The notes under the pieces were generated by a model that saw only the letters and a program-made list of their open reading frames with translations, did no database searches and had not been told where the DNA came from. A stretch of DNA of 64,000 bases, from positions 13,105 through 77,104 of the forward strand of contig DENL01000035.1 in the NCBI GenBank assembly GCA_002359655.1, written 5' to 3'. The translations under genes and the position numbers were made by a program. Origin of the DNA: Rickettsiales bacterium UBA2645 (GTDB taxonomy: Bacteria; Pseudomonadota; Alphaproteobacteria; Rickettsiales; UBA1997). Below are positions 1 through 64,000 of this stretch, piece after piece (position 1 is the first letter of the stretch; each line of letters begins with the position of its first letter).

Positions 1-394
1 AATTTTGCTCAAAATACTCTGGATATGCTTCGCTGTAGCAAGTACAATTTAGAATAATTGATAAAATCAAAGATTTTAAAAACTCTTGTTCGTTTTGGTT
101 TGAAATGGATGAAATATAAGAATCGATACTAGAAGGACGAGCCTGAATAATTTTTTGTAGCCAGTTCTCAATTGGGTGCTGATCTTGATTTGAAAGATGA
201 TTACAATCTTTTAAACGAGTTTCTGCAAGACAGTGTTTAAGGCTTGCATCTTTATGATTAAAAGCACCTCTGAACATCGGCAAAATCTTTTCTGCAATCT
301 CCAAAAACTGCGCCCCAGTTGGATAAACCCCACATTCCACCGACGCCCCCGCACCAAGAATTACTAATCTGCTCAGTTCTTTATTTTCACTCAT
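1..394 (-). CDS. SIR2-like (SIR2_2-type) protein, N-terminal 131 codons only; the gene continues past the window start
   Basis: My own minus-strand translation from the ATG at 394-392 reads MSENKELSRLVILGAGASVECGVYPTGAQFLEIAEKIL... and stays open to position 1. The GAGxS..G.P pattern resembles the start of SIR2_2-family proteins. It is absent from the ORF track because it is truncated. Confidence 0.35.
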   Translation of the reverse strand, partial: MSENKELSRLVILGAGASVECGVYPTGAQFLEIAEKILPMFRGAFNHKDASLKHCLAETRLKDCNHLSNQDQHPIENWLQKIIQARPSSIDSYISSISNQNEQEFLKSLILSIILNCTCYSEAYPEYFEQN

Positions 395-397
395 CAA

Positions 398-679
398 TCA
401 ACCCCGCGGTGGAAAAACATCTTTCCCATAAGAATTTTTCTCTCTGATTTTTCCATCTTTTCCGTGAATGATCACTTCTGATTTTTGCTTAATTGCAATT
501 TTTATTGCCTGCGCGATGGCTTCTCTTTGATTGTCAAAAGTTTTAGTCACACGATCAGAGTTTGATTTTTTTACAGCCCATTCGCCATTTACAGGCACAA
601 CATGCTGCGAGGTTGCAGCTTTCACATATTTTTTTACGACTTCAGAACCTTTTGAAGATCTAAGCAAAGTAGCTTCCAT
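398..679 (-). CDS. DUF2188 family protein
   Basis: The 93-aa ORF has VVPVNGEWAVKK...REAIAQAIKIA...VIIHGKDGKIREKNSYGKDVFPPRG, the typical DUF2188 pattern. Confidence 0.7.
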   Translation of the reverse strand: MEATLLRSSKGSEVVKKYVKAATSQHVVPVNGEWAVKKSNSDRVTKTFDNQREAIAQAIKIAIKQKSEVIIHGKDGKIREKNSYGKDVFPPRG

Positions 680-682
680 TTT

Positions 683-1346
683 TTACTTACCGTTAATTAT
701 CAAAGTTTTTATTTCTTCTTCAGAACATTGCGCTTCTTCTAAAAAAGCAATTAATTCATTTCTGCTTTCAAAGGAAATTTCAGCAAATCCTAAGCCATCT
801 TCGATTTGAGCAATTTTTGAATCTCCATCAGATTTATCTGCTTCGTTAATCAAACGATTATAATAAATCAACAACTCAACTTCAGGATGATTTTTTGCAA
901 TCCACAAAGCAACTTTTCTGGCACCAAAGTGAGTTTCGAAAATCTAGATTCTGGTATCTTGCGATCTCTTTTGTGAAAAGCCCTGAAGCACTGATTTAAA
1001 CTGTAGGGTAAAATCAAACACACTAAAGGAATATTTCCAAACCTTCTAACATTTCTAATCTTTGTTTCAGCGCCGTTTTCTGTTGCTAATGTTGAATCAA
1101 AAACAATCCCCGAAATTTCTGAATTTTGATTGTTTTCAATTGGGCAAAACTTTCAATAAATTCTGTTTTACCAGAAGCACTTCCGCCGCACATCAGAATC
1201 GCTTTTTTACCTTTAACTTTTTTTAATTCTTGATCGAACTTTTTGTTAGCGATCTTAGCGGATTCGAGATGGAAACTATCGGCATTTTCGGGAGAAAATC
1301 CTGGCAAAAATTCTTTTTCTTCGTCAATAGAAATGACCTTGTACAT
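683..1346 (-). pseudogene. Decayed zeta-toxin-like / P-loop kinase gene. The N-terminal fragment is 1086-1346; a possible C-terminal remnant is 683-907.
   Basis: The 86-aa ORF carries the Walker A motif ILMCGGSASGKTEF and then stops early. The 74-aa ORF at 683-907 has only a TTG start and its frame is open upstream to a stop at 944-946. Short open stretches in other frames lie between the two pieces. Confidence 0.4.
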
Positions 1347-1380
1347 CTAACAATGAGTAGTGATTTTAGAAAATGAAGAA

Positions 1381-1454
1381 TGGAGCGGGTGAAGGGAATC
1401 GAACCCTCACGGCCAGCTTGGAAGGCTGGAACTCTACCGTTGAGCTACACCCGC
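1381..1454 (-). tRNA. tRNA-Gly (anticodon UCC)
   Basis: The reverse complement GCGGGTGTAGCTCAACGGTAGAGTTCCAGCCTTCCAAGCTGGCCGTGAGGGTTCGATTCCCTTCACCCGCTCCA folds as a cloverleaf with anticodon loop CUUCCAA. Confidence 0.9.
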
Positions 1455-1487
1455 ATAATTTTCATACAATCAACATCTTTGTAGAAA

Positions 1488-1573
1488 TGGTGGACAGGGC
1501 AGGATTTGAACCTGCGAACGCTTACGCGGACAGATTTACAGTCTGTTGCCATTGACCACTCGGCCACCTGTCC
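1488..1573 (-). tRNA. tRNA-Tyr (anticodon GUA), long variable arm
   Basis: The reverse complement GGACAGGTGGCCGAGTGGTCAATGGCAACAGACTGTAAATCTGT...GCAGGTTCAAATCCTGCCCTGTCCACCA has anticodon loop CUGUAAA. Confidence 0.9.
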
Positions 1574-1709
1574 TTTTATTAAATTAAAGACTGCGCTTTT
1601 AATTCAGAGTTGTTTCGAATCAAAGATCGAAAGCGGTTTTGTTTTTTCAATAAATTTTATTTTGGAAAATAAAAAGAGCGCGGTTTTGTAAAGTGATGCA
1701 TTTTGAAAG

Positions 1710-2465
1710 TCAATTAGAGCAAACTTTACAGCTGTGATTTTTTTTCAAAACTACTTTGCGGAAATCGTTTTTTAGAAAATCAAAAATCAAAATTTTGCCG
1801 ACTAAATCAGAGCCGATTCCTAAAATTTCTTTTATTGTTGTGGTTGCTTGAAGAGCGCCAATTGTGCCAGCGACTGATCCTAAGATTCCTTTTTCGGAAA
1901 GTGGCAAAGAGAAATTTTCGTCAACTATATTTGGATTAAAACAGGCGTAGCATGGGTTATTTTTTTCAAAAGATTTGAAGACTGAAACTTGTCCTAAAAA
2001 TCCTTTCACTGCGGCAAAAATTAGTGGTTTTTTTTGTTCATGGCAAATTTCGTTGATGATAAAACGAGTCGGGAAATTATCGGTAGCGTCTAAAATAAAA
2101 TCGTAATTAGAGCTTATTTTTCTGAGCATTTCACGATTCGCTCTTTCTGGAAAAATTTCTAAATTAGTATCAGAATTTAGAGCGGAAATTTTTTCTTTAG
2201 CGCTTAAAACTTTTTTTTGGCCTAAATTTTTTTCGTTGTGAATCACTTGACGCTGTAGGTTTGAAAGCTCAACAATATCATCGTCAATCACGCCAATATT
2301 TCCAACTCCAGCGGCAGCCAAATAAAGTAAAACTGGCGATCCCAGACCGCCAGCACCAATTACCAAAACTTTTGCACGCAGTAATTTTTCTTGGCCCAAT
2401 TCTTTAATTTCAGGCAATATTGTATTACGCAAATAACGCTGTTTTTGGTTTTCGTTTAGCAGCAT
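1710..2465 (-). CDS. HesA/MoeB/ThiF family adenylyltransferase (E1-like)
   Basis: It has the VLVIGAGGLGSPVLLYLAAAGVG nucleotide-binding fold and CxxC pairs (CYAC, CKVC). I prefer the internal ATG at 2465 over the track start at 2510. Confidence 0.85.
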   Translation of the reverse strand: MLLNENQKQRYLRNTILPEIKELGQEKLLRAKVLVIGAGGLGSPVLLYLAAAGVGNIGVIDDDIVELSNLQRQVIHNEKNLGQKKVLSAKEKISALNSDTNLEIFPERANREMLRKISSNYDFILDATDNFPTRFIINEICHEQKKPLIFAAVKGFLGQVSVFKSFEKNNPCYACFNPNIVDENFSLPLSEKGILGSVAGTIGALQATTTIKEILGIGSDLVGKILIFDFLKNDFRKVVLKKNHSCKVCSN

Positions 2466-2593
2466 AAATAATCTGAGTTTATTAAAATTACAGCGCACCG
2501 CTTTTCTCACTTTGTTCGAAGACGATGTGCTGCCGGGGCGGAGGCATAGTCTTGCCCGCTTAAGGCTAAGATCAATAGTTTAGGTCGATTTTT

Positions 2594-3043
2594 TTACGCC
2601 TTAAGCCCAGTCGATCCAAAGCCGCTAGAACCACGCACAGTTTCATCTAAATTTTCTACTTCTAAGATTTCGGCCTGCTCATGTTTGGCAATCACAATTT
2701 GCGCAATTCGCATGCCGCGAGTAATCGTAAAATCAACTTTTGAATGATTAATTAAAATTACACAAACTTCGCCGCGATAGTCAGAATCAATGGTTCCTGG
2801 AGAATTTAAAACTGTAATACCGTTTTTCAGTGCAAGTCCTGATCTTGGTCGCACTTGTGCCTCAAAGCCTTTTTCTAGTGCGATTGCAATGCCGGTTTTG
2901 ACTAATTTTATTTCGCCAGATTTTATAACAATTTCTTCGTCAATTGCAGCAAGCAAATCCATTCCGGCACTTCCTTGAGTTTCATATTTTGGTAAAGCTA
3001 AATCTTTAGCGTTTTCAAGTTTTTTTATTTTCAAGATCGTCAT
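2594..3043 (-). CDS. dut: dUTP diphosphatase
   Basis: The motifs [24 protein letters not shown] and [10 protein letters not shown] are present. Confidence 0.95.
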
Positions 3044-3145
3044 TTGAAGGAGAATTTATTTAATAATTTCGTGGTTGATAAATTTGCTTACGCGCCTAAA
3101 AAACGCGACTCTTTTTTTCTTAAGAAAATATCTTTTCCAAAACGC

Positions 3146-3676
3146 ATGTCAGAAAAATCACAAGAATTAAAAAATGAAAGTCGTCGCAAACTTCTTACAA
3201 CTACAGCTTACACAGCAGCTGGAATTGGTGCCGCTTGCGCTATTTTACCTTTCGTTGATAGCATGAATCCTTCAGGCGATGTTGCAGCTCTTGCTTCGGT
3301 CGAAGTTGACATTTCGCCAATTAAAGTTGGCGAAGAAAGAAAAGTTATGTGGCGCGGCAAACCAGTTTCAATCAGAAGACGCTCAAAAGAAGAAATTGAA
3401 GAAGCTGCCAAGGTCAATTTAGCAGAGCTGCGCGATCCACAAAAAGATTCTGATCGTGTTAAAGCCGGCAAAGAAGAATGGTTGGTAACAATTGAAATTT
3501 GCACACATTTGGGCTGCATCCCAATTATGGGACAAGGTGATTACAAAGGTTGGTTTTGCCCTTGTCATGGTTCTCAGTACGATACTTCTGCGCGCATCAG
3601 AAAAGGCCCAGCGCCAAAGAATCTAGAAATTCCTCCTTACGAATTTGTTTCGGATAACAAAATTAAAATCGGCTAA
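3146..3676 (+). CDS. petA: Ubiquinol-cytochrome c reductase Rieske iron-sulfur subunit
   Basis: It has a Tat-like RRKLL signal and the Rieske boxes CTHLGC and CPCHGS. The ATG at 3146 is preferred over the TTG at 3044. Confidence 0.9.
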
Positions 3677-3678
3677 AC

Positions 3679-4926
3679 ATGTCTAATCGCATTCAAAACG
3701 ATTTCGAAAAATCAATTACTGAAAAATCAAAAGTCGCCAAATGGATCAATGATCGTTTGCCAATTATTGATACGCTTGAGGATACTCTTTTTAAACATCC
3801 TTATCCAAAAAATTTAAGCTATTGGTGGAACTTCGGATCAATTGCTGGTATTGCTTTGGTAGTGCAAATTTTGAGCGGACTTTTCTTGTCAATGCACTAT
3901 GTTGCCAACACCGAATTTGCCTTCAATTCAGTTGAACATATAATGCGCGATGTGCGTTATGGCTGGCTGATTCGCTATATTCACGCCGTTGGTGCTTCGA
4001 TGTTTTTTGTAGCACTTTACGCGCATATTACTCGTGGCCTTTATTATGGCTCTTATAAATCACCGCGCGAACTTTTATGGTGGGTTGGAGTGATAATCTT
4101 TTTACTGACTATGGCCACAGCCTTTATGGGATACGTCTTGCCTTGGGGACAAATGAGTTTTTGGGGTGCAACTGTAATTACCAATTTATTTTCAGCTTTG
4201 CCAATTGTTGGAAAATCAATCGTAACTTGGCTGTGGGGCGGTTATTCTGTCGATAATCCAACACTTAATCGCTTTTTCTCGCTGCACTTTTTAATGCCGT
4301 TTTTAATTGTTGGCATTGTTTTACTGCACCTTGTTGCTCTTCACACAGTTGGTTCTAACAATCCTACCGGCGTTGAAATTAAAACTAAAAATGACTCGAT
4401 TCCTTTCCATCCTTATTTCACCATCAAAGATATGGTGGGGTTTGTGTTATTCTTTTTGATTTTTGGCTATTTCTTATTTTTCTATCCAAATGCTCTTGGT
4501 CACCCAGACAACTATATTCCAGCAAATCCAATGGTAACGCCAGCTCACATCGTTCCTGAGTGGTACTTTTTACCTTTCTACGCAATTCTGCGAGCCGTTC
4601 CAGATAAGCTTGGCGGTGTTTTGATGATGTTTGGTGCGATTGCTATGTTATTTGCCCTACCCTTTTTGGATCGCAGTAAAGTCAGATCTGGAGCTTATCG
4701 CCCGCTTTTTCAAAAATTCTTTTTTGTTTTCATCATCAACTTTGCTTTTTTAGGTTGGTTAGGAAAATCCCCAGCAGAAGGCTGGTATATCTGGGCTTCT
4801 CGCTTTGCCACCTTTTATTACTACGCTTACTTTTTAATAATTTTACCAAATTTGCCAAAGTTTGAAAAAACTCTTCCCCTTCCAGAGTCAATTGCAGAGG
4901 ATTTTAAGAATAAACATAACCATTAA
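3679..4926 (+). CDS. petB: Cytochrome b
   Basis: The 415-aa polytopic protein has the [18 protein letters not shown] and [13 protein letters not shown] signatures. Confidence 0.95.
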
Positions 4927-4942
4927 TTAAAATAAAAAATTT

Positions 4943-5242
4943 ATGAGTATCGATTCGCAAAAGCTTTACGATTTGTTAAAAGAAATCCCACAAGGAAAAG
5001 TCACAACTTACAAAGAGCTTGCAAAAAAATTAAAAACCAAAGGCTATCGAGCTATTGGTCAAATTGTTGGCGCCAATCCAAATGCGCCGCAAGTTCCTTG
5101 TCATCGTGTAGTTAGAAGTGATGGCGGGCTTGGTGGATATGCTTTTGGCCTTAAAAAGAAAATCGAAATCTTGACCAAAGAAGGCATTAAAATTATTGAT
5201 GAAAAAGTCGTCGACTTCGCAAAAAAGTTACACAAATTTTAG
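4943..5242 (+). CDS. MGMT-family (methylated-DNA-protein-cysteine methyltransferase) DNA-binding domain protein
   Basis: The 99-aa ORF has VTTYKELA...AIGQIVGANP..VPCHRVV, the PCHRV active-site motif. Confidence 0.8.
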   Translation: MSIDSQKLYDLLKEIPQGKVTTYKELAKKLKTKGYRAIGQIVGANPNAPQVPCHRVVRSDGGLGGYAFGLKKKIEILTKEGIKIIDEKVVDFAKKLHKF

Positions 5243-5259
5243 AAAGAAAAATAAACAAA

Positions 5260-6036
5260 ATGAAAAAGCTTTTTTTAATTCTTGCTTTAATTCCAACTCT
5301 AGCTTTTGCCAATGAAGCCCACGATAACGATCCGCTAGCGACCTCATCACTTCACCCAAAACAAATGAAATGGGAATTTGACGGATTTTTTGGACGCTTT
5401 GATCGTGCTTCTGCACAGCGCGGCTACCAAGTTTATAAAGAAGTTTGTTCAGCCTGTCATAGCTTAAAACTAGTTGCTTATCGCAATTTGACTGAGCTTG
5501 GATTTTCTGAAGAAGAAGTAAAACAACTTGCTTCTGAAGCCTCTGTAACTGATGGCCCAAACGAAGAAGGTGAAATGTTTGAACGTCCAGGACTTCCTTC
5601 TGATCACTTTGTTGGTCCATATGCTAATGAACAAGCAGCTCGTGCAGCAAATGGTGGCGCACTTCCACCTGATTTATCTTTAATTGTTAAAGCTCGTCAT
5701 GATGGTGCGAATTATGTTTATTCGCTGATCACCGGCTTCATTGACGCGCCAGACGATTTCCACATGAATGAAGGAAAATACTACAACCCTTACTTTGAAG
5801 GCCGCCAAATCTCGATGCCAGCTCCTTTGACAGACGATGGACAAGTCACTTATACTGACGGCACTATCGCCACTAAAGAACAAATGGTAATTGATGTAGT
5901 AAATTTTTTACAATTCGCCGCCGAACCTGAAACCGAAAGCCGCAAAAAAATGGGCATCAGAACCATGATCTTCCTTGGCATTTTATTTATAATTTTAATC
6001 GCTGCTAAAAAAGCGGTTTGGAAAAAACTCGACTAA
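5260..6036 (+). CDS. petC: Cytochrome c1
   Basis: It has a signal peptide, the heme motif CSACHS and a C-terminal TM anchor. Confidence 0.9.
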   Translation: MKKLFLILALIPTLAFANEAHDNDPLATSSLHPKQMKWEFDGFFGRFDRASAQRGYQVYKEVCSACHSLKLVAYRNLTELGFSEEEVKQLASEASVTDGPNEEGEMFERPGLPSDHFVGPYANEQAARAANGGALPPDLSLIVKARHDGANYVYSLITGFIDAPDDFHMNEGKYYNPYFEGRQISMPAPLTDDGQVTYTDGTIATKEQMVIDVVNFLQFAAEPETESRKKMGIRTMIFLGILFIILIAAKKAVWKKLD

Positions 6037-6038
6037 AA

Positions 6039-6584
6039 ATGACATTTCAATTCAGCGCCGAAAACCAAAAAAAAGTTAGCGAAATTCTAGCTAAATATCC
6101 CACCAATAGACAGAAATCTGCAGTTATGCCTTTGCTTGATTTGGCTCAAAGACAAAACCAAAACTGGATTTCAAAAGACGTAATTGCGACAATCGCCAGC
6201 ACTTTAAAGATGCCAGAAATTAAAGTTTATGAAGTGGCCAGTTTTTACACGATGTATAACCTAAAACCAGTTGGCAAATATCTTCTACAATTCTGCAAAA
6301 CCACACCCTGCATGTTACGCGGTATCGATAAAATCATCAAAGATTGTGAAGAAAAACTAGGCATTGAAATGGACGAAACCACTTTAGATGGCACATTCAC
6401 CCTAAAAGAAGTTGAGTGCTTAGGAGCTTGCGTCAACGCTCCAGTTGTACAAATTAATGATGATTTCGCTGAAGATTTAACTAGCGAAAACTTCTTAAAA
6501 ATTATTGAAGATCTAAAGGCTGGTAAAGAATTTAAGGTCGGCTCACAAATTGGCAGACAGTGCTCTGCTGCTCAAAATCAGTAA
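6039..6584 (+). CDS. nuoE: NADH-quinone oxidoreductase subunit E (24 kDa)
   Basis: It matches the NuoE pattern (LLDLAQRQ, EVASFYTMY, a Cys cluster ending C..GAC). The ATG at 6039 lies 2 nt after the petC stop. Confidence 0.9.
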   Translation: MTFQFSAENQKKVSEILAKYPTNRQKSAVMPLLDLAQRQNQNWISKDVIATIASTLKMPEIKVYEVASFYTMYNLKPVGKYLLQFCKTTPCMLRGIDKIIKDCEEKLGIEMDETTLDGTFTLKEVECLGACVNAPVVQINDDFAEDLTSENFLKIIEDLKAGKEFKVGSQIGRQCSAAQNQ

Positions 6585-6585
6585 A

Positions 6586-7878
6586 ATGAGTCAAGCAAAA
6601 AAACATTACCGCGTTGTTGATGTGTCAATGTTTTTTCTGATTGTTTTTGTTGCAACGCTTACGGCACTTTTTGTTATTCAATACTGCAATCTTTTTGATA
6701 ATTTTGGCTTGATGGCCAAACAAAGATTACTGACAAATCCGTCAGTCACTTTTTTTATCACACCAGTTTTTTTCTGGGTTTCAGCTTATCTGTGCAGAGT
6801 TTACTCTCCCAAAGCTTCTGGCAATTATTTATACTATGCTTTAAACGAATTAAAAAAAGATCCCAATAATTTTGACAAAGTTTCAACCTTCTTAAATATT
6901 CGACTAGTGATGGTCAAAGCCGTTAGTTCTTTGATTGCCAGTTTTAGCGGCGGAGCCTTGGGAAAAGAAGGGCCGTCGGTTCATATGTCTGCTGGAATTC
7001 TTGCCAGCCTTGCCAATCGCTATGAAAAACTACTACCGAAAATAAATTTAGAAACTTGGGTTATGGCTGGCACTGCTTCAGGCTTGGCAATTGCTTTCAA
7101 TGCGCCAATTGCTGGCATTATTTTTATAATCGAAAAACTCTCTAAAGCCAAATTTAAAAATTTTAAAAGTAACTTAACTTGGACAATTATTCTTGTCTCA
7201 ATAATCACAATAATTTTTCACAAGCCTCAGCCATTATTTAACTTCCACAACCTTATTTTTAGAGTTAAAAGCGAATCTGCTGCACTGATTTTTCTTGCGG
7301 TAAGCTGCGGATTTTTTGCCTTCATTTTTCAATCAGCCAACAATTATTTTTATACAAAAATCTCGAATATTCGATCAAATTGGTGGCATGTTATACCAGT
7401 ATTTGCGGGCTTTATGGTTGCTGGCATCAATTTTTATTGTGGTATTTATTCTTTTAGCGGCGGCATTTATACATCTCAGCAAGCCTTGCTAAGCGCAACT
7501 CCAATTCTTTCTTATGCAGAAGTTATTGGCAGAATTTTTAACACTATCATCACTTTTGTATCAGGCTGTGCTGGCGGATTGATTGCACCTTCAATGGCAG
7601 TTGGAACTGGAATTGGCTCGATTTTCAGCGCCGTAATGCCAAACGCTGATATTGGAGTTTTTTTATTGATAGGCATGACTGCATTTTTAAGTGCAGTGCT
7701 TGGAGAGCCAATTACCGCGGCAGTAGTTATATTTGAAACTACTGGGCAGAATATTGAGAATCTGCCTTTTTTAGTTAGTGCGGCGATTATTTCTTCTGCG
7801 ACCTTTAAGAGTATTGGAAAGTTGAATATCAAGAGAAAGTCGAAACTCGAGTCTCAAATCGTTGTCTCTAAAAGCTAA
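6586..7878 (+). CDS. ClC-family voltage-gated chloride channel / H+-Cl- antiporter
   Basis: It is a polytopic membrane protein with the selectivity motifs GKEGPSVH and GIIFIIE. The ATG at 6586 is preferred. Confidence 0.85.
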   Translation: MSQAKKHYRVVDVSMFFLIVFVATLTALFVIQYCNLFDNFGLMAKQRLLTNPSVTFFITPVFFWVSAYLCRVYSPKASGNYLYYALNELKKDPNNFDKVSTFLNIRLVMVKAVSSLIASFSGGALGKEGPSVHMSAGILASLANRYEKLLPKINLETWVMAGTASGLAIAFNAPIAGIIFIIEKLSKAKFKNFKSNLTWTIILVSIITIIFHKPQPLFNFHNLIFRVKSESAALIFLAVSCGFFAFIFQSANNYFYTKISNIRSNWWHVIPVFAGFMVAGINFYCGIYSFSGGIYTSQQALLSATPILSYAEVIGRIFNTIITFVSGCAGGLIAPSMAVGTGIGSIFSAVMPNADIGVFLLIGMTAFLSAVLGEPITAAVVIFETTGQNIENLPFLVSAAIISSATFKSIGKLNIKRKSKLESQIVVSKS

Positions 7879-7927
7879 ACTTGAATTAATTTCGAGACTG
7901 GAAAGATATTACGACTTGAATAGTAGT

Positions 7928-8002
7928 TGGTTGGGACGGAAGGATTCGAACCTACGCATGACGGGATCAAAACCCGTTGCCTTACCACTTGGCTACGTCC
8001 CA
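7928..8002 (-). tRNA. tRNA-Gln (anticodon UUG)
   Basis: The reverse complement TGGGACGTAGCCAAGTGGTAAGGCAACGGGTTTTGATCCCGTCATGCGTAGGTTCGAATCCTTCCGTCCCAACCA has anticodon loop UUUUGAU. There is one U-U mismatch in the T stem. Confidence 0.85.
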
Positions 8003-8106
8003 ATGATAAAAAAATATGATGTAAATCTAGGCGGGAGGGGTAAAAAAGAGGGCGGATTTCTAAAAGCGTTTTTCGCGTAAGTCAAATAATTTCCCTTATT
8101 ATTTAA

Positions 8107-8135
8107 TTGACAGCTTCTGCCATACAGAATATATT
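8107..8135 (+). promoter_or_regulatory. Sigma70-type promoter candidate for pntAB
   Basis: TTGACA (8107-8112), 17-nt spacer, TATATT (8130-8135), about 50 nt upstream of the ORF. Confidence 0.4.
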
Positions 8136-8187
8136 TTCAGGCAATTTCAAGATCATCAATCTCCTCTTAACATAAGCAAATCAAGCA

Positions 8188-8577
8188 ATGACACAGTTAG
8201 AAGAAATCATGCAATTATCAGATCAGATCACTAAAAATTCTGATCAATTAGTTTTGAAAATGTCCGAACTCAGCTTAATCGCCTCTCACGGTGGTGGAGT
8301 TGATTTATTTATTTTTGGCTTAACAGCTTTTGTACTAACTTGCTTTGTTGGTTATTTCGTAGTTTGGAAAGTTACTCCCGCTCTTCACACACCTTTGATG
8401 GCTGTAACTAACGCTATTTCTGGCGTTATTGTAGTTGGCGCAATCATTGCACTTGGTTCAACACAAAGCTTTTCTTTAGTTTCGGTTTTAAGTTTTGTCG
8501 CCATCGTTATTGCCTCAATCAATATTTTTGGCGGATTTTTCGTAACTTGGCGCATGTTACAAATGTTTAAAAAATAA
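8188..8577 (+). CDS. pntAB: NAD(P) transhydrogenase subunit alpha part 2 (membrane domain)
   Basis: [32 protein letters not shown] is the conserved PntAB transmembrane signature. Confidence 0.8.
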
Positions 8578-8581
8578 TCTT

Positions 8582-10552
8582 GTGACTAGGAAAATAAAAA
8601 ATCCTCGCGACGAATTTCGCTGCTCTTGGGGCAAAATTCTGATAATTTTTGCTAGCTTATCTTTTTTTTTACGCACATTTTTTTTCGTTAAACAAAGAGC
8701 AGAAATCGACTTTTCAATTCTTTCTTTATTGGAAGCTTATGCAATTGGATTTTTTTTCGATATACTCGCTCTTGCCTACATAGCTCTTCTTCCGCTGACT
8801 TATTATACTTTTGCTCCAAGCAAGTTTTTCAACTCTAAAAAACACCAAACCGCCAATTGTATTTTTTATTTTATTTTTCTCTTCGTAATTATTTTCTCAG
8901 TTTTTTCGGAAATTACTTTCTGGGATGAATTCCAAACCCGCTTTAATTTCATTGCCGTTGATTACTTAATCTACACAACAGAAGTAATTGCCAACATCAT
9001 CGAGTCTTATCCGATGGCATTGTTGCTCAGCTTAATTACAATAATTTCTGGCACGATTTTCTTTTTCACTTACAAAAAAATTGTTGTTGCTAAACAAGAA
9101 AATTTTTTCTGCCGCCTGAAAAAATTCGTGATTTACGCAGCTGCTTTAGCAATCGCATTTTTTGCAGTTGATAGTTCAAAAGTTACAAGAATTTCAGCAA
9201 ATAATTATGTTAACGAAATCGCTGCAAACGGTATTTATCAACTCTTCTCAGCATATCGTAACAACCAGATTGATTACGACACTCTTTACGCCAGCGAAGA
9301 TTTAGAAGCTGCAACCAAAAATCTACGTAACTTAATTTCCAAGCAAGAGCCGCGTTCAAAATTTTTAAATGAAGACGATATTGCACGCTTAGTTCCTCAG
9401 TCAAAAGCTGGTACAGAAAAAAAATATAATATTATTTTTGTTTCAATTGAGAGCTTGAGTGCTGATTTTATGAAGACATTTGGTAACGCAGAAAATATCA
9501 CGCCAAATCTTGATGCTTTAGCAAAACAAGGATTACTTTTTACCCATTTGAAAGCGACTGGAACACGCACAGTTCGAGGGCTTGAAGCTTTATCTCTGTC
9601 AATTCCTCCAACTCCAGGAAATTCAATTATACGCCGTCCAAATAACGAAAATCTTTTTAACATTTCCAGCCCGCTTATTTATCGCGGTTACGATGCAAAA
9701 TTCCTCTACGGTGGCGATGGATATTTCGATAATATGAATTACTTCTTCGGCAATAACGGCTTTGAAATTGTCGATCGTGCAAAATTTTCTGAAGACGAAA
9801 TAACATTCTCCAACGCTTGGGGCGTTGCTGATGAAGACTTATTCAACAAGGCCATAAAAGAAGCTGATAAATCTTTCGCAGCACATACGCCTTTCTTGAA
9901 CTTTATCATGACCACTTCCAACCATCGTCCTTTTACGTATCCCGATGGAAAAATTGATATTGATTCCAAAACAGGTCGCAATGGCGCAGTGAAATATACC
10001 GACTATGCAATTGGAAAATTAATCGAAGAAGCCAAGAAAAAACCATGGTTTGATAAGACAATTTTTGTTTTCGTTGCTGATCATTGCGCTGGCTCTGCAG
10101 GCAATACTGATGTGCCTTTGTGGCGCTATCAAATTCCAGCAATTTTTTACGCACCAAAAATTATCAAGCCGCAAATCTTTACAAAAAATGTTAGCCAAAT
10201 TGATTTGGCCCCAACTTTGATGGGCATTTTAAATTTATCTTACAAATCTAAATTTTTTGGCACTGATGTTTTAAATAATCACAAAACCATCAATCAGCAT
10301 TCTTTTGTCAGCACTTACTCTGATGTTGGCTATTTCAAAGGTGATAAGCTCTATTTATTAAAACCAAAAAAAGAAAAAAAAGTTTTTGATGTCACAATCA
10401 AAGGCTATGGCTGGAAATCTTCGCAAGAAACCGTCACCAAAGATTATGACGAAAAAGAAATGAGCGAAGCAATCGCTTATTATCAAGTTGCAAGCCATCT
10501 ATTTAAAAACGAAAAACTCAAAAATTTCTCTTCCACTACAGCAAATCAATAG
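8582..10552 (+). CDS. LTA-synthase / sulfatase (alkaline phosphatase superfamily) membrane protein, phosphoglycerol-transferase-like
   Basis: It has an N-terminal multi-TM region followed by a sulfatase domain (IIFVSIESLSADF, GTRTVRG, SNHRPFTYP, ADHC). The start codon is GTG. Confidence 0.8.
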   Translation: MTRKIKNPRDEFRCSWGKILIIFASLSFFLRTFFFVKQRAEIDFSILSLLEAYAIGFFFDILALAYIALLPLTYYTFAPSKFFNSKKHQTANCIFYFIFLFVIIFSVFSEITFWDEFQTRFNFIAVDYLIYTTEVIANIIESYPMALLLSLITIISGTIFFFTYKKIVVAKQENFFCRLKKFVIYAAALAIAFFAVDSSKVTRISANNYVNEIAANGIYQLFSAYRNNQIDYDTLYASEDLEAATKNLRNLISKQEPRSKFLNEDDIARLVPQSKAGTEKKYNIIFVSIESLSADFMKTFGNAENITPNLDALAKQGLLFTHLKATGTRTVRGLEALSLSIPPTPGNSIIRRPNNENLFNISSPLIYRGYDAKFLYGGDGYFDNMNYFFGNNGFEIVDRAKFSEDEITFSNAWGVADEDLFNKAIKEADKSFAAHTPFLNFIMTTSNHRPFTYPDGKIDIDSKTGRNGAVKYTDYAIGKLIEEAKKKPWFDKTIFVFVADHCAGSAGNTDVPLWRYQIPAIFYAPKIIKPQIFTKNVSQIDLAPTLMGILNLSYKSKFFGTDVLNNHKTINQHSFVSTYSDVGYFKGDKLYLLKPKKEKKVFDVTIKGYGWKSSQETVTKDYDEKEMSEAIAYYQVASHLFKNEKLKNFSSTTANQ

Positions 10553-10646
10553 CTCTGAATTAGGTGATAAATTTTTTTGGTGATACTTTGATTTCGGTTT
10601 TGATATGCTGCTTTTTTCCACTTTTACTCGCACAAGTTTATTTTAA

Positions 10647-12488
<1,842 letters not shown>

Positions 12489-12620
12489 ATTATCTGCTAG
12501 TTAAAGTTATAAAATACTACTTTAGCATATTAGGATTTGCTAAAACCAACTGACCTCCTAAATAAACCCCTATCTAAGCAGTCAGCTTAGACTGAATTTA
12601 CATCACAAAAAAACTAAAAT

Positions 12621-13007
12621 ATGTCCATAAACTCATTACTATCTCTCATAGAAATCATCAAAAGTATCCTATCTCTAAAAGATAAAAGAGAAGCCTGTCT
12701 CAGAAATTGGATTAGGTTCTTAGATCAGAAATTTTCAAAAGATGATTTTCTTCGACTTAAATCGAAAACAGAAAAACTTTACCCTAAATATTTTGGCAGC
12801 AAAAAAATTAGGAAGCGTCTAGAAAAAGTCATGTGGTCAGATTTAAATACGGATAATGGTAAGAACCCTAATCATATCCCACTTGAAGAGCTTATATCAG
12901 CAATGGGTAACTTTCTAAAAAAGAACTCAGACGAAATATCTGATATGCTTCACAAACCAGAACAAATAGACTGGTCTAAACACTTCAGCTTTTTCCCGAA
13001 TTCTTAA
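12621..13007 (+). CDS. Hypothetical protein
   Basis: A 128-aa ORF with no recognisable motif. It is co-oriented with the following DUF3800 gene. Confidence 0.45.
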   Translation: MSINSLLSLIEIIKSILSLKDKREACLRNWIRFLDQKFSKDDFLRLKSKTEKLYPKYFGSKKIRKRLEKVMWSDLNTDNGKNPNHIPLEELISAMGNFLKKNSDEISDMLHKPEQIDWSKHFSFFPNS

Positions 13008-13077
13008 AAACTTCACGACACAAATTTCAGTAAATAATTCCGAAGTTTCTCTAAAATCATAACCCACTCAAAATACC

Positions 13078-13812
13078 ATGACCCACCACAACATGTATTT
13101 GATCTACATCGATGAATCTTACGACGAGACGCACTTTGTTTATTCGGCGATGTTTATTAATGCCTTTAAATGGAACTTTTATTTCAACCATCTTTTGAAC
13201 TGGAGAAGAGATTGGTTTGAGAAATATCAAATTGATCTTGATACCGAGATACATGCCACCGATTTAGCTGCTGGACGCGGCCAACCTCATCACAACAGAA
13301 ACAAAGAATTTAGGGCAAATTTATTTTGCGAAGCAATCGCGCGAATTGAAGCGATGGAAGATATCAAAGTCATTAATGCCGTAACATCAAATAAGAAAAA
13401 ACACTTACAGCTTTTCGAATACATGTTGAATCGCATCAATAAAACACTTGATGCAACCAATTCTTTTGGGGTTTTAATTTGCGATGAGGGCAACGAAAAT
13501 CAGCTTACTTCGATTGTAAGAAAGATGAAAAAAGAAAATCATATTCCGGATAGTTTGGAAATTTTTGGCTTAAGCGGCACCAAAAGAAATGTGCCATTAG
13601 AGCGAATAATTGAGGATCCTTTATTCAAAACATCTAAGTCATCTTATTTTATTCAACTGTCCGACTTGTTAGCTTTTTCACTTCTAAGAAACGAGAAGCC
13701 TGTAAGCTCAACTTCAGAATTAGTTAGAAAATCTTTTAATCAGCTTGATAAAGCATTGGTGAAAAATGCCTTTGCTCGAGATCCAAAGAAAAAAGGAATC
13801 ATCAGAACATAA
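13078..13812 (+). CDS. DUF3800 family protein
   Basis: It has an N-terminal YLIYIDESYDE and a C-terminal FIQLSDLLAF, the two DUF3800 hallmark motifs. An alternative start is at 13093. Confidence 0.7.
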   Translation: MTHHNMYLIYIDESYDETHFVYSAMFINAFKWNFYFNHLLNWRRDWFEKYQIDLDTEIHATDLAAGRGQPHHNRNKEFRANLFCEAIARIEAMEDIKVINAVTSNKKKHLQLFEYMLNRINKTLDATNSFGVLICDEGNENQLTSIVRKMKKENHIPDSLEIFGLSGTKRNVPLERIIEDPLFKTSKSSYFIQLSDLLAFSLLRNEKPVSSTSELVRKSFNQLDKALVKNAFARDPKKKGIIRT

Positions 13813-14086
13813 AAAAGCAGGTGTCGTTCAACCCAGCCTTGGGAAGCGAACCATCTGCACTAAGCATGATTAAAATTTTAATATAAAATTCAAACAGAAA
13901 TTTAATTTCATAAAAATTAAGCAACACCGACTCTAAAAAAACCCATACAATTTTACATAAAAGATCAGCTAACTTTTCTAAAAAAAATCCAGAATAAAAA
14001 ATTAATTTGCATTCTAGCGCGAATTCACTTCGCGCGGAGGCTCCAAACAAACTCCCCCTAAATTTTCCCACGGAAAATTTACTAAG

Positions 14087-14114
14087 TTGACAGTTAGTTC
14101 TCCGCCCCTATTTT
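14087..14114 (+). promoter_or_regulatory. Sigma70-type promoter candidate for typA
   Basis: TTGACA (14087-14092), 16-nt spacer, TATTTT (14109-14114). Confidence 0.35.
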
Positions 14115-14190
14115 CCGCGCTCCTTATTTTACAAGCTCTAGCTGCTCTTCGCGCTTTGAATCGCTATTCTCAAAACTAAAAATAAATAAA

Positions 14191-16038
14191 ATGACAGACT
14201 TCAGAAACGTTGCCATTATTGCTCACGTTGACCATGGCAAAACTACATTGATCGATGCGATGTTGCATCAAAGCGGTACTTTTCGTGCTAACCAGCAAGT
14301 CGAAAATCGCGTGATGGATTCTAATGATTTGGAAAAAGAACGCGGCATTACCATTCTTGCAAAATGTACCTCGATTGTTTGGCAAGACCACAAAATCAAC
14401 GTTATCGATACTCCCGGACACGCTGATTTTGGCGGTGAAGTTGAACGCGTTTTATCGATGGCTGATTCTGCGCTTCTTTTGGTTGACTCTGCTGAAGGTG
14501 TGATGCCACAAACTAAATTCGTACTTTCAAAAGCTTTGGCTCTTGGTCTTCGTCCAATCGTGATCATCAATAAAATCGATCGCTCTGACGCTCGCCCTGA
14601 TGAAGTTTTAAATGAAATTTTCGATCTTTTTGTTTCACTAAATGCCACCGAACAACAACTAGATTTTCCAGTTTTATATGCGGTAGGCCGCGATGGCTGG
14701 TGTGTTGCAGATATGGACAAAGATGAAAGAAAAGATTTGTCTCCACTTTTCAACTTGATTTTGAAACATGTCACTCCACCAAAATTTGATTTGGACGCAC
14801 CATTTTCAATGCTTGCCACACTTCTAAGCCACAGCCCATATTTTGGCCGCATGTTGACTGGCCGCATTTACACTGGTCGCGCCAAAGGTTTAATGAGTTT
14901 GAAAGCCTTGAACTTAAAAGGTGAATTGGTTGAGCAAGGTCGCTTGACGAAACTTCACGTTTTTCGCGGTGTTGAAAAAGTTCCGGTTGAAGAAGCTCAA
15001 GCTGGTGACATCGTTATCATCGCTGGTTTGGAAAAAGCTTCTGTATCGGACACGCTTTGCGATCCACAAGTTTCAACTCCGATCAAATCAACTCCGATTG
15101 ATCCGCCTACAATGGCTATCACCATCAGTGTTAATGATTCACCTCTTGCTGGCCTAGAAGGAAGCAAAGTTACTTCACGCGTAATTCGCGATCGTTTATT
15201 TGCCGAAGCTGAAACTAATGTTGCAATACGCGTTAAAGAAACTGACGGCAAAGACGCCTTTGAAGTTGGCGGTCGTGGTGAATTACAACTTGGTGTGTTG
15301 ATCGAAAATATGCGTCGTGAAGGCTTTGAGCTTTCAGTTTCGAGACCTCGCGTTCTTTTCAAAAAAGATGCAGACGGAAATGTTCTAGAACCAATCGAAG
15401 AAGTTGTAGTTGATGTTGATGACGCTTTCTGCGGCGTTGTTGTTGAAAAAATTTCTTCACGCAAAGGCGAAATGATTGAAATGCGCCCATCTTCAGGTGG
15501 CAAAACTCGTATTGTTTTCTACGTTCCTTCGCGCGGATTGATCGGCTATCAAAGTGAGTTCTTGACCGATACCAAGGGCTCTGGCGTTTTGAACAGAATT
15601 TTTCACAATTACGTTCCTTACAAAGGCGAAATGACCACCAAGAAAAATGGTGCACTGATTTCAACTGATGCGGGCGAAGCTGTAGCATTCGCAATTTGGA
15701 ATCTACAAGATCGCGGCGTAATGTTCATAAAGCCGCAACAAAAAGTTTATGCTGGAATGGTGGTTGGTGAAAACTCAAAACAAGGCGATTTAGAAATTAA
15801 CGTCTTGAAAGGAAAACAACTTTCAAACGTTCGTGCATCAGGAACTGACGAAGCAATTCGTTTAATCCCACCTCGCGAACTTACTCTTGAAGACATGATA
15901 ACTTATGTTGGCGACGATGAGTTAGTTGAAGTTACACCAAAATCACTTCGTCTGCGTAAAAAATTCTTGGATTCTAACGATCGCAAAAGACTTGGCCGCA
16001 GCAAAGAAGCTAAGTTTGATTTTGTACAAGAAGAATAG
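14191..16038 (+). CDS. typA: Translational GTPase TypA/BipA
   Basis: It has G1-G4 motifs (AHVDHGKTT, DTPGHADF, NKID) and the overall TypA architecture. Confidence 0.95.
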   Translation: MTDFRNVAIIAHVDHGKTTLIDAMLHQSGTFRANQQVENRVMDSNDLEKERGITILAKCTSIVWQDHKINVIDTPGHADFGGEVERVLSMADSALLLVDSAEGVMPQTKFVLSKALALGLRPIVIINKIDRSDARPDEVLNEIFDLFVSLNATEQQLDFPVLYAVGRDGWCVADMDKDERKDLSPLFNLILKHVTPPKFDLDAPFSMLATLLSHSPYFGRMLTGRIYTGRAKGLMSLKALNLKGELVEQGRLTKLHVFRGVEKVPVEEAQAGDIVIIAGLEKASVSDTLCDPQVSTPIKSTPIDPPTMAITISVNDSPLAGLEGSKVTSRVIRDRLFAEAETNVAIRVKETDGKDAFEVGGRGELQLGVLIENMRREGFELSVSRPRVLFKKDADGNVLEPIEEVVVDVDDAFCGVVVEKISSRKGEMIEMRPSSGGKTRIVFYVPSRGLIGYQSEFLTDTKGSGVLNRIFHNYVPYKGEMTTKKNGALISTDAGEAVAFAIWNLQDRGVMFIKPQQKVYAGMVVGENSKQGDLEINVLKGKQLSNVRASGTDEAIRLIPPRELTLEDMITYVGDDELVEVTPKSLRLRKKFLDSNDRKRLGRSKEAKFDFVQEE

Positions 16039-16042
16039 TTTT

Positions 16043-16753
16043 ATGCGCCCTTCAAAAAGAAAGTTCGACCAAATTCGTGAAGTTACTATCACTCCTAATG
16101 TCAATAAACATGCGGAAGGATCGTGCTTAATAAAATTTGGTGACACTCATGTTATTTGCACCGCCTCAATTGAGGAAAAAGTTCCACCATTCTTAAGAAA
16201 TAAAGGCACAGGCTGGGTGACCGCTGAATACAACATGTTGGCACGCTCAACTCATAGCAGAATGAATAGCGACCCGATGAAACCAAATGGTCGCTCTATT
16301 GAAATTAAACGCCTTATTGGTCGTGCTTTGCGCTCTGCAATAGATACTAGAATTTTAGGTGAACGCCAAATTATAATTGACTGCGATGTTATTCAAGCTG
16401 ACGGCGGTACGCGCTGCGCTGCGATTACTGGCGGCTATGTTGCTTTAGCTTTGGCTGTAAATAAATTAGTGAATCAAAGAGTTCTGCGTGAAAATCCTTT
16501 AACTGGCGAGGTTTGCGCGGTTTCTTGTGGAATCTATAACGGCGAAGTCGTGGCAGATTTAGATTACTTAGAGGACAGTAAATGTGAAACTGACAGTAAT
16601 TTTGTCTTGAATAAAAATTTTGATTTAATCGAAATCCAAGGCACTGCAGAAGTTGGTTCTATGAGCTTCTTGCAACTTTCAAAAATGTATGATCTAGCCA
16701 AAAAAGCTGCTGTAGAAATTTTTGGAATTCAGAAAAAAGCCATTCAAAATTAG
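16043..16753 (+). CDS. rph: Ribonuclease PH
   Basis: MRPSKRKFDQIREV...ADGGTR are RNase PH signatures. The ATG at 16043 is preferred over the overlapping upstream start. Confidence 0.95.
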   Translation: MRPSKRKFDQIREVTITPNVNKHAEGSCLIKFGDTHVICTASIEEKVPPFLRNKGTGWVTAEYNMLARSTHSRMNSDPMKPNGRSIEIKRLIGRALRSAIDTRILGERQIIIDCDVIQADGGTRCAAITGGYVALALAVNKLVNQRVLRENPLTGEVCAVSCGIYNGEVVADLDYLEDSKCETDSNFVLNKNFDLIEIQGTAEVGSMSFLQLSKMYDLAKKAAVEIFGIQKKAIQN

Positions 16754-17007
16754 TGATAAACTTCCTTACGATGCGCAACTTTAACCACATGGATGATTAA
16801 CCTCTGGCCATCTTTGCTGCATAAAAGTCGATAATCTCCAACGCGAAATTTATAAAGGTCGGATAATTCTCCGACTAATCCAACTAGATATTTATCGGGA
16901 TTAGTTAGAAGTTTTTCTTCGATTGCCTTGTCGATTCTTTTTCTGATTTCTGGTGTGAGTTTTGAAAAATCTTTATCGGCTCTTTTGGTGAATTGAACTT
17001 GCCACAT
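16750..17007 (-). CDS. Type II toxin, RelE/ParE (StbE) family
   Basis: The 85-aa ORF has KFRVGDYRLLC...H.V..R.EVY, the typical RelE fold signature. Its stop codon overlaps the rph stop. Confidence 0.85.
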   Translation of the reverse strand: MWQVQFTKRADKDFSKLTPEIRKRIDKAIEEKLLTNPDKYLVGLVGELSDLYKFRVGDYRLLCSKDGQRLIIHVVKVAHRKEVYH

Positions 17008-17016
17008 TATAATTAC

Positions 17017-17265
17017 TTAGAGTTTGTATTTTTTTTTGATTTGAGAGTAAGGAATGGCTTTTTCTCCCGAATTTTTAAACTCTTCGTAAAGCTTCTTGGC
17101 TTCGTGATAATCTTTAATATCTTGCAGCTTTTCGGCTAAATATTTTTCTAAAGCTTTTTTGATAAAATAACTTTTAGATCTTTCTTCGGATTCACAAATC
17201 TTGGTAAGATCTTTGTCCAGACTTGCTGGAATTTGTGCAGAAATTGTAACAAGTTGGTTTTGCAT
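17017..17265 (-). CDS. Type II antitoxin, ribbon-helix-helix (CopG/RelB-like)
   Basis: The 82-aa ORF lies immediately upstream of the toxin. The N-terminal ISAQIPASLDKDLTKICE..RSKSYFIKKALEKYL is RHH-like. Confidence 0.7.
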   Translation of the reverse strand: MQNQLVTISAQIPASLDKDLTKICESEERSKSYFIKKALEKYLAEKLQDIKDYHEAKKLYEEFKNSGEKAIPYSQIKKKYKL

Positions 17266-17342
17266 AAAGTTAAATAAAATTTATGTTTGAATAAATCTTA
17301 AATATTGTTAATAGGTTTTAATAGTAAATAAATTTTTTAATT

Positions 17343-18425
17343 GTGACTGAAATAATCAAAAAAAATCTCACATATTTTACCAAAGAAGAACTTCTTGCTG
17401 AGCTTATAAATCTTGGTGAAAAGCCATTTCGCGCTAAACAGATTTGGAATTGGATTTATGCACGCGGCACTTTTGATTTTGATTTGATGACCAATATTTC
17501 CAAAGAGACGCGCGAAATTTTAAAGAAAAATTTCACCATTGAACTTCCGCAAGTTTCAAAAGATTTAATATCATTTGACGGCACAAGAAAATATTTGGTG
17601 AAGTTTCATGATGGCCGCGAAGTTGAGGCGGTTTATATTCCAGAAGAAACTCGCGGTACTCTCTGTATCTCATCTCAGGTTGGTTGCACTTTAGCTTGTA
17701 AATTCTGTCACACTGGTACGCAAACTTGGGTCCGTAATTTAGAATTTCATGAAATTGTAGCGCAAGTTTTGATCGCCAAAAATTTGATTGCGGATTGGGA
17801 CAAAAATAGTCGCCGCCTCACCAACATAGTTTTTATGGGCATGGGCGAACCTTTTTTCAATTACGAAAATGTTGCCAAAGCAGTGAAAATTTTAAATGAT
17901 ATTGAAGGCTTGGATATTTCAGCGCGCAAAACAACTATTTCGACTTCTGGCTTGGTTCCTGAAATTTTGCGCTGCGCCAATGAACTTAAAACTAATTTAG
18001 CAATTTCGCTTCATGCCACAAATGACAAGCTTCGAACCGATATTATGGCAATCAATAAAAAATATCCGTTAAAAGATTTGATGACTGCCTGTCAGACTTA
18101 TAACAAACTAAATCCGAACCAAAAAATCACTTTTGAATATGTCATGCTGCGCGGCGTTAATGATAAAGAAGAGCATGCCCGCGAGCTGATTCAGCTAGTT
18201 AAGAAATTTAATTTAAGCGCTAAAATAAATATAATTCCCTTCAACCCTTGGCTGGGTTGTGAATACACAAACTCAGAACAACAAAAAATTTCTGATTTTC
18301 AAAAAATTTTAAAAGATGCTGGATTAGTTGCACCAATCCGCAAAACGCGGGGCGAAGATGTAATGGCAGCTTGCGGGCAGTTGAAATCAGATTCAGAACG
18401 CGAGAAGAAATCTCGAGTGCTGTAA
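17343..18425 (+). CDS. rlmN: 23S rRNA/tRNA (adenine-C2)-methyltransferase, radical SAM
   Basis: It has the CxxxCxxC motif (CTLACKFCHTG) and a C-terminal ...AACGQL. The start codon is GTG. Confidence 0.95.
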   Translation: MTEIIKKNLTYFTKEELLAELINLGEKPFRAKQIWNWIYARGTFDFDLMTNISKETREILKKNFTIELPQVSKDLISFDGTRKYLVKFHDGREVEAVYIPEETRGTLCISSQVGCTLACKFCHTGTQTWVRNLEFHEIVAQVLIAKNLIADWDKNSRRLTNIVFMGMGEPFFNYENVAKAVKILNDIEGLDISARKTTISTSGLVPEILRCANELKTNLAISLHATNDKLRTDIMAINKKYPLKDLMTACQTYNKLNPNQKITFEYVMLRGVNDKEEHARELIQLVKKFNLSAKINIIPFNPWLGCEYTNSEQQKISDFQKILKDAGLVAPIRKTRGEDVMAACGQLKSDSEREKKSRVL

Positions 18426-18426
18426 T

Positions 18427-18468
18427 AAAAAAGCTGATGAATCGATTAAAAAGATTCATCAGCTTTTA
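18427..18468. terminator. Bidirectional rho-independent terminator between convergent rlmN and the pilin-like gene
   Basis: A 12-bp perfect stem AGCTGATGAATC (18432-18443) / GATTCATCAGCT (18453-18464) is flanked by an A-run and a T-run. Confidence 0.65.
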
Positions 18469-18483
18469 TTATTAAACCGATAC

Positions 18484-19371
18484 TTAGCTTCTGGTTATTT
18501 TACTACTCCATTTTTTCCCTAGATAGTCTTCTATAGATTGTCTTTCTTCGGTTGTTAGAGCTCTAACAAAAATAATAAGCTCTCCAATCTTTCCATTATA
18601 GGATTTTCCTATCTTGAGGGTGGAGATATTTTTTAGATTGTTAGTATCTGCACTTGATGCTGTAAGCATACCATTAACATAAGTTTTTTTACCAACCGCA
18701 CTATCGTGAATGAAAGAAAATATCTTTGGGGTTTTATCCGCTGCTTTGTAATTGATTAATGATGATGTATATGAGTTATCAAAGCTTTGGGAATGTTTTA
18801 CAGTTTTGTCAGAGCTATAACCAAGAACTAGATTATTATTGGTAACATTCTCTTCAGGAGCTGAGATATCTCCGACAAAGTAATTATCAGCTTTGTTACT
18901 TTCTCTTTGTTCAACTATAAAGATAGTATAGTCAGTGTTATTTAAGAAACTGGCATTAGCTATATTTAAATAGCTGTTAACTCCATCAAACTTAACAGCG
19001 TGGATATGAACTGTGGTATTAGAATAAATTGGATAATTGCTGCTATTACTTTGCACTGCATTATTCTTACTTACACTTTCTCTGATGTCGTACCAAGCTG
19101 TTATGTTAGCACCATTTTTCTGCTCACTAGCATCGAAGCTTTTTTTCAGACTGCTCTCTAACCATAATACTGAGTCTTTGATACCGTTTACTGGAGATGA
19201 AACTGTTAGAGTTCTGGCGGTGCTTATCTTAAATTGATCCAATATGTTGCTACTCGCTAGAATTACAGATATGAGTAGACCGACTATTATTATGACGATT
19301 GAGATTTCAATTAGAGAGAAGGCGGTATTTTTTTTATTAAAAAATTGATTTCGAGTGTTGGCTGTTTTCAC
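18484..19371 (-). CDS. Prepilin-type N-terminal methylation-motif protein with LamG-like C-terminal domain (copy 1)
   Basis: It has the class III signal ...KNTA/FSLIEISIVIIIVGLL. The C-terminal GKIGELIIFVRALTTEERQSIEDYLGKKW is typical of LamG-type pseudopilin-like proteins. Confidence 0.75.
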   Translation of the reverse strand: MKTANTRNQFFNKKNTAFSLIEISIVIIIVGLLISVILASSNILDQFKISTARTLTVSSPVNGIKDSVLWLESSLKKSFDASEQKNGANITAWYDIRESVSKNNAVQSNSSNYPIYSNTTVHIHAVKFDGVNSYLNIANASFLNNTDYTIFIVEQRESNKADNYFVGDISAPEENVTNNNLVLGYSSDKTVKHSQSFDNSYTSSLINYKAADKTPKIFSFIHDSAVGKKTYVNGMLTASSADTNNLKNISTLKIGKSYNGKIGELIIFVRALTTEERQSIEDYLGKKWSSKITRS

Positions 19372-19425
19372 AAAAAAATAGTTTAGTTGATTGCAAAAAT
19401 TTGACTCGGCAATCCATAAGTTGTT

Positions 19426-20562
19426 TTAAAAAAAGTCAGCAACTTTTTTAAAAAAACTTTCTGATTTAGGATTGCTCGCTTTGTTTTGCATCAACTTGTC
19501 TAACTTTTGTAATAAGTCACGCTCTTCACCCGAAAGCTTCACTGGAGTTTCAATCGCAACCTTGACATACATGTCGCCTCTTCTTCCGCCAGCGTTTAAA
19601 ACACTCATGCCTTTTGATTTTAAACGAAATTGATCACCATTTTGCGTTCCTTCCGGAATTTTCAGCGCCGCTTTATCACCGTCAATTGTAGGAATATCAA
19701 CTGATCCGCCCAAAGCTGCAGTGGTAAATTTAATTGGAACTTCAAAATGAATATCATCATTCTTACGCACAAAAAACTGATGTTTTTTAATCGTGATAAA
19801 AACGTAAAGGTCTCCAGCTTGACCACCTCTAGTTCCAGCCTCACCTTCTCCACCAAGCCTTACTCTGCTTCCCTCTTCAACGCCTGCAGGAATTTTTACG
19901 GCTAAAGTTTTTTCTTTATTGACTCGACCTTCGCCTCGACAAGTTTTGCAAGGATTTTTAATTATTTGACCAGTTCCAGAGCACGAACCGCATGTTCTTT
20001 CAACAATAAAAAATCCTTGCTGCGCTCTTATTTTTCCTGAACCTTTACAATTTGAACACTCAGATGGTTTACTACTTCCTTCAGCACCAGATCCATTGCA
20101 AGATTTACAAACTGAAGGAATTGAGAAAGAAATATTTTTTGTGATACCACGAAAAGCTTCTTCCAAGGAAATTTCTAAATTATAGCGAATATCTGATCCG
20201 CGCTGTGCCGCACTTCTTTTTTTACCTTGCTGGCGACCACCAAAATCACCAAAAATATCTGAAAAGTTACTGAAAATATCATTGAAGTCAAAACCGTCGA
20301 AACCTTGTCCAGATTGGCCTGATTTGCCTCCACCTTGTGAAAAAGCATCATGACCAAATTGATCATAAGCTGCTTTCTTTTGGTCATCTTTTAAAACTTC
20401 ATAAGCTTCGGTTGCTTCTTTGAATTTTTCTTCTGCTTCTTTATTACCAGGATTGCGATCAGGATGATACTGCATCGCCAGCTTACGATAAGACTTTTTG
20501 ATTTCTTCAGCTGAAGCATTTCTGGAAACGCCAAGCACGCTGTAATAATCTCTTTTGCTCAT
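19426..20562 (-). CDS. dnaJ: Molecular chaperone DnaJ
   Basis: It has a J domain (HPD), a G/F-rich region and four CxxCxGxG zinc motifs. Confidence 0.95.
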
Positions 20563-20616
20563 TTTATTTGAAAATTTTTAGGAAAGATCAGTTTTAGATA
20601 ATATAACAAAAAGCTT

Positions 20617-21237
20617 TTACAAGTTTTGAATTCTTAACCATTCAACCATTTTTTTGAAAGCTTCTCCGCGATGAGAAATTTGATCTTTGGCTTGCGGATC
20701 AATCTCGCCAAAAGTCTGATTCATACCATTTTTGATAAAAATTGGATCATAGCCAAAACCTTTATTTCCTTGTGCAGGAAAGGTCAAAGCGCCATCAACT
20801 CTGCCTTCAAAAGAAATTTGAAAATCGGTTTTTGGATCAAATAAAGTAAGGTTACAAATGAAGTGAGCAGAAGAAGTTTTGAGATTTAATTTTTCCAATT
20901 CGGCAATAATTTTTTTGAAAGCAAAATTAAAATCTACTTCCCCTTTAGAATTTTTAGCAAAGCGCGCTGAGTAAATTCCGGGCTTATTATTCAGGGCTTC
21001 AATGCATAATCCTGAATCGTCAGCCAAAGAAAAAAGATTAGTTTTTTTAGCGTAATATTTTGCTTTGAGTAGAGAATTTTCTTGGAAAGTTAGACCAGTT
21101 TCTTCTGGCTCTTCGATATTAAAATCGAAAGTTGGAACAGCTTTGATGTTTATTGATTTTAGTAGATCCGAGATCTCAACAAACTTACCGCGATTGTTGG
21201 TAGCAATTAAAATTTCGGTAGGAAGTCGAAGTGTCAT
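20617..21237 (-). CDS. rdgB: dITP/XTP pyrophosphatase (Ham1/RdgB)
   Basis: The motifs ATNNRGKF, SLADDSGL, GFGYDPIF and SHRG are present. Confidence 0.9.
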   Translation of the reverse strand: MTLRLPTEILIATNNRGKFVEISDLLKSINIKAVPTFDFNIEEPEETGLTFQENSLLKAKYYAKKTNLFSLADDSGLCIEALNNKPGIYSARFAKNSKGEVDFNFAFKKIIAELEKLNLKTSSAHFICNLTLFDPKTDFQISFEGRVDGALTFPAQGNKGFGYDPIFIKNGMNQTFGEIDPQAKDQISHRGEAFKKMVEWLRIQNL

Positions 21238-21259
21238 CTTGTTATTTTACCAAAATAAA

Positions 21260-21293
21260 AGGCCGCGTCTTGTGATTAAAAAAAACGCGGCCT
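21260..21293 (-). terminator. Rho-independent terminator candidate after rpsP
   Basis: The stem AGGCCGCGT / ACGCGGCCT is followed by a T-rich tract on the minus strand. The loop is fairly large. Confidence 0.45.
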
Positions 21294-21313
21294 CTTGAAT
21301 TTATAAAACTAGC

Positions 21314-21718
21314 TTAGGCAGAAACTTCTGCTGGATCAGCTTCTGCAGCCTTAGCTGCGGCTTCAGACTCAGCTTTTGCTTCAGCTTCTTTCTTTGCTTT
21401 TTCCAAAGCTTTTTTCTTTAAATTGCTGCCTTTTTTCTTTGGCGCGAAATCAGGTTTGTATTTTTCAGCACCTTTAACACCCAGAGAAATCAAGAAACCA
21501 GCAACTCTTTCAGAAGGTTGTGCACCAACAGAAAGCCAGTGTTCAGCTCTTTCTTTGTTAACCGCAATACGATTTTCTTTATCTTCAGACAAAAGCGGAT
21601 TGTAGGTACCAATTTTTTCTAAAAATTTTGAATCTCTTGGAGAAGTGCTGTTAGTAACAATAATGCGATAGAACGGAAGATTTGTTCTTCCACCGCGTGA
21701 AAGACGGATTTTTAACAT
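21314..21718 (-). CDS. rpsP: 30S ribosomal protein S16 with an Ala/Lys/Glu-rich C-terminal extension
   Basis: [21 protein letters not shown] is the canonical S16 N-terminus. Confidence 0.95.
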
Positions 21719-21834
21719 ATTTGAATTTTATAAATTGTTATCGAAGGCTCGTCATTAAGATTATTAGACGGTCTTGCTATCGACGGACTTGAGGAGCGGC
21801 GCAATTTATTTGGCAAAGATTCTTTTGCAAGCGA

Positions 21835-23865
21835 TTAATTGCCACACTTGTTCAAGGTACGCGAAGCTCTGGCAATTGGATTGGTGAGATAAAAATTATA
21901 ATCTTTCAGATTGAATTTATCAGAATCAATATCGCCCAAAGTATTGTCAGTATTGATCCAAATGGCTTTATTAATTTTATTTAAATTAGCAAAAATTGGA
22001 TTAGCGGCAATCAAAGAATTTCTCAATTCGGCAAGATTTTTATATCCCAAATCAAGATTTAATTTTTGCGCGATTTGTAAAATTACTTGCCAATCTTCCA
22101 TAGCTTCATTTGGGGCAAAAACAGCTTTATTAGTTTTTTGTACGCGCCCTTCTAAATTAACATAAATAGCTTCTTTTTCACTATAAGCTGAAGCAGGCAA
22201 AATCACATCGGCAAATCTAGCGCCGCTGTCGCCATGTGATCCGATGTAAATAACAAAAGCGTTTTCTAGTGCCGAAAAGTCAATATCATCGTCAACTCCG
22301 TGTAGGAAAACTATTTTTATTTCACCAGTTTTTGCCCTGCGCAGAATTGAGCTGGTGTTGACTGAAGAATCATTTGCAACAAAGCCAACTTCTAATCCAT
22401 TAATCAATCCAGTTGATTTTGTAAGTAGATTAAAACCATTCCAACCGTCTTTGACTAAGTGGTATTTTTCGGCGATTTTTTTAGCATAATTTAAAATTGC
22501 CGCACCATCTTTGCGCTCAAGTAAATCAATGCCAATTATCAACATCGGCTTTTCAGATTTTTCTAAAGTCGCGCTGAATTTTGATTCGCCATTCAGGATA
22601 TTTTGCAAGGCTAATAAGGGATCGCCGAGATTTTCATAATCGTAAGTTAAATCAACATCGCAGCCAGCTGCTGCAATTTTTAATTTTTTTGACAACCATC
22701 TTTTTCTGATTCTAGCATTAAGAATTGGCGCATCTTTTCTTGGATTTGCGCCAATAATTAAACAAACTTCAGCTTCTTCAATACCAGAAATTGTAGTGTT
22801 AAAGAGGTAGGAAGCGCGATCTTTAGCGTTGATTTTTTCATCATTCAAACGGCAATCAATATTATCTGAGCCGAGTTTTTGCATCAGGCTTTTCATAGCA
22901 AAAATTTCTTCAACTGCAGAAATTCGACCAGTTAAAGCCGCGATATCAGAAGGTCTAGCTGCCTGAATTTTTTTTGTGATTGCGCTTAAAGCTTCATCGA
23001 AACTAACTGAAATCAGCCTATCATGTTTTTTCAAATAAGACTTGTCTAGACGCTGATATTTCAAGCCATCGTAACAAAAACGCGTTTTATCAGAAATCCA
23101 TTCTTCATTAATTTCTTCATTCAAACGTGGCAAGATTCGCATGACTTCTAGACCGCGTGAATCAATACGAATATTACTTCCAACTGCGTCCATCACGTCG
23201 ATGGTTTCAGTTTTTTTTAACTCCCAGCTTCTGGCTTTAAAGGCGTAAGGTTTTGAAGTAAGAGCTCCTACTGGGCAAAGATCGATGATATTTCCTGATA
23301 ATTCTGATTTTAAATTTTGCTCAAGATAAGTGGTTATTTCCATACCTTCACCACGATTTATGGCACCAATTTCAACTGTTCCAGCTACGTCTTCAATGAA
23401 ACGCACGCATCTTGTGCAATGGATACAGCGTGTCATTTGGGTTTTTACCAAGGGCCCCATGTCTTTATCTTTTACCGCTCGTTTGTACTCATGATACTCA
23501 CTTTTTCCTGAGCCATATTGATAAGCTTGATCCTGCAAATCGCACTCGCCACCTTGATCACAAATTGGGCAATCTAAAGGGTGATTGGCCAGTAAAAATT
23601 CCATCACACCTTCGCGGGCTTTTTTCACCATTGGAGTATCAGTGTGAACTTTCATGCCTTCGGTAATTGGCATGGCACAAGAAGCTACCGGCTTTGGCGG
23701 CATTCCTTCAACCTCAACCAAGCACATGCGACAATTACCAGCGATTGCCAATCTTTCGTGATAGCAAAATCTGGGAACTTCAACATCAGCCAATTCACAA
23801 GCTTGAATTATTGTAATTCCTTCAGGAACCGTTGTGGTCTTACCATTAATTGTGATTGTAGGCAT
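21835..23865 (-). CDS. nuoG: NADH-quinone oxidoreductase subunit G (75 kDa)
   Basis: It has 2Fe-2S and 4Fe-4S Cys clusters (CYHERLAIAGNCRMC, HPLDCPICDQGGEC, CIHCTRC). Confidence 0.95.
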   Translation of the reverse strand: MPTITINGKTTTVPEGITIIQACELADVEVPRFCYHERLAIAGNCRMCLVEVEGMPPKPVASCAMPITEGMKVHTDTPMVKKAREGVMEFLLANHPLDCPICDQGGECDLQDQAYQYGSGKSEYHEYKRAVKDKDMGPLVKTQMTRCIHCTRCVRFIEDVAGTVEIGAINRGEGMEITTYLEQNLKSELSGNIIDLCPVGALTSKPYAFKARSWELKKTETIDVMDAVGSNIRIDSRGLEVMRILPRLNEEINEEWISDKTRFCYDGLKYQRLDKSYLKKHDRLISVSFDEALSAITKKIQAARPSDIAALTGRISAVEEIFAMKSLMQKLGSDNIDCRLNDEKINAKDRASYLFNTTISGIEEAEVCLIIGANPRKDAPILNARIRKRWLSKKLKIAAAGCDVDLTYDYENLGDPLLALQNILNGESKFSATLEKSEKPMLIIGIDLLERKDGAAILNYAKKIAEKYHLVKDGWNGFNLLTKSTGLINGLEVGFVANDSSVNTSSILRRAKTGEIKIVFLHGVDDDIDFSALENAFVIYIGSHGDSGARFADVILPASAYSEKEAIYVNLEGRVQKTNKAVFAPNEAMEDWQVILQIAQKLNLDLGYKNLAELRNSLIAANPIFANLNKINKAIWINTDNTLGDIDSDKFNLKDYNFYLTNPIARASRTLNKCGN

Positions 23866-23904
23866 GAGAGAAAATAAAAACTTCGAAAACTAAAAAAGGC
23901 GGGC

Positions 23905-23945
23905 AAAAAATTAGCGCATCTGAACTTGATAATCAGATGCGCTAA
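23905..23945 (-). terminator. Rho-independent terminator after ssb
   Basis: A 13-bp stem TTAGCGCATCTGA (23911-23923) / TCAGATGCGCTAA (23933-23945) is followed by TTTTTTG on the minus strand. Confidence 0.6.
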
Positions 23946-24005
23946 AACTTTTTAAACTATATTTTTTTCAAATCAAAAAAATTTTCTAAAAGATTTGGCA
24001 TAGTT

Positions 24006-24458
24006 TTAGAAAGGAATTTCATCATCATTTTCCTCAATTTGCACATCGTTGTTGCGAGAAGATCTAGCAGCAGATGTTGAACCAGAGGAGTAAGAATCTC
24101 CCGAAGGCTGACCTCTCGAATCTAGTATTTGCAAAACTGAGTTAAAGTTTTGCAAAACAATTTCAGTGGTGAGTTTTTCAGCACCACTATTGTCAGTCCA
24201 CTTTCTGGTTTGCAAAGAACCTTCGACGTAGAGTTTAGAACCTTTTTTGATATAGTTTTTAACAATATTAACCAAACCTGGGGAGAAAATTACTACACGA
24301 TGCCACTCGGTTTTTTCTTTCTTTTCGCCGGTGTTTTTATCTTTCCAGCTATCAGAAGTAGCAATAGAGAAGTTTGCGATCTCTCGCCCATCTTGAGTTG
24401 ATCTAATCTCAGGATCTTGCCCGACATTACCAACTAAAATTACTTTATTGATTGACAT
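24006..24458 (-). CDS. ssb: Single-stranded DNA-binding protein
   Basis: It starts MSINKVILVGNVGQDPE and has the acidic tail DDEIPF. The ATG at 24458 is preferred over the track start at 24548. Confidence 0.95.
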   Translation of the reverse strand: MSINKVILVGNVGQDPEIRSTQDGREIANFSIATSDSWKDKNTGEKKEKTEWHRVVIFSPGLVNIVKNYIKKGSKLYVEGSLQTRKWTDNSGAEKLTTEIVLQNFNSVLQILDSRGQPSGDSYSSGSTSAARSSRNNDVQIEENDDEIPF

Positions 24459-24683
24459 ATGAATCTGTGAAAATGAAAAATTTTGAGAGAAAAAACTAAC
24501 TGAAGAGCAATATTTATTTTTTGAAGCATAGTAAAATTTATAAACCACCTATACAATAAACAAGGAAATTTCTGAACTGAAAGTTTTAATTATTTACATC
24601 TTTTTAAAGTTGCAAAATATTTTAACTTGCTTGATAAAGCCAATGTCACAGCCTTTTCTCAAATCAATTTCATATTTGAATTC

Positions 24684-25253
24684 ATGAAAAAAATCTCGCT
24701 TTTTCTTACCTGCTTAACTTTAATTTTTTCTACAATGAACCAAGCATCAGCACAAAAATCAGCAATAAAAACTGATCCAGAAAACACTCTTTATATCGAC
24801 TTAAAATACGGTCGTGTGGTTATTGAGATGTTACCAAAAGTTGCGCCAAAACACGTTGAAAGAATTAAAACTTTAGCTCGTCAAAAGTTTTATGATGGGA
24901 TAGTTTTTCACCGCGTAATTGATGGCTTTATGGCCCAAACTGGCGACCCCACTGGAACCGGCATGGGTGGCAGCAAATTGCCTGATCTAAAAGCAGAATT
25001 TTCTGATGAACCTCATATCCGCGGTGCCGTTTCAATGGCACGTTCTTCCAATCCAAATAGCGGTAATAGTCAATTTTTTATTGTAACTAAAGACTCAAGA
25101 TTTTTAGACACTCAATACACGGTTTGGGGTCGCGTTGTAAGCGGTATGGAATTTGTTGATCAAATCAAAAAAGGTAGTGGCGATAGTGGCAAAGTAACAA
25201 ACCCAGACGCTATGCTGAAAGTTCGCGTTGCTGTTGATGTTGAGAAAAAATAA
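24684..25253 (+). CDS. Cyclophilin-type peptidyl-prolyl cis-trans isomerase, secreted
   Basis: It has a signal peptide (MKKISLFLTCL...) and the FHRVIDGFMAQTGDP and SQFFI motifs. Confidence 0.9.
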   Translation: MKKISLFLTCLTLIFSTMNQASAQKSAIKTDPENTLYIDLKYGRVVIEMLPKVAPKHVERIKTLARQKFYDGIVFHRVIDGFMAQTGDPTGTGMGGSKLPDLKAEFSDEPHIRGAVSMARSSNPNSGNSQFFIVTKDSRFLDTQYTVWGRVVSGMEFVDQIKKGSGDSGKVTNPDAMLKVRVAVDVEKK

Positions 25254-25267
25254 TTAAATTTATCTTC

Positions 25268-25642
25268 ATGAACTACGACAAAAATAACATTTTTGCTAAA
25301 ATTATTCGCGGCGAAATTCCCGCTAATAAAGTTTATGAAGATGAAAAAGTTCTAGCCTTTCACGATATTTCAAAAGCAGCACCAACGCATGTTTTAGTAA
25401 TTCCAAAAGGCGAATATACTGACTTTATTGACTTTACTTCCAAAGCCGATGCAGAACAAATTTTATACTTTTTTAAAAAAGTTAATGAAATTTCTAAGCT
25501 TTTAAAAGCAGATAAATCAGGCTTTCGTCTTATCACCAACAATGGAATTGATGCACATCAAACTGTAGCACATTTTCATTTGCACATTTTAGCTGGTAAA
25601 AAATTGGGACCACTTCTTTCATCAGATAATCACTTGAGGTAA
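25268..25642 (+). CDS. HIT family (histidine triad) nucleotide-binding protein
   Basis: The HxHxHxx motif HFHLHILAG is present. Confidence 0.9.
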   Translation: MNYDKNNIFAKIIRGEIPANKVYEDEKVLAFHDISKAAPTHVLVIPKGEYTDFIDFTSKADAEQILYFFKKVNEISKLLKADKSGFRLITNNGIDAHQTVAHFHLHILAGKKLGPLLSSDNHLR

Positions 25643-25644
25643 AA

Positions 25645-26844
25645 ATGGAAAAAAAAATGCACGAAGCAACTCGTATAGTTCACGCTGGCAGAAACCCGAA
25701 GGAGCAAGGCTGGATGGTAAATCCTCCAATTTACCAAACTTCGACAATTGTTTTTCCGACACTAAAAGACCTGCTTTACGCTGAGCGTGGCTACTCCAAC
25801 AACGATTTGGTTGAGCCTTATGAACTAAAATATGGTCGCTACGGCACACAAACTAATTTTGCTCTAGAAAAGGCAATTGCCGAAATTGATGGCGGTTATA
25901 ATTCTTTTGTAACTTCTTCTGGCGCAGCCGCAATCAACACGGCTTTGGTAGCTTTTTTAAAACAAGGCGATCACATGCTTTTAGTTGACAATGTTTATTC
26001 TCCAACTCGTAGTTTTGCTGATAAATTTTTAAAGAAACTTGGCATCGAAACCACCTATTACAGCCCAACAATTGGCGAAGATATCAAAAAACTGATCAAA
26101 AAAAATACCAAAGTAATTTTCTTGGAAAGTCCAGGATCTCTCAGCTTTGAAGTGCAAGATGTGGCAGCAATTTGTAAAATTGCAAAAAAAAATAACGTCA
26201 CAACTATCGTTGATAATTCTTGGGCGAGCGGGATTTATTTCAAACCTCTTGAACATGGTGCCGATGTAGTTGTTAGTGCTTTGACCAAATATATCAACGG
26301 CCACTCTGATGTGATGATGGGTGCGATAACCATACAAGAAAAACATTTTCGTGTTATGTATGAAGCTTTTAGATATATGGCTGTCACTGCTGCACCATTT
26401 TCTTCTTACATGGTACAACGCGGAATGCGTACCGCTAAAATTCGTATGGATCATTGCTACAAATCAGCTCTGGAGCTTGCAAAATGGTTAGAAAATCGGT
26501 CGGAAGTAGAAAAAATTTTCTATCCTGCTTTAGAGTCAGACGCTGGGCACAAACTGTGGAAACGCAATTTCACTGGTGCTGCTGGATTATTCACTATCGT
26601 TTTGGATCGCAAATATTCTAACGAATCTCTAGCTCGTATGGTTGATAAGCTGCATTATTATGGCATGGGTTATTCTTGGGGCGGATATGAATCTTTGATT
26701 TTACCAGTTGACCCAACGGCAGTTAGAACATCAACTAAATGGCCTTACAGCAACAGAACTTGTTTGCGCATCAATGTTGGATTAGAAGATATTGCTGATC
26801 TGAAAGAAGATCTTGAGTCAGGATTTAAAAGGCTTCGCAAATAA
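25645..26844 (+). CDS. metC: Cystathionine beta-lyase-type PLP enzyme (Cys/Met metabolism family)
   Basis: It has the family pattern, including SALTKYINGHSD (PLP-binding lysine). The exact enzyme specificity is inferred. Confidence 0.75.
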   Translation: MEKKMHEATRIVHAGRNPKEQGWMVNPPIYQTSTIVFPTLKDLLYAERGYSNNDLVEPYELKYGRYGTQTNFALEKAIAEIDGGYNSFVTSSGAAAINTALVAFLKQGDHMLLVDNVYSPTRSFADKFLKKLGIETTYYSPTIGEDIKKLIKKNTKVIFLESPGSLSFEVQDVAAICKIAKKNNVTTIVDNSWASGIYFKPLEHGADVVVSALTKYINGHSDVMMGAITIQEKHFRVMYEAFRYMAVTAAPFSSYMVQRGMRTAKIRMDHCYKSALELAKWLENRSEVEKIFYPALESDAGHKLWKRNFTGAAGLFTIVLDRKYSNESLARMVDKLHYYGMGYSWGGYESLILPVDPTAVRTSTKWPYSNRTCLRINVGLEDIADLKEDLESGFKRLRK

Positions 26845-26855
26845 TAATTAATCAG

Positions 26856-27710
26856 ATGAAAAAAAACTCTGCATTTTCATTGATCGAATTATCAATCGTG
26901 ATCTTGGCCATTGCTGCTTTGTTGGCTGGTATTTTACAAGGAAAAACCATTGTGACAAAAGCCAGAATGCGTTCAGCTCAAAATCAAACTTTACAATCTC
27001 CTGTAGCGCAAATTTCAAACCTAGTTGCTTGGTGGGAAACAACCTCAGAGAGAAGTTTCGACAGTATAGAAAGAGTCAACGGCTCTACAATAAGCACTTG
27101 GTACGACATTAATCCTAATTCTGTTGTCGCCATCAATGCAACACAGTCAAATTCAAGCTATAAACCTTTTTACAAAACAAATATTGAAGGTGGATTGCCG
27201 ATGCTAAATTTTGTTAGCGGTGGCGATTATTTAAATATTGCTGATGGCACGGTTCCTTATGAAAACAGTAGCTATACAATTTTTATTGTCGGAAAATTTT
27301 ATAGCTGCAGCAGCATTTGCAATATCTTAACCTCTGGCACAGCAACTGGAAGTCAACTTAACGCATTTCAGTATAGTAGCAGCGGTAACATTTTAAATAA
27401 CTGGCAATCCTCTAATGTATCCGCATCAAAACCCGGAATAGTAAATACTCATATTTATACTTTTATTTACTATAACATCTCAGGCATAGGCAGAAAAATC
27501 TATGTTGATGGAGTGAGAAAAGTCATCAACGGCTCTATAGTCACAAGGGCAGGAGGTAGGAGCTCAAATTATATAGGATCAACCTCGTCTTCAACTGGCT
27601 TGGATGGTTATCTTGGTGAAATCATTATTTTTGATCGCAATTTAAAAATCGAAGAAAGGCAAGGCATCGAAAAATATCTTAGCCTCAAATGGGGCATATC
27701 TTTATCTTAG
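26856..27710 (+). CDS. Prepilin-type N-terminal methylation-motif protein with LamG-like C-terminal domain (copy 2)
   Basis: It has MKKNSA/FSLIELSIVILAIAALL and a C-terminal GYLGEIIIFDRNLKIEERQGIEKYLSLKWGI. It is a clear paralog of 18484-19371. Confidence 0.75.
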   Translation: MKKNSAFSLIELSIVILAIAALLAGILQGKTIVTKARMRSAQNQTLQSPVAQISNLVAWWETTSERSFDSIERVNGSTISTWYDINPNSVVAINATQSNSSYKPFYKTNIEGGLPMLNFVSGGDYLNIADGTVPYENSSYTIFIVGKFYSCSSICNILTSGTATGSQLNAFQYSSSGNILNNWQSSNVSASKPGIVNTHIYTFIYYNISGIGRKIYVDGVRKVINGSIVTRAGGRSSNYIGSTSSSTGLDGYLGEIIIFDRNLKIEERQGIEKYLSLKWGISLS

Positions 27711-27713
27711 CTT

Positions 27714-28163
27714 CTAAACTAGAAAAGTTTTAAGATCCAGATCACAAAAAATCAAAAGGTAGTAGTAAAAAAGTTTTCCCAAAAAAACTAATAACAAAAA
27801 TTTCTTTAGATTAGTTTTAAAGAATCCAGCCATTACTGCAAAAGGTGTCCCAATCACATCAAGCCAAGAAAATAGCAAAATCCACACCAAAAATTTATGC
27901 CATTTTTTTTCAGCTTTAGCAATTTCTTCTAGTTTTTTTTTAAAAAAATCTGTGTGGCGTAAAAAAGTAAAATATTTACCAATCAACCAATTTGCAGAAG
28001 ATCCCAAAACGCTGGCAAATAAGGCAAAAGTAAAAATCAAATAAGAATTATAAGTACGCAAAGCAACCATAACTTTAACAACCATTTCGCTGCGTGGCGT
28101 CAAGATTAGTGACGAAAAAAAACTATCACAAAAAAGAAAAAAATAAGACTCGATCAAGTTCAT
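27714..28163 (-). CDS. YqaA/DedA-superfamily small membrane protein
   Basis: The 149-aa, 4-TM protein has the LTPRSE...LGSSANWLIGKYF pattern, as in the YqaA family. Confidence 0.55.
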   Translation of the reverse strand: MNLIESYFFLFCDSFFSSLILTPRSEMVVKVMVALRTYNSYLIFTFALFASVLGSSANWLIGKYFTFLRHTDFFKKKLEEIAKAEKKWHKFLVWILLFSWLDVIGTPFAVMAGFFKTNLKKFLLLVFLGKLFYYYLLIFCDLDLKTFLV

Positions 28164-28244
28164 ATACCAAATCTAAAATTTATTGATATTATTTGATTTA
28201 GTATATTGGGGATCCCCGCAAGGCGGGGCGCAACTCGTGGTGCG

Positions 28245-28289
28245 TAAAAAATAATTTATACCAAATCTCAAGAATTTAGATTTGGTATA
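28245..28289 (-). terminator. Rho-independent terminator after ispA
   Basis: A 12-bp stem TATACCAAATCT (28257-28268) / AGATTTGGTATA (28278-28289) lies immediately after the ispA stop. It is followed on the minus strand by ATTATTTTTT. Confidence 0.65.
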
Positions 28290-28290
28290 A

Positions 28291-29187
28291 TTACTGATCA
28301 CGAGAAATTATGAATTCTGCCAGTTCAATCAAAAGATAGGCTTGTGGACCAAAAATTTTCAGATGCCCTACTGCTTGCTCTTTAAGTAAAGTCAGCTGTT
28401 TTACAGCATAATCAAGTCCGATTAAATCAACTACACTAGCATTTTCTTTTGACACTTTATGCTCTTTTTCATCAATGCCAATTTTAGCTTCCGCGACACC
28501 ACAATGATCCAAAATGTCATCTTTAATTTGGAAAGCCAAACCCAAGTCATGAGCATAATGACGCAGAGCTTGACGGGCTTCAAGACCAGCTCGACCAAGA
28601 ATTGCACCAGCTTCACAAGACGCCATAAAAAGCTCGCCAGTTTTTAAACGATGCAGTCTAGCAAGTTTTTCACGAGTAATTTTTTGATTAGCCATTTCCA
28701 AATCGATCATTTGACCACCAGCCATACCTTTAAAGCCGGAAGCAGTTGCAGCGGTTTTAATCAACTCGCACCGGACATTAGCATCTTTATGAGTTTCTGA
28801 AGAAGCTAAAATTTCAAAAGCGTAGGTAAGCAATGAATCTCCGGCCAAAATTGCCGTCGCTTCATCAAATTTTTTATGGCAAGAAGGCAAACCGCGACGC
28901 ATATCGTCATTATCCATCGCTGGCAAATCGTCGTGAATCAGGGAATAAACATGAATCATCTCAATCGCAGCAGCAGTATCAAGTGCATCTAAGGGAGCAA
29001 TTCCAAAAATTTGTGCCGAGATAATTGTGAGAAACGGACGAATTCTTTTTCCACCCGAAAGCGATGAGTAGCGCATCGCCTCAACTAATTTCGATTCTTG
29101 AAAATCAATTGGCAGTAAATCATCAATCTTTTTTTGTACTAAAATTGAGCAAGCAAAAAGTGCTTCTTTGAGCGGTTTATCGAGCAT
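28291..29187 (-). CDS. ispA: Farnesyl/geranyl diphosphate synthase (polyprenyl synthetase)
   Basis: It has the two Asp-rich motifs, LIHDDLPAMDNDDMRRG and FQIKDDILD. Confidence 0.9.
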   Translation of the reverse strand: MLDKPLKEALFACSILVQKKIDDLLPIDFQESKLVEAMRYSSLSGGKRIRPFLTIISAQIFGIAPLDALDTAAAIEMIHVYSLIHDDLPAMDNDDMRRGLPSCHKKFDEATAILAGDSLLTYAFEILASSETHKDANVRCELIKTAATASGFKGMAGGQMIDLEMANQKITREKLARLHRLKTGELFMASCEAGAILGRAGLEARQALRHYAHDLGLAFQIKDDILDHCGVAEAKIGIDEKEHKVSKENASVVDLIGLDYAVKQLTLLKEQAVGHLKIFGPQAYLLIELAEFIISRDQ

Positions 29188-29198
29188 TAAATTAGAAG

Positions 29199-32060
29199 TT
29201 ATTTTAAAACCTTAGCCAAATATTTTCCTGTCACTGATTTTTTATTTTTTGCTACATCTTCTGGCGTACCTTCAGCGACAATGTAGCCACCTTTTTCGCC
29301 ACCACATGGTCCAATGTCAACGATCCAGTCTGCAGTTTTTAGAACATCAAGATTATGTTCGATAACCAGAATTGAATTTCCTGCTTCAACCAATTTATGT
29401 AAAACTTTTAGAAGCTTGTTAATGTCTTCAAAATGAAGACCAGTTGTCGGCTCGTCTAAAATATAAAGCGTATCACCTGTAGCTTTACGACTTAGTTCTT
29501 TAGCTAATTTAATTCTTTGTGCTTCGCCACCTGAAAGAGTTGTGGCACTTTGACCAATTTTAATATAGCCTAAACCCACATCGCACAAAGCTTTGAACTT
29601 ATCATGAATATGCGGCATACTCATAAAAAAATCAGCCGCATCTTCAGCCGTCATTTCCAAAACGTCAGAAATCGATTTATCTTTATATTTAACTTCCAAA
29701 GTTTCGCGGTTGTAACGCTTGCCATGACAAGTTTCGCATTTCACATAAACATCGGGCAAAAAATGCATTTCGATTTTGATCAAACCATCACCTTGGCAAG
29801 TTTCACAACGGCCACCTTTCACATTAAAAGAAAATCTTCCCACTTTATAGCCGCGAGTTTTTGACTCGGGCAAAGCTGTGTAAAATTCACGAATAAAAGT
29901 AAACGCGCCAACATAAGTACAAGGATTAGAGCGAGGAGTACGGCCAATTGGTGATTGATCAATCTCTATAATTTTATCAATCAAATGCGAGCCAGTAATC
30001 ATCTCGTAAGGCCCCGGAGTAACTTTGGCTTTATTAACAATTTTATCCAAAGCGCGATAGAGTGTTTTGATTACAAGGCTGGACTTGCCGCCGCCAGATA
30101 TTCCCGAAACTGCCGCAAAAATTTTCAGCGGCAAATTTAGCGTAACATTTTTTAAATTATTTGCTGTGGCGTTTTTCAAAGAAATAATTTTTTTTGGATC
30201 AATTTTGCGACGAGTTTTCGGAATGGCGATTTCTTTCTTACCGCTCAAATATTGACCAGTAACACTTTTTGGATCTTTGATGACATCTTTTGGCAAACCT
30301 GCCGAAATAATCTGTCCACCGTGAATTCCAGCACCAGGACCAACATCGATCAAATATTGCGCTTCACGCATCATCTCTTCATCATGTTCAACAACAATCA
30401 CTGAGTTTCCAAGATCACGCAGATTTTTTAGCGTTGTGATTAATTTATCGTTATCAGATTGATGCAGACCAATTGAAGGCTCGTCCAAAACATAAAGCAC
30501 TCCAGAAAGACCCGAACCAATTTGCGATGCCAGACGAATTCTTTGCGCTTCTCCTCCAGATAAAGTTCCTGACTCGCGATTAACAGTTAAATATTCCAAA
30601 CCAACATTACGCAAAAAGCTCAAGCGTCTTTTAATTTCTTTAAGCAAACGCTCAGAAATTTGAAGATGCGTTGAATTTAATTTTGGCTCTAAATCTGCAA
30701 ACCATTTATCAGCACGCTCAATTGACATTCTGCTAACCTCGCCAATGTGCAAACCATCAATTCTGATTGATAAAGCTTGTTCATTCAAACGGTTGCCAGA
30801 ACAAGCTTCGCAGGTTTTTAGTGTTTGGAATTTGCTTAGTTCTTCCCGCATCCATTCACTTTCACTATCAGAAAATTTTTTCTTTAAGTTGTTGATGATT
30901 CCTTCAAATGGCTTCTTGACTTTAAAGGCTTTCAAACCGTCTTCGTGTTTGACTTCAATTTCTTCATCTCCAGTTCCGTAGAAAATTTTTTCTCTGATTT
31001 CGGCCGACAAAGTTTTAAAAGGAACATCTAAGCTGAATTTATATTTTTCCGACAAAGCCTGTAAAATTTGCTGATAAAAACGGGCTTGCGTGCCTTGCCA
31101 AACTGCAACAGCACCTTGACGCAAAGTCAAATTTTCATCCTCGATAACTAAATCTTCACTGAAATAAAATTCAGTTCCAAGACCATCACAAGATTTACAT
31201 GCGCCGTATGGACTATTGAAAGAGAAGAGTCGCGGCTCAATTTCAGAAATTGTAAAGCCCGATTCTGGGCAAGAAAATTTTTCACTAAAAATTATAACTT
31301 CGCCTTCTTTATATTTTGATTTTGTCTTTTCTGGCAAGCCAACAATTTCAACAAAAAGTAGACCACCAGAAATTTTCAAAGCGGTTTCAACTGAGTCAGC
31401 GAGACGATTGCCAAGATCATCAGAAACAACAATACGATCGACGATAACTTCAATATCGTGTTTTTTATTCTTATCTAAAACTGGCAGAATTTCGTTTAGA
31501 TCATGAACTTTGCCATCAACCTTAATACGCTGAAAGCCTTGTTTTCTAACTCCCATCATCTCTTTGCGATATTCACCTTTTTGACCACGAACGATTGGCG
31601 CTAATAGATAAATTTTTGATTTTTTTGGTAATTCTAAAATTTTCTCAACCATCAAAGAAGATGATTGGCTCTCAATTGGTTTGCCAGTTGCTGGCGAATA
31701 AGGCACGCCAATACGAGCAAAGAGCAAACGGAAATGGTCATAGATTTCAGTAACCGTTCCAACTGTGGAACGCGGATTGCGCGAAGTAGTTTTTTGATCA
31801 ATGGCAATTGCTGGAGAAAGTCCAGTGATTGACTCAACATCTGGTTTGTCTTGTAGGTCTAAAAATTGACGCGCATAAGATGAAAGGCTTTCGATAAAGC
31901 GACGCTGACCTTCAGCGTAAATTGTATCAAATACTAAAGAAGATTTTCCCGAACCACTTAAGCCTGTAACAACAACCAACTGATTTTTTGGAATCTTGAT
32001 ACTAACATTTTTTAAATTATGCTCTTTAGCACCAACAACTTTGATGAATTTCTCTTCCAT
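29199..32060 (-). CDS. uvrA: Excinuclease ABC subunit A
   Basis: The 953-aa ORF has two ABC ATPase modules ([18 protein letters not shown]), zinc-finger Cys motifs and LSGGE signatures. Confidence 0.97.
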
Positions 32061-32360
32061 ATTGATCGATAATTTAATCTAAAATTTAAACCCGCCGCGA
32101 GAAGTCCCGCGACGGGCCTTGCTTGAAGAAGCTATCACTTGGATAAATTCCTCATCTTTTCCATAAAGAGAAAAGAGCTTTCGCGCTATCTATTTAAGTT
32201 ATTGACATAACTACAGATAACGTAAGCACAACAATTAAAGGTATGAATACCATGTTGGTTACGATATTTAGTAGTTAAAACACTTAGACGAGAAACTTAT
32301 CACAAAACCAGCTTCAAAGCGAAACTGACTAAGCGACAACCTCAAAACTTGATGAGTCGC

Positions 32361-33413
32361 TTACAAACTTCTCATCACCTTATCCCGCACTTTTTTTGTT
32401 TCCAAATCAGTAAGCGGGATAAGTCCTTTTTGCAGCAAATAACCATCTACTCCGATGGTGTCGGAGCTGATTATTTCTTTTACAAATTCGCGCATTCCTA
32501 AAATCAAATCGAGATGTTCTTTTTTAAAATAAATGAAAAGTGGACGAGAAACTTTATAAGTTCCCGAAGCAATGTTTTCAAAGCTTGGCATTACTTTATC
32601 AATTGTAGCAGCTTGGATTAATTCGTGATTTTCTTCTAAAAAACTAAAACCAAAAATTCCTAAAGCTTGTTTGTCGTTACGCAATTTTTGTACGATTAAA
32701 TTATCGTTTTCGCCAGCTTCGATGAATTTTCCATCGCTACGAATTATGTGACATTTTTTTTGTCTAATTTTTTTATCAGGATAGCTTTCAACAAATTCTT
32801 TCATTTCTAAACAAACACTATCCATAACCAACTCTACAAAAGCGTCGCGCGTTCCTGAAGTTGAAGGCGGACCATAAATTGCAATAGTGACTTCAGGCAG
32901 GCTTTTATCAATATCGCTCCACTTTTGGTAGAAATTTTCAACTAACTTTCCGCTTTTTGGATCAGGAACTTTTTCTGACAAAGCTAAAAAGATTTGTTTT
33001 TTGGTTAAATTATATTTTTGGCCAGCAATTGAGTTTGCAAGAACGATGCCATCATAACCGATTTTGATTTCGACAATTTCTTTGACACCATTTTCGCCGC
33101 ATCTTTTGATTTCGCTTTTTTCAATCAAGCGCGAAGCGTTAGAAAAATCGGGATAATTATAACCAACACCCGAACAAAAGAGTTTAAAACCACCGCCTGT
33201 ACCAGTTGATTCAACTATTGGGGTTTTGAACTGAGAGTCTTTTATTTTACTATTACGACCAAATTCTTCAGCGATTGTTGCAGCAAAAGGATAAACCGTT
33301 GAAGATCCAACCATACTGATGTGATTTCTTTTTGTAACTTGAAATTCAAAGGCCAAAACGTCGACTGAGAAAATAAAAAATAATGCAAAAACCAGAGGAA
33401 AAATTCGCAACAT
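32361..33413 (-). CDS. PstS-family phosphate-binding periplasmic protein (PBP-like_2)
   Basis: It has a signal peptide and GSSTVYPFA...TGTGGGFKLFC. No pstCAB genes are adjacent. Confidence 0.75.
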   Translation of the reverse strand: MLRIFPLVFALFFIFSVDVLAFEFQVTKRNHISMVGSSTVYPFAATIAEEFGRNSKIKDSQFKTPIVESTGTGGGFKLFCSGVGYNYPDFSNASRLIEKSEIKRCGENGVKEIVEIKIGYDGIVLANSIAGQKYNLTKKQIFLALSEKVPDPKSGKLVENFYQKWSDIDKSLPEVTIAIYGPPSTSGTRDAFVELVMDSVCLEMKEFVESYPDKKIRQKKCHIIRSDGKFIEAGENDNLIVQKLRNDKQALGIFGFSFLEENHELIQAATIDKVMPSFENIASGTYKVSRPLFIYFKKEHLDLILGMREFVKEIISSDTIGVDGYLLQKGLIPLTDLETKKVRDKVMRSL

Positions 33414-33716
33414 AAAAGCAGGATTTATTGAATATAAAGCTCTTTGAAACTTTAATAAATTAAAAGACTAAAACCCTGTTTGTATCTGAGCCACTTCAAG
33501 CAAGGGCAACTCAAATTATTACATAAACAAACTTAGACTAACCATAATTGAATATGGCAAATTGCCATCAAGATAAGTGCCTAACATCATTTGGTTTTAT
33601 CGCTAAAAGTCAAATTTTTCTTGTATCCGAACTCGCAGCATTTGAAAGTATAAAAATCAGATTCTCTTTTGTCTTTGTAAGTTTCTCCAAAAATTTCACC
33701 CTTGTAATTAAACTTG

Positions 33717-36035
33717 ATGCCAAAAAAAGTTGCGCACCAAATCTATTTTATTGCCTTTCTTGCGCCTTTCTTGCTGCTTAATTTTCCTGCCTTTGCCAAA
33801 AATTTAAATGGCAATTCAACCTTTGTTATCAAAGGAAATGAGCGAGTTGACAATGACACAATCATGTCTTTTTTGCCAACCGCACCGATTAAAAAAAATA
33901 ATAAAGATTTTTCAAAATCAGCAATTGACGAAGCTCTGAAAAAACTTTACGAATCTGATCTTTTTGCCGAAGTAAAAATCAACCAAGAGCAAAATCAGTT
34001 AATTGTTGAGGTAAAAGAAAATCCGCTGATTTCAGAAGTTAAATTTTCTGGCAATAAAAAGGTTGATGATGAAGCGCTAAAGAATGAAATTTCTCTTAAA
34101 AAACGTGGCGTTTTTACCAAGTCAAAACTGCAATCCGATTTAAAAAGAATTAACGAAATCTACCTAAAATCTGGTCGCTTCTTAGCTAAAATTGATCCGA
34201 AAATTATTCAAAAAGAACAGAACCGCGTCGAAATAATTTTTGAAATTTTTGAAGGACAAAAAGCAAAAATTTCTGACATTTACTTCGTTGGTAACATTAA
34301 TTTTTCTGACCAAGATTTACTTGATGAAATCTCAACCAAAAAATCAAAATGGTATAAATTTTTCTCTTCTTCCGATGTTTACGATTCTGATCGTATCGAG
34401 TTTGATAAAGAAAAATTACGCCGCTTTTACGGCTCGAAAGGTTACGCAGATTTTGTCGCTATCTCTTCAATTGCTCAAATCACACCAAGCAAAGATAAAT
34501 TTTTTATCACTTTTTTACTTGAAGAGGGAATTAAATACAAAGTTGGCGAAGTTAATATTATCAACCATATAGCCAAGTTTGATGCTTCAGTTTTAGAAAA
34601 AGAAATTCTGATCAAAAGAGGTAAAACCTATAACTCAGATTTAGTCGACAAAACTGTTGATGCCATGATCAAAATCATGTCAGAAAAATCTTATGCCTTC
34701 GCTCACATTGAACCAATTCTCAAGCGCAACAAAGAACAGCAAATTATCGCCATAGATTTTATCATCGAAGAAACTCCACCAATTTATATCAATCAAATTA
34801 CCATCACCGGAAATACCAGAACACTTGATGAGGTTATCCGAAGAGAATTACGTTTTCGAGATGGCGATGCTTACAACATCACTAAAATCAATCGCTCCAA
34901 ACAAAGATTAGAAAATCTTGGCTTCTTTGAAAAAGTTGAATTCAACACCAAAAGAATTGGCAACAGCGACAAAATTGATTTAGAAATTATCGTAAAAGAA
35001 AAAAAGACTGGTGAGCTGAACCTTGGAATTGGCTATTCTACAGTTAATAAAGTTACTGCTAATATCGGAATTAAAGAGCGCAACTTGATGGGAACTGGAC
35101 AAGAATTAGGCGTTAACGTTCAACACTCTTATAGTGGCCTTACTAGTGAATTGAACTACACCAAACCTTATTTTATGGGTCGCGCCATCGATGCTGGTTT
35201 CGATATTTTTCAATATAATTTATCAAAACGAAATACTTTGGTTTATGATCAAAGAACCAGCGGTATTACTTTTCGCGGCGATTATGCAATTACTGAATTT
35301 TTAAAACATCAAATCCGCTATTCATTTCGCGATGAAAATATCACCAATGTTGATTCTACAGCTTCCGTTAATTTACAAAATTTACAAGGACACTTCACTC
35401 ATTCAGCAGTTGGTCAAACTTTTCTTTACGATAAAAGAAATAATGTAATCAATCCATCTGATGGTTACTATTTGTCTTTAAGTCAGGATTATACAGGCAT
35501 TGGTGGCTATATTCATAACACAAAATACGAAGGTTCAGCTGGATTTTATACACCAACTTTCAACGATGAATATATCCTAAAATTCTTAACTCGCGGCGGC
35601 TATATTGACGGCAACGGGCAAGATGTGCGCAGTAACGACTCATTCTTTTTAGGTGGCAATAACTTTAGAGGATTTCAGTTCGCAGGATTGGGGCCAAGAA
35701 CAACGACCAATGGAAGTGCTAAAGGTGGAAGCGTAATTGGTGGCAAAATTTATTACGTTGGAACCGCAGAATTTAAATTTCCACTAGGTTTGCCAAAAGA
35801 GTTAGGAATAAGCGGTGCCTTATTCAGCGACAATGGAACAGTAAAAGGTGTCGATCAAATCAACAAAAAAGGCACTGCTGTTGCTGATAGTGGATCAATT
35901 AGATCTTCTTATGGCCTAAGCCTGATCTGGTCTTCCCCTCTTGGCCCAATTCGCCTTGACTTCTCGCATGTTGTTAAAAAAGAGCAATATGATTTGACCC
36001 AAAGCTTCCGCTTCAATTTCGGAACTAGTTTTTAG
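33717..36035 (+). CDS. bamA: Outer membrane protein assembly factor BamA
   Basis: It has a signal peptide, repeated POTRA-like segments and a C-terminal beta-barrel ending ...FRFNFGTSF. Confidence 0.95.
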   Translation: MPKKVAHQIYFIAFLAPFLLLNFPAFAKNLNGNSTFVIKGNERVDNDTIMSFLPTAPIKKNNKDFSKSAIDEALKKLYESDLFAEVKINQEQNQLIVEVKENPLISEVKFSGNKKVDDEALKNEISLKKRGVFTKSKLQSDLKRINEIYLKSGRFLAKIDPKIIQKEQNRVEIIFEIFEGQKAKISDIYFVGNINFSDQDLLDEISTKKSKWYKFFSSSDVYDSDRIEFDKEKLRRFYGSKGYADFVAISSIAQITPSKDKFFITFLLEEGIKYKVGEVNIINHIAKFDASVLEKEILIKRGKTYNSDLVDKTVDAMIKIMSEKSYAFAHIEPILKRNKEQQIIAIDFIIEETPPIYINQITITGNTRTLDEVIRRELRFRDGDAYNITKINRSKQRLENLGFFEKVEFNTKRIGNSDKIDLEIIVKEKKTGELNLGIGYSTVNKVTANIGIKERNLMGTGQELGVNVQHSYSGLTSELNYTKPYFMGRAIDAGFDIFQYNLSKRNTLVYDQRTSGITFRGDYAITEFLKHQIRYSFRDENITNVDSTASVNLQNLQGHFTHSAVGQTFLYDKRNNVINPSDGYYLSLSQDYTGIGGYIHNTKYEGSAGFYTPTFNDEYILKFLTRGGYIDGNGQDVRSNDSFFLGGNNFRGFQFAGLGPRTTTNGSAKGGSVIGGKIYYVGTAEFKFPLGLPKELGISGALFSDNGTVKGVDQINKKGTAVADSGSIRSSYGLSLIWSSPLGPIRLDFSHVVKKEQYDLTQSFRFNFGTSF

Positions 36036-36037
36036 CT

Positions 36038-36955
36038 CTAAATTTTGCGTAAAAAATTCATATAAATTGTGGCTCCAATCGCATCAAATTGATCGACTTT
36101 ATACCTTCCTCCACGAGCAATTGGATAGGAAAAATCGCCACAAAAAACATCAAAAGCAATATCACGATGATAAGAAGATTTATCATCACCAAATAAATCA
36201 AAACAAACTTCAACCTCAGGAAAATTTTCTTGTAAAAACTCAGCGATTTTTTGTGCTCTAAAAATCTCAGCAGCAATTTTTTCGGATTTTATTTTTGCTA
36301 AAATTTCTACGGATAAATTTTTTAAATCATGGTTCAAAAGCGCTATCTTAGTGATTATTTCAGAATTTTTGCCAGCAAGATTTTTAATTAAGGAAATATT
36401 TTTTTGCTTTATCGCATCACGCAAATTCTCATTTTTTCCCTCATCAATTTCTGCTAAAAAAATCTCCAAAAAATTAGGCAACGAAAATTCAATTAATAAT
36501 TTTTCGACCTGTAATTTTTTTAAAGTTGCGAGCAAAATTTTAACAACTTTGAAATTAGATTTTTCTTTATCGCAACCGATAATTTCAACTCCTACTTGAG
36601 TTTGTTGGCGATCAGCATAAAGATCGTTGTTTTTTGCCCGCAGCACATCGCCAACATAGCAAAGTTTTAACGGCAATTTTTCTTCTGCTAAACGACTGGC
36701 TAAAAGTCTTGATATTTGTGGCGTTATATCGTTTCTGAAAATCAGATTTTTGCCAGAAATTATGTCCAAACTATGAAAACAATTTTGAGAATTTTTGGTC
36801 AAAAAACTGTCAGCAAATTCTACCAAAGGCATTTTTATCAAGCGATATCCAGCGCTTAAAAAGCTATCCACAGCTTTATTGATATTTTTGTGATTTTTCT
36901 CTGCCTCATCAAAAAGCAAATCATAAAATCCAACGGGAAGAAGTTGTTTTTGCAT
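36038..36955 (-). CDS. HisZ-like protein (class II aminoacyl-tRNA synthetase-like, ATP phosphoribosyltransferase regulatory subunit family)
   Basis: LPVGFYDLL..EA, FRNDITPQISR, LCYVGDVLR, QTQVGVEIIG and ARGGRY match the HisZ/HisRS catalytic-core pattern. There is no anticodon-binding domain. Confidence 0.65.
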   Translation of the reverse strand: MQKQLLPVGFYDLLFDEAEKNHKNINKAVDSFLSAGYRLIKMPLVEFADSFLTKNSQNCFHSLDIISGKNLIFRNDITPQISRLLASRLAEEKLPLKLCYVGDVLRAKNNDLYADRQQTQVGVEIIGCDKEKSNFKVVKILLATLKKLQVEKLLIEFSLPNFLEIFLAEIDEGKNENLRDAIKQKNISLIKNLAGKNSEIITKIALLNHDLKNLSVEILAKIKSEKIAAEIFRAQKIAEFLQENFPEVEVCFDLFGDDKSSYHRDIAFDVFCGDFSYPIARGGRYKVDQFDAIGATIYMNFLRKI

Positions 36956-36957
36956 CG

Positions 36958-37833
36958 TTATTTATCTTTTAAAAATTGTTCAAGCGCCAGCATATCTGCC
37001 CACGCTAATTTCTTTTTTGCTGATTGGCGCATCAAATAAGATGGGTGAAAAATTACAAAAGTTTTGATTTTTCGTGGTAAAAATTTCGGCGCAAAATCCA
37101 TAAATTTTCCGCGTACTGAACTGATCGGATCATTAATTCCAAGGATTGCAGACATTGCAGTTGCGCCAACTAAAACTAAAACTTCTGGATTTAAAAGCTG
37201 AATATGACGCTCAACAAATGGTCGGCAAATTGCCAGCTCTTCATCGGTTGGACGGCGATTTCCTGGTGGTCTCCAAAAAATTACATTGCTGATGTAGAAG
37301 TTTTCAGCCCGTGTCATATTGATGGCGCGAAACATAGCATCTAAAACTTTTCCTGAATCGCCACAAAATGGAATACCTTGCAAATCCTCGTGGTTACCGG
37401 GTGCTTCGCCGATTACCATCACTTTTGAATTAGAATTTCCATCAGAAAAAACTGTGTTGCTGGCCATTTTTTTTAAATTACAGCCGTCAAAATTTTCAAC
37501 CGCCTTGCGTAATTCAGATAGATTTTTTGCGGCTTCGGCAGCTTTTTTTGCCTGCGCTACAATTTCATTTAGTGAAATAAATTGTGCCGAGTTTTGTTCT
37601 TGAGAAGCCATTGAGCTTGCTTTAAGATTGTCTAGAGATTTTTTTGCCAAAGTTGAAATTGCCTCGCTGGTTGAAAATTGTGGCCTGATAAAAGTTTGCA
37701 CTACTAAATTTTTTTTCTCTTCTTTTACCGAGTCTTTTTGCAAAAAATGATTTTGTGATTTTTCTACAATCACCTCATTTAAATCATTGTCGATGTAGAA
37801 TTGTAAAGCTTCTGCAAGATTTTGTTTGGTCAT
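36958..37833 (-). CDS. Family 4 uracil-DNA glycosylase with N-terminal extension
   Basis: It has GEAPGNHEDLQGIPFCGDSGKVL and a C-terminal HPSYLMR motif. Confidence 0.85.
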   Translation of the reverse strand: MTKQNLAEALQFYIDNDLNEVIVEKSQNHFLQKDSVKEEKKNLVVQTFIRPQFSTSEAISTLAKKSLDNLKASSMASQEQNSAQFISLNEIVAQAKKAAEAAKNLSELRKAVENFDGCNLKKMASNTVFSDGNSNSKVMVIGEAPGNHEDLQGIPFCGDSGKVLDAMFRAINMTRAENFYISNVIFWRPPGNRRPTDEELAICRPFVERHIQLLNPEVLVLVGATAMSAILGINDPISSVRGKFMDFAPKFLPRKIKTFVIFHPSYLMRQSAKKKLAWADMLALEQFLKDK

Positions 37834-38282
37834 TGCTTTACCACCTGTTTGATAAATTTTTGGAAATCATCAGCCTTCTCAAAATTTTTATAAACCGAGG
37901 CAAAACGTACAAAAGCAACTTTGTCCAGCTTTTCCAAAGCTGCCATGACTCTTTCGCCAATTTTTGAAGAAGCTATTTCAGTTTCGCTTTCAACTTCTAG
38001 CTGACGCACAATATTATTAACTAATTTTTCTACCTGAACTTCTGAAACTGGTCTTTTTCTAACCGCCATTTCAATTGATTTTTTTAACTTTTCTGGATCA
38101 AAAATTTTTTTCTCACCATTTTTTTTGATCACTAAAATTTCACGAAGTTGTACACGCTCAAATGTTGTAAATCTTGAATCGCAGGCAGCGCAATAACGCC
38201 GTCTTTTCACCGATTCACCATCGTCTGAAATTCGACTGTCTTTCACTTGAGTTTCAATATTTCCACAAAATGGGCAGCGCAT
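37830..38282 (-). CDS. nrdR: Transcriptional repressor NrdR
   Basis: It has the MRCPFCG...CAAC zinc ribbon plus an ATP-cone. There is a 4-nt overlap with the downstream gene. Confidence 0.95.
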   Translation of the reverse strand: MRCPFCGNIETQVKDSRISDDGESVKRRRYCAACDSRFTTFERVQLREILVIKKNGEKKIFDPEKLKKSIEMAVRKRPVSEVQVEKLVNNIVRQLEVESETEIASSKIGERVMAALEKLDKVAFVRFASVYKNFEKADDFQKFIKQVVKQ

Positions 38283-38358
38283 ATTTAAAATTTTTAAGAA
38301 AAATTTTAGTTCTAAATTGTGTTAAATTTTTAAGGGCGGCCTTAAAAATTTAACGAAA

Positions 38359-39457
38359 TTATTTTTTATTTTCTGTAAGGGCTGCTTTGATGAAGCCCTC
38401 GATTTCGCCATCTAAAACGGCTTGGATATTTCCAGTTTCAAAATCGGTACGTAAATCTTTCACAAGTTGGTAAGGATGCAATACATAAGAGCGGATTTGG
38501 TGGCCCCAGCTATTGTCAGTTTTTTGGCTTTCAGATGCGGCCAAAGCGTCTTTCTTTTTTTGCATTTCCCTTTCAAAAAGTCGTGATTTTAGCATCTTCA
38601 TGCATTCAGCACGATTACGGATTTGCGAGCGATCCGACTGACATTGCACCACAATATTGGTTGGCAAATGCGTCATTCTAACAGCAGAGTCAGTTTTGTT
38701 GACATGCTGTCCGCCTGCGCCAGAAGCTCGGAAAGTGTCAATACGTAAATCTTTTTCTTCGATGATAATTTCGATTTCATCATCAACTTCAGGATAAACC
38801 CAAACAGAAGTAAAACTAGTTTGTCTTTTGCCATTAGCATTGAATGGCGAAATGCGCACAAGTCGGTGCACGCCTGATTCGGTCTTCATCCAACCAAAAG
38901 CAAAACGACCAAAAATTTTCAGCGTTGCTGAACGAATTCCGGCCTCTTCGCCATCCATCATGCTAACTATTTCAACTTTGAATTTTTTTAAATTGGCAAA
39001 GCGTTCATACATACGCAGCAACATCAAACCAAAATCACAAGAGTCAGTTCCACCAGCGCCAGCATTGATATCAACGAAGCAGTTATTGATGTCGATTGCA
39101 TCAGAAAATAAACATTCAACCTCAAAACTATCGGAACTTTTTTTCAGTAAAATTAGATTTTTTTCGATGTCTTTTAAAAGTTGTTGATCGGCTTCTAACT
39201 TTGCCAATTCAGCGTATTCTCGATTATCTTTCAAAGAAGTTTGAATTGCCAAAAATGAATTTAATTTTTCTTCTAAAACTGATTTTTCTTTTAAAATTTT
39301 TTGCGCTTCTGACTTATTATTCCAGAGTTCAGGATCTTGAGATTTTATATTTAATTCAGCTAATTTTGTTTGTAATTTTTCTGGCTCAAAGACACCTCTT
39401 AATCAAAGCCAGAGAGGCTTCGATTTCAGTAGTTAGATTTTCAATTTCAGCGGACAT
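38359..39457 (-). CDS. prfB: Peptide chain release factor 2, joined by a programmed +1 frameshift (39457..39389 in frame 0, then 39387..38359)
   Basis: Frame 0 reads MSAEIENLTTEIEASLALIKRCL and then TGA. Shifting +1 at CTT TGA G continues as EPEKLQTKLAEL...LAIQTSLKDN, which runs into the 297-aa ORF carrying the SPF and GGQ motifs. Confidence 0.9.
39385..39400 (-). promoter_or_regulatory. prfB +1 frameshift site with upstream SD-like element
   Basis: The minus strand reads AAGAGGTGT CTT TGA G. An internal Shine-Dalgarno-like AGAGGTG lies 3 nt before the slippery CTT and the in-frame TGA. Confidence 0.85.
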
Positions 39458-39542
39458 TTAAGATAAAATATTGAAGTTTCAAAGAAGGCAAAATATGGTG
39501 CGCGCCACTTTCTCTTCTCGATAAAATTTTTCTACAAAAAAT

Positions 39543-40967
39543 ATGACAGTTACAGCAAAAAGATTTGACCTTTGTGTTATTGGCGCTGGTCCTGGTGGTT
39601 ATGTTGCAGCAATTCGCGCAGCACAACTTGGATTAAAAGTTGGCATTGTTGAAGCCAATCACCTAGGCGGAATTTGTTTAAACTGGGGCTGCATTCCAAC
39701 TAAAGCACTTTTAAAATCTTCCGAAGTTAATCATCTTATACATAATTTGGATGCTTACGGATTTTCTGCTAAAGAAATAAAATTTGATTTTACAAAAATT
39801 ATTGAACGCTCAAGAGCAGTTTCAAAGCGCTTAAGTACTGGGATTGCTGGATTGATGAAAAAAAACAAAATCGAAGTAATTGACGGCTTCGCAAAATTTT
39901 TAGACGCCAAAAAAATCTCAGTTTCGCAAGATGGAAGAGAAGTCACACAAGTTGAAGCAGCTTATTTCATTGTGGCAACAGGCGCTAGAGCAAGAGTAAT
40001 TCCGGGAATGGAACCTGATATTGAAAATATTTGGACTTATCGCGAAGCTATGACTCCAAAGGCTTTGCCGAAATCTCTTTTAATTGTTGGTTCAGGTGCA
40101 ATTGGATCAGAGTTTGCTTCGTTCTACAGAAATATGGGCTCAGAAGTCACTTTAATTGAAATGGCCGAAAATATCTTACCAGTTGAAGATGAAGAAATTT
40201 CAAAACTGGCTAGAAAGTCTTTCGAAAAACAGGGCATTAAAGTTATAACAAGTGCCGCACTAAAATCTTTGAAAAAAGGCAAAGGCGAAGTTACCGCTTT
40301 GGTTGAAGTTAATGGCAAAGTTGAAGAAATCACAGCTGAAAAAGTTATTATGGCTGTTGGCATTGTAGCTAATGTAGAAAATTTAGGACTAGAAAAAACT
40401 AAAGTTAAAATCGACAAAGGTCGCATCATCGCCAACGGATATTTAGAAACCTCTGAAGCAAATATTTTTGCAATTGGTGATGTAGTTGGCGCTCCTTGGT
40501 TAGCTCACAAAGCATCTCATGAAGGCACAATCGCTGCTGAAAAAATCGCCAGCAAACTAAATAAATATGACGCCAAAAAAGTTCACCCAATCAAAGCAGA
40601 AAATATTCCGGGTTGCACTTACTCAATGCCACAAATCGCCTCGGTTGGATTAACCGAAAAGAAAGCTTTGGCAACTGGCAAAAAAATTAAAGTTGGTCGC
40701 TTCCCTTATCTGGCAAATGGCAAAGCAATTGCAGCTGGCGAAACCGAAGGTTTAATCAAAGTAATTTTTGATGAAAAAACTGGTGAACTTTTAGGAGCTC
40801 ATTTAATTGGTGCCGAAGTTACTGAAATGATTCAAGGATATGTAATTGCTAAACAAGCAGAGCTGACTGAGGAAGACTTAATGCATACAATTTTTGCTCA
40901 CCCAACTATGTCGGAAATGATGCATGAAGCCGTTTTAGATGCTTATGGCAGGGTTATTCATTTTTGA
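39543..40967 (+). CDS. lpdA: Dihydrolipoyl dehydrogenase (E3)
   Basis: It has GAGPGGY, the redox-active GGICLNWGCIPTK, and the C-terminal HAHPT interface motif. Confidence 0.95.
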   Translation: MTVTAKRFDLCVIGAGPGGYVAAIRAAQLGLKVGIVEANHLGGICLNWGCIPTKALLKSSEVNHLIHNLDAYGFSAKEIKFDFTKIIERSRAVSKRLSTGIAGLMKKNKIEVIDGFAKFLDAKKISVSQDGREVTQVEAAYFIVATGARARVIPGMEPDIENIWTYREAMTPKALPKSLLIVGSGAIGSEFASFYRNMGSEVTLIEMAENILPVEDEEISKLARKSFEKQGIKVITSAALKSLKKGKGEVTALVEVNGKVEEITAEKVIMAVGIVANVENLGLEKTKVKIDKGRIIANGYLETSEANIFAIGDVVGAPWLAHKASHEGTIAAEKIASKLNKYDAKKVHPIKAENIPGCTYSMPQIASVGLTEKKALATGKKIKVGRFPYLANGKAIAAGETEGLIKVIFDEKTGELLGAHLIGAEVTEMIQGYVIAKQAELTEEDLMHTIFAHPTMSEMMHEAVLDAYGRVIHF

Positions 40968-40968
40968 T

Positions 40969-40996
40969 TTGACAACAAAAATTCGATTCCTATTTT
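40969..40996 (+). promoter_or_regulatory. Sigma70-type promoter candidate just after the lpdA stop
   Basis: TTGACA (40969-40974), 16-nt spacer, TATTTT (40991-40996). The architecture matches the typA candidate. Confidence 0.3.
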
Positions 40997-41141
40997 GCGC
41001 CAACCTTTCAGTTAATTCGCAACTTCAACCCTTATTTGCTAAAACCAGTTAAGGGTTGTTATTTTGGGAAACGATTTAACGACAGAAAGAAACTAATCAG
41101 AAATTGATTAGATTTATCAAAACAATTTGGCGTAAAAAACA

Positions 41142-41381
41142 ATGAAAAAAATTTCATTAATCCTTGCTGTAATTTCTCTTTTTGCTACTGCTGCTCAAGC
41201 TGCTACTCCAGCTGCTAAAGCTGAAGTTAAAGCTGCTACAGCAACTGAAGCTGCTCCAGCTAAAGCTACTACTCCAGCAGTAGAAGCTGCTAAAACTGAA
41301 GTGAAAGCTCCAGCTAAAAAAGCTCATCACAAAAAAGCTAAAAAAGCTGAAGAAAAAGCTGAAGAAAAAACTGCTAACTAA
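41142..41381 (+). CDS. Small secreted Ala/Lys/Glu-rich low-complexity protein
   Basis: The 79-aa ORF has a signal peptide (MKKISLILAVISLFATAAQA) followed by AKAEVKAA...KKAHHKKAKKAEEKAEEK. A strong terminator follows. Confidence 0.55.
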   Translation: MKKISLILAVISLFATAAQAATPAAKAEVKAATATEAAPAKATTPAVEAAKTEVKAPAKKAHHKKAKKAEEKAEEKTAN

Positions 41382-41405
41382 TTAAAATTGGTTTTGCACT
41401 TCTTT

Positions 41406-41440
41406 AAAGCCAAACTGGCAATTGTCAGTTTGGCTTTTTT
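41406..41440 (+). terminator. Rho-independent terminator
   Basis: A 12-bp perfect stem AAAGCCAAACTG (41406-41417) / CAGTTTGGCTTT (41426-41437) runs into a T tract. Confidence 0.7.
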
Positions 41441-41511
41441 GTTAGGGGCGCAAACAAAGTTATACTTGATTTTATTTCAATCACAAAAAGAATGCGCCGC
41501 TCTTAATTTTT

Positions 41512-41586
41512 GCCGATTTAGCTCAGGGGTAGAGCTACTGTCTTGTAAACAGTGGGTCGGGAGTTCGAATCTCTCAATCGGCACCA
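41512..41586 (+). tRNA. tRNA-Thr (anticodon UGU); island attachment site
   Basis: GCCGATTTAGCTCAGGGGTAGAGCTACTGTCTTGTAAACAGTGGGTCGGGAGTTCGAATCTCTCAATCGGCACCA has anticodon loop CUUGUAA. Confidence 0.9.
41540..41586 (+). repeat. attL (3' 47 nt of the intact tRNA-Thr)
   Basis: GTCTTGTAAACAGTGGGTCGGGAGTTCGAATCTCTCAATCGGCACCA. Confidence 0.85.
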
Positions 41587-41946
41587 CTTCTTTCTAAGTT
41601 CCATACCATTTACAAAATTATCAAAATTCGTAAATGGGACACTCTCGGGACAATAAATAACAAAAATCCTTCATAACCTTTTGTAACGAAGAAAGAAATC
41701 TTTGTCTTGTCTATCTTGCAAATTTTTTGTCTTAGCAAAGAATTTTCCTGATAGAAACCATTTAGCTTATTTTAGCTTTTCTGAAGAATTTGTCCCTTGA
41801 ATGTCCCACAGAATAGAATCCTTATCTAACAATCCTTTATTTAAAAGTTTAAAGCAAATATTTCCTACTGATTAGTTATCAGTTGTTGCCATTTATTGTT
41901 ATTATTTCTAAGTTTTTCTCAATTCTTAGAATTAAATTAATCAAAA

Positions 41947-43011
41947 ATGGCAACCATTGAAAAACGAACCAGCTTAGATGGCACAACCTCTTATCGTGCA
42001 AAAGTAAGGCTAAAAGGCTATCCCGCACAAAATGCCACTTTTTCAAGATTAACTGATGCTAAAAAATGGGTTCAAGACACTGAATCAGCAATTCGCGAAG
42101 GCAGACACTTCAAAACCAACGCTGCAAAAAAACACACTGTAAAAGAATTAATTAATCGCTACTTCGAAGAAATATTATCTCGCAAAATAAAAGGAGTTAG
42201 TGACCAAACAACTCAACTCAATTGGTGGAAAGATAAAATTGGCAGCTTCCTACTTTCTGACATAAACACCGCGCTCATCATTGAAAATCGCAACAAACTT
42301 TTATCTGAAAAAAGTTTGCGCAAAGAAGGAAAACGAAGCAACGCAACCGTCAATCGCTATTGCGCATCATTAAGCCACTGCTTCACAATCGCCGTAAAAG
42401 AATGGGAGTGGTTACAAGAAAACCCAATGTTAAAAATGAAGAAACTAAAAGAACCACGCGGCAGAGTTAGATTTTTAAGCGATGAAGAAAGAGAAAGATT
42501 GCTCACAGTTTGCAAAGAAAGTCAAAGCCCTTTTCTTTATGTTTTAGTTGTTTTGGCAATCAGCACGGGAGCCAGAAAGATGGAGCTTTGCAGCCTTAAT
42601 TGGGAAGATGTCGATTTGAAGCGCGGCATGATAATTTTGCACGACACCAAAAACGGTGACAGAAGAGCATTGCCTTTGGTTGGCATTGCCAAAGATTTAA
42701 TGAAAGAGCATTACAAAAACCGCAACGAAAACACCAATCTAGTTTTCCCAGCAAAAAATTTAATCGATCCAATTGACATTCGCACACCTTTTGAAACTGC
42801 TCTAATCAAAGCAGAAATAAAAGATTTCAGATGGCATGATTTACGCCACTCTTGCGCAAGTTATTTGGCAATGAATGGCGCAACGCTGGCAGAAATTGCA
42901 GGCGTGTTGGGACACAAAACTTTGTCGATGGTTAAGCGCTATTCTCACATTTCAGAAGCACATACGGCAAAGGTGGTTGAGAGAATGAATAGTAAGATTT
43001 TTGGGGTATAA
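41947..43011 (+). CDS. int: Tyrosine-type site-specific integrase
   Basis: It has catalytic-domain motifs (ARKMEL... RWHDLRHSCASYLAMNG...LGH......Y) and an N-terminal SAM-like domain. Confidence 0.9.
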   Translation: MATIEKRTSLDGTTSYRAKVRLKGYPAQNATFSRLTDAKKWVQDTESAIREGRHFKTNAAKKHTVKELINRYFEEILSRKIKGVSDQTTQLNWWKDKIGSFLLSDINTALIIENRNKLLSEKSLRKEGKRSNATVNRYCASLSHCFTIAVKEWEWLQENPMLKMKKLKEPRGRVRFLSDEERERLLTVCKESQSPFLYVLVVLAISTGARKMELCSLNWEDVDLKRGMIILHDTKNGDRRALPLVGIAKDLMKEHYKNRNENTNLVFPAKNLIDPIDIRTPFETALIKAEIKDFRWHDLRHSCASYLAMNGATLAEIAGVLGHKTLSMVKRYSHISEAHTAKVVERMNSKIFGV

Positions 43012-43012
43012 A

Positions 43013-44086
43013 ATGAACGTTAAAAAAAATAACTTTCTAAAAGAATATCCAAGTGAGTTTTGTGGGCTGCTTGAATCATTCCAAAAAATTGGAAAACAAA
43101 TTTTTCAAGATTCGTGGGAAGGTGATGAGTGGGAGTTTAGTGATGGTAGTTATTTAGAGCCTAAAGAGGCAAAGCGAAGATTAGCGATGTATTGGAAAGA
43201 TGCTTGCGAAGAAGTTGAGGGTTGGACTAGTAGTCAAGAATTCAAAAAGAAGGCAATTGAGTGGATTACTCAAAAGAATACATGCGACGTTCATGCAAAA
43301 AGGGGCTATCCCTTAGATTCTTGGGATGTATCAGCTAGTGAAGCTAAAAAAATTACAATAAATCGGAAAGAGATTGATGATTGGATTCTTTGCGAGAGGG
43401 ATCGGGCGATTGAAAACCTATATCAAAGCAAAATAAATCTGGGACAAAACCCAAATTCTCTTTCAGATTTTAGGCACCTAAGGGATTCGATCGCAAAGGA
43501 TAAGGATTATGTCAAAAAATACAAAAAAAATTTAATGTGTGCTGAAACTATTGAAAGCCTTAGAAAAATAATAAGAGAAAATTTTGTGAGAGCAGAAATA
43601 CATGATAAGATTAACAAACATTTGCCGCAAAAAACTTTAGATCCAGAAAGAGTTGACGTTTTCAAATTTGCATTAAAAGAAAATCACATCAGATGCTTAG
43701 GGGGTTCTGGAAATTACGATTTAAAAGTTCCTAGAAAGCAGTTGGATCACGTTTTAAGGACTGGAAAAAAGTGGGCTGATAAAGACATTAATTTAAAGGC
43801 TAATGCTGTAAAGAAAGAAGCTACAGTCCCAAGTCGATTTACTAAAATGATAAAATCTCTTAAGGAAAAACCAGAATATGATTCGTGGGAAAAATTATGG
43901 AATTTTCTTTATATTGAAGCGGGCAAGACAGCTTCAGATAATCAATCTTTTAGAGACAAATACGAGCTTCTTGAATTTGAAATAAAACAAGGCGTGCCGC
44001 AGGCGATTAGATTTAAAACTGTTGAAAGCAAAAGAGAAAGCTCAATGCGGAAATCCTCTTTTAAAAGAGCTTATACCAAAGCTTAG
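43013..44086 (+). CDS. Hypothetical protein (357 aa), translationally coupled to int
   Basis: The ATG at 43013 follows directly after the int stop TAA (43009-43011). The product is charged and soluble with no recognisable motif. Confidence 0.55.
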   Translation: MNVKKNNFLKEYPSEFCGLLESFQKIGKQIFQDSWEGDEWEFSDGSYLEPKEAKRRLAMYWKDACEEVEGWTSSQEFKKKAIEWITQKNTCDVHAKRGYPLDSWDVSASEAKKITINRKEIDDWILCERDRAIENLYQSKINLGQNPNSLSDFRHLRDSIAKDKDYVKKYKKNLMCAETIESLRKIIRENFVRAEIHDKINKHLPQKTLDPERVDVFKFALKENHIRCLGGSGNYDLKVPRKQLDHVLRTGKKWADKDINLKANAVKKEATVPSRFTKMIKSLKEKPEYDSWEKLWNFLYIEAGKTASDNQSFRDKYELLEFEIKQGVPQAIRFKTVESKRESSMRKSSFKRAYTKA

Positions 44087-44090
44087 TTGT

Positions 44091-44170
44091 TATCCGCAAT
44101 CTATCCGCAAACTTTATCCTGCGCCATTCCACTCTTCGCGCTATCCGCAATCTATCCGCGGCCTACCCGC
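44091..44170 (+). repeat. Iteron-like array of TATCCGC units with ~11-bp phasing
   Basis: TATCCGCAATCTATCCGC occurs at 44091-44108 and 44142-44159. Degenerate units are TATCCTGCGC at 44115 and TACCCGC at 44164. An adjacent 7-bp palindrome ATTTCAT-CAA-ATGAAAT lies at 44171-44187. Confidence 0.7.
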
Positions 44171-44275
44171 ATTTCATCAAATGAAATTATCGAAATTTAG
44201 ATATTAGATCGTTGCCGAGTCAGCAAGAACACTGCTGGTTTTTCTTCAATTATTAATAACTAAATTTTTATAAAA

Positions 44276-44503
44276 ATGTCACAAGAAAGTAATCGTCAAA
44301 AAGTCAGACTACTAACCGTAAATCAATTTATCGAAGCTCATCCATTTATGACTTCTGGAGGATTGAGGGCTCTAATTTTTCAATCTCGTTTTAACGATCT
44401 CGATAAGAAAAAAGTAATAAAGCGAATCGGAAGAAAAATTCTTTTAGATGAGGCGGCTTTTTTTGAATGGCTTAACGAAAGAAGTGAGGTCAACCATGTC
44501 TAG
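44276..44503 (+). CDS. Excisionase/AlpA-like helix-turn-helix (HTH_17-type) protein
   Basis: The 75-aa ORF has LLTVNQFIE...GLRALIF...KRIGRKILLDEAAFFEWLNE, which matches the Xis/AlpA-type pattern. Confidence 0.6.
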   Translation: MSQESNRQKVRLLTVNQFIEAHPFMTSGGLRALIFQSRFNDLDKKKVIKRIGRKILLDEAAFFEWLNERSEVNHV

Positions 44504-44948
44504 AACAGCAAAAAAGCTCGTGGTTTCCAAGTTTGGAGACGTAGGAAATCACGAGCCAAACCCCTTTAAATTCGAACTAAAAGGCTCAGCAATACTAAGA
44601 AATGATTCCCCTAACTGCAACCAAAAATCCAAAAGATTGGTTCTGTGGTTCAGGCTAACCAAAAACGACCAAGAGGTGGTTTTTGTTCTTAAGGGTCAAA
44701 AAGCTAAAACCCTTAAGGCTTTGATAGAAAAAGGCGATAAAGGCTGCACGGCTTTGGAAATATCCAAAACTTTTGCCCTGCGTTTAAGTGAGTATATCAG
44801 GGCTTTACGCAGAGATTGCATTTGCGGTGGTTATAATCTCAACATAACAACCAACAAAGAGCCTAATCCAGTTGGATGGCATGGTAGATACTTGCTAAAT
44901 GACGATGTTGAGCTCTTAGAAAATGATGTTTTTGGAGGTGTGAAATGA
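44496..44948 (+). CDS. Winged-helix (HTH_39-like) DNA-binding protein
   Basis: The ATG at 44496 has a GAGG Shine-Dalgarno sequence and overlaps the upstream stop. GCTALEISKTFALRLSEYIRALRRD...WHGRYLL resembles the HTH_39 family. Confidence 0.5.
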   Translation: MSRTAKKLVVSKFGDVGNHEPNPFKFELKGSAILRNDSPNCNQKSKRLVLWFRLTKNDQEVVFVLKGQKAKTLKALIEKGDKGCTALEISKTFALRLSEYIRALRRDCICGGYNLNITTNKEPNPVGWHGRYLLNDDVELLENDVFGGVK

Positions 44949-45937
44949 AGCGAAAAATTCCTCAAACATTTGAAGAGACGATTGCCGAATGTGATAGGGC
45001 TTTAAGTTTGGGCATAACCAACACCGAAGACCTCTATAAACCACTAGCAATTGCACTTAACGGTCATGAATTTTTATCAAAGAAATTGCCAAAAAGAGAG
45101 TTAATAATCTCGCCCTGCTTACCAAAGCAGGGTTTGGCAATGATTTTTGCTAAAAGAGGCGTTGGTAAAACATATTTTTCTTTGCTTCTTGCCTGCAAGA
45201 TTGCTAGCGGCAGAGATGTCTTTAAAAATAGATGGAAGGTTAATAAAGAGTGGAAATTGCTTTATATTGACGGTGAAATGCCAGCAAGTGATATGCAAGA
45301 AAGATTAAAAACCTTGATTAGCGAAGATACTAAAAAAGAAAATCTCTCTATCATAACTCGCGACCTTCAGAAAAACGGCATAATGCCTAATATTTCTAGT
45401 CAAGAAGGACAGGAAGCTTTAGAGCCACATATTCAAAAAGCTGATGTTATCATTATTGATAATCTTTCAACTCTAGCAATGTGTGGCAAAGAAAATGAAG
45501 CAACTAGTTGGGATCCAATTGCACAATGGGCTTTAAGACTTCGCTCAATTGGTAAAACAATTATTTTCATTCATCATGCTGGTAAAGATAATAATCAACG
45601 AGGCACTTCTAAGAAAGAGGATATTTTAGACACGGTAATAAATCTAAGACATCCATCAAACTATAGTAGCGAAGAAGGCGCAAGATTTGAAGTTCACTTT
45701 GAAAAATCGCGTGGCTTTGCTGGTGAAGAAGCTAAAGCTTTTGAGGTTAAGCTTGAAATAAAAAATGATAAAGCACTCTGGCAAACTAATGAAATAGAAG
45801 ATTTGGAGCTTGAGAGAGTAGTCGAATTAAGTCATGATGGTTTGAGTCAAAGAGATATTGTTAACGAGACTGGTATTAGCCTTTCAAAAGTTAATCGGAT
45901 ATTGAAGAGACGCAAAAAAGAACTTAACAAAACTTAA
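44945..45937 (+). CDS. RecA-fold AAA_25/RepA-like ATPase with C-terminal HTH
   Basis: It has Walker A AKRGVGKTY, Walker B VIIIDNLS, IFIHHAGKDNNQRGTSKKED, and a C-terminal LSQRDIVNETGISLSKVNRILK. Its start overlaps the upstream stop as ATGA. Confidence 0.75.
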   Translation: MKRKIPQTFEETIAECDRALSLGITNTEDLYKPLAIALNGHEFLSKKLPKRELIISPCLPKQGLAMIFAKRGVGKTYFSLLLACKIASGRDVFKNRWKVNKEWKLLYIDGEMPASDMQERLKTLISEDTKKENLSIITRDLQKNGIMPNISSQEGQEALEPHIQKADVIIIDNLSTLAMCGKENEATSWDPIAQWALRLRSIGKTIIFIHHAGKDNNQRGTSKKEDILDTVINLRHPSNYSSEEGARFEVHFEKSRGFAGEEAKAFEVKLEIKNDKALWQTNEIEDLELERVVELSHDGLSQRDIVNETGISLSKVNRILKRRKKELNKT

Positions 45938-45957
45938 CCTTTTAAGAGCTCAAAAAA

Positions 45958-45999
45958 TGTTTCACTGTTTCATTTCTTAAGGGATGAAACGGTGAAACA
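45958..45999 (-). terminator. 16-bp stem-loop; a terminator on the minus strand or a structured origin element
   Basis: TGTTTCACTGTTTCAT (45958-45973) pairs with ATGAAACGGTGAAACA (45984-45999) with one G-U. A T-run follows only when read on the minus strand. Confidence 0.4.
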
Positions 46000-46188
46000 A
46001 AATAACAAATGTCATTTAACTTACTGCCAAAAGCCTTCTAATGCCATACCCACCCCCCTATTTCAAAAAATAGATGAACCACCCCATGCACACAAAGCAC
46101 TTTTAGGGTAGAGATTTTTTTCCAATTTTTTACTCTAACCCTTAAATCAAATCCCAAATTCACCACAACAATTTAACCAATCTCAACA

Positions 46189-46470
46189 ATGACTCATGCT
46201 AGATTTAACATCAATAACGCTAAGAAATGCTTAGCCACAACCAAAAGAAGTAAAACACTTTGCCAAGCTCCCGCAATGAAAAATAGCAGATGTCGATTGC
46301 ACGGCGGAAAATCAACAGGGGCGAGAACTAAAGAGGGATTAAAGAAGCTAAAAGAAATCAATTATCGAAATGGTTGCAGCACTAAGGAAGCAATCGAATA
46401 TCGCAAAGAATCCAGAGAATTTTTAAGGCTATGCAATTTACTTTTTGAGATTGGGTATTTTCACAGATAG
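46189..46470 (+). CDS. HGG-motif protein (CRLHGGKSTGARTKEG)
   Basis: The 93-aa ORF has the HGGxSTG motif typical of a small family found on alphaproteobacterial mobile elements. Confidence 0.55.
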   Translation: MTHARFNINNAKKCLATTKRSKTLCQAPAMKNSRCRLHGGKSTGARTKEGLKKLKEINYRNGCSTKEAIEYRKESREFLRLCNLLFEIGYFHR

Positions 46471-46474
46471 AAAA

Positions 46475-46687
46475 CTACAACAGCTCTGAAGGCTTAATTT
46501 TTAGAAAGGCCGCTATTTTGTGGATGGTAAACAATGAGGGATTTCTCTTGCCGCGCTCAAGCAATCCAATGTAAGTTCTGTCAAACTCCAACGACAAAGC
46601 CAAGGCCTCTTGGCTCAATCCAGTAGCCAATCGCGCCTCTTTTAGTTTTTCCCCGAAATGTATAAGAATTTTGTCTTTATCAACCAT
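46475..46687 (-). CDS. XRE-family helix-turn-helix transcriptional regulator
   Basis: The 70-aa ORF has LKEARLATGLSQEALALSLEFDRTYIGLLERGKRNPS. Confidence 0.85.
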   Translation of the reverse strand: MVDKDKILIHFGEKLKEARLATGLSQEALALSLEFDRTYIGLLERGKRNPSLFTIHKIAAFLKIKPSELL

Positions 46688-46693
46688 AATAGG

Positions 46694-46722
46694 TTGACAA
46701 TTTCAGCTTCCTGATTTTTAGT
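46694..46722 (+). promoter_or_regulatory. Promoter candidate for the cargo operon, in the XRE/cargo divergent region
   Basis: TTGACA (46694-46699), 17-nt spacer, TTTAGT. It lies immediately next to the XRE start codon. Confidence 0.3.
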
Positions 46723-46760
46723 CGACGGACTGATAGTCTCTAACAACTACTAACGCATTC

Positions 46761-47306
46761 ATGAAAAGAATTATATTAGTCACTATCTGTTTTCTCGCCT
46801 CTGCCGAAGTCCAAGCTGGATTTGGAGGAGGAGTTCGTGGTTCTCCTTATGACCTTTACAACTTACCAATAGCTCAAGTAGAAAGACTTTTGGTTGATTG
46901 CGAAAAAAAGTATTATCCTGAGTATTATGCAACCACTCCATTTCCTGAAAGATACCATGCCTTACAAACTCGCCAAAAACTACATTACTGCATGAGAAAA
47001 TTAATGCAGACTGGTGATTTTGAAGAAGATAAATGGTATAGAATAGGGAACATAAACAATGGAAATGAAAATAGATATGAGCAGGTAGTTGGCCATGAGT
47101 TGCCAGACGAATATTACTTAATCCCAATTGAGAATTATTCTGAAAGAATGGAATTTCTCGGTAAAGGTATGGATCAGAAATATGCTGAAGATGAGGAAAA
47201 AAGACGACAAGAGCTTAAAAAGAAATTCGGTTGGGCTGCAAATATTGTTGGTTTCTTCAACCCTATTCTAGGCGGCGTTTTCACTGGCGTTGGCGCGGCG
47301 CAATAA
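46761..47306 (+). CDS. Secreted hypothetical protein with a Gly-rich hydrophobic C-terminus
   Basis: It has a signal peptide (MKRIILVTICFLASAEVQA). The C-terminal GWAANIVGFFNPILGGVFTGVGAAQ is glycine-zipper-like. Confidence 0.6.
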   Translation: MKRIILVTICFLASAEVQAGFGGGVRGSPYDLYNLPIAQVERLLVDCEKKYYPEYYATTPFPERYHALQTRQKLHYCMRKLMQTGDFEEDKWYRIGNINNGNENRYEQVVGHELPDEYYLIPIENYSERMEFLGKGMDQKYAEDEEKRRQELKKKFGWAANIVGFFNPILGGVFTGVGAAQ

Positions 47307-47349
47307 ATAAACACTTAAACTCAATTAACCCAATTTAATAAAAGAATTT

Positions 47350-48003
47350 ATGAAAAAAATTATTACATTATTGTTTTTGGTAACGACCGCTAATTGTAGT
47401 CTTGAGAGATACAGCATGACTCCTGAAAAATGGGTAAAGGATTCAAATGGCAGAATGGTTCACGATACACTCATTACCAGTGTTAGAACGTATGAAATCG
47501 AATGGAAAAATCAGGAAGAAGACGCAAAGAAAGCTATTTTTTACGAAAAGGCTGTCAGAAAGGATTTTGAAAGACAGCTAGAAAGATTAAGCAAAACCAT
47601 ATATCATAATTCGTTGCCGTTAATCGACTACAATAGCCCTTCTAATGAGAATAAAAAGAACTTACATTCATCTTTTAAAAAAGTTGAATCATACTTTCTA
47701 AGTACTCTTGAGGATTATCAGAGCGGCTTCCCCATTCCAAAATTTGATTATTCTTATTACGCAGAAAGAGGATACGAGAAGAAGAGCATAATTGCGCGAG
47801 CATCAGTTTCAGAAGAGCGTTTTGCAAAGTTCTTAGAAATTGTTGAGAACGATTATAAGCGCGATATTTTAAAACAATCTTTTGACAAGGATGGGATGGA
47901 AATGGCTAATCAAACTATAAAATGTATCATAAGACTATCTAGTCAACTTGCAGAAATTGAACTTGTTCGCGAGGAAATAAAAAATCAAAGTTGTCGTATT
48001 TAG
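47350..48003 (+). CDS. Secreted hypothetical protein, possibly a lipoprotein
   Basis: The N-terminus MKKIITLLFLVTTANCS looks like a signal peptide with a non-canonical lipobox. The rest is charged and helical-looking. Confidence 0.55.
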   Translation: MKKIITLLFLVTTANCSLERYSMTPEKWVKDSNGRMVHDTLITSVRTYEIEWKNQEEDAKKAIFYEKAVRKDFERQLERLSKTIYHNSLPLIDYNSPSNENKKNLHSSFKKVESYFLSTLEDYQSGFPIPKFDYSYYAERGYEKKSIIARASVSEERFAKFLEIVENDYKRDILKQSFDKDGMEMANQTIKCIIRLSSQLAEIELVREEIKNQSCRI

Positions 48004-48118
48004 GCAACACAACTTATAAGAAGAGTTGACTCAATCATTAGACAAAATTCATAGAAATTAAACAATTAGGGTCGTGGAACGCTTACTCACAAATTTTGCA
48101 AATAAATATCTATTAAAC

Positions 48119-48601
48119 ATGAAAAATTCACTGTTATTCATAGTAGTTTTTTCTTTTTTTATTAACTCATGCAAAGAAGAAAAATCAGCCACTAAAAATA
48201 CAACTTTAGAAAATAGTCATTATTACTCTTTCAAGGATGGTCTCCTATATGGATACGAACAGAAACCAAACTCAGATGGTTCAGAAAATCCATTAATAAT
48301 GTTTCAATATGCTGGTCAAAGAGATGATGTTTATCAACTATTCTATTCTCAAGATAATCACATAGTAAATGTGGTTGAATGCAAAAAGCCTTGTGAATTT
48401 ATGAAAAATAAGACTTATTACAATACCGAGGGAGGTAATGTAATTTCTAAAAATTATTTTAGAGCCTCCGATAAAACCATAGCTAAGCTTGCTATACTTG
48501 ATGCCATAAATGGAAATCTTGAACAAAGCGTTGTTGTAAAGAATGGCAAAAATTATGGTGTATGGTTTGGACAAAGGGTTGAGTTAACTCTGATAAAATA
48601 A
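48119..48601 (+). CDS. Putative lipoprotein, hypothetical
   Basis: The ATG at 48119 gives MKNSLLFIVVFSFFINSCKEEK, a lipobox-like INSC. Confidence 0.55.
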   Translation: MKNSLLFIVVFSFFINSCKEEKSATKNTTLENSHYYSFKDGLLYGYEQKPNSDGSENPLIMFQYAGQRDDVYQLFYSQDNHIVNVVECKKPCEFMKNKTYYNTEGGNVISKNYFRASDKTIAKLAILDAINGNLEQSVVVKNGKNYGVWFGQRVELTLIK

Positions 48602-48649
48602 CAAATGATAAAACAACAAAACTAATTTTGTACAAACTGCAATCAGATT

Positions 48650-48793
48650 ATGCCTGCAAGCACAAATAAGGTTAATCACACATTGCTATCAATCTTGACA
48701 ATTGGATGGTGGGCTATTGCTTGTTTTATAATATGTTTAGGAACTCTGAATGCAAACTTCTATTGTGTAAAATGTGGAAGCAAAACTAGATAA
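48650..48793 (+). CDS. Small (47 aa) membrane peptide with a C-terminal CxxC
   Basis: My own translation reads MPASTNKVNHTLLSILTIGWWAIACFIICLGTLNANFYCVKCGSKTR. It is below the ORF-track size cut-off. Confidence 0.3.
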   Translation: MPASTNKVNHTLLSILTIGWWAIACFIICLGTLNANFYCVKCGSKTR

Positions 48794-48940
48794 GTTTGTA
48801 ATTTCTATGGGACACTCTTGGGACACTCGCTCACAAATTTTGGCAAAAAATCAAAGATATTGACAATAACCATAATTCTCTAGAACCTCGGTAATACTGT
48901 TGTTATTTATTTTTATGTGTTGTCGTTTGTGCGTTCGCTC

Positions 48941-48987
48941 GGTCTTGTAAACAGTGGGTCGGGAGTTCGAATCTCTCAATCGGCACC
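48941..48987 (+). repeat. attR (duplicate of the tRNA-Thr 3' 47 nt, without the 5' half)
   Basis: It is identical to 41540-41586. The flanking bases differ on both sides. Confidence 0.85.
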
Positions 48988-49113
48988 AGCATTCACTCTC
49001 ACTGGCTTCGGCTGGCAAGTTAGCTTTATCTGGAATGTTGACAGTAGATTGTCAGAGCAAATGCTGCACTTCATAGTTCTAGTTGGAGAAGGCTTGCACT
49101 AATCTAATTCCTC

Positions 49114-49830
49114 ATGAACTTTTTAACCTCACTTCTTTTTTGGATCTTCATCAATGCTTGGGGAGCAATTATTCCCATCGTTTACCTTCCGCTTTCTTTG
49201 CTTTTTCGTAGCTCAAAAATTGCTGATCACGGCGCTAAAGTTTGGGCCTTATTCGGGTTGTGGGTTTTGAAAAAACTCTGCAGGATTGAACATGAAGTCA
49301 TCGGTTTAGAAAAATTACCAAAAGAAGCTTGTATAATAGCCTGCAAACATCAATCGATGTGGGAAACTATTGTTATGCATCTGATTTTTCATCGCCCTGT
49401 TTATGCTTTTAAAAAAGAGCTTTTGAAAATCCCTTTCTATGGTTGGTTTTTGAGAGTAATGAGCGGAATTGTTGTTGATAGAAATGGCGGAGCTAGCGCT
49501 TTGAAGAGCTTGATTAAACAAACTAAAAAATATTTAGAAAAAAATCAGACTATTATTCTTTTTCCTCAAGGTACGCGCGTTCCAGTTAAAAGCATCACCG
49601 ACAAATATCCTTATCAAGCTGGCATTGCCGCGCTATATCTTGCCTGCAATGTTAAAGTTGTTCCAGCAGCTTTAAATTCAGGAGTTTTTTGGCCCAGAGA
49701 TGGAATTATAAAAAAACCCGGTAAAATTATTTTGGAATTTTTAAATCCGATTGAAACAGGTCTCTCCAGACAAGATTTTATGACCAAGTTGGAAGAGGTA
49801 ATTGAAAAGAAAAGCAACGAGCTAATTTAA
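49114..49830 (+). CDS. plsC: 1-acyl-sn-glycerol-3-phosphate acyltransferase
   Basis: It has the acyltransferase motifs (CKHQSMWE, FPQGTR) and an N-terminal TM segment. Confidence 0.8.
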   Translation: MNFLTSLLFWIFINAWGAIIPIVYLPLSLLFRSSKIADHGAKVWALFGLWVLKKLCRIEHEVIGLEKLPKEACIIACKHQSMWETIVMHLIFHRPVYAFKKELLKIPFYGWFLRVMSGIVVDRNGGASALKSLIKQTKKYLEKNQTIILFPQGTRVPVKSITDKYPYQAGIAALYLACNVKVVPAALNSGVFWPRDGIIKKPGKIILEFLNPIETGLSRQDFMTKLEEVIEKKSNELI

Positions 49831-50262
49831 AGTTTTTTTCAAACTTTTTTTTACTTCTGGCGGCATGTATTTTTCATCATGCTTTACCAATAATTCACTT
49901 GAGAAGAATTGATTCTTTTCAATATCAAATTTGCCTTTTGCTACAACACCTTGACCTTCGCGAAATAGATCTGGTAGCAATCCAAAATAGTTAACAATCA
50001 AATCTTGCTCATAATCGGTAACTGTAAACTGAGTTGTTGTTGCATCAATTTTTCTAACAGAACTTTGCTTTACTAATCCGCCAATTCTAATTTTTTTATC
50101 AGCAGTTTTTTGTAAAATTTCTGTGGTTTTAAGCTCTGATGGCGCGTAGAAAAATACGATATTATCACGAAAATTTAGAATCACAAAAATCAACGCCAAT
50201 AAAGATATTAAAAAAACTGATCCAACAAAAATTATTCGCTTTTTTTTACGCTGATTTTTCAT
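49822..50262 (-). CDS. ccmE: Cytochrome c-type biogenesis heme chaperone CcmE
   Basis: It has an N-terminal TM anchor and the heme-binding region ...LLVKHDEKYMPPEV. Confidence 0.9.
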   Translation of the reverse strand: MKNQRKKKRIIFVGSVFLISLLALIFVILNFRDNIVFFYAPSELKTTEILQKTADKKIRIGGLVKQSSVRKIDATTTQFTVTDYEQDLIVNYFGLLPDLFREGQGVVAKGKFDIEKNQFFSSELLVKHDEKYMPPEVKKSLKKTLN

Positions 50263-50386
50263 TTTTGATTTTTGACTTGGCTATAAAATATTTTGTTAAG
50301 AAAATCATCATCAAACAGCTTAGAGCAAGTGAAGACAAGAAATAAGCAGCAATCACATAGTTTGAATAATCGGATAAATTTTCCAT
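50246..50386 (-). CDS. ccmD: Heme exporter protein CcmD (46 aa)
   Basis: My own translation reads MENLSDYSNYVIAAYFLSSLALSCLMMIFLTKYFIAKSKIKNEKSA. It is a single-TM peptide that overlaps the ccmE start, which is the usual ccmD position. Confidence 0.5.
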   Translation of the reverse strand: MENLSDYSNYVIAAYFLSSLALSCLMMIFLTKYFIAKSKIKNEKSA

Positions 50387-50459
50387 ATTTTTTAATTTAA
50401 ATTTTGAAGCAACTTGCAAAATAAAAGCTGCTTCTTAGTTTGCGCGACTCGTTTTATAA

Positions 50460-50535
50460 GCCTGAATAGCTCAGTTGGTAGAGCAAAGGACTGAAAATCC
50501 TTGTGTCGCTGGTTCGATTCCGGCTTCAGGCACCA
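50460..50535 (+). tRNA. tRNA-Phe (anticodon GAA)
   Basis: GCCTGAATAGCTCAGTTGGTAGAGCAAAGGACTGAAAATCCTTGTGTCGCTGGTTCGATTCCGGCTTCAGGCACCA. Confidence 0.9.
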
Positions 50536-50627
50536 CACTTTTGGTAAAATTTTCGGCAAACAAAAATTTTAGTCTTATAAATTGTGTTGCTACGCATGGT
50601 ACGAAATCGTGCGTTCACAACAAGTTT

Positions 50628-51320
50628 TTAGTTTATCTCGATCACCGAAACATTTCTTCCGCAGTCCTTCTCTCCCAAATGTGTTGATCTTCTGAAACTA
50701 AAAAAATCTTTTCCATTTTCATAAGTATCAATTTTTAGGTTTTTGATTTTTTCAACTCCAGCTTCACACAATTTTTTTTCCACATAAGAAGGTAAGTCGA
50801 ACTGATATTTATCCGAGCTTGTCCCCTCTTTGAAAAAATTTTTATTAGTCAAATCTTCAATTAAAAAATCATCCAAAAACTCTTGTGAAACTTGGTAAGA
50901 TTTTTGCTGAATCATTGGACCAATCACAGCTTGAATATTTTGCGCACCTAGTTTCTTTATCTCATCAACCGTTGATAAAATCACGCCAGATTTGGCTCCA
51001 CGCCAACCAGCATGAATTGCAGAGATAATATTTTTTTCTTCATCAAAAAGTAAAATCGGTGCACAATCGGCAGTAACCACTCCAATAACAATATTTTTTA
51101 AATTAGTTACAAGCGCATCAGCTTTGGGTAAGTTCTGATCGCCATAAATTTTTTCTAACGAGTCAACCACAAATACTTCGCTACTATGAATTTGGTTTAC
51201 GAATAAAACTTTTTGACTCTGAAAATTTTTTTCAAGCAACATTTTCTTAAGATCAAATCGATTTGAAAGTGGTCGATCAATAATACAATCTTTACCAAAA
51301 AAGTGATATTTTATACTCAT
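50628..51320 (-). CDS. pgeF: YfiH/PgeF (laccase-domain, purine nucleoside phosphorylase-like) protein
   Basis: It matches the family pattern: VTADCAPILL, HAGWRG, and C-terminal SFRR...GRN. Confidence 0.85.
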   Translation of the reverse strand: MSIKYHFFGKDCIIDRPLSNRFDLKKMLLEKNFQSQKVLFVNQIHSSEVFVVDSLEKIYGDQNLPKADALVTNLKNIVIGVVTADCAPILLFDEEKNIISAIHAGWRGAKSGVILSTVDEIKKLGAQNIQAVIGPMIQQKSYQVSQEFLDDFLIEDLTNKNFFKEGTSSDKYQFDLPSYVEKKLCEAGVEKIKNLKIDTYENGKDFFSFRRSTHLGEKDCGRNVSVIEIN

Positions 51321-52282
51321 ATTCTCTCTCTAAAAAATCGTAATTTTGCTAAATATTCTTGTGGATTTTTGATATTCACCAAAGAATCTTTCGGAGTAAA
51401 AAACATGTCGTGAAGCCTTGTCAATAAAAAGCGCATCGCAGCTCCAACCAAAGCTATTTTTAAGAAAGATTTTTCTAGCTCAGAAAATTTTCTTATCGAT
51501 TCATAACCTCGTAGTATTTCGTCAAAATGGTTTTGTAAAAAATTATTTTTTTCATCAAAGCACCAAGCATTTACAGCTATGGCAAAATCAAAAATCAATG
51601 CATCATTTGCGGCAAAATAAAAATCAATTACGCCGCTTAAATTAGCATTTTCATCAAAAAAAACATTATCTGGAAAAAGATCGAGATGAGCTGCATATGT
51701 TGGCAAATCATGCTTCCAAGAAGATTTTAAAAAACTTAAATTTTCAGTAATTTCACCAAGTAAGTTTTTTTGATAATTTTCAATAAGGTTTTCAAACTTG
51801 GAAAATAGAGCGCTCCAGCCATTAATGCCTAAATCATTTAGGCGCGACATTTCAAAATCCTGAGCTGCTAAATGCAATTTCGCCAAGATTTTACCAACTT
51901 CAAAACAGTGATTTATATTGATATTATCATAATAACCATCTTGACGGGATTTTAGCGTTGCGCCACTCAGAAAAGTAACGATAGTAGATTTTTTTTCTTT
52001 CAGATCAGAAATTATCAAGCCTGAATTATCAAAGATCGGGCGCGGACAAGGAATTTTTTTTTCGGCAAGATGCAATTTAAAATTTATGAAAAATGGCAAA
52101 TCATTTTTATCAATTCGCGATTCAAAAATTGTTAAAATAAATTTTCCTTTCTCGGTTTCTAAAATGAAATTTGAGTTATCGATTCCATCAATGATTTCTT
52201 TGAGAGAGATCAAATTTCCTAAATCGTATTTTCTTAAATGTTGTGAAATTTCTTGCTCAGAAATTTTTGTGTAAACTGCCAT
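51317..52282 (-). CDS. thrB: Homoserine kinase, type II (APH/choline-kinase fold)
   Basis: It has G..NSNF near the N-terminus and HLDLFPDNVFF...GVIDFYFA, the ThrB type II pattern. Confidence 0.8.
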   Translation of the reverse strand: MAVYTKISEQEISQHLRKYDLGNLISLKEIIDGIDNSNFILETEKGKFILTIFESRIDKNDLPFFINFKLHLAEKKIPCPRPIFDNSGLIISDLKEKKSTIVTFLSGATLKSRQDGYYDNININHCFEVGKILAKLHLAAQDFEMSRLNDLGINGWSALFSKFENLIENYQKNLLGEITENLSFLKSSWKHDLPTYAAHLDLFPDNVFFDENANLSGVIDFYFAANDALIFDFAIAVNAWCFDEKNNFLQNHFDEILRGYESIRKFSELEKSFLKIALVGAAMRFLLTRLHDMFFTPKDSLVNIKNPQEYLAKLRFFRERI

Positions 52283-53112
52283 TATTTTTTATCTTCTAGT
52301 TCTTGAGATTTTTGCCAGCCCGCTTGCCAGCTGGCGTTTGATTTAATACCTTTTGACCATGATCCTTGTGATTTTTTTTGCACAGATTCTACGCGCTCTT
52401 GGAATTTTTGTTTCGGCATTTCAAGCTTGATTTGACTTGTGATTTCAAGAGTGTGAGCCGCAATTTTTTGATCAATTTTTCTTTGAATTTGCTGATTAAA
52501 AATTTGACTGATGAATTTGGTAGTGTTTTCAAAAAAACTCATCACATCAGATGTAGCAAAATCTCCAGTTGATTTCACATTACGCGAAATACTTAATAAT
52601 TCAAAATAACGTGCAAAAAGTTCTGACAAAAATTGATGCTGTGGATAAGCTTTTAGAGCGTCAACCATCAATCTTTGCACTTCAGCTTTAAGAGTAATGA
52701 TTTCAGGGCTACGACCCTTCATATCGTAAGCGATTGCTTGACGAAATTCTTCACCTAAATTAATGCCACTTTCAAATTCCAGAGCGTGAGCCATTTCGTG
52801 AGCCATCAAGCTGCAAGTCATTTGACGCAGAATAATTGTCTTCTTTAAATTGGTTGAAAAGTTACCGAAAATTTTATTAAAAACTTTATTTTGCTCAGTC
52901 AGATAGCAGCCCAGATTTGTATCCCAACCTTTGATAATTTTTACTTCAAAGCGCAAATCTTTTTCTTTTAATTTTGTTAAAATTAAATCCAAACCATCTT
53001 TAAAAAGATCAATACTATAAAGCTGAGAAAAAGTTTGGACGAATTGATCAAGATTTTTTACACCTTCAAAATCAACTTGAGATTTAAAAATATTTTTCAG
53101 AATTTCGGTCAT
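52282..53112 (-). CDS. Hypothetical HExxH-motif protein (putative metallopeptidase-like)
   Basis: The 276-aa ORF has SLMAHEMAHALEFE and no signal peptide. It shares overlapping or adjacent stop/start codons with the neighbouring genes. Confidence 0.5.
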   Translation of the reverse strand: MTEILKNIFKSQVDFEGVKNLDQFVQTFSQLYSIDLFKDGLDLILTKLKEKDLRFEVKIIKGWDTNLGCYLTEQNKVFNKIFGNFSTNLKKTIILRQMTCSLMAHEMAHALEFESGINLGEEFRQAIAYDMKGRSPEIITLKAEVQRLMVDALKAYPQHQFLSELFARYFELLSISRNVKSTGDFATSDVMSFFENTTKFISQIFNQQIQRKIDQKIAAHTLEITSQIKLEMPKQKFQERVESVQKKSQGSWSKGIKSNASWQAGWQKSQELEDKK

Positions 53113-53113
53113 T

Positions 53114-53554
53114 TTATAAAGCTTTTGCTAAAATCATGGCACAAGAAATTGCTACATTTAAGGAGCGCATATTATTTTTCATCGGAATAAAAATTCGCTG
53201 ATCTGCTTTTAAAGCTACATCTTCAGGAACTCCAGCACTTTCTCTACCAAACATTAAAACATCATTTTCAGAAAAAATAAATTCACGATAATCTTTGCTG
53301 GCTTTGGTTGACGCTAAAATTAAACGCTGATTTTTTTTAATAATTTCACTTTCAAAAAATTCTTCAAAAGAGCTATGGCGAAAAATTTTTGCCATGTGAA
53401 TATAATCCAAAGCTGCTCTTTTTATACGCTGCATATCAAATGGAAAACCGCATGGCTCAATGATGTGAAGCTCTATGTCAAAACAAACGCAAGTACGAAT
53501 TATTGTTCCAACATTTCCAGCGATATCTGGTTGAAACAAAGCAACTTTTGTCAT
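53114..53554 (-). CDS. trmL: tRNA (cytidine/uridine-2'-O)-methyltransferase, SpoU/TrmL family
   Basis: LFQPDIAGNVGTIIRTC, FGRESAGVP and LNVAISCAMIL are present. The ATG at 53554 is preferred over the track start at 53701. Confidence 0.85.
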   Translation of the reverse strand: MTKVALFQPDIAGNVGTIIRTCVCFDIELHIIEPCGFPFDMQRIKRAALDYIHMAKIFRHSSFEEFFESEIIKKNQRLILASTKASKDYREFIFSENDVLMFGRESAGVPEDVALKADQRIFIPMKNNMRSLNVAISCAMILAKAL

Positions 53555-53700
53555 AAATCGATTTAATTTTTTTCGAACAAATAATTGAGAAAAACTTTTT
53601 AAAATTCTTTGTCTTTTAAATTGCGTATTTATAAAAACTTGTTCTTTATATACCCACTGCCATTTCACTAAAACAAAAAGCAAGCGCAAAACTATAAACA

Positions 53701-54039
53701 ATGAGCGAAACAGTTAAAATAATTTTTATTACAAAAGGTCAAAAACAAGAGTTTGATGTTTTAGTTGGCACCACAGTCTTGGAAGCCGCTCACAATAATA
53801 ACATCGACTTGGAAGGTGCTTGCGAAGGCTCTCTTGCTTGCTCAACTTGTCATGTAGTGGTTGATAAAAACTTTTATAATTTGCTTTCAGAACCAAGTGA
53901 AGATGAAGAAGATATGTTAGATTTAGCCTTTGGATTGACGCCAACTTCCAGACTTGGATGTCAAATCGTCATGACTAAAGAGTTAGACGGTCTGACTTTA
54001 ATAGTACCAGACGAAACCCGTAATGTTTCAATGAATTAA
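53701..54039 (+). CDS. fdx: 2Fe-2S ferredoxin, adrenodoxin type
   Basis: It has the C..G.C..C...C cluster pattern (GACEGSLACSTCHV ... LGCQI). Confidence 0.9.
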   Translation: MSETVKIIFITKGQKQEFDVLVGTTVLEAAHNNNIDLEGACEGSLACSTCHVVVDKNFYNLLSEPSEDEEDMLDLAFGLTPTSRLGCQIVMTKELDGLTLIVPDETRNVSMN

Positions 54040-54060
54040 CCTACAAAACAAAGTCAAAAT

Positions 54061-55578
54061 ATGAGCAAAGCCATTTTATTAAAGTCAGTAATTATTCTTG
54101 CTGTTCTTTCAGTGTTTCACAGCGTTTTTTGGTTCTTTAAAACTGGGCAAATTGAGAAGCAAATTAACAGTTTAATAAGCGAAAATAGTTCTTATGTCTC
54201 GGCTGGTGAAATTTCAGTTTCTGGCTTTCCTTTGAAACAAAGAGTATCAATCAAAGACTTGAAAATAACATTACCAAATCCAGCTTTTAGCAAATATCAG
54301 ATTGATATTAAAAATTTAATTGCAACTTCTGGAATCTTTAGTGGCGACTTCTCAGTCACTCTGAATGAGCAAGTTTCGGTTTTAGACACAGAAACCAACA
54401 TTTCTGGTTTGTTAGAATTCAACAAAGAGCCTGAAATCAAAGCGTTAATCGCAAAAGACTCTATCGCAAAATTTTCTTACAAAGACTCCGGGCACCGTGT
54501 TTTAGACGCTGAAAAAAATACTATTTACGCGGCAAGTACCGCAAACTTCTCTTTTGAATCAACTCTTGAAGAAGGTGATAAAATCAAAAACAAAATCACT
54601 GTTGATTTAAAAGATATCGAAGGCTTTGACATCTTAAGTGTTTACAAAAATTCCTCAGAGAAAAAAGTTATTGAAGGTATAAAAACCGGAGAAATTGCTA
54701 TTGGTAATTCTACCTCAGCAGCTGCAGCCCCCGTTGATACAAAAGCTACACCACCAATCACAGCTCCGACTACCACGGCCACAGCCAATAACACTGTGAA
54801 TCCTACGCCAGCAGATATTGCAAAAGCAGCTACTTTAACAGATTCTTCTGCTAAGAACACAAAACCAGAAGAAAAACCAGAAGATATGACAGCTGCACTT
54901 AACAACAATTTAGTTAAAAGTAATTTTGCCATGGATGTCGACTATACTTTGGTTCCAAACCAAGGCGAACAACAAACCCAAAATGATCCTACTCAAATTC
55001 AAGAAAGTCCGGTTCAATACAGCAGAGCTATAAAAGTTAACAGTCTAGAGTTCTCTAATCCGCTTTACAAAATTAGTATCAATGGCGAGTTTAATCTTCT
55101 TCAAGACGACTCTCTTCCTTCAGGCGCAGTAACTTTAAAAATAGAAAAGGTTAGTAATCTCGTAAATCATATAACAGCTGGTTTAAACCAAATTGCTGAT
55201 CAGAAAAAAATCGGTACGGTCGCGGCAGTAAAAGCAGCAGATTTAAATTCAAGCAATACAGCACCAACCACAACAGCGACAACTAATACCGTAGCAACAA
55301 ATGTGGCCACGCCATCGGCAACTACAAACAATTCAGCACCAGATGCTAGCGCAGCTTCTGCAGCCATAACTCCTTCAGCAGCAGTTGCTGTAAACGAAGA
55401 TTCATATCAAATCTTTGTCAGAAAATTTGCTGCTGGTTTAGATCCAGTTGTTAAAGAAATTAGCGCTAAAAATCCTTTGAGCAAAGATGATAATTCAGTC
55501 TTTGATATTAGAAGAGAGAAAAATATTGAGTTCTTGATCAACGAAACTTCAGTTCGCGAAATTTTAGGAAAATTCTAG
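54061..55578 (+). CDS. Membrane-anchored hypothetical protein with Thr/Ala/Pro-rich low-complexity linkers (possibly DUF2125-like)
   Basis: It has an N-terminal TM segment followed by WFFKTGQIEKQ. There are two T/A/P-rich tracts, at about aa 220-260 and aa 400-440. Confidence 0.45.
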   Translation: MSKAILLKSVIILAVLSVFHSVFWFFKTGQIEKQINSLISENSSYVSAGEISVSGFPLKQRVSIKDLKITLPNPAFSKYQIDIKNLIATSGIFSGDFSVTLNEQVSVLDTETNISGLLEFNKEPEIKALIAKDSIAKFSYKDSGHRVLDAEKNTIYAASTANFSFESTLEEGDKIKNKITVDLKDIEGFDILSVYKNSSEKKVIEGIKTGEIAIGNSTSAAAAPVDTKATPPITAPTTTATANNTVNPTPADIAKAATLTDSSAKNTKPEEKPEDMTAALNNNLVKSNFAMDVDYTLVPNQGEQQTQNDPTQIQESPVQYSRAIKVNSLEFSNPLYKISINGEFNLLQDDSLPSGAVTLKIEKVSNLVNHITAGLNQIADQKKIGTVAAVKAADLNSSNTAPTTTATTNTVATNVATPSATTNNSAPDASAASAAITPSAAVAVNEDSYQIFVRKFAAGLDPVVKEISAKNPLSKDDNSVFDIRREKNIEFLINETSVREILGKF

Positions 55579-55581
55579 TTA

Positions 55582-56439
55582 ATGAAAATTTCTGACATTT
55601 TAGCGCAAGCCAGAATTCAGTTAGAAAAATCGGGCGTGAGTAGTAGCAAATTAGATTCATTAATTCTGCTAGCTCACGCCCTTTCTTTTTCCAAAGAGCA
55701 GGTAATTTTTAATCCCGACTTTAACTTAGATCAAAATCAACAAGATAAATTTTTTAGCTTGATTAATCGTCGTACTAAACGCGAACCTGTTTCACAAATT
55801 ATTGGCAAAAGAGAATTTTACGGTCGTGATTTTTTGGTAACTTCTCGAGTACTTGATCCAAGACCAGACTCAGAAATTTTGATTGAACTAGTAATAAAAA
55901 AACTATCACCTCAGATATTTAGTCAAATCAATATTCTGGAACTAGGAAGTGGCTCCGGCTGCTTGATTATAACACTTTTAATACTTTACAAAAAAGCTCA
56001 AGCCTTTGCAGTTGACATTAGTTCTGATGCTTTGGAAATTTGCAAAAGAAACTCTGCTTTTCACCAAGTTTATGAGCGTTTACAAACTATAAAATCAGAT
56101 CTTTTTGCCGCACTTGATCCCGATAAAAAATTCGATCTGATAATCTCAAATCCACCTTATATCAAATCGCAGGATATTTTAAATTTAGAAGATGAGGTAA
56201 AAAAATTCGAACCTCATTTAGCTCTTGACGGTGGAGCTGATGGACTTGATTTCTACCGCAGAATTGCACAAGAAGCTTTTTCCTTCTTGCAAGCTAACGG
56301 CTATTTAATTGTCGAAATTGGCTTTGATCAAAAAGAAAAAGTAATAAAGATTTTTAGCGATAAAAAACTGACCTTCATCGAATCAAAACCTGATTTATCT
56401 GGTATTCAGCGTGCTTTGTGTTTCCAAAAAATTAACTAA
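55582..56439 (+). CDS. prmC: Release-factor glutamine methyltransferase
   Basis: It has the SAM motif LELGSGSG and the NPPY motif. Confidence 0.9.
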   Translation: MKISDILAQARIQLEKSGVSSSKLDSLILLAHALSFSKEQVIFNPDFNLDQNQQDKFFSLINRRTKREPVSQIIGKREFYGRDFLVTSRVLDPRPDSEILIELVIKKLSPQIFSQINILELGSGSGCLIITLLILYKKAQAFAVDISSDALEICKRNSAFHQVYERLQTIKSDLFAALDPDKKFDLIISNPPYIKSQDILNLEDEVKKFEPHLALDGGADGLDFYRRIAQEAFSFLQANGYLIVEIGFDQKEKVIKIFSDKKLTFIESKPDLSGIQRALCFQKIN

Positions 56440-56440
56440 A

Positions 56441-57289
56441 ATGTTAGTCATTAAAGAAATTTCTAAAATCAGATCTCGCTTAAAAGATGAAAAAAAATCA
56501 GACAAAAAAATTGCTTTTGTGCCAACAATGGGAGCTCTGCATGATGGTCACTTAGCTTTAATTAAAAAAGCTCAAGAATCTGCTGAAGTTGTGGTTGTGA
56601 GTATTTTTATTAACAAGACGCAATTTAATGATCCAAATGATTATAAAAATTATCCGCGCCAAATTGATAAAGATTTAGAAAAGCTAAAAAATTGCCAAGT
56701 TGATTATGTATTTTTACCAGAAGATGGTGAGATGTTTGATCAATATTTTTCACACAAAATTATTCCAACTCAACTAACTGATTGTCTTTGCGGTCAGAAG
56801 CGTTTGGGACATTTTGAAGGTGTAGCTTTAATCATTACCAAGCTGTTTAATATTATTGATCCCGACATCGCAATTTTTGGTCAGAAGGATTTTCAGCAAT
56901 TAGCGATTATTAAAAAACTTGTCAGTGATCTAAATTTCGATGTTGAAATTTATGGATTAGAAACATTGCGCGAAAGCAGTGGATTAGCAATGTCATCACG
57001 AAATCAAAGATTATCAGAATCCGATAAAGTTAAAGCTGCAGAAATATTTTTTGCTTTAAATGAAATAAAAAACGAAGTTATAAAATCTCCGCAAAATTTG
57101 GAAAAAATTTTACAAAGTCATAATAAAAAATTACTAGAAAGTGGCTTTGAAAAAATTGATTATTTAGAGATTCGTCAAGAAAAAGATCTACAACTTGTTA
57201 CAAATTTTTATCGTTGCGAGCCTTCTCGTATCTTTATTGCAGCTTATTTGAACGGAATCAGATTAATTGATAATTTACAACTAACATGA
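56441..57289 (+). CDS. panC: Pantoate-beta-alanine ligase
   Basis: VPTMGALHDGHL and FGQKDFQQ are present. The ATG is at 56441. Confidence 0.9.
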   Translation: MLVIKEISKIRSRLKDEKKSDKKIAFVPTMGALHDGHLALIKKAQESAEVVVVSIFINKTQFNDPNDYKNYPRQIDKDLEKLKNCQVDYVFLPEDGEMFDQYFSHKIIPTQLTDCLCGQKRLGHFEGVALIITKLFNIIDPDIAIFGQKDFQQLAIIKKLVSDLNFDVEIYGLETLRESSGLAMSSRNQRLSESDKVKAAEIFFALNEIKNEVIKSPQNLEKILQSHNKKLLESGFEKIDYLEIRQEKDLQLVTNFYRCEPSRIFIAAYLNGIRLIDNLQLT

Positions 57290-58308
57290 CAACTTACCTT
57301 ATTCTCAGCAACGCTATTTTTGTAATATTATTTTTACTGATTTTGTTTGAATATTTTGCATTAAAAAAATCTTCCAACAAAGAAATTGCATCTCATCTTG
57401 AAAGAATTAGCGACACAGAAAAGCGTTTAACTCAAGTGCTTACAGATGAGAATAAAAAATCTGAATTACTAATCGCGCAAATTTCTGAAATAAGAAAAGA
57501 AAAAGAACAAGAAGCAAAATTACGCTTTGAAGCTGAAAAACAGATTAATTTGGCTATTCAAAAATCGGAAGACCTTCAAAAAAGAATGATGGATTGGAAA
57601 GCTGCACAAGAGTCAGTGATGCAAGATGCTCAAAATGCTATTTTTAAAGTTGGCGAAGATCTTTATGAGAGACTCAGCGAGGATTACTTAGATGAAATCA
57701 AAAATAATCAAAATTTGTTTGAGCAAATCTTGAGACAAAACACAGCAGCTGATAAAAAAGAAGAAAAGAAAAGTTCTGATAACACTGAAATTTTTAAAAC
57801 CAACAACCGAGAAAATTTAGCTGAGAATAAAAAATCTCGCGAAGATATTTCTAAAAAACTTCTTAATCAGCTGAAAGAATCAATGATCAACTCCGAACAT
57901 ATTGAAGGAGAGCAATATTTCTTAAACAGCAGTTTCGAAGCCGATAAATCAAAATTATTCCTATGCGAAGCAGCCTTCTTACAAGATGAAAATCTTTATA
58001 TTCTAGATTTCAAAGGCTGTAATTTTTTAGATGAATATAATCAATCTGCAGACAAATCTTCAGCACAAAAATCCTTGGAACAAAAGCTTGATAAATATGT
58101 GGCTTACTTAGGAAATCCAAAATATCGCGAAGCAATTTTGAAAGCGGTAAATTCAAAAAACGTAAAATTTGAAACTGGCGACATAATATTTGTTGTTGCT
58201 TCAGAGTCTGAAATAACCCTTCTCGAATCAACTGGCTATTTAGAAAAACTAGAAAATTCAAATGTTAAGATTGCCACTTTTGAAGAAATTATCGACCTAA
58301 CTTTATAA
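57286..58308 (+). CDS. Membrane-anchored coiled-coil protein, possibly a divergent RmuC-like protein
   Basis: It has an N-terminal TM segment, a long coiled coil and a C-terminal block ...LYILDFKGCNFLDEY...YLGNPKY...IIFVVASE, which is loosely RmuC-like. Its start overlaps the panC stop as ATGA. Confidence 0.35.
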   Translation: MTTYLILSNAIFVILFLLILFEYFALKKSSNKEIASHLERISDTEKRLTQVLTDENKKSELLIAQISEIRKEKEQEAKLRFEAEKQINLAIQKSEDLQKRMMDWKAAQESVMQDAQNAIFKVGEDLYERLSEDYLDEIKNNQNLFEQILRQNTAADKKEEKKSSDNTEIFKTNNRENLAENKKSREDISKKLLNQLKESMINSEHIEGEQYFLNSSFEADKSKLFLCEAAFLQDENLYILDFKGCNFLDEYNQSADKSSAQKSLEQKLDKYVAYLGNPKYREAILKAVNSKNVKFETGDIIFVVASESEITLLESTGYLEKLENSNVKIATFEEIIDLTL

Positions 58309-58318
58309 AATTACGACC

Positions 58319-58579
58319 ATGAATTTACCTAAAATTGCAGCAAAAAATCCTTTTCCAGTTGAGGTTGAGCAAGATAAAAAATATTTTTGGTGCTCATGCG
58401 GATTATCACAGAAACAGCCTTTTTGCGATGGCGCTCACAAAGCTTATAAAAATGAAGATGGCAGCAGTCTGATGAAATCAATCTCTTTTACAGCAACTGA
58501 GAATAAAACGGTTTTCCTTTGCGGCTGTAAGCACAGTAAAAATCCCCCTTTCTGTGATGGAACTCACTCTTCTTGCTAG
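58319..58579 (+). CDS. CDGSH-type iron-sulfur domain protein (two CDGSH motifs)
   Basis: The motifs CSCGLSQKQPFCDGAH and CGCKHSKNPPFCDGTH are present. Confidence 0.85.
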   Translation: MNLPKIAAKNPFPVEVEQDKKYFWCSCGLSQKQPFCDGAHKAYKNEDGSSLMKSISFTATENKTVFLCGCKHSKNPPFCDGTHSSC

Positions 58580-58584
58580 AAATA

Positions 58585-60342
58585 ATGGAAGAAAAATCAG
58601 CAAAACTACAAAACCTGTTTGCTCTTCTAACCTTCTTTAAGCCTTATCGTCGCCAAACATTTTTTGCTTTTTTAGCTCTACTTATAACCGCTTTGATGGT
58701 TTTATTTTTTGGTAAAATTATCAAATACATAATTGATTACGGCTTTGTTAAGCAAGATCAACATTTACTAAATTTATCATTATTTGCCTTCATTATCGCA
58801 GTAATAATTATGGCCGTTGCTGGCTATTATCGCTCTTCGCTGATTAACTCTGTCGCTGAAAAAGTAATCGCTGATTTACGAAAAAAAGTTTATAATCACA
58901 TTATTCATGTCTCGAGCGAATTTTTTGAAATCACCAAAAGCGGTGATGTAGTTTCGCGCCTCACTGTTGATACAGCGCTACTCTATGAAACTTTGAGCAG
59001 CACCATTTCATTTTTATTACGCAATTCGCTTTTTTTTGTTGGCGGAATTTGTTTGTTATTTTTCACCAGCGTCAAACTTGGATTACTCACAATGCTAATA
59101 ATTCCATTAGCAATCGCGCCAGTTATTTTTATGGGTAAGTCTGTAAAAAATCTTTCAAAACATTCGCAAGCAGCTTTAGCAGAAGTTGGATCACATATTG
59201 AAGAAAGCATTAACGGCATCAAAACTATTCAATCTTATTTATGCGAAGAAAAAGAAAGTCGTAATTTTTCTGGCTTTATCGACAATGCTTTGAAAATTTC
59301 TTTAGAAAAAATTCGCCTCAAATCTTTGATGGTTGCCTTAGTAATAACTTTTGCTTTTGGCGGAATTGCGCTTGTTTTAGTTTGTGGCGGCAATGATGTC
59401 ATTAGTGGTAAAATGACTTCAGGTGCTTTGTCTTCTTTTATTTTTTATTCGATAATCACCGCCACTTCTTTAGTTTCTCTAAGTCAAATTGCTGGACAAT
59501 TACAAACCGCCTCTGCCGCTTCTGCAAGAATTTTTGAACTTCTAAAAATCGATTCTCCAGTCAAAGAAGTCAAAGATCCGCAGCCATTTTCTTTAAGCAA
59601 AGAAATTAACATTAAATTCGAAAATGTTAATTTTTCTTATCCAAGTCGCCGCGAAAATTTGGTACTTAGAAATTTTAATTTGGAAATAAAACCGCGAGAA
59701 AAAATTGCTATCGTCGGATCAAGCGGAGCTGGTAAAAGCACGATTCTACAGCTTTTACTGCGTTTTTATGATATTAATTCTGGCATTATTTCTCTTAATA
59801 ATCGCGATATTAATTTACTTTCATTTTCTGATTTAAGAAAAAATTTCTCTTACATTTCGCAAGATTGTTTTATTTTTTCTGGTACAATTTTTGAAAACAT
59901 CGCTTACGCAGATAAATCAACCACCAAGGCTCAAGTTGAGAAAATAATTTCCGAAAACTCCGCGCTGCATTTTATCAATAATTTACCAGAAAAAATTGAT
60001 AATTTTGTTGGAGAAAAAGGTATTAAACTTTCGGGAGGACAACGCCAAAGAATTGCCATTGCACGCTCTATTATCAAAGATTCGCCGATTTTACTTTTAG
60101 ATGAAGCGACTTCAGCACTTGATAATCAGAATGAAAAAGTCATTGCTCAAGCAATTGCTGATTTAGCGCAAGACAAAACTACCATAACCATTGCACACCG
60201 CTTATCATCAATCATCAATGCTGATAGAATTATTTTTATTAAAGATGGTAATATCGCCGAAATCGGCTCACATCAAGACTTGATAGCTCGCAATGGATTT
60301 TACAAAAAAATGTACGAAGCAGAAATTTTAGAGATAATATAA
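58585..60342 (+). CDS. ABC exporter, fused permease/ATPase (MsbA/ABCB-like)
   Basis: It has a 6-TM domain plus an NBD with GSSGAGKST, LSGGQRQR and LLLDEATSALD. Confidence 0.9.
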   Translation: MEEKSAKLQNLFALLTFFKPYRRQTFFAFLALLITALMVLFFGKIIKYIIDYGFVKQDQHLLNLSLFAFIIAVIIMAVAGYYRSSLINSVAEKVIADLRKKVYNHIIHVSSEFFEITKSGDVVSRLTVDTALLYETLSSTISFLLRNSLFFVGGICLLFFTSVKLGLLTMLIIPLAIAPVIFMGKSVKNLSKHSQAALAEVGSHIEESINGIKTIQSYLCEEKESRNFSGFIDNALKISLEKIRLKSLMVALVITFAFGGIALVLVCGGNDVISGKMTSGALSSFIFYSIITATSLVSLSQIAGQLQTASAASARIFELLKIDSPVKEVKDPQPFSLSKEINIKFENVNFSYPSRRENLVLRNFNLEIKPREKIAIVGSSGAGKSTILQLLLRFYDINSGIISLNNRDINLLSFSDLRKNFSYISQDCFIFSGTIFENIAYADKSTTKAQVEKIISENSALHFINNLPEKIDNFVGEKGIKLSGGQRQRIAIARSIIKDSPILLLDEATSALDNQNEKVIAQAIADLAQDKTTITIAHRLSSIINADRIIFIKDGNIAEIGSHQDLIARNGFYKKMYEAEILEII

Positions 60343-60345
60343 AAT

Positions 60346-61836
60346 CTAGTGATCTTTCCAACCAACTCGCTTCAAGAAAAATTCGTAAGAATCCTCAAAG
60401 GTAAAGGTTTTGTTATCGTCAAAAATAATTAATTTATTAGCAATTTCGCGCAAGAAATGTTCATCATGCGTAACAGTTACAACCGCGCCCTCGAAGCTTT
60501 TAATGGCTTCAAGCAAAGATTCACAAGATTCCATATCTAAGTGATTTGTTGGCTCATCTAGAAGAAGTAAATTTGCGCCTTTCAATAAAATTTTTCCAAG
60601 CATCACGCGACTTTTTTCTCCACCAGAAAGTACGCCGATTTTTTTATTTGCCAAATCAGAGGAAAACATCATATTGCCGCAAACCTGACGCACTCTGGTT
60701 ATAGGAAGTTTTTCATCAACTTTTTGTAACTCTTCGTAAACCGAACGATTATTATCAAGACGATCAATATTCATTTGACCAAAATAGCCAATTTCAGTTT
60801 TGCCATTAACTTTGATATTGCCATAAAGCGGCAAGTTATCTTGCGTTAGAAGCTTGAGCAAAGTTGATTTACCTTTGCCGTTTTTTCCGATCACACAAAT
60901 TTTGTCACCGTTGGCAATTTTAAAAGAGAGATTTTTAATCAATAAATGTTCGGGATTATAGCCAAAAGCCAGTGCTTCAGCCTCAACCATATTTTCTTTG
61001 CTGGCATAAAGATTGTGATTAAATTTAAAATCCAGCGTTTGCACATGTTCTAATTTTTCTTTCACATCTTGTTTTTCGAGCATCTTTACACGTGATTGCA
61101 CTCGGCTCGCTTGACTTGCTTTTGAGCCAAAACGATCAATCCATTCTTGAGTTTTTTGTCTTTGTTTATCTTCGTTGATGCGAGTTTTTTCGTAAATTTC
61201 TTCTTCAGCAGCAATTTTTTCACGAACACCTTGAGTGTTTCCCGGAACCTTTTTAAAGCCTTTGCGATGAATTACTAAAGTGTGAGAAATCACGTCATCC
61301 ATGAATCCGCGGTCATGCGTGATTAAAATTAATTCGCCTTCCCATTCGCGTAAAAATTCTTTCAACCAGCGAATTGAGTGAATATCGAGATAGTTTGTCG
61401 GCTCGTCCAAAAGCAACATTTGTGGTTCAACCAAAAGCAATTTGGCTAAATTTAATTTTACTTGAAATCCGCCAGAAAATTTTTTCGGATCTTTGTAGAG
61501 GTCATCGTAAGTAAAGCCTAAGCCATATAAAATATTTTCACCTTTCCAGCCCTCGTGTTCGCGATCCTGAGGCAAGACTGAGCAAATTTCGTCTAAAACT
61601 GTTTCGTGAGTAAAGCTAATATGTTGTTCTAAATGTCCAATGCGATAACCACGCGGAATTTCTACCGTGCCCGAATCAGGTTCTAATTTTTTTAAAATTA
61701 ATTTTAAAAAAGTTGATTTGCCACTGCCATTGCGCCCAATCAAGCCAACCTTTTCACGTCCATTAATGATAAAATTTCCGTCGGTAAAAACATCGTGTCC
61801 GGAAAATGAAATAGATAAATCTTTAACTCTGATCAC
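60346..61836 (-). CDS. ABC-F family ATPase (two tandem NBDs, no TM domain)
   Basis: It has GRNGSGKST and GKNGKGKST Walker A motifs, two signature motifs and an inter-domain linker. Confidence 0.9.
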   Translation of the reverse strand: MIRVKDLSISFSGHDVFTDGNFIINGREKVGLIGRNGSGKSTFLKLILKKLEPDSGTVEIPRGYRIGHLEQHISFTHETVLDEICSVLPQDREHEGWKGENILYGLGFTYDDLYKDPKKFSGGFQVKLNLAKLLLVEPQMLLLDEPTNYLDIHSIRWLKEFLREWEGELILITHDRGFMDDVISHTLVIHRKGFKKVPGNTQGVREKIAAEEEIYEKTRINEDKQRQKTQEWIDRFGSKASQASRVQSRVKMLEKQDVKEKLEHVQTLDFKFNHNLYASKENMVEAEALAFGYNPEHLLIKNLSFKIANGDKICVIGKNGKGKSTLLKLLTQDNLPLYGNIKVNGKTEIGYFGQMNIDRLDNNRSVYEELQKVDEKLPITRVRQVCGNMMFSSDLANKKIGVLSGGEKSRVMLGKILLKGANLLLLDEPTNHLDMESCESLLEAIKSFEGAVVTVTHDEHFLREIANKLIIFDDNKTFTFEDSYEFFLKRVGWKDH

Positions 61837-61876
61837 TGTTTAAATTTTTTTAAGGATTAAAAATAGCTGAAGAAAA

Positions 61877-62860
61877 TTATTCAACTTGCGCAATCGCGGA
61901 TAAAATCCAATTAGCCGAAGAGTTGTATCTTACAAAAGTCCAAGCTTCTGAAGTAATAACCAAATTTCTATTGCCGCCCTCAACAATATAATCTGCATCT
62001 TGCGGATTTTTGTTTAGATTAATCATGTAATCAAAAGCTGACCACTCAATAATTGCAGTAGCATATTGCATTTCATCTTCTTGCCAAGATTCAGTGATGT
62101 TGATCATCGTCACATCAACTTCTTCAACTTTATTGGCGATACCTTGGCTAATATTTTGTGATAGAGAATCAGAAAAATATTTGGCCATTTCTGGCGTTGT
62201 TAATCTTTTTAAACTATCGATATCTTGATTTGACCAAGCATTTTGTACATTGATTAGAAGCTCTTTAAATTTGATTTTTTCTGATTCTGCTAAGTTGATA
62301 TTAATCACTGGCGTTTGAGAAAAATTAGATCCATTGCCAGAAGCGTTAGATATGTTTGAAGCATTGTAAGTAGAATTTCTGGTCATCTTTCTGATTAAGA
62401 AAAAAACAGCAAAAGCACTAAGAGCCATTAAAATTAAATTAATCAAAAATCCACCGCCACTTGCTCCCATACCACCAAAGCCAGAATTACCAAACAACAT
62501 ATGTCCAAGCCAAGATCCAGCCAGAACTGCACCAACTGTAGTTAAGAAAGGATTGCGTTGAAAAAAATTGGCTGCGCGATTTGGTCCAGCATTTTGCTGA
62601 TTTTGTGCATTAGTTGTATTTTGACTGGCAGAATTTTTATCAGAATTTTGTTTAGCTGATTTTTGCATCGGTGCGTAATTTTTACCATTAGAGCCACCAC
62701 CTTCAAAAGTACGACTTCCTCTTGAACCTTGATTAAAATGCGATGTTGAAGAGCGACCCGAGCCAAAAGATGAGCGGCCGCCAGCTCTAGCAAAAACTTC
62801 TTGGATACTGTTAAATAAAAATACAAAAGTGACTATGAGAACAGATATTTTTTTAAACAT
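61877..62860 (-). CDS. Tim44-like domain protein with a Gly/Ser/Asn-rich N-terminal region
   Basis: It has a signal/TM segment, low-complexity GGRSSFGSGRSS..., a TM segment and a C-terminal Tim44-like fold pattern (WTFVR...W.L..I). Confidence 0.65.
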   Translation of the reverse strand: MFKKISVLIVTFVFLFNSIQEVFARAGGRSSFGSGRSSTSHFNQGSRGSRTFEGGGSNGKNYAPMQKSAKQNSDKNSASQNTTNAQNQQNAGPNRAANFFQRNPFLTTVGAVLAGSWLGHMLFGNSGFGGMGASGGGFLINLILMALSAFAVFFLIRKMTRNSTYNASNISNASGNGSNFSQTPVININLAESEKIKFKELLINVQNAWSNQDIDSLKRLTTPEMAKYFSDSLSQNISQGIANKVEEVDVTMINITESWQEDEMQYATAIIEWSAFDYMINLNKNPQDADYIVEGGNRNLVITSEAWTFVRYNSSANWILSAIAQVE

Positions 62861-62962
62861 TTTAAGCGGATTTTGTTTGGTTATTAATAAAAAATTTCAC
62901 TAAATTTTGCTTATCTAATCTAGATTAGAGCGACTTATTTTTATAATTCTAAGCACAATTTT

Positions 62963-63340
62963 ATGAACTTAAAAAAATTAACTGAAGCAGAAGCTCGCGT
63001 AATATTGCATAAAGGCACCGAGGCTCCTTTTACTGGTGAGTTTTATAAAAAACCAAATCAGGAAGGTAAATATCTTTGCAAACAATGCGGAGCCGAGCTT
63101 TTTTCAACCGCTGATCAATTCAATTCACATTGTGGTTGGCCAAGTTTTGACGATGAAACTCCAAGCTCAGTAAAAAAAGTTACAGATGCAGATGGTCGCA
63201 GAACTGAAATTTTATGCCAAAAATGTGATGGGCATTTAGGGCATATTTTTCACGGCGAAGGATTTACTAAAAAAGATGCGCGCTATTGCGTAAATTCCAT
63301 TTCGCTAGATTTTGTCAAACTAAAATCTAGCGAGAAGTAA
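62963..63340 (+). CDS. msrB: Peptide-methionine (R)-S-oxide reductase
   Basis: It has two CxxC zinc motifs and the catalytic RYCVNS. Confidence 0.9.
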   Translation: MNLKKLTEAEARVILHKGTEAPFTGEFYKKPNQEGKYLCKQCGAELFSTADQFNSHCGWPSFDDETPSSVKKVTDADGRRTEILCQKCDGHLGHIFHGEGFTKKDARYCVNSISLDFVKLKSSEK

Positions 63341-63346
63341 AATCAA

Positions 63347-64000
63347 CTACAAATCAAACAACAAAAATTCTGAATTTTCCTTGGCAATTATTGTTATTTC
63401 TTTCTCATTATCAATTGCAGCAGCATCTCCATTTGTAAGTATTTGATCGTTTAAAAAAATTTTTCCCGTAATCATTTGCAGCCAAATTTTTCTTTGCGGT
63501 TTGATGATAAAATTAAATTTTTTTCCAGCAGAGAATTTTGCCGAGAAAATCTCAGCATCTTGGTTTATTCGAATTGAACCATCGCGTCCCGAAGCAGATA
63601 CTACAAGTACAAAATCATTTTTTTCAAAATCTTTAGTAAAAGATTTTTGATCGTAGCGCGGTTTAATTTGTTTTAATTTTGGTAAAATCCAAATTTGTAA
63701 AAGATGAGTTTCGCGATCTTTTTCATGGTTAAATTCTGAGTGAAAAACTCCGCTTCCGGCACTCATAATTTGCAATTCGCCAGGCAGGATTGTTGAGGCG
63801 TTTCCCATTGAATCTTGATGCGAAAGCGCGCCAGAAATTACATAAGTTATAATTTCCATATCGCTATGTGGATGTTTGCCAAAGCCTTGTCCTGCTGCGA
63901 TATAATCTTCATTAATTACACGCAAATTACCAAAATGTATATGTTCTGGATCATAATAATTGGCAAAAGAAAATGTATGAAAAGATTTAAGCCAGCCATG
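63347..64000 (-). CDS. Pirin family protein (N-terminus lies beyond the window end)
   Basis: GFGKHPHSDMEIITYVISGALSHQDSMGN is the cupin metal motif. The frame stays open upstream of the track Met through to position 64000. Confidence 0.85.
   Translation of the reverse strand, partial: HGWLKSFHTFSFANYYDPEHIHFGNLRVINEDYIAAGQGFGKHPHSDMEIITYVISGALSHQDSMGNASTILPGELQIMSAGSGVFHSEFNHEKDRETHLLQIWILPKLKQIKPRYDQKSFTKDFEKNDFVLVVSASGRDGSIRINQDAEIFSAKFSAGKKFNFIIKPQRKIWLQMITGKIFLNDQILTNGDAAAIDNEKEITIIAKENSEFLLFDL

Follow-up and report, generated by a model that had tools for sequence, protein, structure and literature searches.

[quoted passage not shown] Tycheposons have been described in Prochlorococcus and other marine bacteria (10.1101/2020.12.28.424599). 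For the Gram-negative islands of the PICI/SaPI type criteria have been published whose authors treat elements with three of the five core components ('Type C') as ambiguous (PMC10085698). The window, i.e. the whole 64-kb stretch of DNA that was analyzed, contains an intact site-specific integrative island of ~7.4 kb (41587-48988) that does not match the marker-based definitions of PICI, PICMI or cf-PICI. It is very probably a mobile integrative replicative element, a judgement that leaves the route of transfer aside and in which the replication itself is predicted.

Sequence comparison indicates that the island is one member of a previously undescribed family of small islands, predicted to be self-replicating, from freshwater alphaproteobacterial MAGs. 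The members measure 7.4-8.8 kb and are found at tRNA-Thr, tRNA-Arg(ACG) and tRNA-Lys(CUU) in MAGs of lake Alphaproteobacteria. Their five-gene core consists of a tyrosine integrase, a hypervariable gene abutting int, a Xis/AlpA-like winged-helix protein, an HTH_91 protein and a RepA-like helicase with an HTH. From species to species and from one tRNA target to the next, the core genes and cis-repeats are conserved and the cargo is variable. Moreover, the modules are reshuffled: in L064 the helicase is swapped for Prim-Pol/PriCT, and an integrase at 95% identity can be paired with a helicase at 63%. The family and its core at several tRNA genes, the candidate arm sites, iterons and origin-like inverted repeat, and the PICMI-type gene order all go beyond the preliminary description of this DNA.

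The order of the genes (int, a hypervariable gene that overlaps or abuts int, an AlpA/Xis-like gene, an unknown gene, a replicase and a cargo hotspot) is as in PICMI115 (PMC10803314); in its build the island resembles the smallest phage satellites known. Both types of element are small (6.1 kb for the PICMI), both are without capsid-remodelling or packaging genes, and both have defence-type genes in the cargo, here in the relatives. However, the family resides in tRNA genes of freshwater Alphaproteobacteria whereas the PICMI lies beside fis, and its replicase is a RepA-like AAA_25 protein with HTH (or Prim-Pol/PriCT) instead of a DUF3987/DUF5906 primase. In addition, the HTH_91 protein is a constant partner in the family, and the AlpA profile match of the island stays below threshold.

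With the tycheposons the island shares a partial-tRNA att repeat, a tRNA-adjacent tyrosine recombinase, a putative xis, a helicase/primase module and exchangeable cargo. In both cases cargo-only and capsid-bearing relatives are linked via common integration and replication modules, and the hosts are planktonic (10.1101/2020.12.28.424599). The differences concern the host class, the habitat, the tRNA targets (Thr-UGU, Arg-ACG and Lys-CUU in the family) and the core proteins HTH_91, AAA_25 with HTH and orf2.

Judged by the published criteria (PMC10085698), the island resembles PICI/SaPI-type elements in having int at one end, a small co-directional regulator, a predicted replication initiator-helicase with a putative cognate repeat beside its gene, a specific att site and no structural or lysis genes. 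Nevertheless, it has three of the five core components, which makes it 'Type C', and it lacks a capsid-morphogenesis gene and a recognisable terS; all it has is a 93-aa protein with the HGGxSTG motif of some TerS. Distant relatives of the integrase and the helicase are located in capsid-encoding, cf-PICI-like elements. Capsid-forming, PICI-like elements in IMG/VR (L039/L040, ~9.7 kb, GC 65%) encode an integrase with 39-43% and an AAA_25-HTH helicase with 42-43% identity, and the helicase gene lies between inverted repeats with 14-nt arms. Unlike the island in the window, they continue with genes for an HK97-type capsid, portal and TerL, and they lie beside tRNA-Leu.

Integration site and empty sites

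The target of integration is a tRNA-Thr(UGU) gene (41512-41586, plus strand; ARAGORN call tRNA-Thr(tgt); Rfam RF00005, 70.2 bits). A repeat search returned one perfect 47-nt direct repeat with a spacing of 7402 nt. The attL core runs from the anticodon loop to CCA (41540-41586, plus strand) and the attR core is its second copy (48942-48988, plus strand). The length of the repeat is exact, since the bases just outside the two copies differ (GCTACT and CTTCTT at the first, GCTCG and GCATTC at the second), and a 47/47 match by chance in 64 kb is negligible (order of 1e-19). Thus, the duplication of the tRNA 3' end and the dissimilar flanks noted in the preliminary description were borne out, as was the position of the first copy; the second copy had been placed one base too early, at 48941-48987. 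After integration the att core supplies the 3' 47 nt of tRNA-Thr(UGU).

An assembly duplication as the source of the repeat was ruled out, as the same attL or attR junctions are present in independent assemblies. These include a JGI 89-kb contig, the 99.5-kb contig recorded for NCBI MAG proteins (NBV0669x), an ENA scaffold with attL (L007) and a JGI contig with attR (L003).

The island is an insertion, as related genomes and a near-identical population are without it. The empty site expected in relatives, with tRNA-Thr directly followed by plsC, was found in ~25 of the 30 related species-level genomes and in 9 of the 12 metagenome contigs in which the identical 47-mer is present. In fact, an empty and an occupied metagenome contig (L053 and L055) are 99.36% identical over 3423 nt and differ only by the island; their similarity sets in precisely with base 1 of the 47-mer. 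On the attR side the occupied contig agrees with the window in island end, core and host flank. Another species carries a related 8.3-kb island at this very site, and the att repeats there match the tRNA of that host. At the attR of L050, two positions 3' of nt 25 do not match the tRNA, which points to an attP of foreign origin and to a crossover within the 5' portion of the core.

The insertion is thus real and mobile. The perfect repeats and uninterrupted ORFs, from which recent or still-active mobility had been proposed, were both confirmed. The empty sites represent attB, but an attP junction or circular form was not (0 matches in IMG/VR, none among the 12 metagenome matches), and therefore present activity is something we only infer. 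Between species the proteins of island and host diverge to a similar extent (integrase 75-85%, helicase 64-89%, plsC 73-81% identity), so that long residence with occasional loss is conceivable.

Gene content and integrase

Between the two cores lie 10-11 intact genes; ten ORFs are convincing and one or two more are small, against the 11-12 counted before. A search of each island protein yielded an integrase, a Xis-like protein and a replication module. In Pfam, PHROGs, NCBIfam and PADLOC the island had no match to a transposase, capsid, terminase, relaxase or T4SS family, in agreement with the earlier reading, which had recognised no transposase, capsid, terminase or conjugation genes. This composition fits a satellite-like or mobilisable island, as had been suggested, and not a prophage or ICE.

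The tyrosine integrase (354 aa; 41947-43011, plus strand) starts 360 nt inside attL, just where it had been placed (PF00589, E=1e-31; Int_N PF24624; phrog_1, E=2e-64), and the motifs GARKME, HDLRHS and GHK...RYSH, read from the translation, are intact. It would recombine the 47-nt core that attP has in common with the 3' end of tRNA-Thr, guided by GGGACAC arm sites on both arms. The candidate arm-type sites form three pairs. More specifically, a direct pair TGGGACAC-N3-GGGACA lies ~50 nt inside attL (41635-41652, plus strand), an inverted pair TGTCCC-N3-ATGTCCCA ~205 nt inside attL (41792-41808, minus strand) and a distal pair TGGGACAC-N3-TGGGACAC ~120 nt before attR (48808-48826, plus strand). 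Four of the five exact copies of TGGGACAC in the window are inside the island. The conservation of their position is in line with a role as integrase arm sites. L015, L046, L050 and L064 have the attL-side direct pair at an identical offset, and L049 and L065 have a GGGGCAC variant; equivalent inverted pairs occur in L015 (1843-1861) and L064, and equivalent pairs before attR in L015 (9782), L050 (12789, 12800) and L064.

Orf2 and the iterons

The gene orf2 (357 aa; 43013-44086, plus strand) follows int after a gap of 1 nt; in the relatives, too, the gene at this position overlaps int or abuts it. No family was matched in profile searches against Pfam, PHROGs and NCBIfam. The N-terminal part is hypervariable and the C-terminal domain of ~86 aa, predicted well by AF2 (pLDDT 80-93), is rare: only 4 clusters match among 1.84e9 representatives, and the only 7 homologues have the C-terminus alone in common. 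Directly downstream lies an array of iterons (44091-44170, plus strand) with four exact copies of TATCCGC and degenerate copies in an 11-bp register, a count reached in 0 of 100 shuffles. These iterons are confined to islands whose orf2 has the same C-terminal domain, and they track this domain and not orf3, orf4 or orf5. For instance, L046 has an orf3 with 94% and an orf5 with 89% identity to those of the window, yet its iterons and orf2 differ.

Given this co-variation, the array is a candidate binding site, operator or origin, for the C-terminal domain, although the association could also reflect physical linkage. By analogy of position with the PICMI iolg/icg we propose that Orf2 is an iteron-binding regulator or excision cofactor. 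Via its rare C-terminal domain it would bind the adjacent TATCCGC iterons and so control or assist excision and the expression of the orf3-orf4-orf5 operon. A hairpin CAGCA-N7-TGCTG followed by a T-run was read from the sequence between the iterons and orf3 (44222-44247, plus strand). It was not flagged by a consensus scan, equivalents are present in L064, L065, L067 and L048, and it is possibly a terminator or attenuator of the int-orf2 transcript.

Orf3 and the predicted replication module

In the position of Xis/AlpA lies orf3 (75 aa; 44276-44503, plus strand), for which AF2 predicts a small winged-helix DNA-binding protein (pLDDT 81.5; topology b-H-H-b-b-H). The best BFVD match (E=2e-6) is an uncharacterised phage protein; excisionase, Excise and PrtN are the weaker named matches, and the PDB matches are all wHTH proteins, none of them significant. 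From the fold and the position, with HTH_17 (PF12728) below threshold in 4 of 9 homologues, we infer that Orf3 is Xis/AlpA-like, and it may serve as a directionality factor or activator of this type.

The winged-helix protein encoded by orf4 (150 aa; 44496-44948, plus strand) belongs to HTH_91 (PF22324, E=1.6e-14), and its gene is in all relatives immediately upstream of the replicase gene, be it AAA_25 or Prim-Pol. The next gene, orf5 (330 aa; 44945-45937, plus strand), encodes a RepA/DnaB-like hexameric-helicase ATPase (AAA_25, PF13481, E=6e-28). HTH_24 passes the cut-off in its C-terminal 66 aa, and the best solved structure match is RepA of RSF1010 (1g8y, E=5.5e-6). The name 'putative DNA primase/helicase' is given to most of its 2146 relatives, and fusions to Prim-Pol, Toprim or DnaB_N occur in some of them. 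On these similarities we take Orf5 to be a predicted replicative helicase or initiator.

An inverted repeat, GTTTCACTGTTTCA-N12-TGAAACGGTGAAAC (45959-45998, no strand assigned), begins 22 nt past the orf5 stop. Comparison with the relatives located it at the same place in every helicase-bearing one; the Prim-Pol variant L064 lacks it. The arms are near-invariant and show no covariation, and the helicase gene of the distant relatives has analogous inverted repeats with 14-nt arms on either side. The repeat is thus a candidate origin or binding site of the helicase HTH. After excision the circle would be replicated by the HTH_91 protein together with the RepA-like helicase. The C-terminal HTH would load the latter at the GTTTCAC inverted repeat, which is conserved beside the helicase gene.

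The cargo

The right third of the island appears to be exchangeable cargo. In the window it comprises an XRE regulator, an HGGxSTG protein and three secreted proteins or lipoproteins; in the relatives Fic, restriction-modification or other genes are found. The accessory gene orf6 (93 aa; 46189-46470, plus strand) encodes an HGGxSTG-domain protein (CxnC...CRLHGGKSTG; NF041373, E=7e-14) and is absent from the other sampled islands. Two phage small terminases of phrog_1889 have N-termini with 54-69% identity to its motif, an overlap with TerS that is confined to these 35 aa, and stand-alone homologues also occur on plasmids. The only minus-strand gene, orf7 (70 aa; 46475-46687), encodes an XRE/Cro-C1-type HTH regulator (PF01381, E=2e-13; PADLOC 'control protein', E=5e-19). 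The product of orf8 (181 aa; 46761-47306, plus strand), with an N-terminal signal peptide read from the translation, is specific to this island. Probable lipoproteins are encoded by orf9 (217 aa; 47350-48003, plus strand; ...LVTTANC) and orf10 (160 aa from the annotated start; 48119-48601, plus strand; ...FFINSC). No family was matched for orf8 and orf9 in Pfam, PHROGs, NCBIfam and PADLOC, nor for orf10 in Pfam, PHROGs and NCBIfam.

Possible routes of transfer

As the island has no transfer genes, it must hitch-hike. By analogy with the PICMI-type minimalist satellites the most likely route would be packaging by a helper phage, a reading to which we give slightly less than an even chance. The capsid/portal/TerL-bearing relatives of the integrase and helicase, the PICMI115 gene order and the orf6 motif in common with phage small terminases all speak for a link to satellites; no helper phage, pac/cos site, capsid-remodelling gene or full terS could be identified. 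Rather unlikely, in our estimate, is a tycheposon-like cargo element that has no dedicated helper phage. Such an element would excise and replicate, exit via membrane vesicles, free DNA or generalised transduction, and mainly shuttle cargo into a tRNA-seeded island. The tycheposon features of the island, including the tRNA-specific tyrosine recombinase and the putative xis, agree with it, as do planktonic hosts lacking conjugation (10.1101/2020.12.28.424599), the high cargo turnover and the fact that a packaging gene is present in no sampled family member. However, the gene order is nearer to PICMI, the integrase and helicase modules have capsid-encoding relatives, and the narrow size range of 7.4-8.8 kb would be left unexplained.

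The RepA of RSF1010 as best solved match brings to mind the mobilisable IncQ plasmids, for which AAA_25/RepA-type helicases are typical. The island might accordingly be an integrative mobilisable element, moved by the conjugation of a co-resident ICE or plasmid via an unrecognised oriT, in principle the gene-adjacent GTTTCAC inverted repeat; the RepA-like protein would then take part in DNA processing. We consider this improbable. No relaxase, coupling protein or T4SS family was found in the island or any relative, the helicase family is near-absent from 72,556 plasmids (one partial match), its relatives are fused to the replication domains Prim-Pol, Toprim or DnaB_N, and in L064 its place is taken by Prim-Pol/PriCT, a replication enzyme. 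Most improbable of all would be a decaying remnant of a prophage or capsid-forming satellite that lost its structural genes and is now immobile, inherited vertically and occasionally deleted between the repeats. The capsid, portal and TerL genes of the distant relatives, the host-like divergence of the island proteins and the lack of an observed attP would suit such a remnant, but the ORFs are all intact, the repeats are perfect, and the compact five-gene core recurs at three tRNA genes in many species with conserved cis-sites and without fragments of structural genes. The reshuffled modules, the foreign bases in the attR of L050 and the presence/absence difference at 99.4% identity likewise point to a mobile element.

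Insertion of the island in tRNA-Thr

The tRNA-Thr(UGU) gene lies at 41512-41586 on the + strand (ARAGORN and Rfam; the Rfam scan returned tRNAs only and no other RNA family), and its last 47 nt (41540-41586) recur without a mismatch at 48942-48988. This 47-mer is the sole long direct repeat between 40 and 50.5 kb. As the sequences flanking the two copies differ on their outer sides, the repeat corresponds exactly to the stretch of tRNA that begins in the anticodon loop and ends with CCA. The perfect identity (47/47) claimed in the preliminary description thus stands, although the second copy had been placed one base off. As is general for tRNA islands, the element is delimited by a direct repeat of the tRNA 3' end, and its integrase gene is situated beside the intact tRNA, 360 nt inside attL. 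The GC profile showed no compositional contrast between island and flanks.

The island junctions were found again in independent assemblies, namely a JGI contig of 89 kb and a contig of 99.5 kb recorded for NCBI MAG proteins. Moreover, the ENA scaffold L007 shows the attL junction and the JGI contig L003 the attR junction, likewise in independent assemblies. A duplication produced by assembly, which the preliminary description had named as a possible refutation, is therefore excluded. The end of L003 (5054-5524), considered as a second island, is an inverted copy of window 51232-51702 and was rejected as an assembly fold-back chimera. The Logan contigs L002, L004, L006, L049 and L065 were rejected as empty or circular forms of the element, since they end within the repeat and their overlap of ~30 nt is a branch of the de Bruijn graph.

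Related genomes were expected to carry tRNA-Thr followed directly by plsC, and this is what most of them have. Thirty species-level relatives, all lake MAGs titled Rickettsiales, Pelagibacterales or Alphaproteobacteria bacterium, were collected from GTDB genomes via PlsC (59-79% identical), which is encoded to the right of the island. In ~25 of the 30 the site is empty and lpd, tRNA-Thr(tgt) and plsC are contiguous, with a tRNA-to-plsC gap of 15-220 bp. Contig L015 holds a related island of 8.3 kb at the same site (int 79%, orf4 64% and orf5 70% identical), whose own flanking repeat of 45(+9) nt agrees with the slightly different tRNA-Thr of its host. When JGI metagenomes were scanned for the exact attR/attB junction there were 0 matches, because the flank is too strain-specific; a subsequent scan with just the 47-mer gave 12 contigs, nine of which are empty sites, one attL and one attR. 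The nine empty-site contigs belong to species whose PlsC is only 49-82% identical, so that the target core is common to many species.

The empty and occupied states can also be compared within a species. Between contig L053, whose site is empty, and contig L055, whose site is occupied, the identity is 99.36% in an alignment of 3423 nt that begins exactly with the first nucleotide of the 47-mer. Before this point L053 has the 5' half of the tRNA, whereas L055 has an island end nearly identical to window 48902-48941. The two are an attB/attR pair inside one species, and the island is an insertion, recent somewhere in the population. In the island-bearing contig L050 (4058-4132 and 12920-12970) the attR copy and the resident tRNA-Thr show two differences, both 3' of nucleotide 25, in the T-arm and acceptor part, which indicates that the incoming attP came from a different donor and that the crossover took place in the 5' 25 nt of the core. 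Three additional ORFs of 169, 189 and 173 aa separate the tRNA from int in the same contig, perhaps the remnant of a tandem insertion.

The predicted attP junction reads ...TGTGCGTTCGCTCG + 47-mer + CTTCTTTCTAAGTTCC..., and the predicted attB junction ...GGTAGAGCTACT + 47-mer + GCATTCACTCTCAC.... An attP junction was found neither among the 12 metagenome contigs nor in IMG/VR, where the 47-mer had 0 matches and hence no phage or satellite attP with the same core is recorded.

Gene content

Ten convincing ORFs lie between the repeats, nine of them on the + strand, and all are intact, in line with the uninterrupted ORFs of the preliminary description. The int gene (41947-43011, +; PF00589 E=1e-31, phrog_1) has kept the R, H-x-x-R and H...Y motifs, and orf2 (43013-44086, +), which has no family match, starts 2 nt past its stop. 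For orf3 (44276-44503, 75 aa) no family scored above threshold. The window protein matches PF12728 (HTH_17, the excisionase/AlpA-type HTH) at E=0.2, and four of nine homologues touch the same family, the best with E=1e-3, below the cut-off. The AF2 model of orf3 is a winged helix (pLDDT 81.5); its best BFVD match is a 69-aa uncultured-phage protein (E=2e-6, TM 0.8), the weaker matches that carry names are excisionases and PrtN activators, and the PDB matches are winged-helix regulators throughout, none of them significant. By family match, orf4 (44496-44948) encodes an HTH_91 winged-helix protein.

The product of orf5 (44945-45937) is an AAA_25 ATPase (PF13481) with Walker A (GVGKT) and Walker B motifs, and its closest solved structure is the RSF1010 RepA helicase (E=5.5e-6). 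The C-terminal 66 aa exceed the HTH_24 cut-off, and only because of this HTH does one source name the protein 'RNA polymerase subunit sigma-70'. That name is a mis-annotation of a RepA/DnaB-like helicase, and orf5 can be identified by its sequence as a putative replicative helicase. The family has 2146 members at E<=1e-10, mostly named 'putative DNA primase/helicase' and in some cases fused to Prim-Pol, Toprim or DnaB_N; it is hardly represented in isolated phages (29% at best) or plasmids.

The remaining genes comprise orf6 (46189-46470), which encodes an HGGxSTG-domain protein, orf7 (46475-46687, - strand), which encodes an XRE regulator, and orf8-orf10 (46761-47306, 47350-48003 and 48119-48601), whose products have signal-peptide or lipobox N-termini and no relatives beyond the lineage of the window island. 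Between orf10 and the distal arm sites, there is an unannotated ORF of 47 aa (48650-48793) with a hydrophobic middle part and a CxxC at its C-terminus; it weakly matches a LITAF-like zinc ribbon (E=0.02). Pfam, PHROGs, NCBIfam and PADLOC searches of the island proteins returned no capsid, terminase, lysis, relaxase, T4SS, transposase or defence-system family, in agreement with the earlier reading, in which no transposase, capsid, terminase or conjugation genes had been recognized. The PADLOC matches were all of the generic XRE 'control protein' kind.

The CxnC...CRLHGGKSTG motif of orf6 shares 54-69% identity with the N-termini of two phrog_1889 small terminases (E=1e-24 to 1e-26), Pasteurella phage Pm86 ORF53 and Bacillus phage Flasso gp1. 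ORF53 (L068 3486-4076) stands directly before TerL, and gp1 (L069 96-845) adjoins the pac site. This suggests that HGGxSTG may be a Cys/His DNA-binding module used by some TerS proteins; no literature was found on the NCBIfam 'HGGxSTG' motif, and no close relatives of orf6 were found in IMG/VR. Since stand-alone HGGxSTG proteins are present on plasmids too and orf6 is absent from the sister islands sampled, its likeness to TerS offers a lead but does not show packaging.

Constant core and variable cargo of the island family

Contigs encoding homologues of orf5 and orf2 define a family of islands of 7.4-8.8 kb. Their gene order is constant: int, a gene for 270-514 aa, a protein of 70-83 aa, HTH_91, and AAA_25 with HTH. 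The second gene has no Pfam match and overlaps or abuts int, the overlap being 4 nt (ATGA) in L015 and L046. Targets are tRNA-Thr(UGU), tRNA-Arg(ACG) in L046/47 and L065, and tRNA-Lys(CUU) in L048/49 (51-nt repeat). The cargo includes Fic, HSDR_N, a 792-aa methylase/Eco57I/S-subunit fusion, XRE regulators and small proteins without an assigned role. The island in L064 (JGI Ga0620600_0001694) occupies the same site in tRNA-Thr and is collinear except that Prim-Pol + PriCT_1 (9691-10779) takes the place of AAA_25, a substitution that speaks for a role of this slot in replication. Moreover, the int of L061 is 95% identical to that of the window, whereas orf4 and orf5 are only 63% identical, indicating that modules recombine.

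Candidate sites in the DNA

Three pairs of short motifs are found towards the ends of the island: the direct pair TGGGACAC-N3-GGGACA some 50 nt inward of attL, an inverted one some 205 nt inward of it, and a distal direct pair ~120 nt ahead of attR. Four of the five exact copies of TGGGACAC in the 64-kb window fall inside the island. The arrangement is repeated in L015, L046, L050 and L064 and, in the variant form GGGGCAC, in L049 and L065; we infer that these pairs are candidate arm-type sites of the integrase. A promoter/terminator scan scored not above shuffles.

Directly after orf2, at 44091-44170, are iterons consisting of four exact TATCCGC copies and degenerate ones in an 11-bp register, a count reached in none of 100 shuffles. 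The same iterons occur in L064, L065 and L067, and in this set the C-terminal ~86 aa of orf2 are 72-80% identical. L015, where orf2 is unrelated, has AAATCATAAC iterons; TCCCAYC iterons are found in L046 and L050, two islands with mutually related orf2 C-termini. Because the iterons of L046 differ from those of the window in spite of 94% identity in orf3 and 89% in orf5, and because the Prim-Pol variant L064 retains TATCCGC, the iterons track the C-terminus of orf2 and not orf3, orf4 or orf5, a co-variation with physical linkage as its caveat. The AF2 model of orf2 is confident in the C-terminus only, where a domain with the order H-H-H-E-E-E-H is predicted (pLDDT 80-93); the N-terminal parts are unrelated from island to island. 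This domain is extremely rare (four clusters in 1.84 billion representatives), and a Foldseek search of the PDB with the whole orf2 model gave nothing at E<1.

An inverted repeat, GTTTCACTGTTTCA-N12-TGAAACGGTGAAAC, is located at 45959-45998, 22 nt after orf5. This GTTTCAC repeat is found once, in the same place after the helicase gene, in every helicase-bearing island and is missing in L064. Its arms are nearly invariant, whereas the adjoining helicase protein is only 64-89% identical. Considered as an RNA hairpin, it showed no covariation and no conserved T-run on either strand; as the covariation score was reached by 255 of 500 shuffles and the arms are conserved in sequence, the test gives nothing in favour of RNA. 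The pattern points to a candidate protein-binding DNA site, which we propose to be the origin or a loading site read by the HTH of the helicase. In SaPI-type islands the origin adjoins rep. GC-rich IMG/VR contigs have helicase genes, 42-43% identical, that are flanked by inverted repeats built alike (14-nt arms, 21-23-nt spacers) but differing in sequence. In the tRNA-Arg island, a second GTTTCAC repeat (L046 8985-9024, L047 11733-11772) follows the first at a distance of ~1.7 kb downstream, on the far side of a block of three cargo genes on the minus strand.

Relation to known mobile elements

PICIs are defined in SatelliteFinder by an integrase, a regulator (alpA/merR/stl), a primase-replicase, a capsid-morphogenesis gene and a small terminase (PMC10085698). 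The island clearly has the integrase and a replicative helicase, and as a candidate regulator only orf3, with its sub-threshold HTH_17 match and Xis-like fold; the capsid-morphogenesis gene and small terminase are absent (PHROGs, Pfam), orf6 having only the N-terminal HGGxSTG motif of TerS. With three of the five components, an ambiguous 'Type C', it is not a PICI by the published markers (PMC10085698). The likeness to PICMIs is in gene order. Their model consists of a PF00589 int with an overlapping or contiguous gene, AlpA (PF05930 or PF12728), a DUF3987 (PF13148)/DUF5906 (PF19263) primase and a site next to fis (PMC10803314). PICMI115 has int, a hypervariable int-overlapping gene needed for excision, alpA, an unknown gene, the primase and a cargo hotspot, without packaging genes, and is packaged as concatemers by a virulent helper phage (PMC10803314). 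The window island matches this order, including a PF00589 int with a contiguous gene without assigned role (orf2); at the place of AlpA it has orf3, with a PF12728 match below the cut-off and a consistent fold. However, its replicase is AAA_25 (PF13481), or Prim-Pol/PriCT_1 in L064, rather than PF13148/PF19263, and the family integrates in tRNA-Thr, tRNA-Arg or tRNA-Lys and not beside fis; it is therefore not a PICMI.

Nor does the island belong to the cf-PICIs, P4-like elements, IMEs, ICEs or prophages. The capsid, portal, head-tail adaptor/connector and terL genes of cf-PICIs occur just in distant relatives such as L039; psu-delta-sid, epsilon and alpha gave no matches, the helicase being of RepA type and not P4 alpha; no relaxase or T4SS family (Pfam, NCBIfam, PHROGs) was found in the island or its relatives; and structural, lysis and packaging genes are absent from an element whose 7.4 kb is far under phage genome size. 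Tycheposons are described by a tRNA-specific recombinase, a partial-tRNA repeat, replication genes and cargo or a PICI-like module (10.1101/2020.12.28.424599). All descriptive features of the cargo-carrying type, with variable cargo, are present here, a likeness at the level of description. Since the marker sets of the named classes are incomplete and these descriptive features are all present, we file the element as a small tRNA-targeting hitch-hiking island, self-replicating as predicted from its genes.

The island is in all probability a mobile integrative and replicative element. A dead remnant is highly improbable: set beside the missing attP junction are the intact ORFs and the attB/attR pair. 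As regards transfer, the IMG/VR relatives L039 and L040 have a capsid-forming PICI-like layout, in which int (39%), three small ORFs and an AAA_25 helicase (43%) are followed by HK97-type capsid, portal and TerL, with host genes beginning ~9.7 kb from the contig start, beside tRNA-Leu; further relatives are located in larger phage-like contigs. That the window island is itself the satellite of a helper phage is a serious possibility, at somewhat less than an even chance. Spread by vesicles or passively, as in the tycheposons whose features it shares, is rather unlikely. Mobilisation by conjugation, which the preliminary description had entertained, has very little probability; relaxase and T4SS families are absent from the island and its relatives.

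A more far-reaching joint reading of these data is unlikely. The islands would be minimalist phage satellites that form a family not yet described, with abundant freshwater Alphaproteobacteria as hosts. In this family the int-abutting gene, as counterpart of the PICMI iolg, would encode a sequence-specific DNA-binding switch. Its novel C-terminal domain would bind the island-specific iterons before the xis-replicase operon and its variable N-terminus would sense a helper-phage cue. The replicase slot would be freely exchangeable between RepA-like helicase and Prim-Pol, each with its own origin, and the HGGxSTG protein would be a mini-TerS that steers helper packaging.

Small-genome lake bacterioplankton are mostly without plasmids and conjugation, and their route of gene exchange is therefore poorly known. 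The island family represents a concrete, testable vehicle for such exchange, with many species, at least three tRNA genes and a changing cargo, which includes Fic, restriction-modification genes and surface lipoproteins. With it, the range of PICMI/tycheposon elements would reach beyond marine Vibrio and cyanobacteria to the Alphaproteobacteria of fresh water. The co-variation of the int-adjacent protein with the iterons provides a testable idea for the role of 'iolg' genes in minimalist satellites.

Sequences around the integration site

In contigs L017 and L019 (CANEUK010000003.1 and CANMEW010000001.1), which carry plsC orthologues 71-73% identical, the 10 kb upstream contain no tRNA-Thr, lpd or ccmE, the explanation being either a rearranged locus or a far larger insert. 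In L053 and L055 an element of ~85 nt, which runs from ~40 nt into the att core through the post-attB flank (GCCTTCGCTCTTACGAGCTTCGGCTGGCAGG...), is repeated elsewhere in both orientations (L053 280-367 and 1843-1929; L055 3249-3335 and 4819-4906) and looks like a REP or MITE-type repeat. Unlike this flank, the right flank of the window island is single-copy within the window. Just upstream of tRNA-Thr, at 41142-41381, a protein of 79 aa annotated as hypothetical is rich in Ala, Lys, Thr and Pro. Its gene has periodic repeats of 9, 12 and 15 nt (GCTGCTAAAGCT...) and its position is conserved in relatives; the protein looks histone-H1-like or of low complexity.
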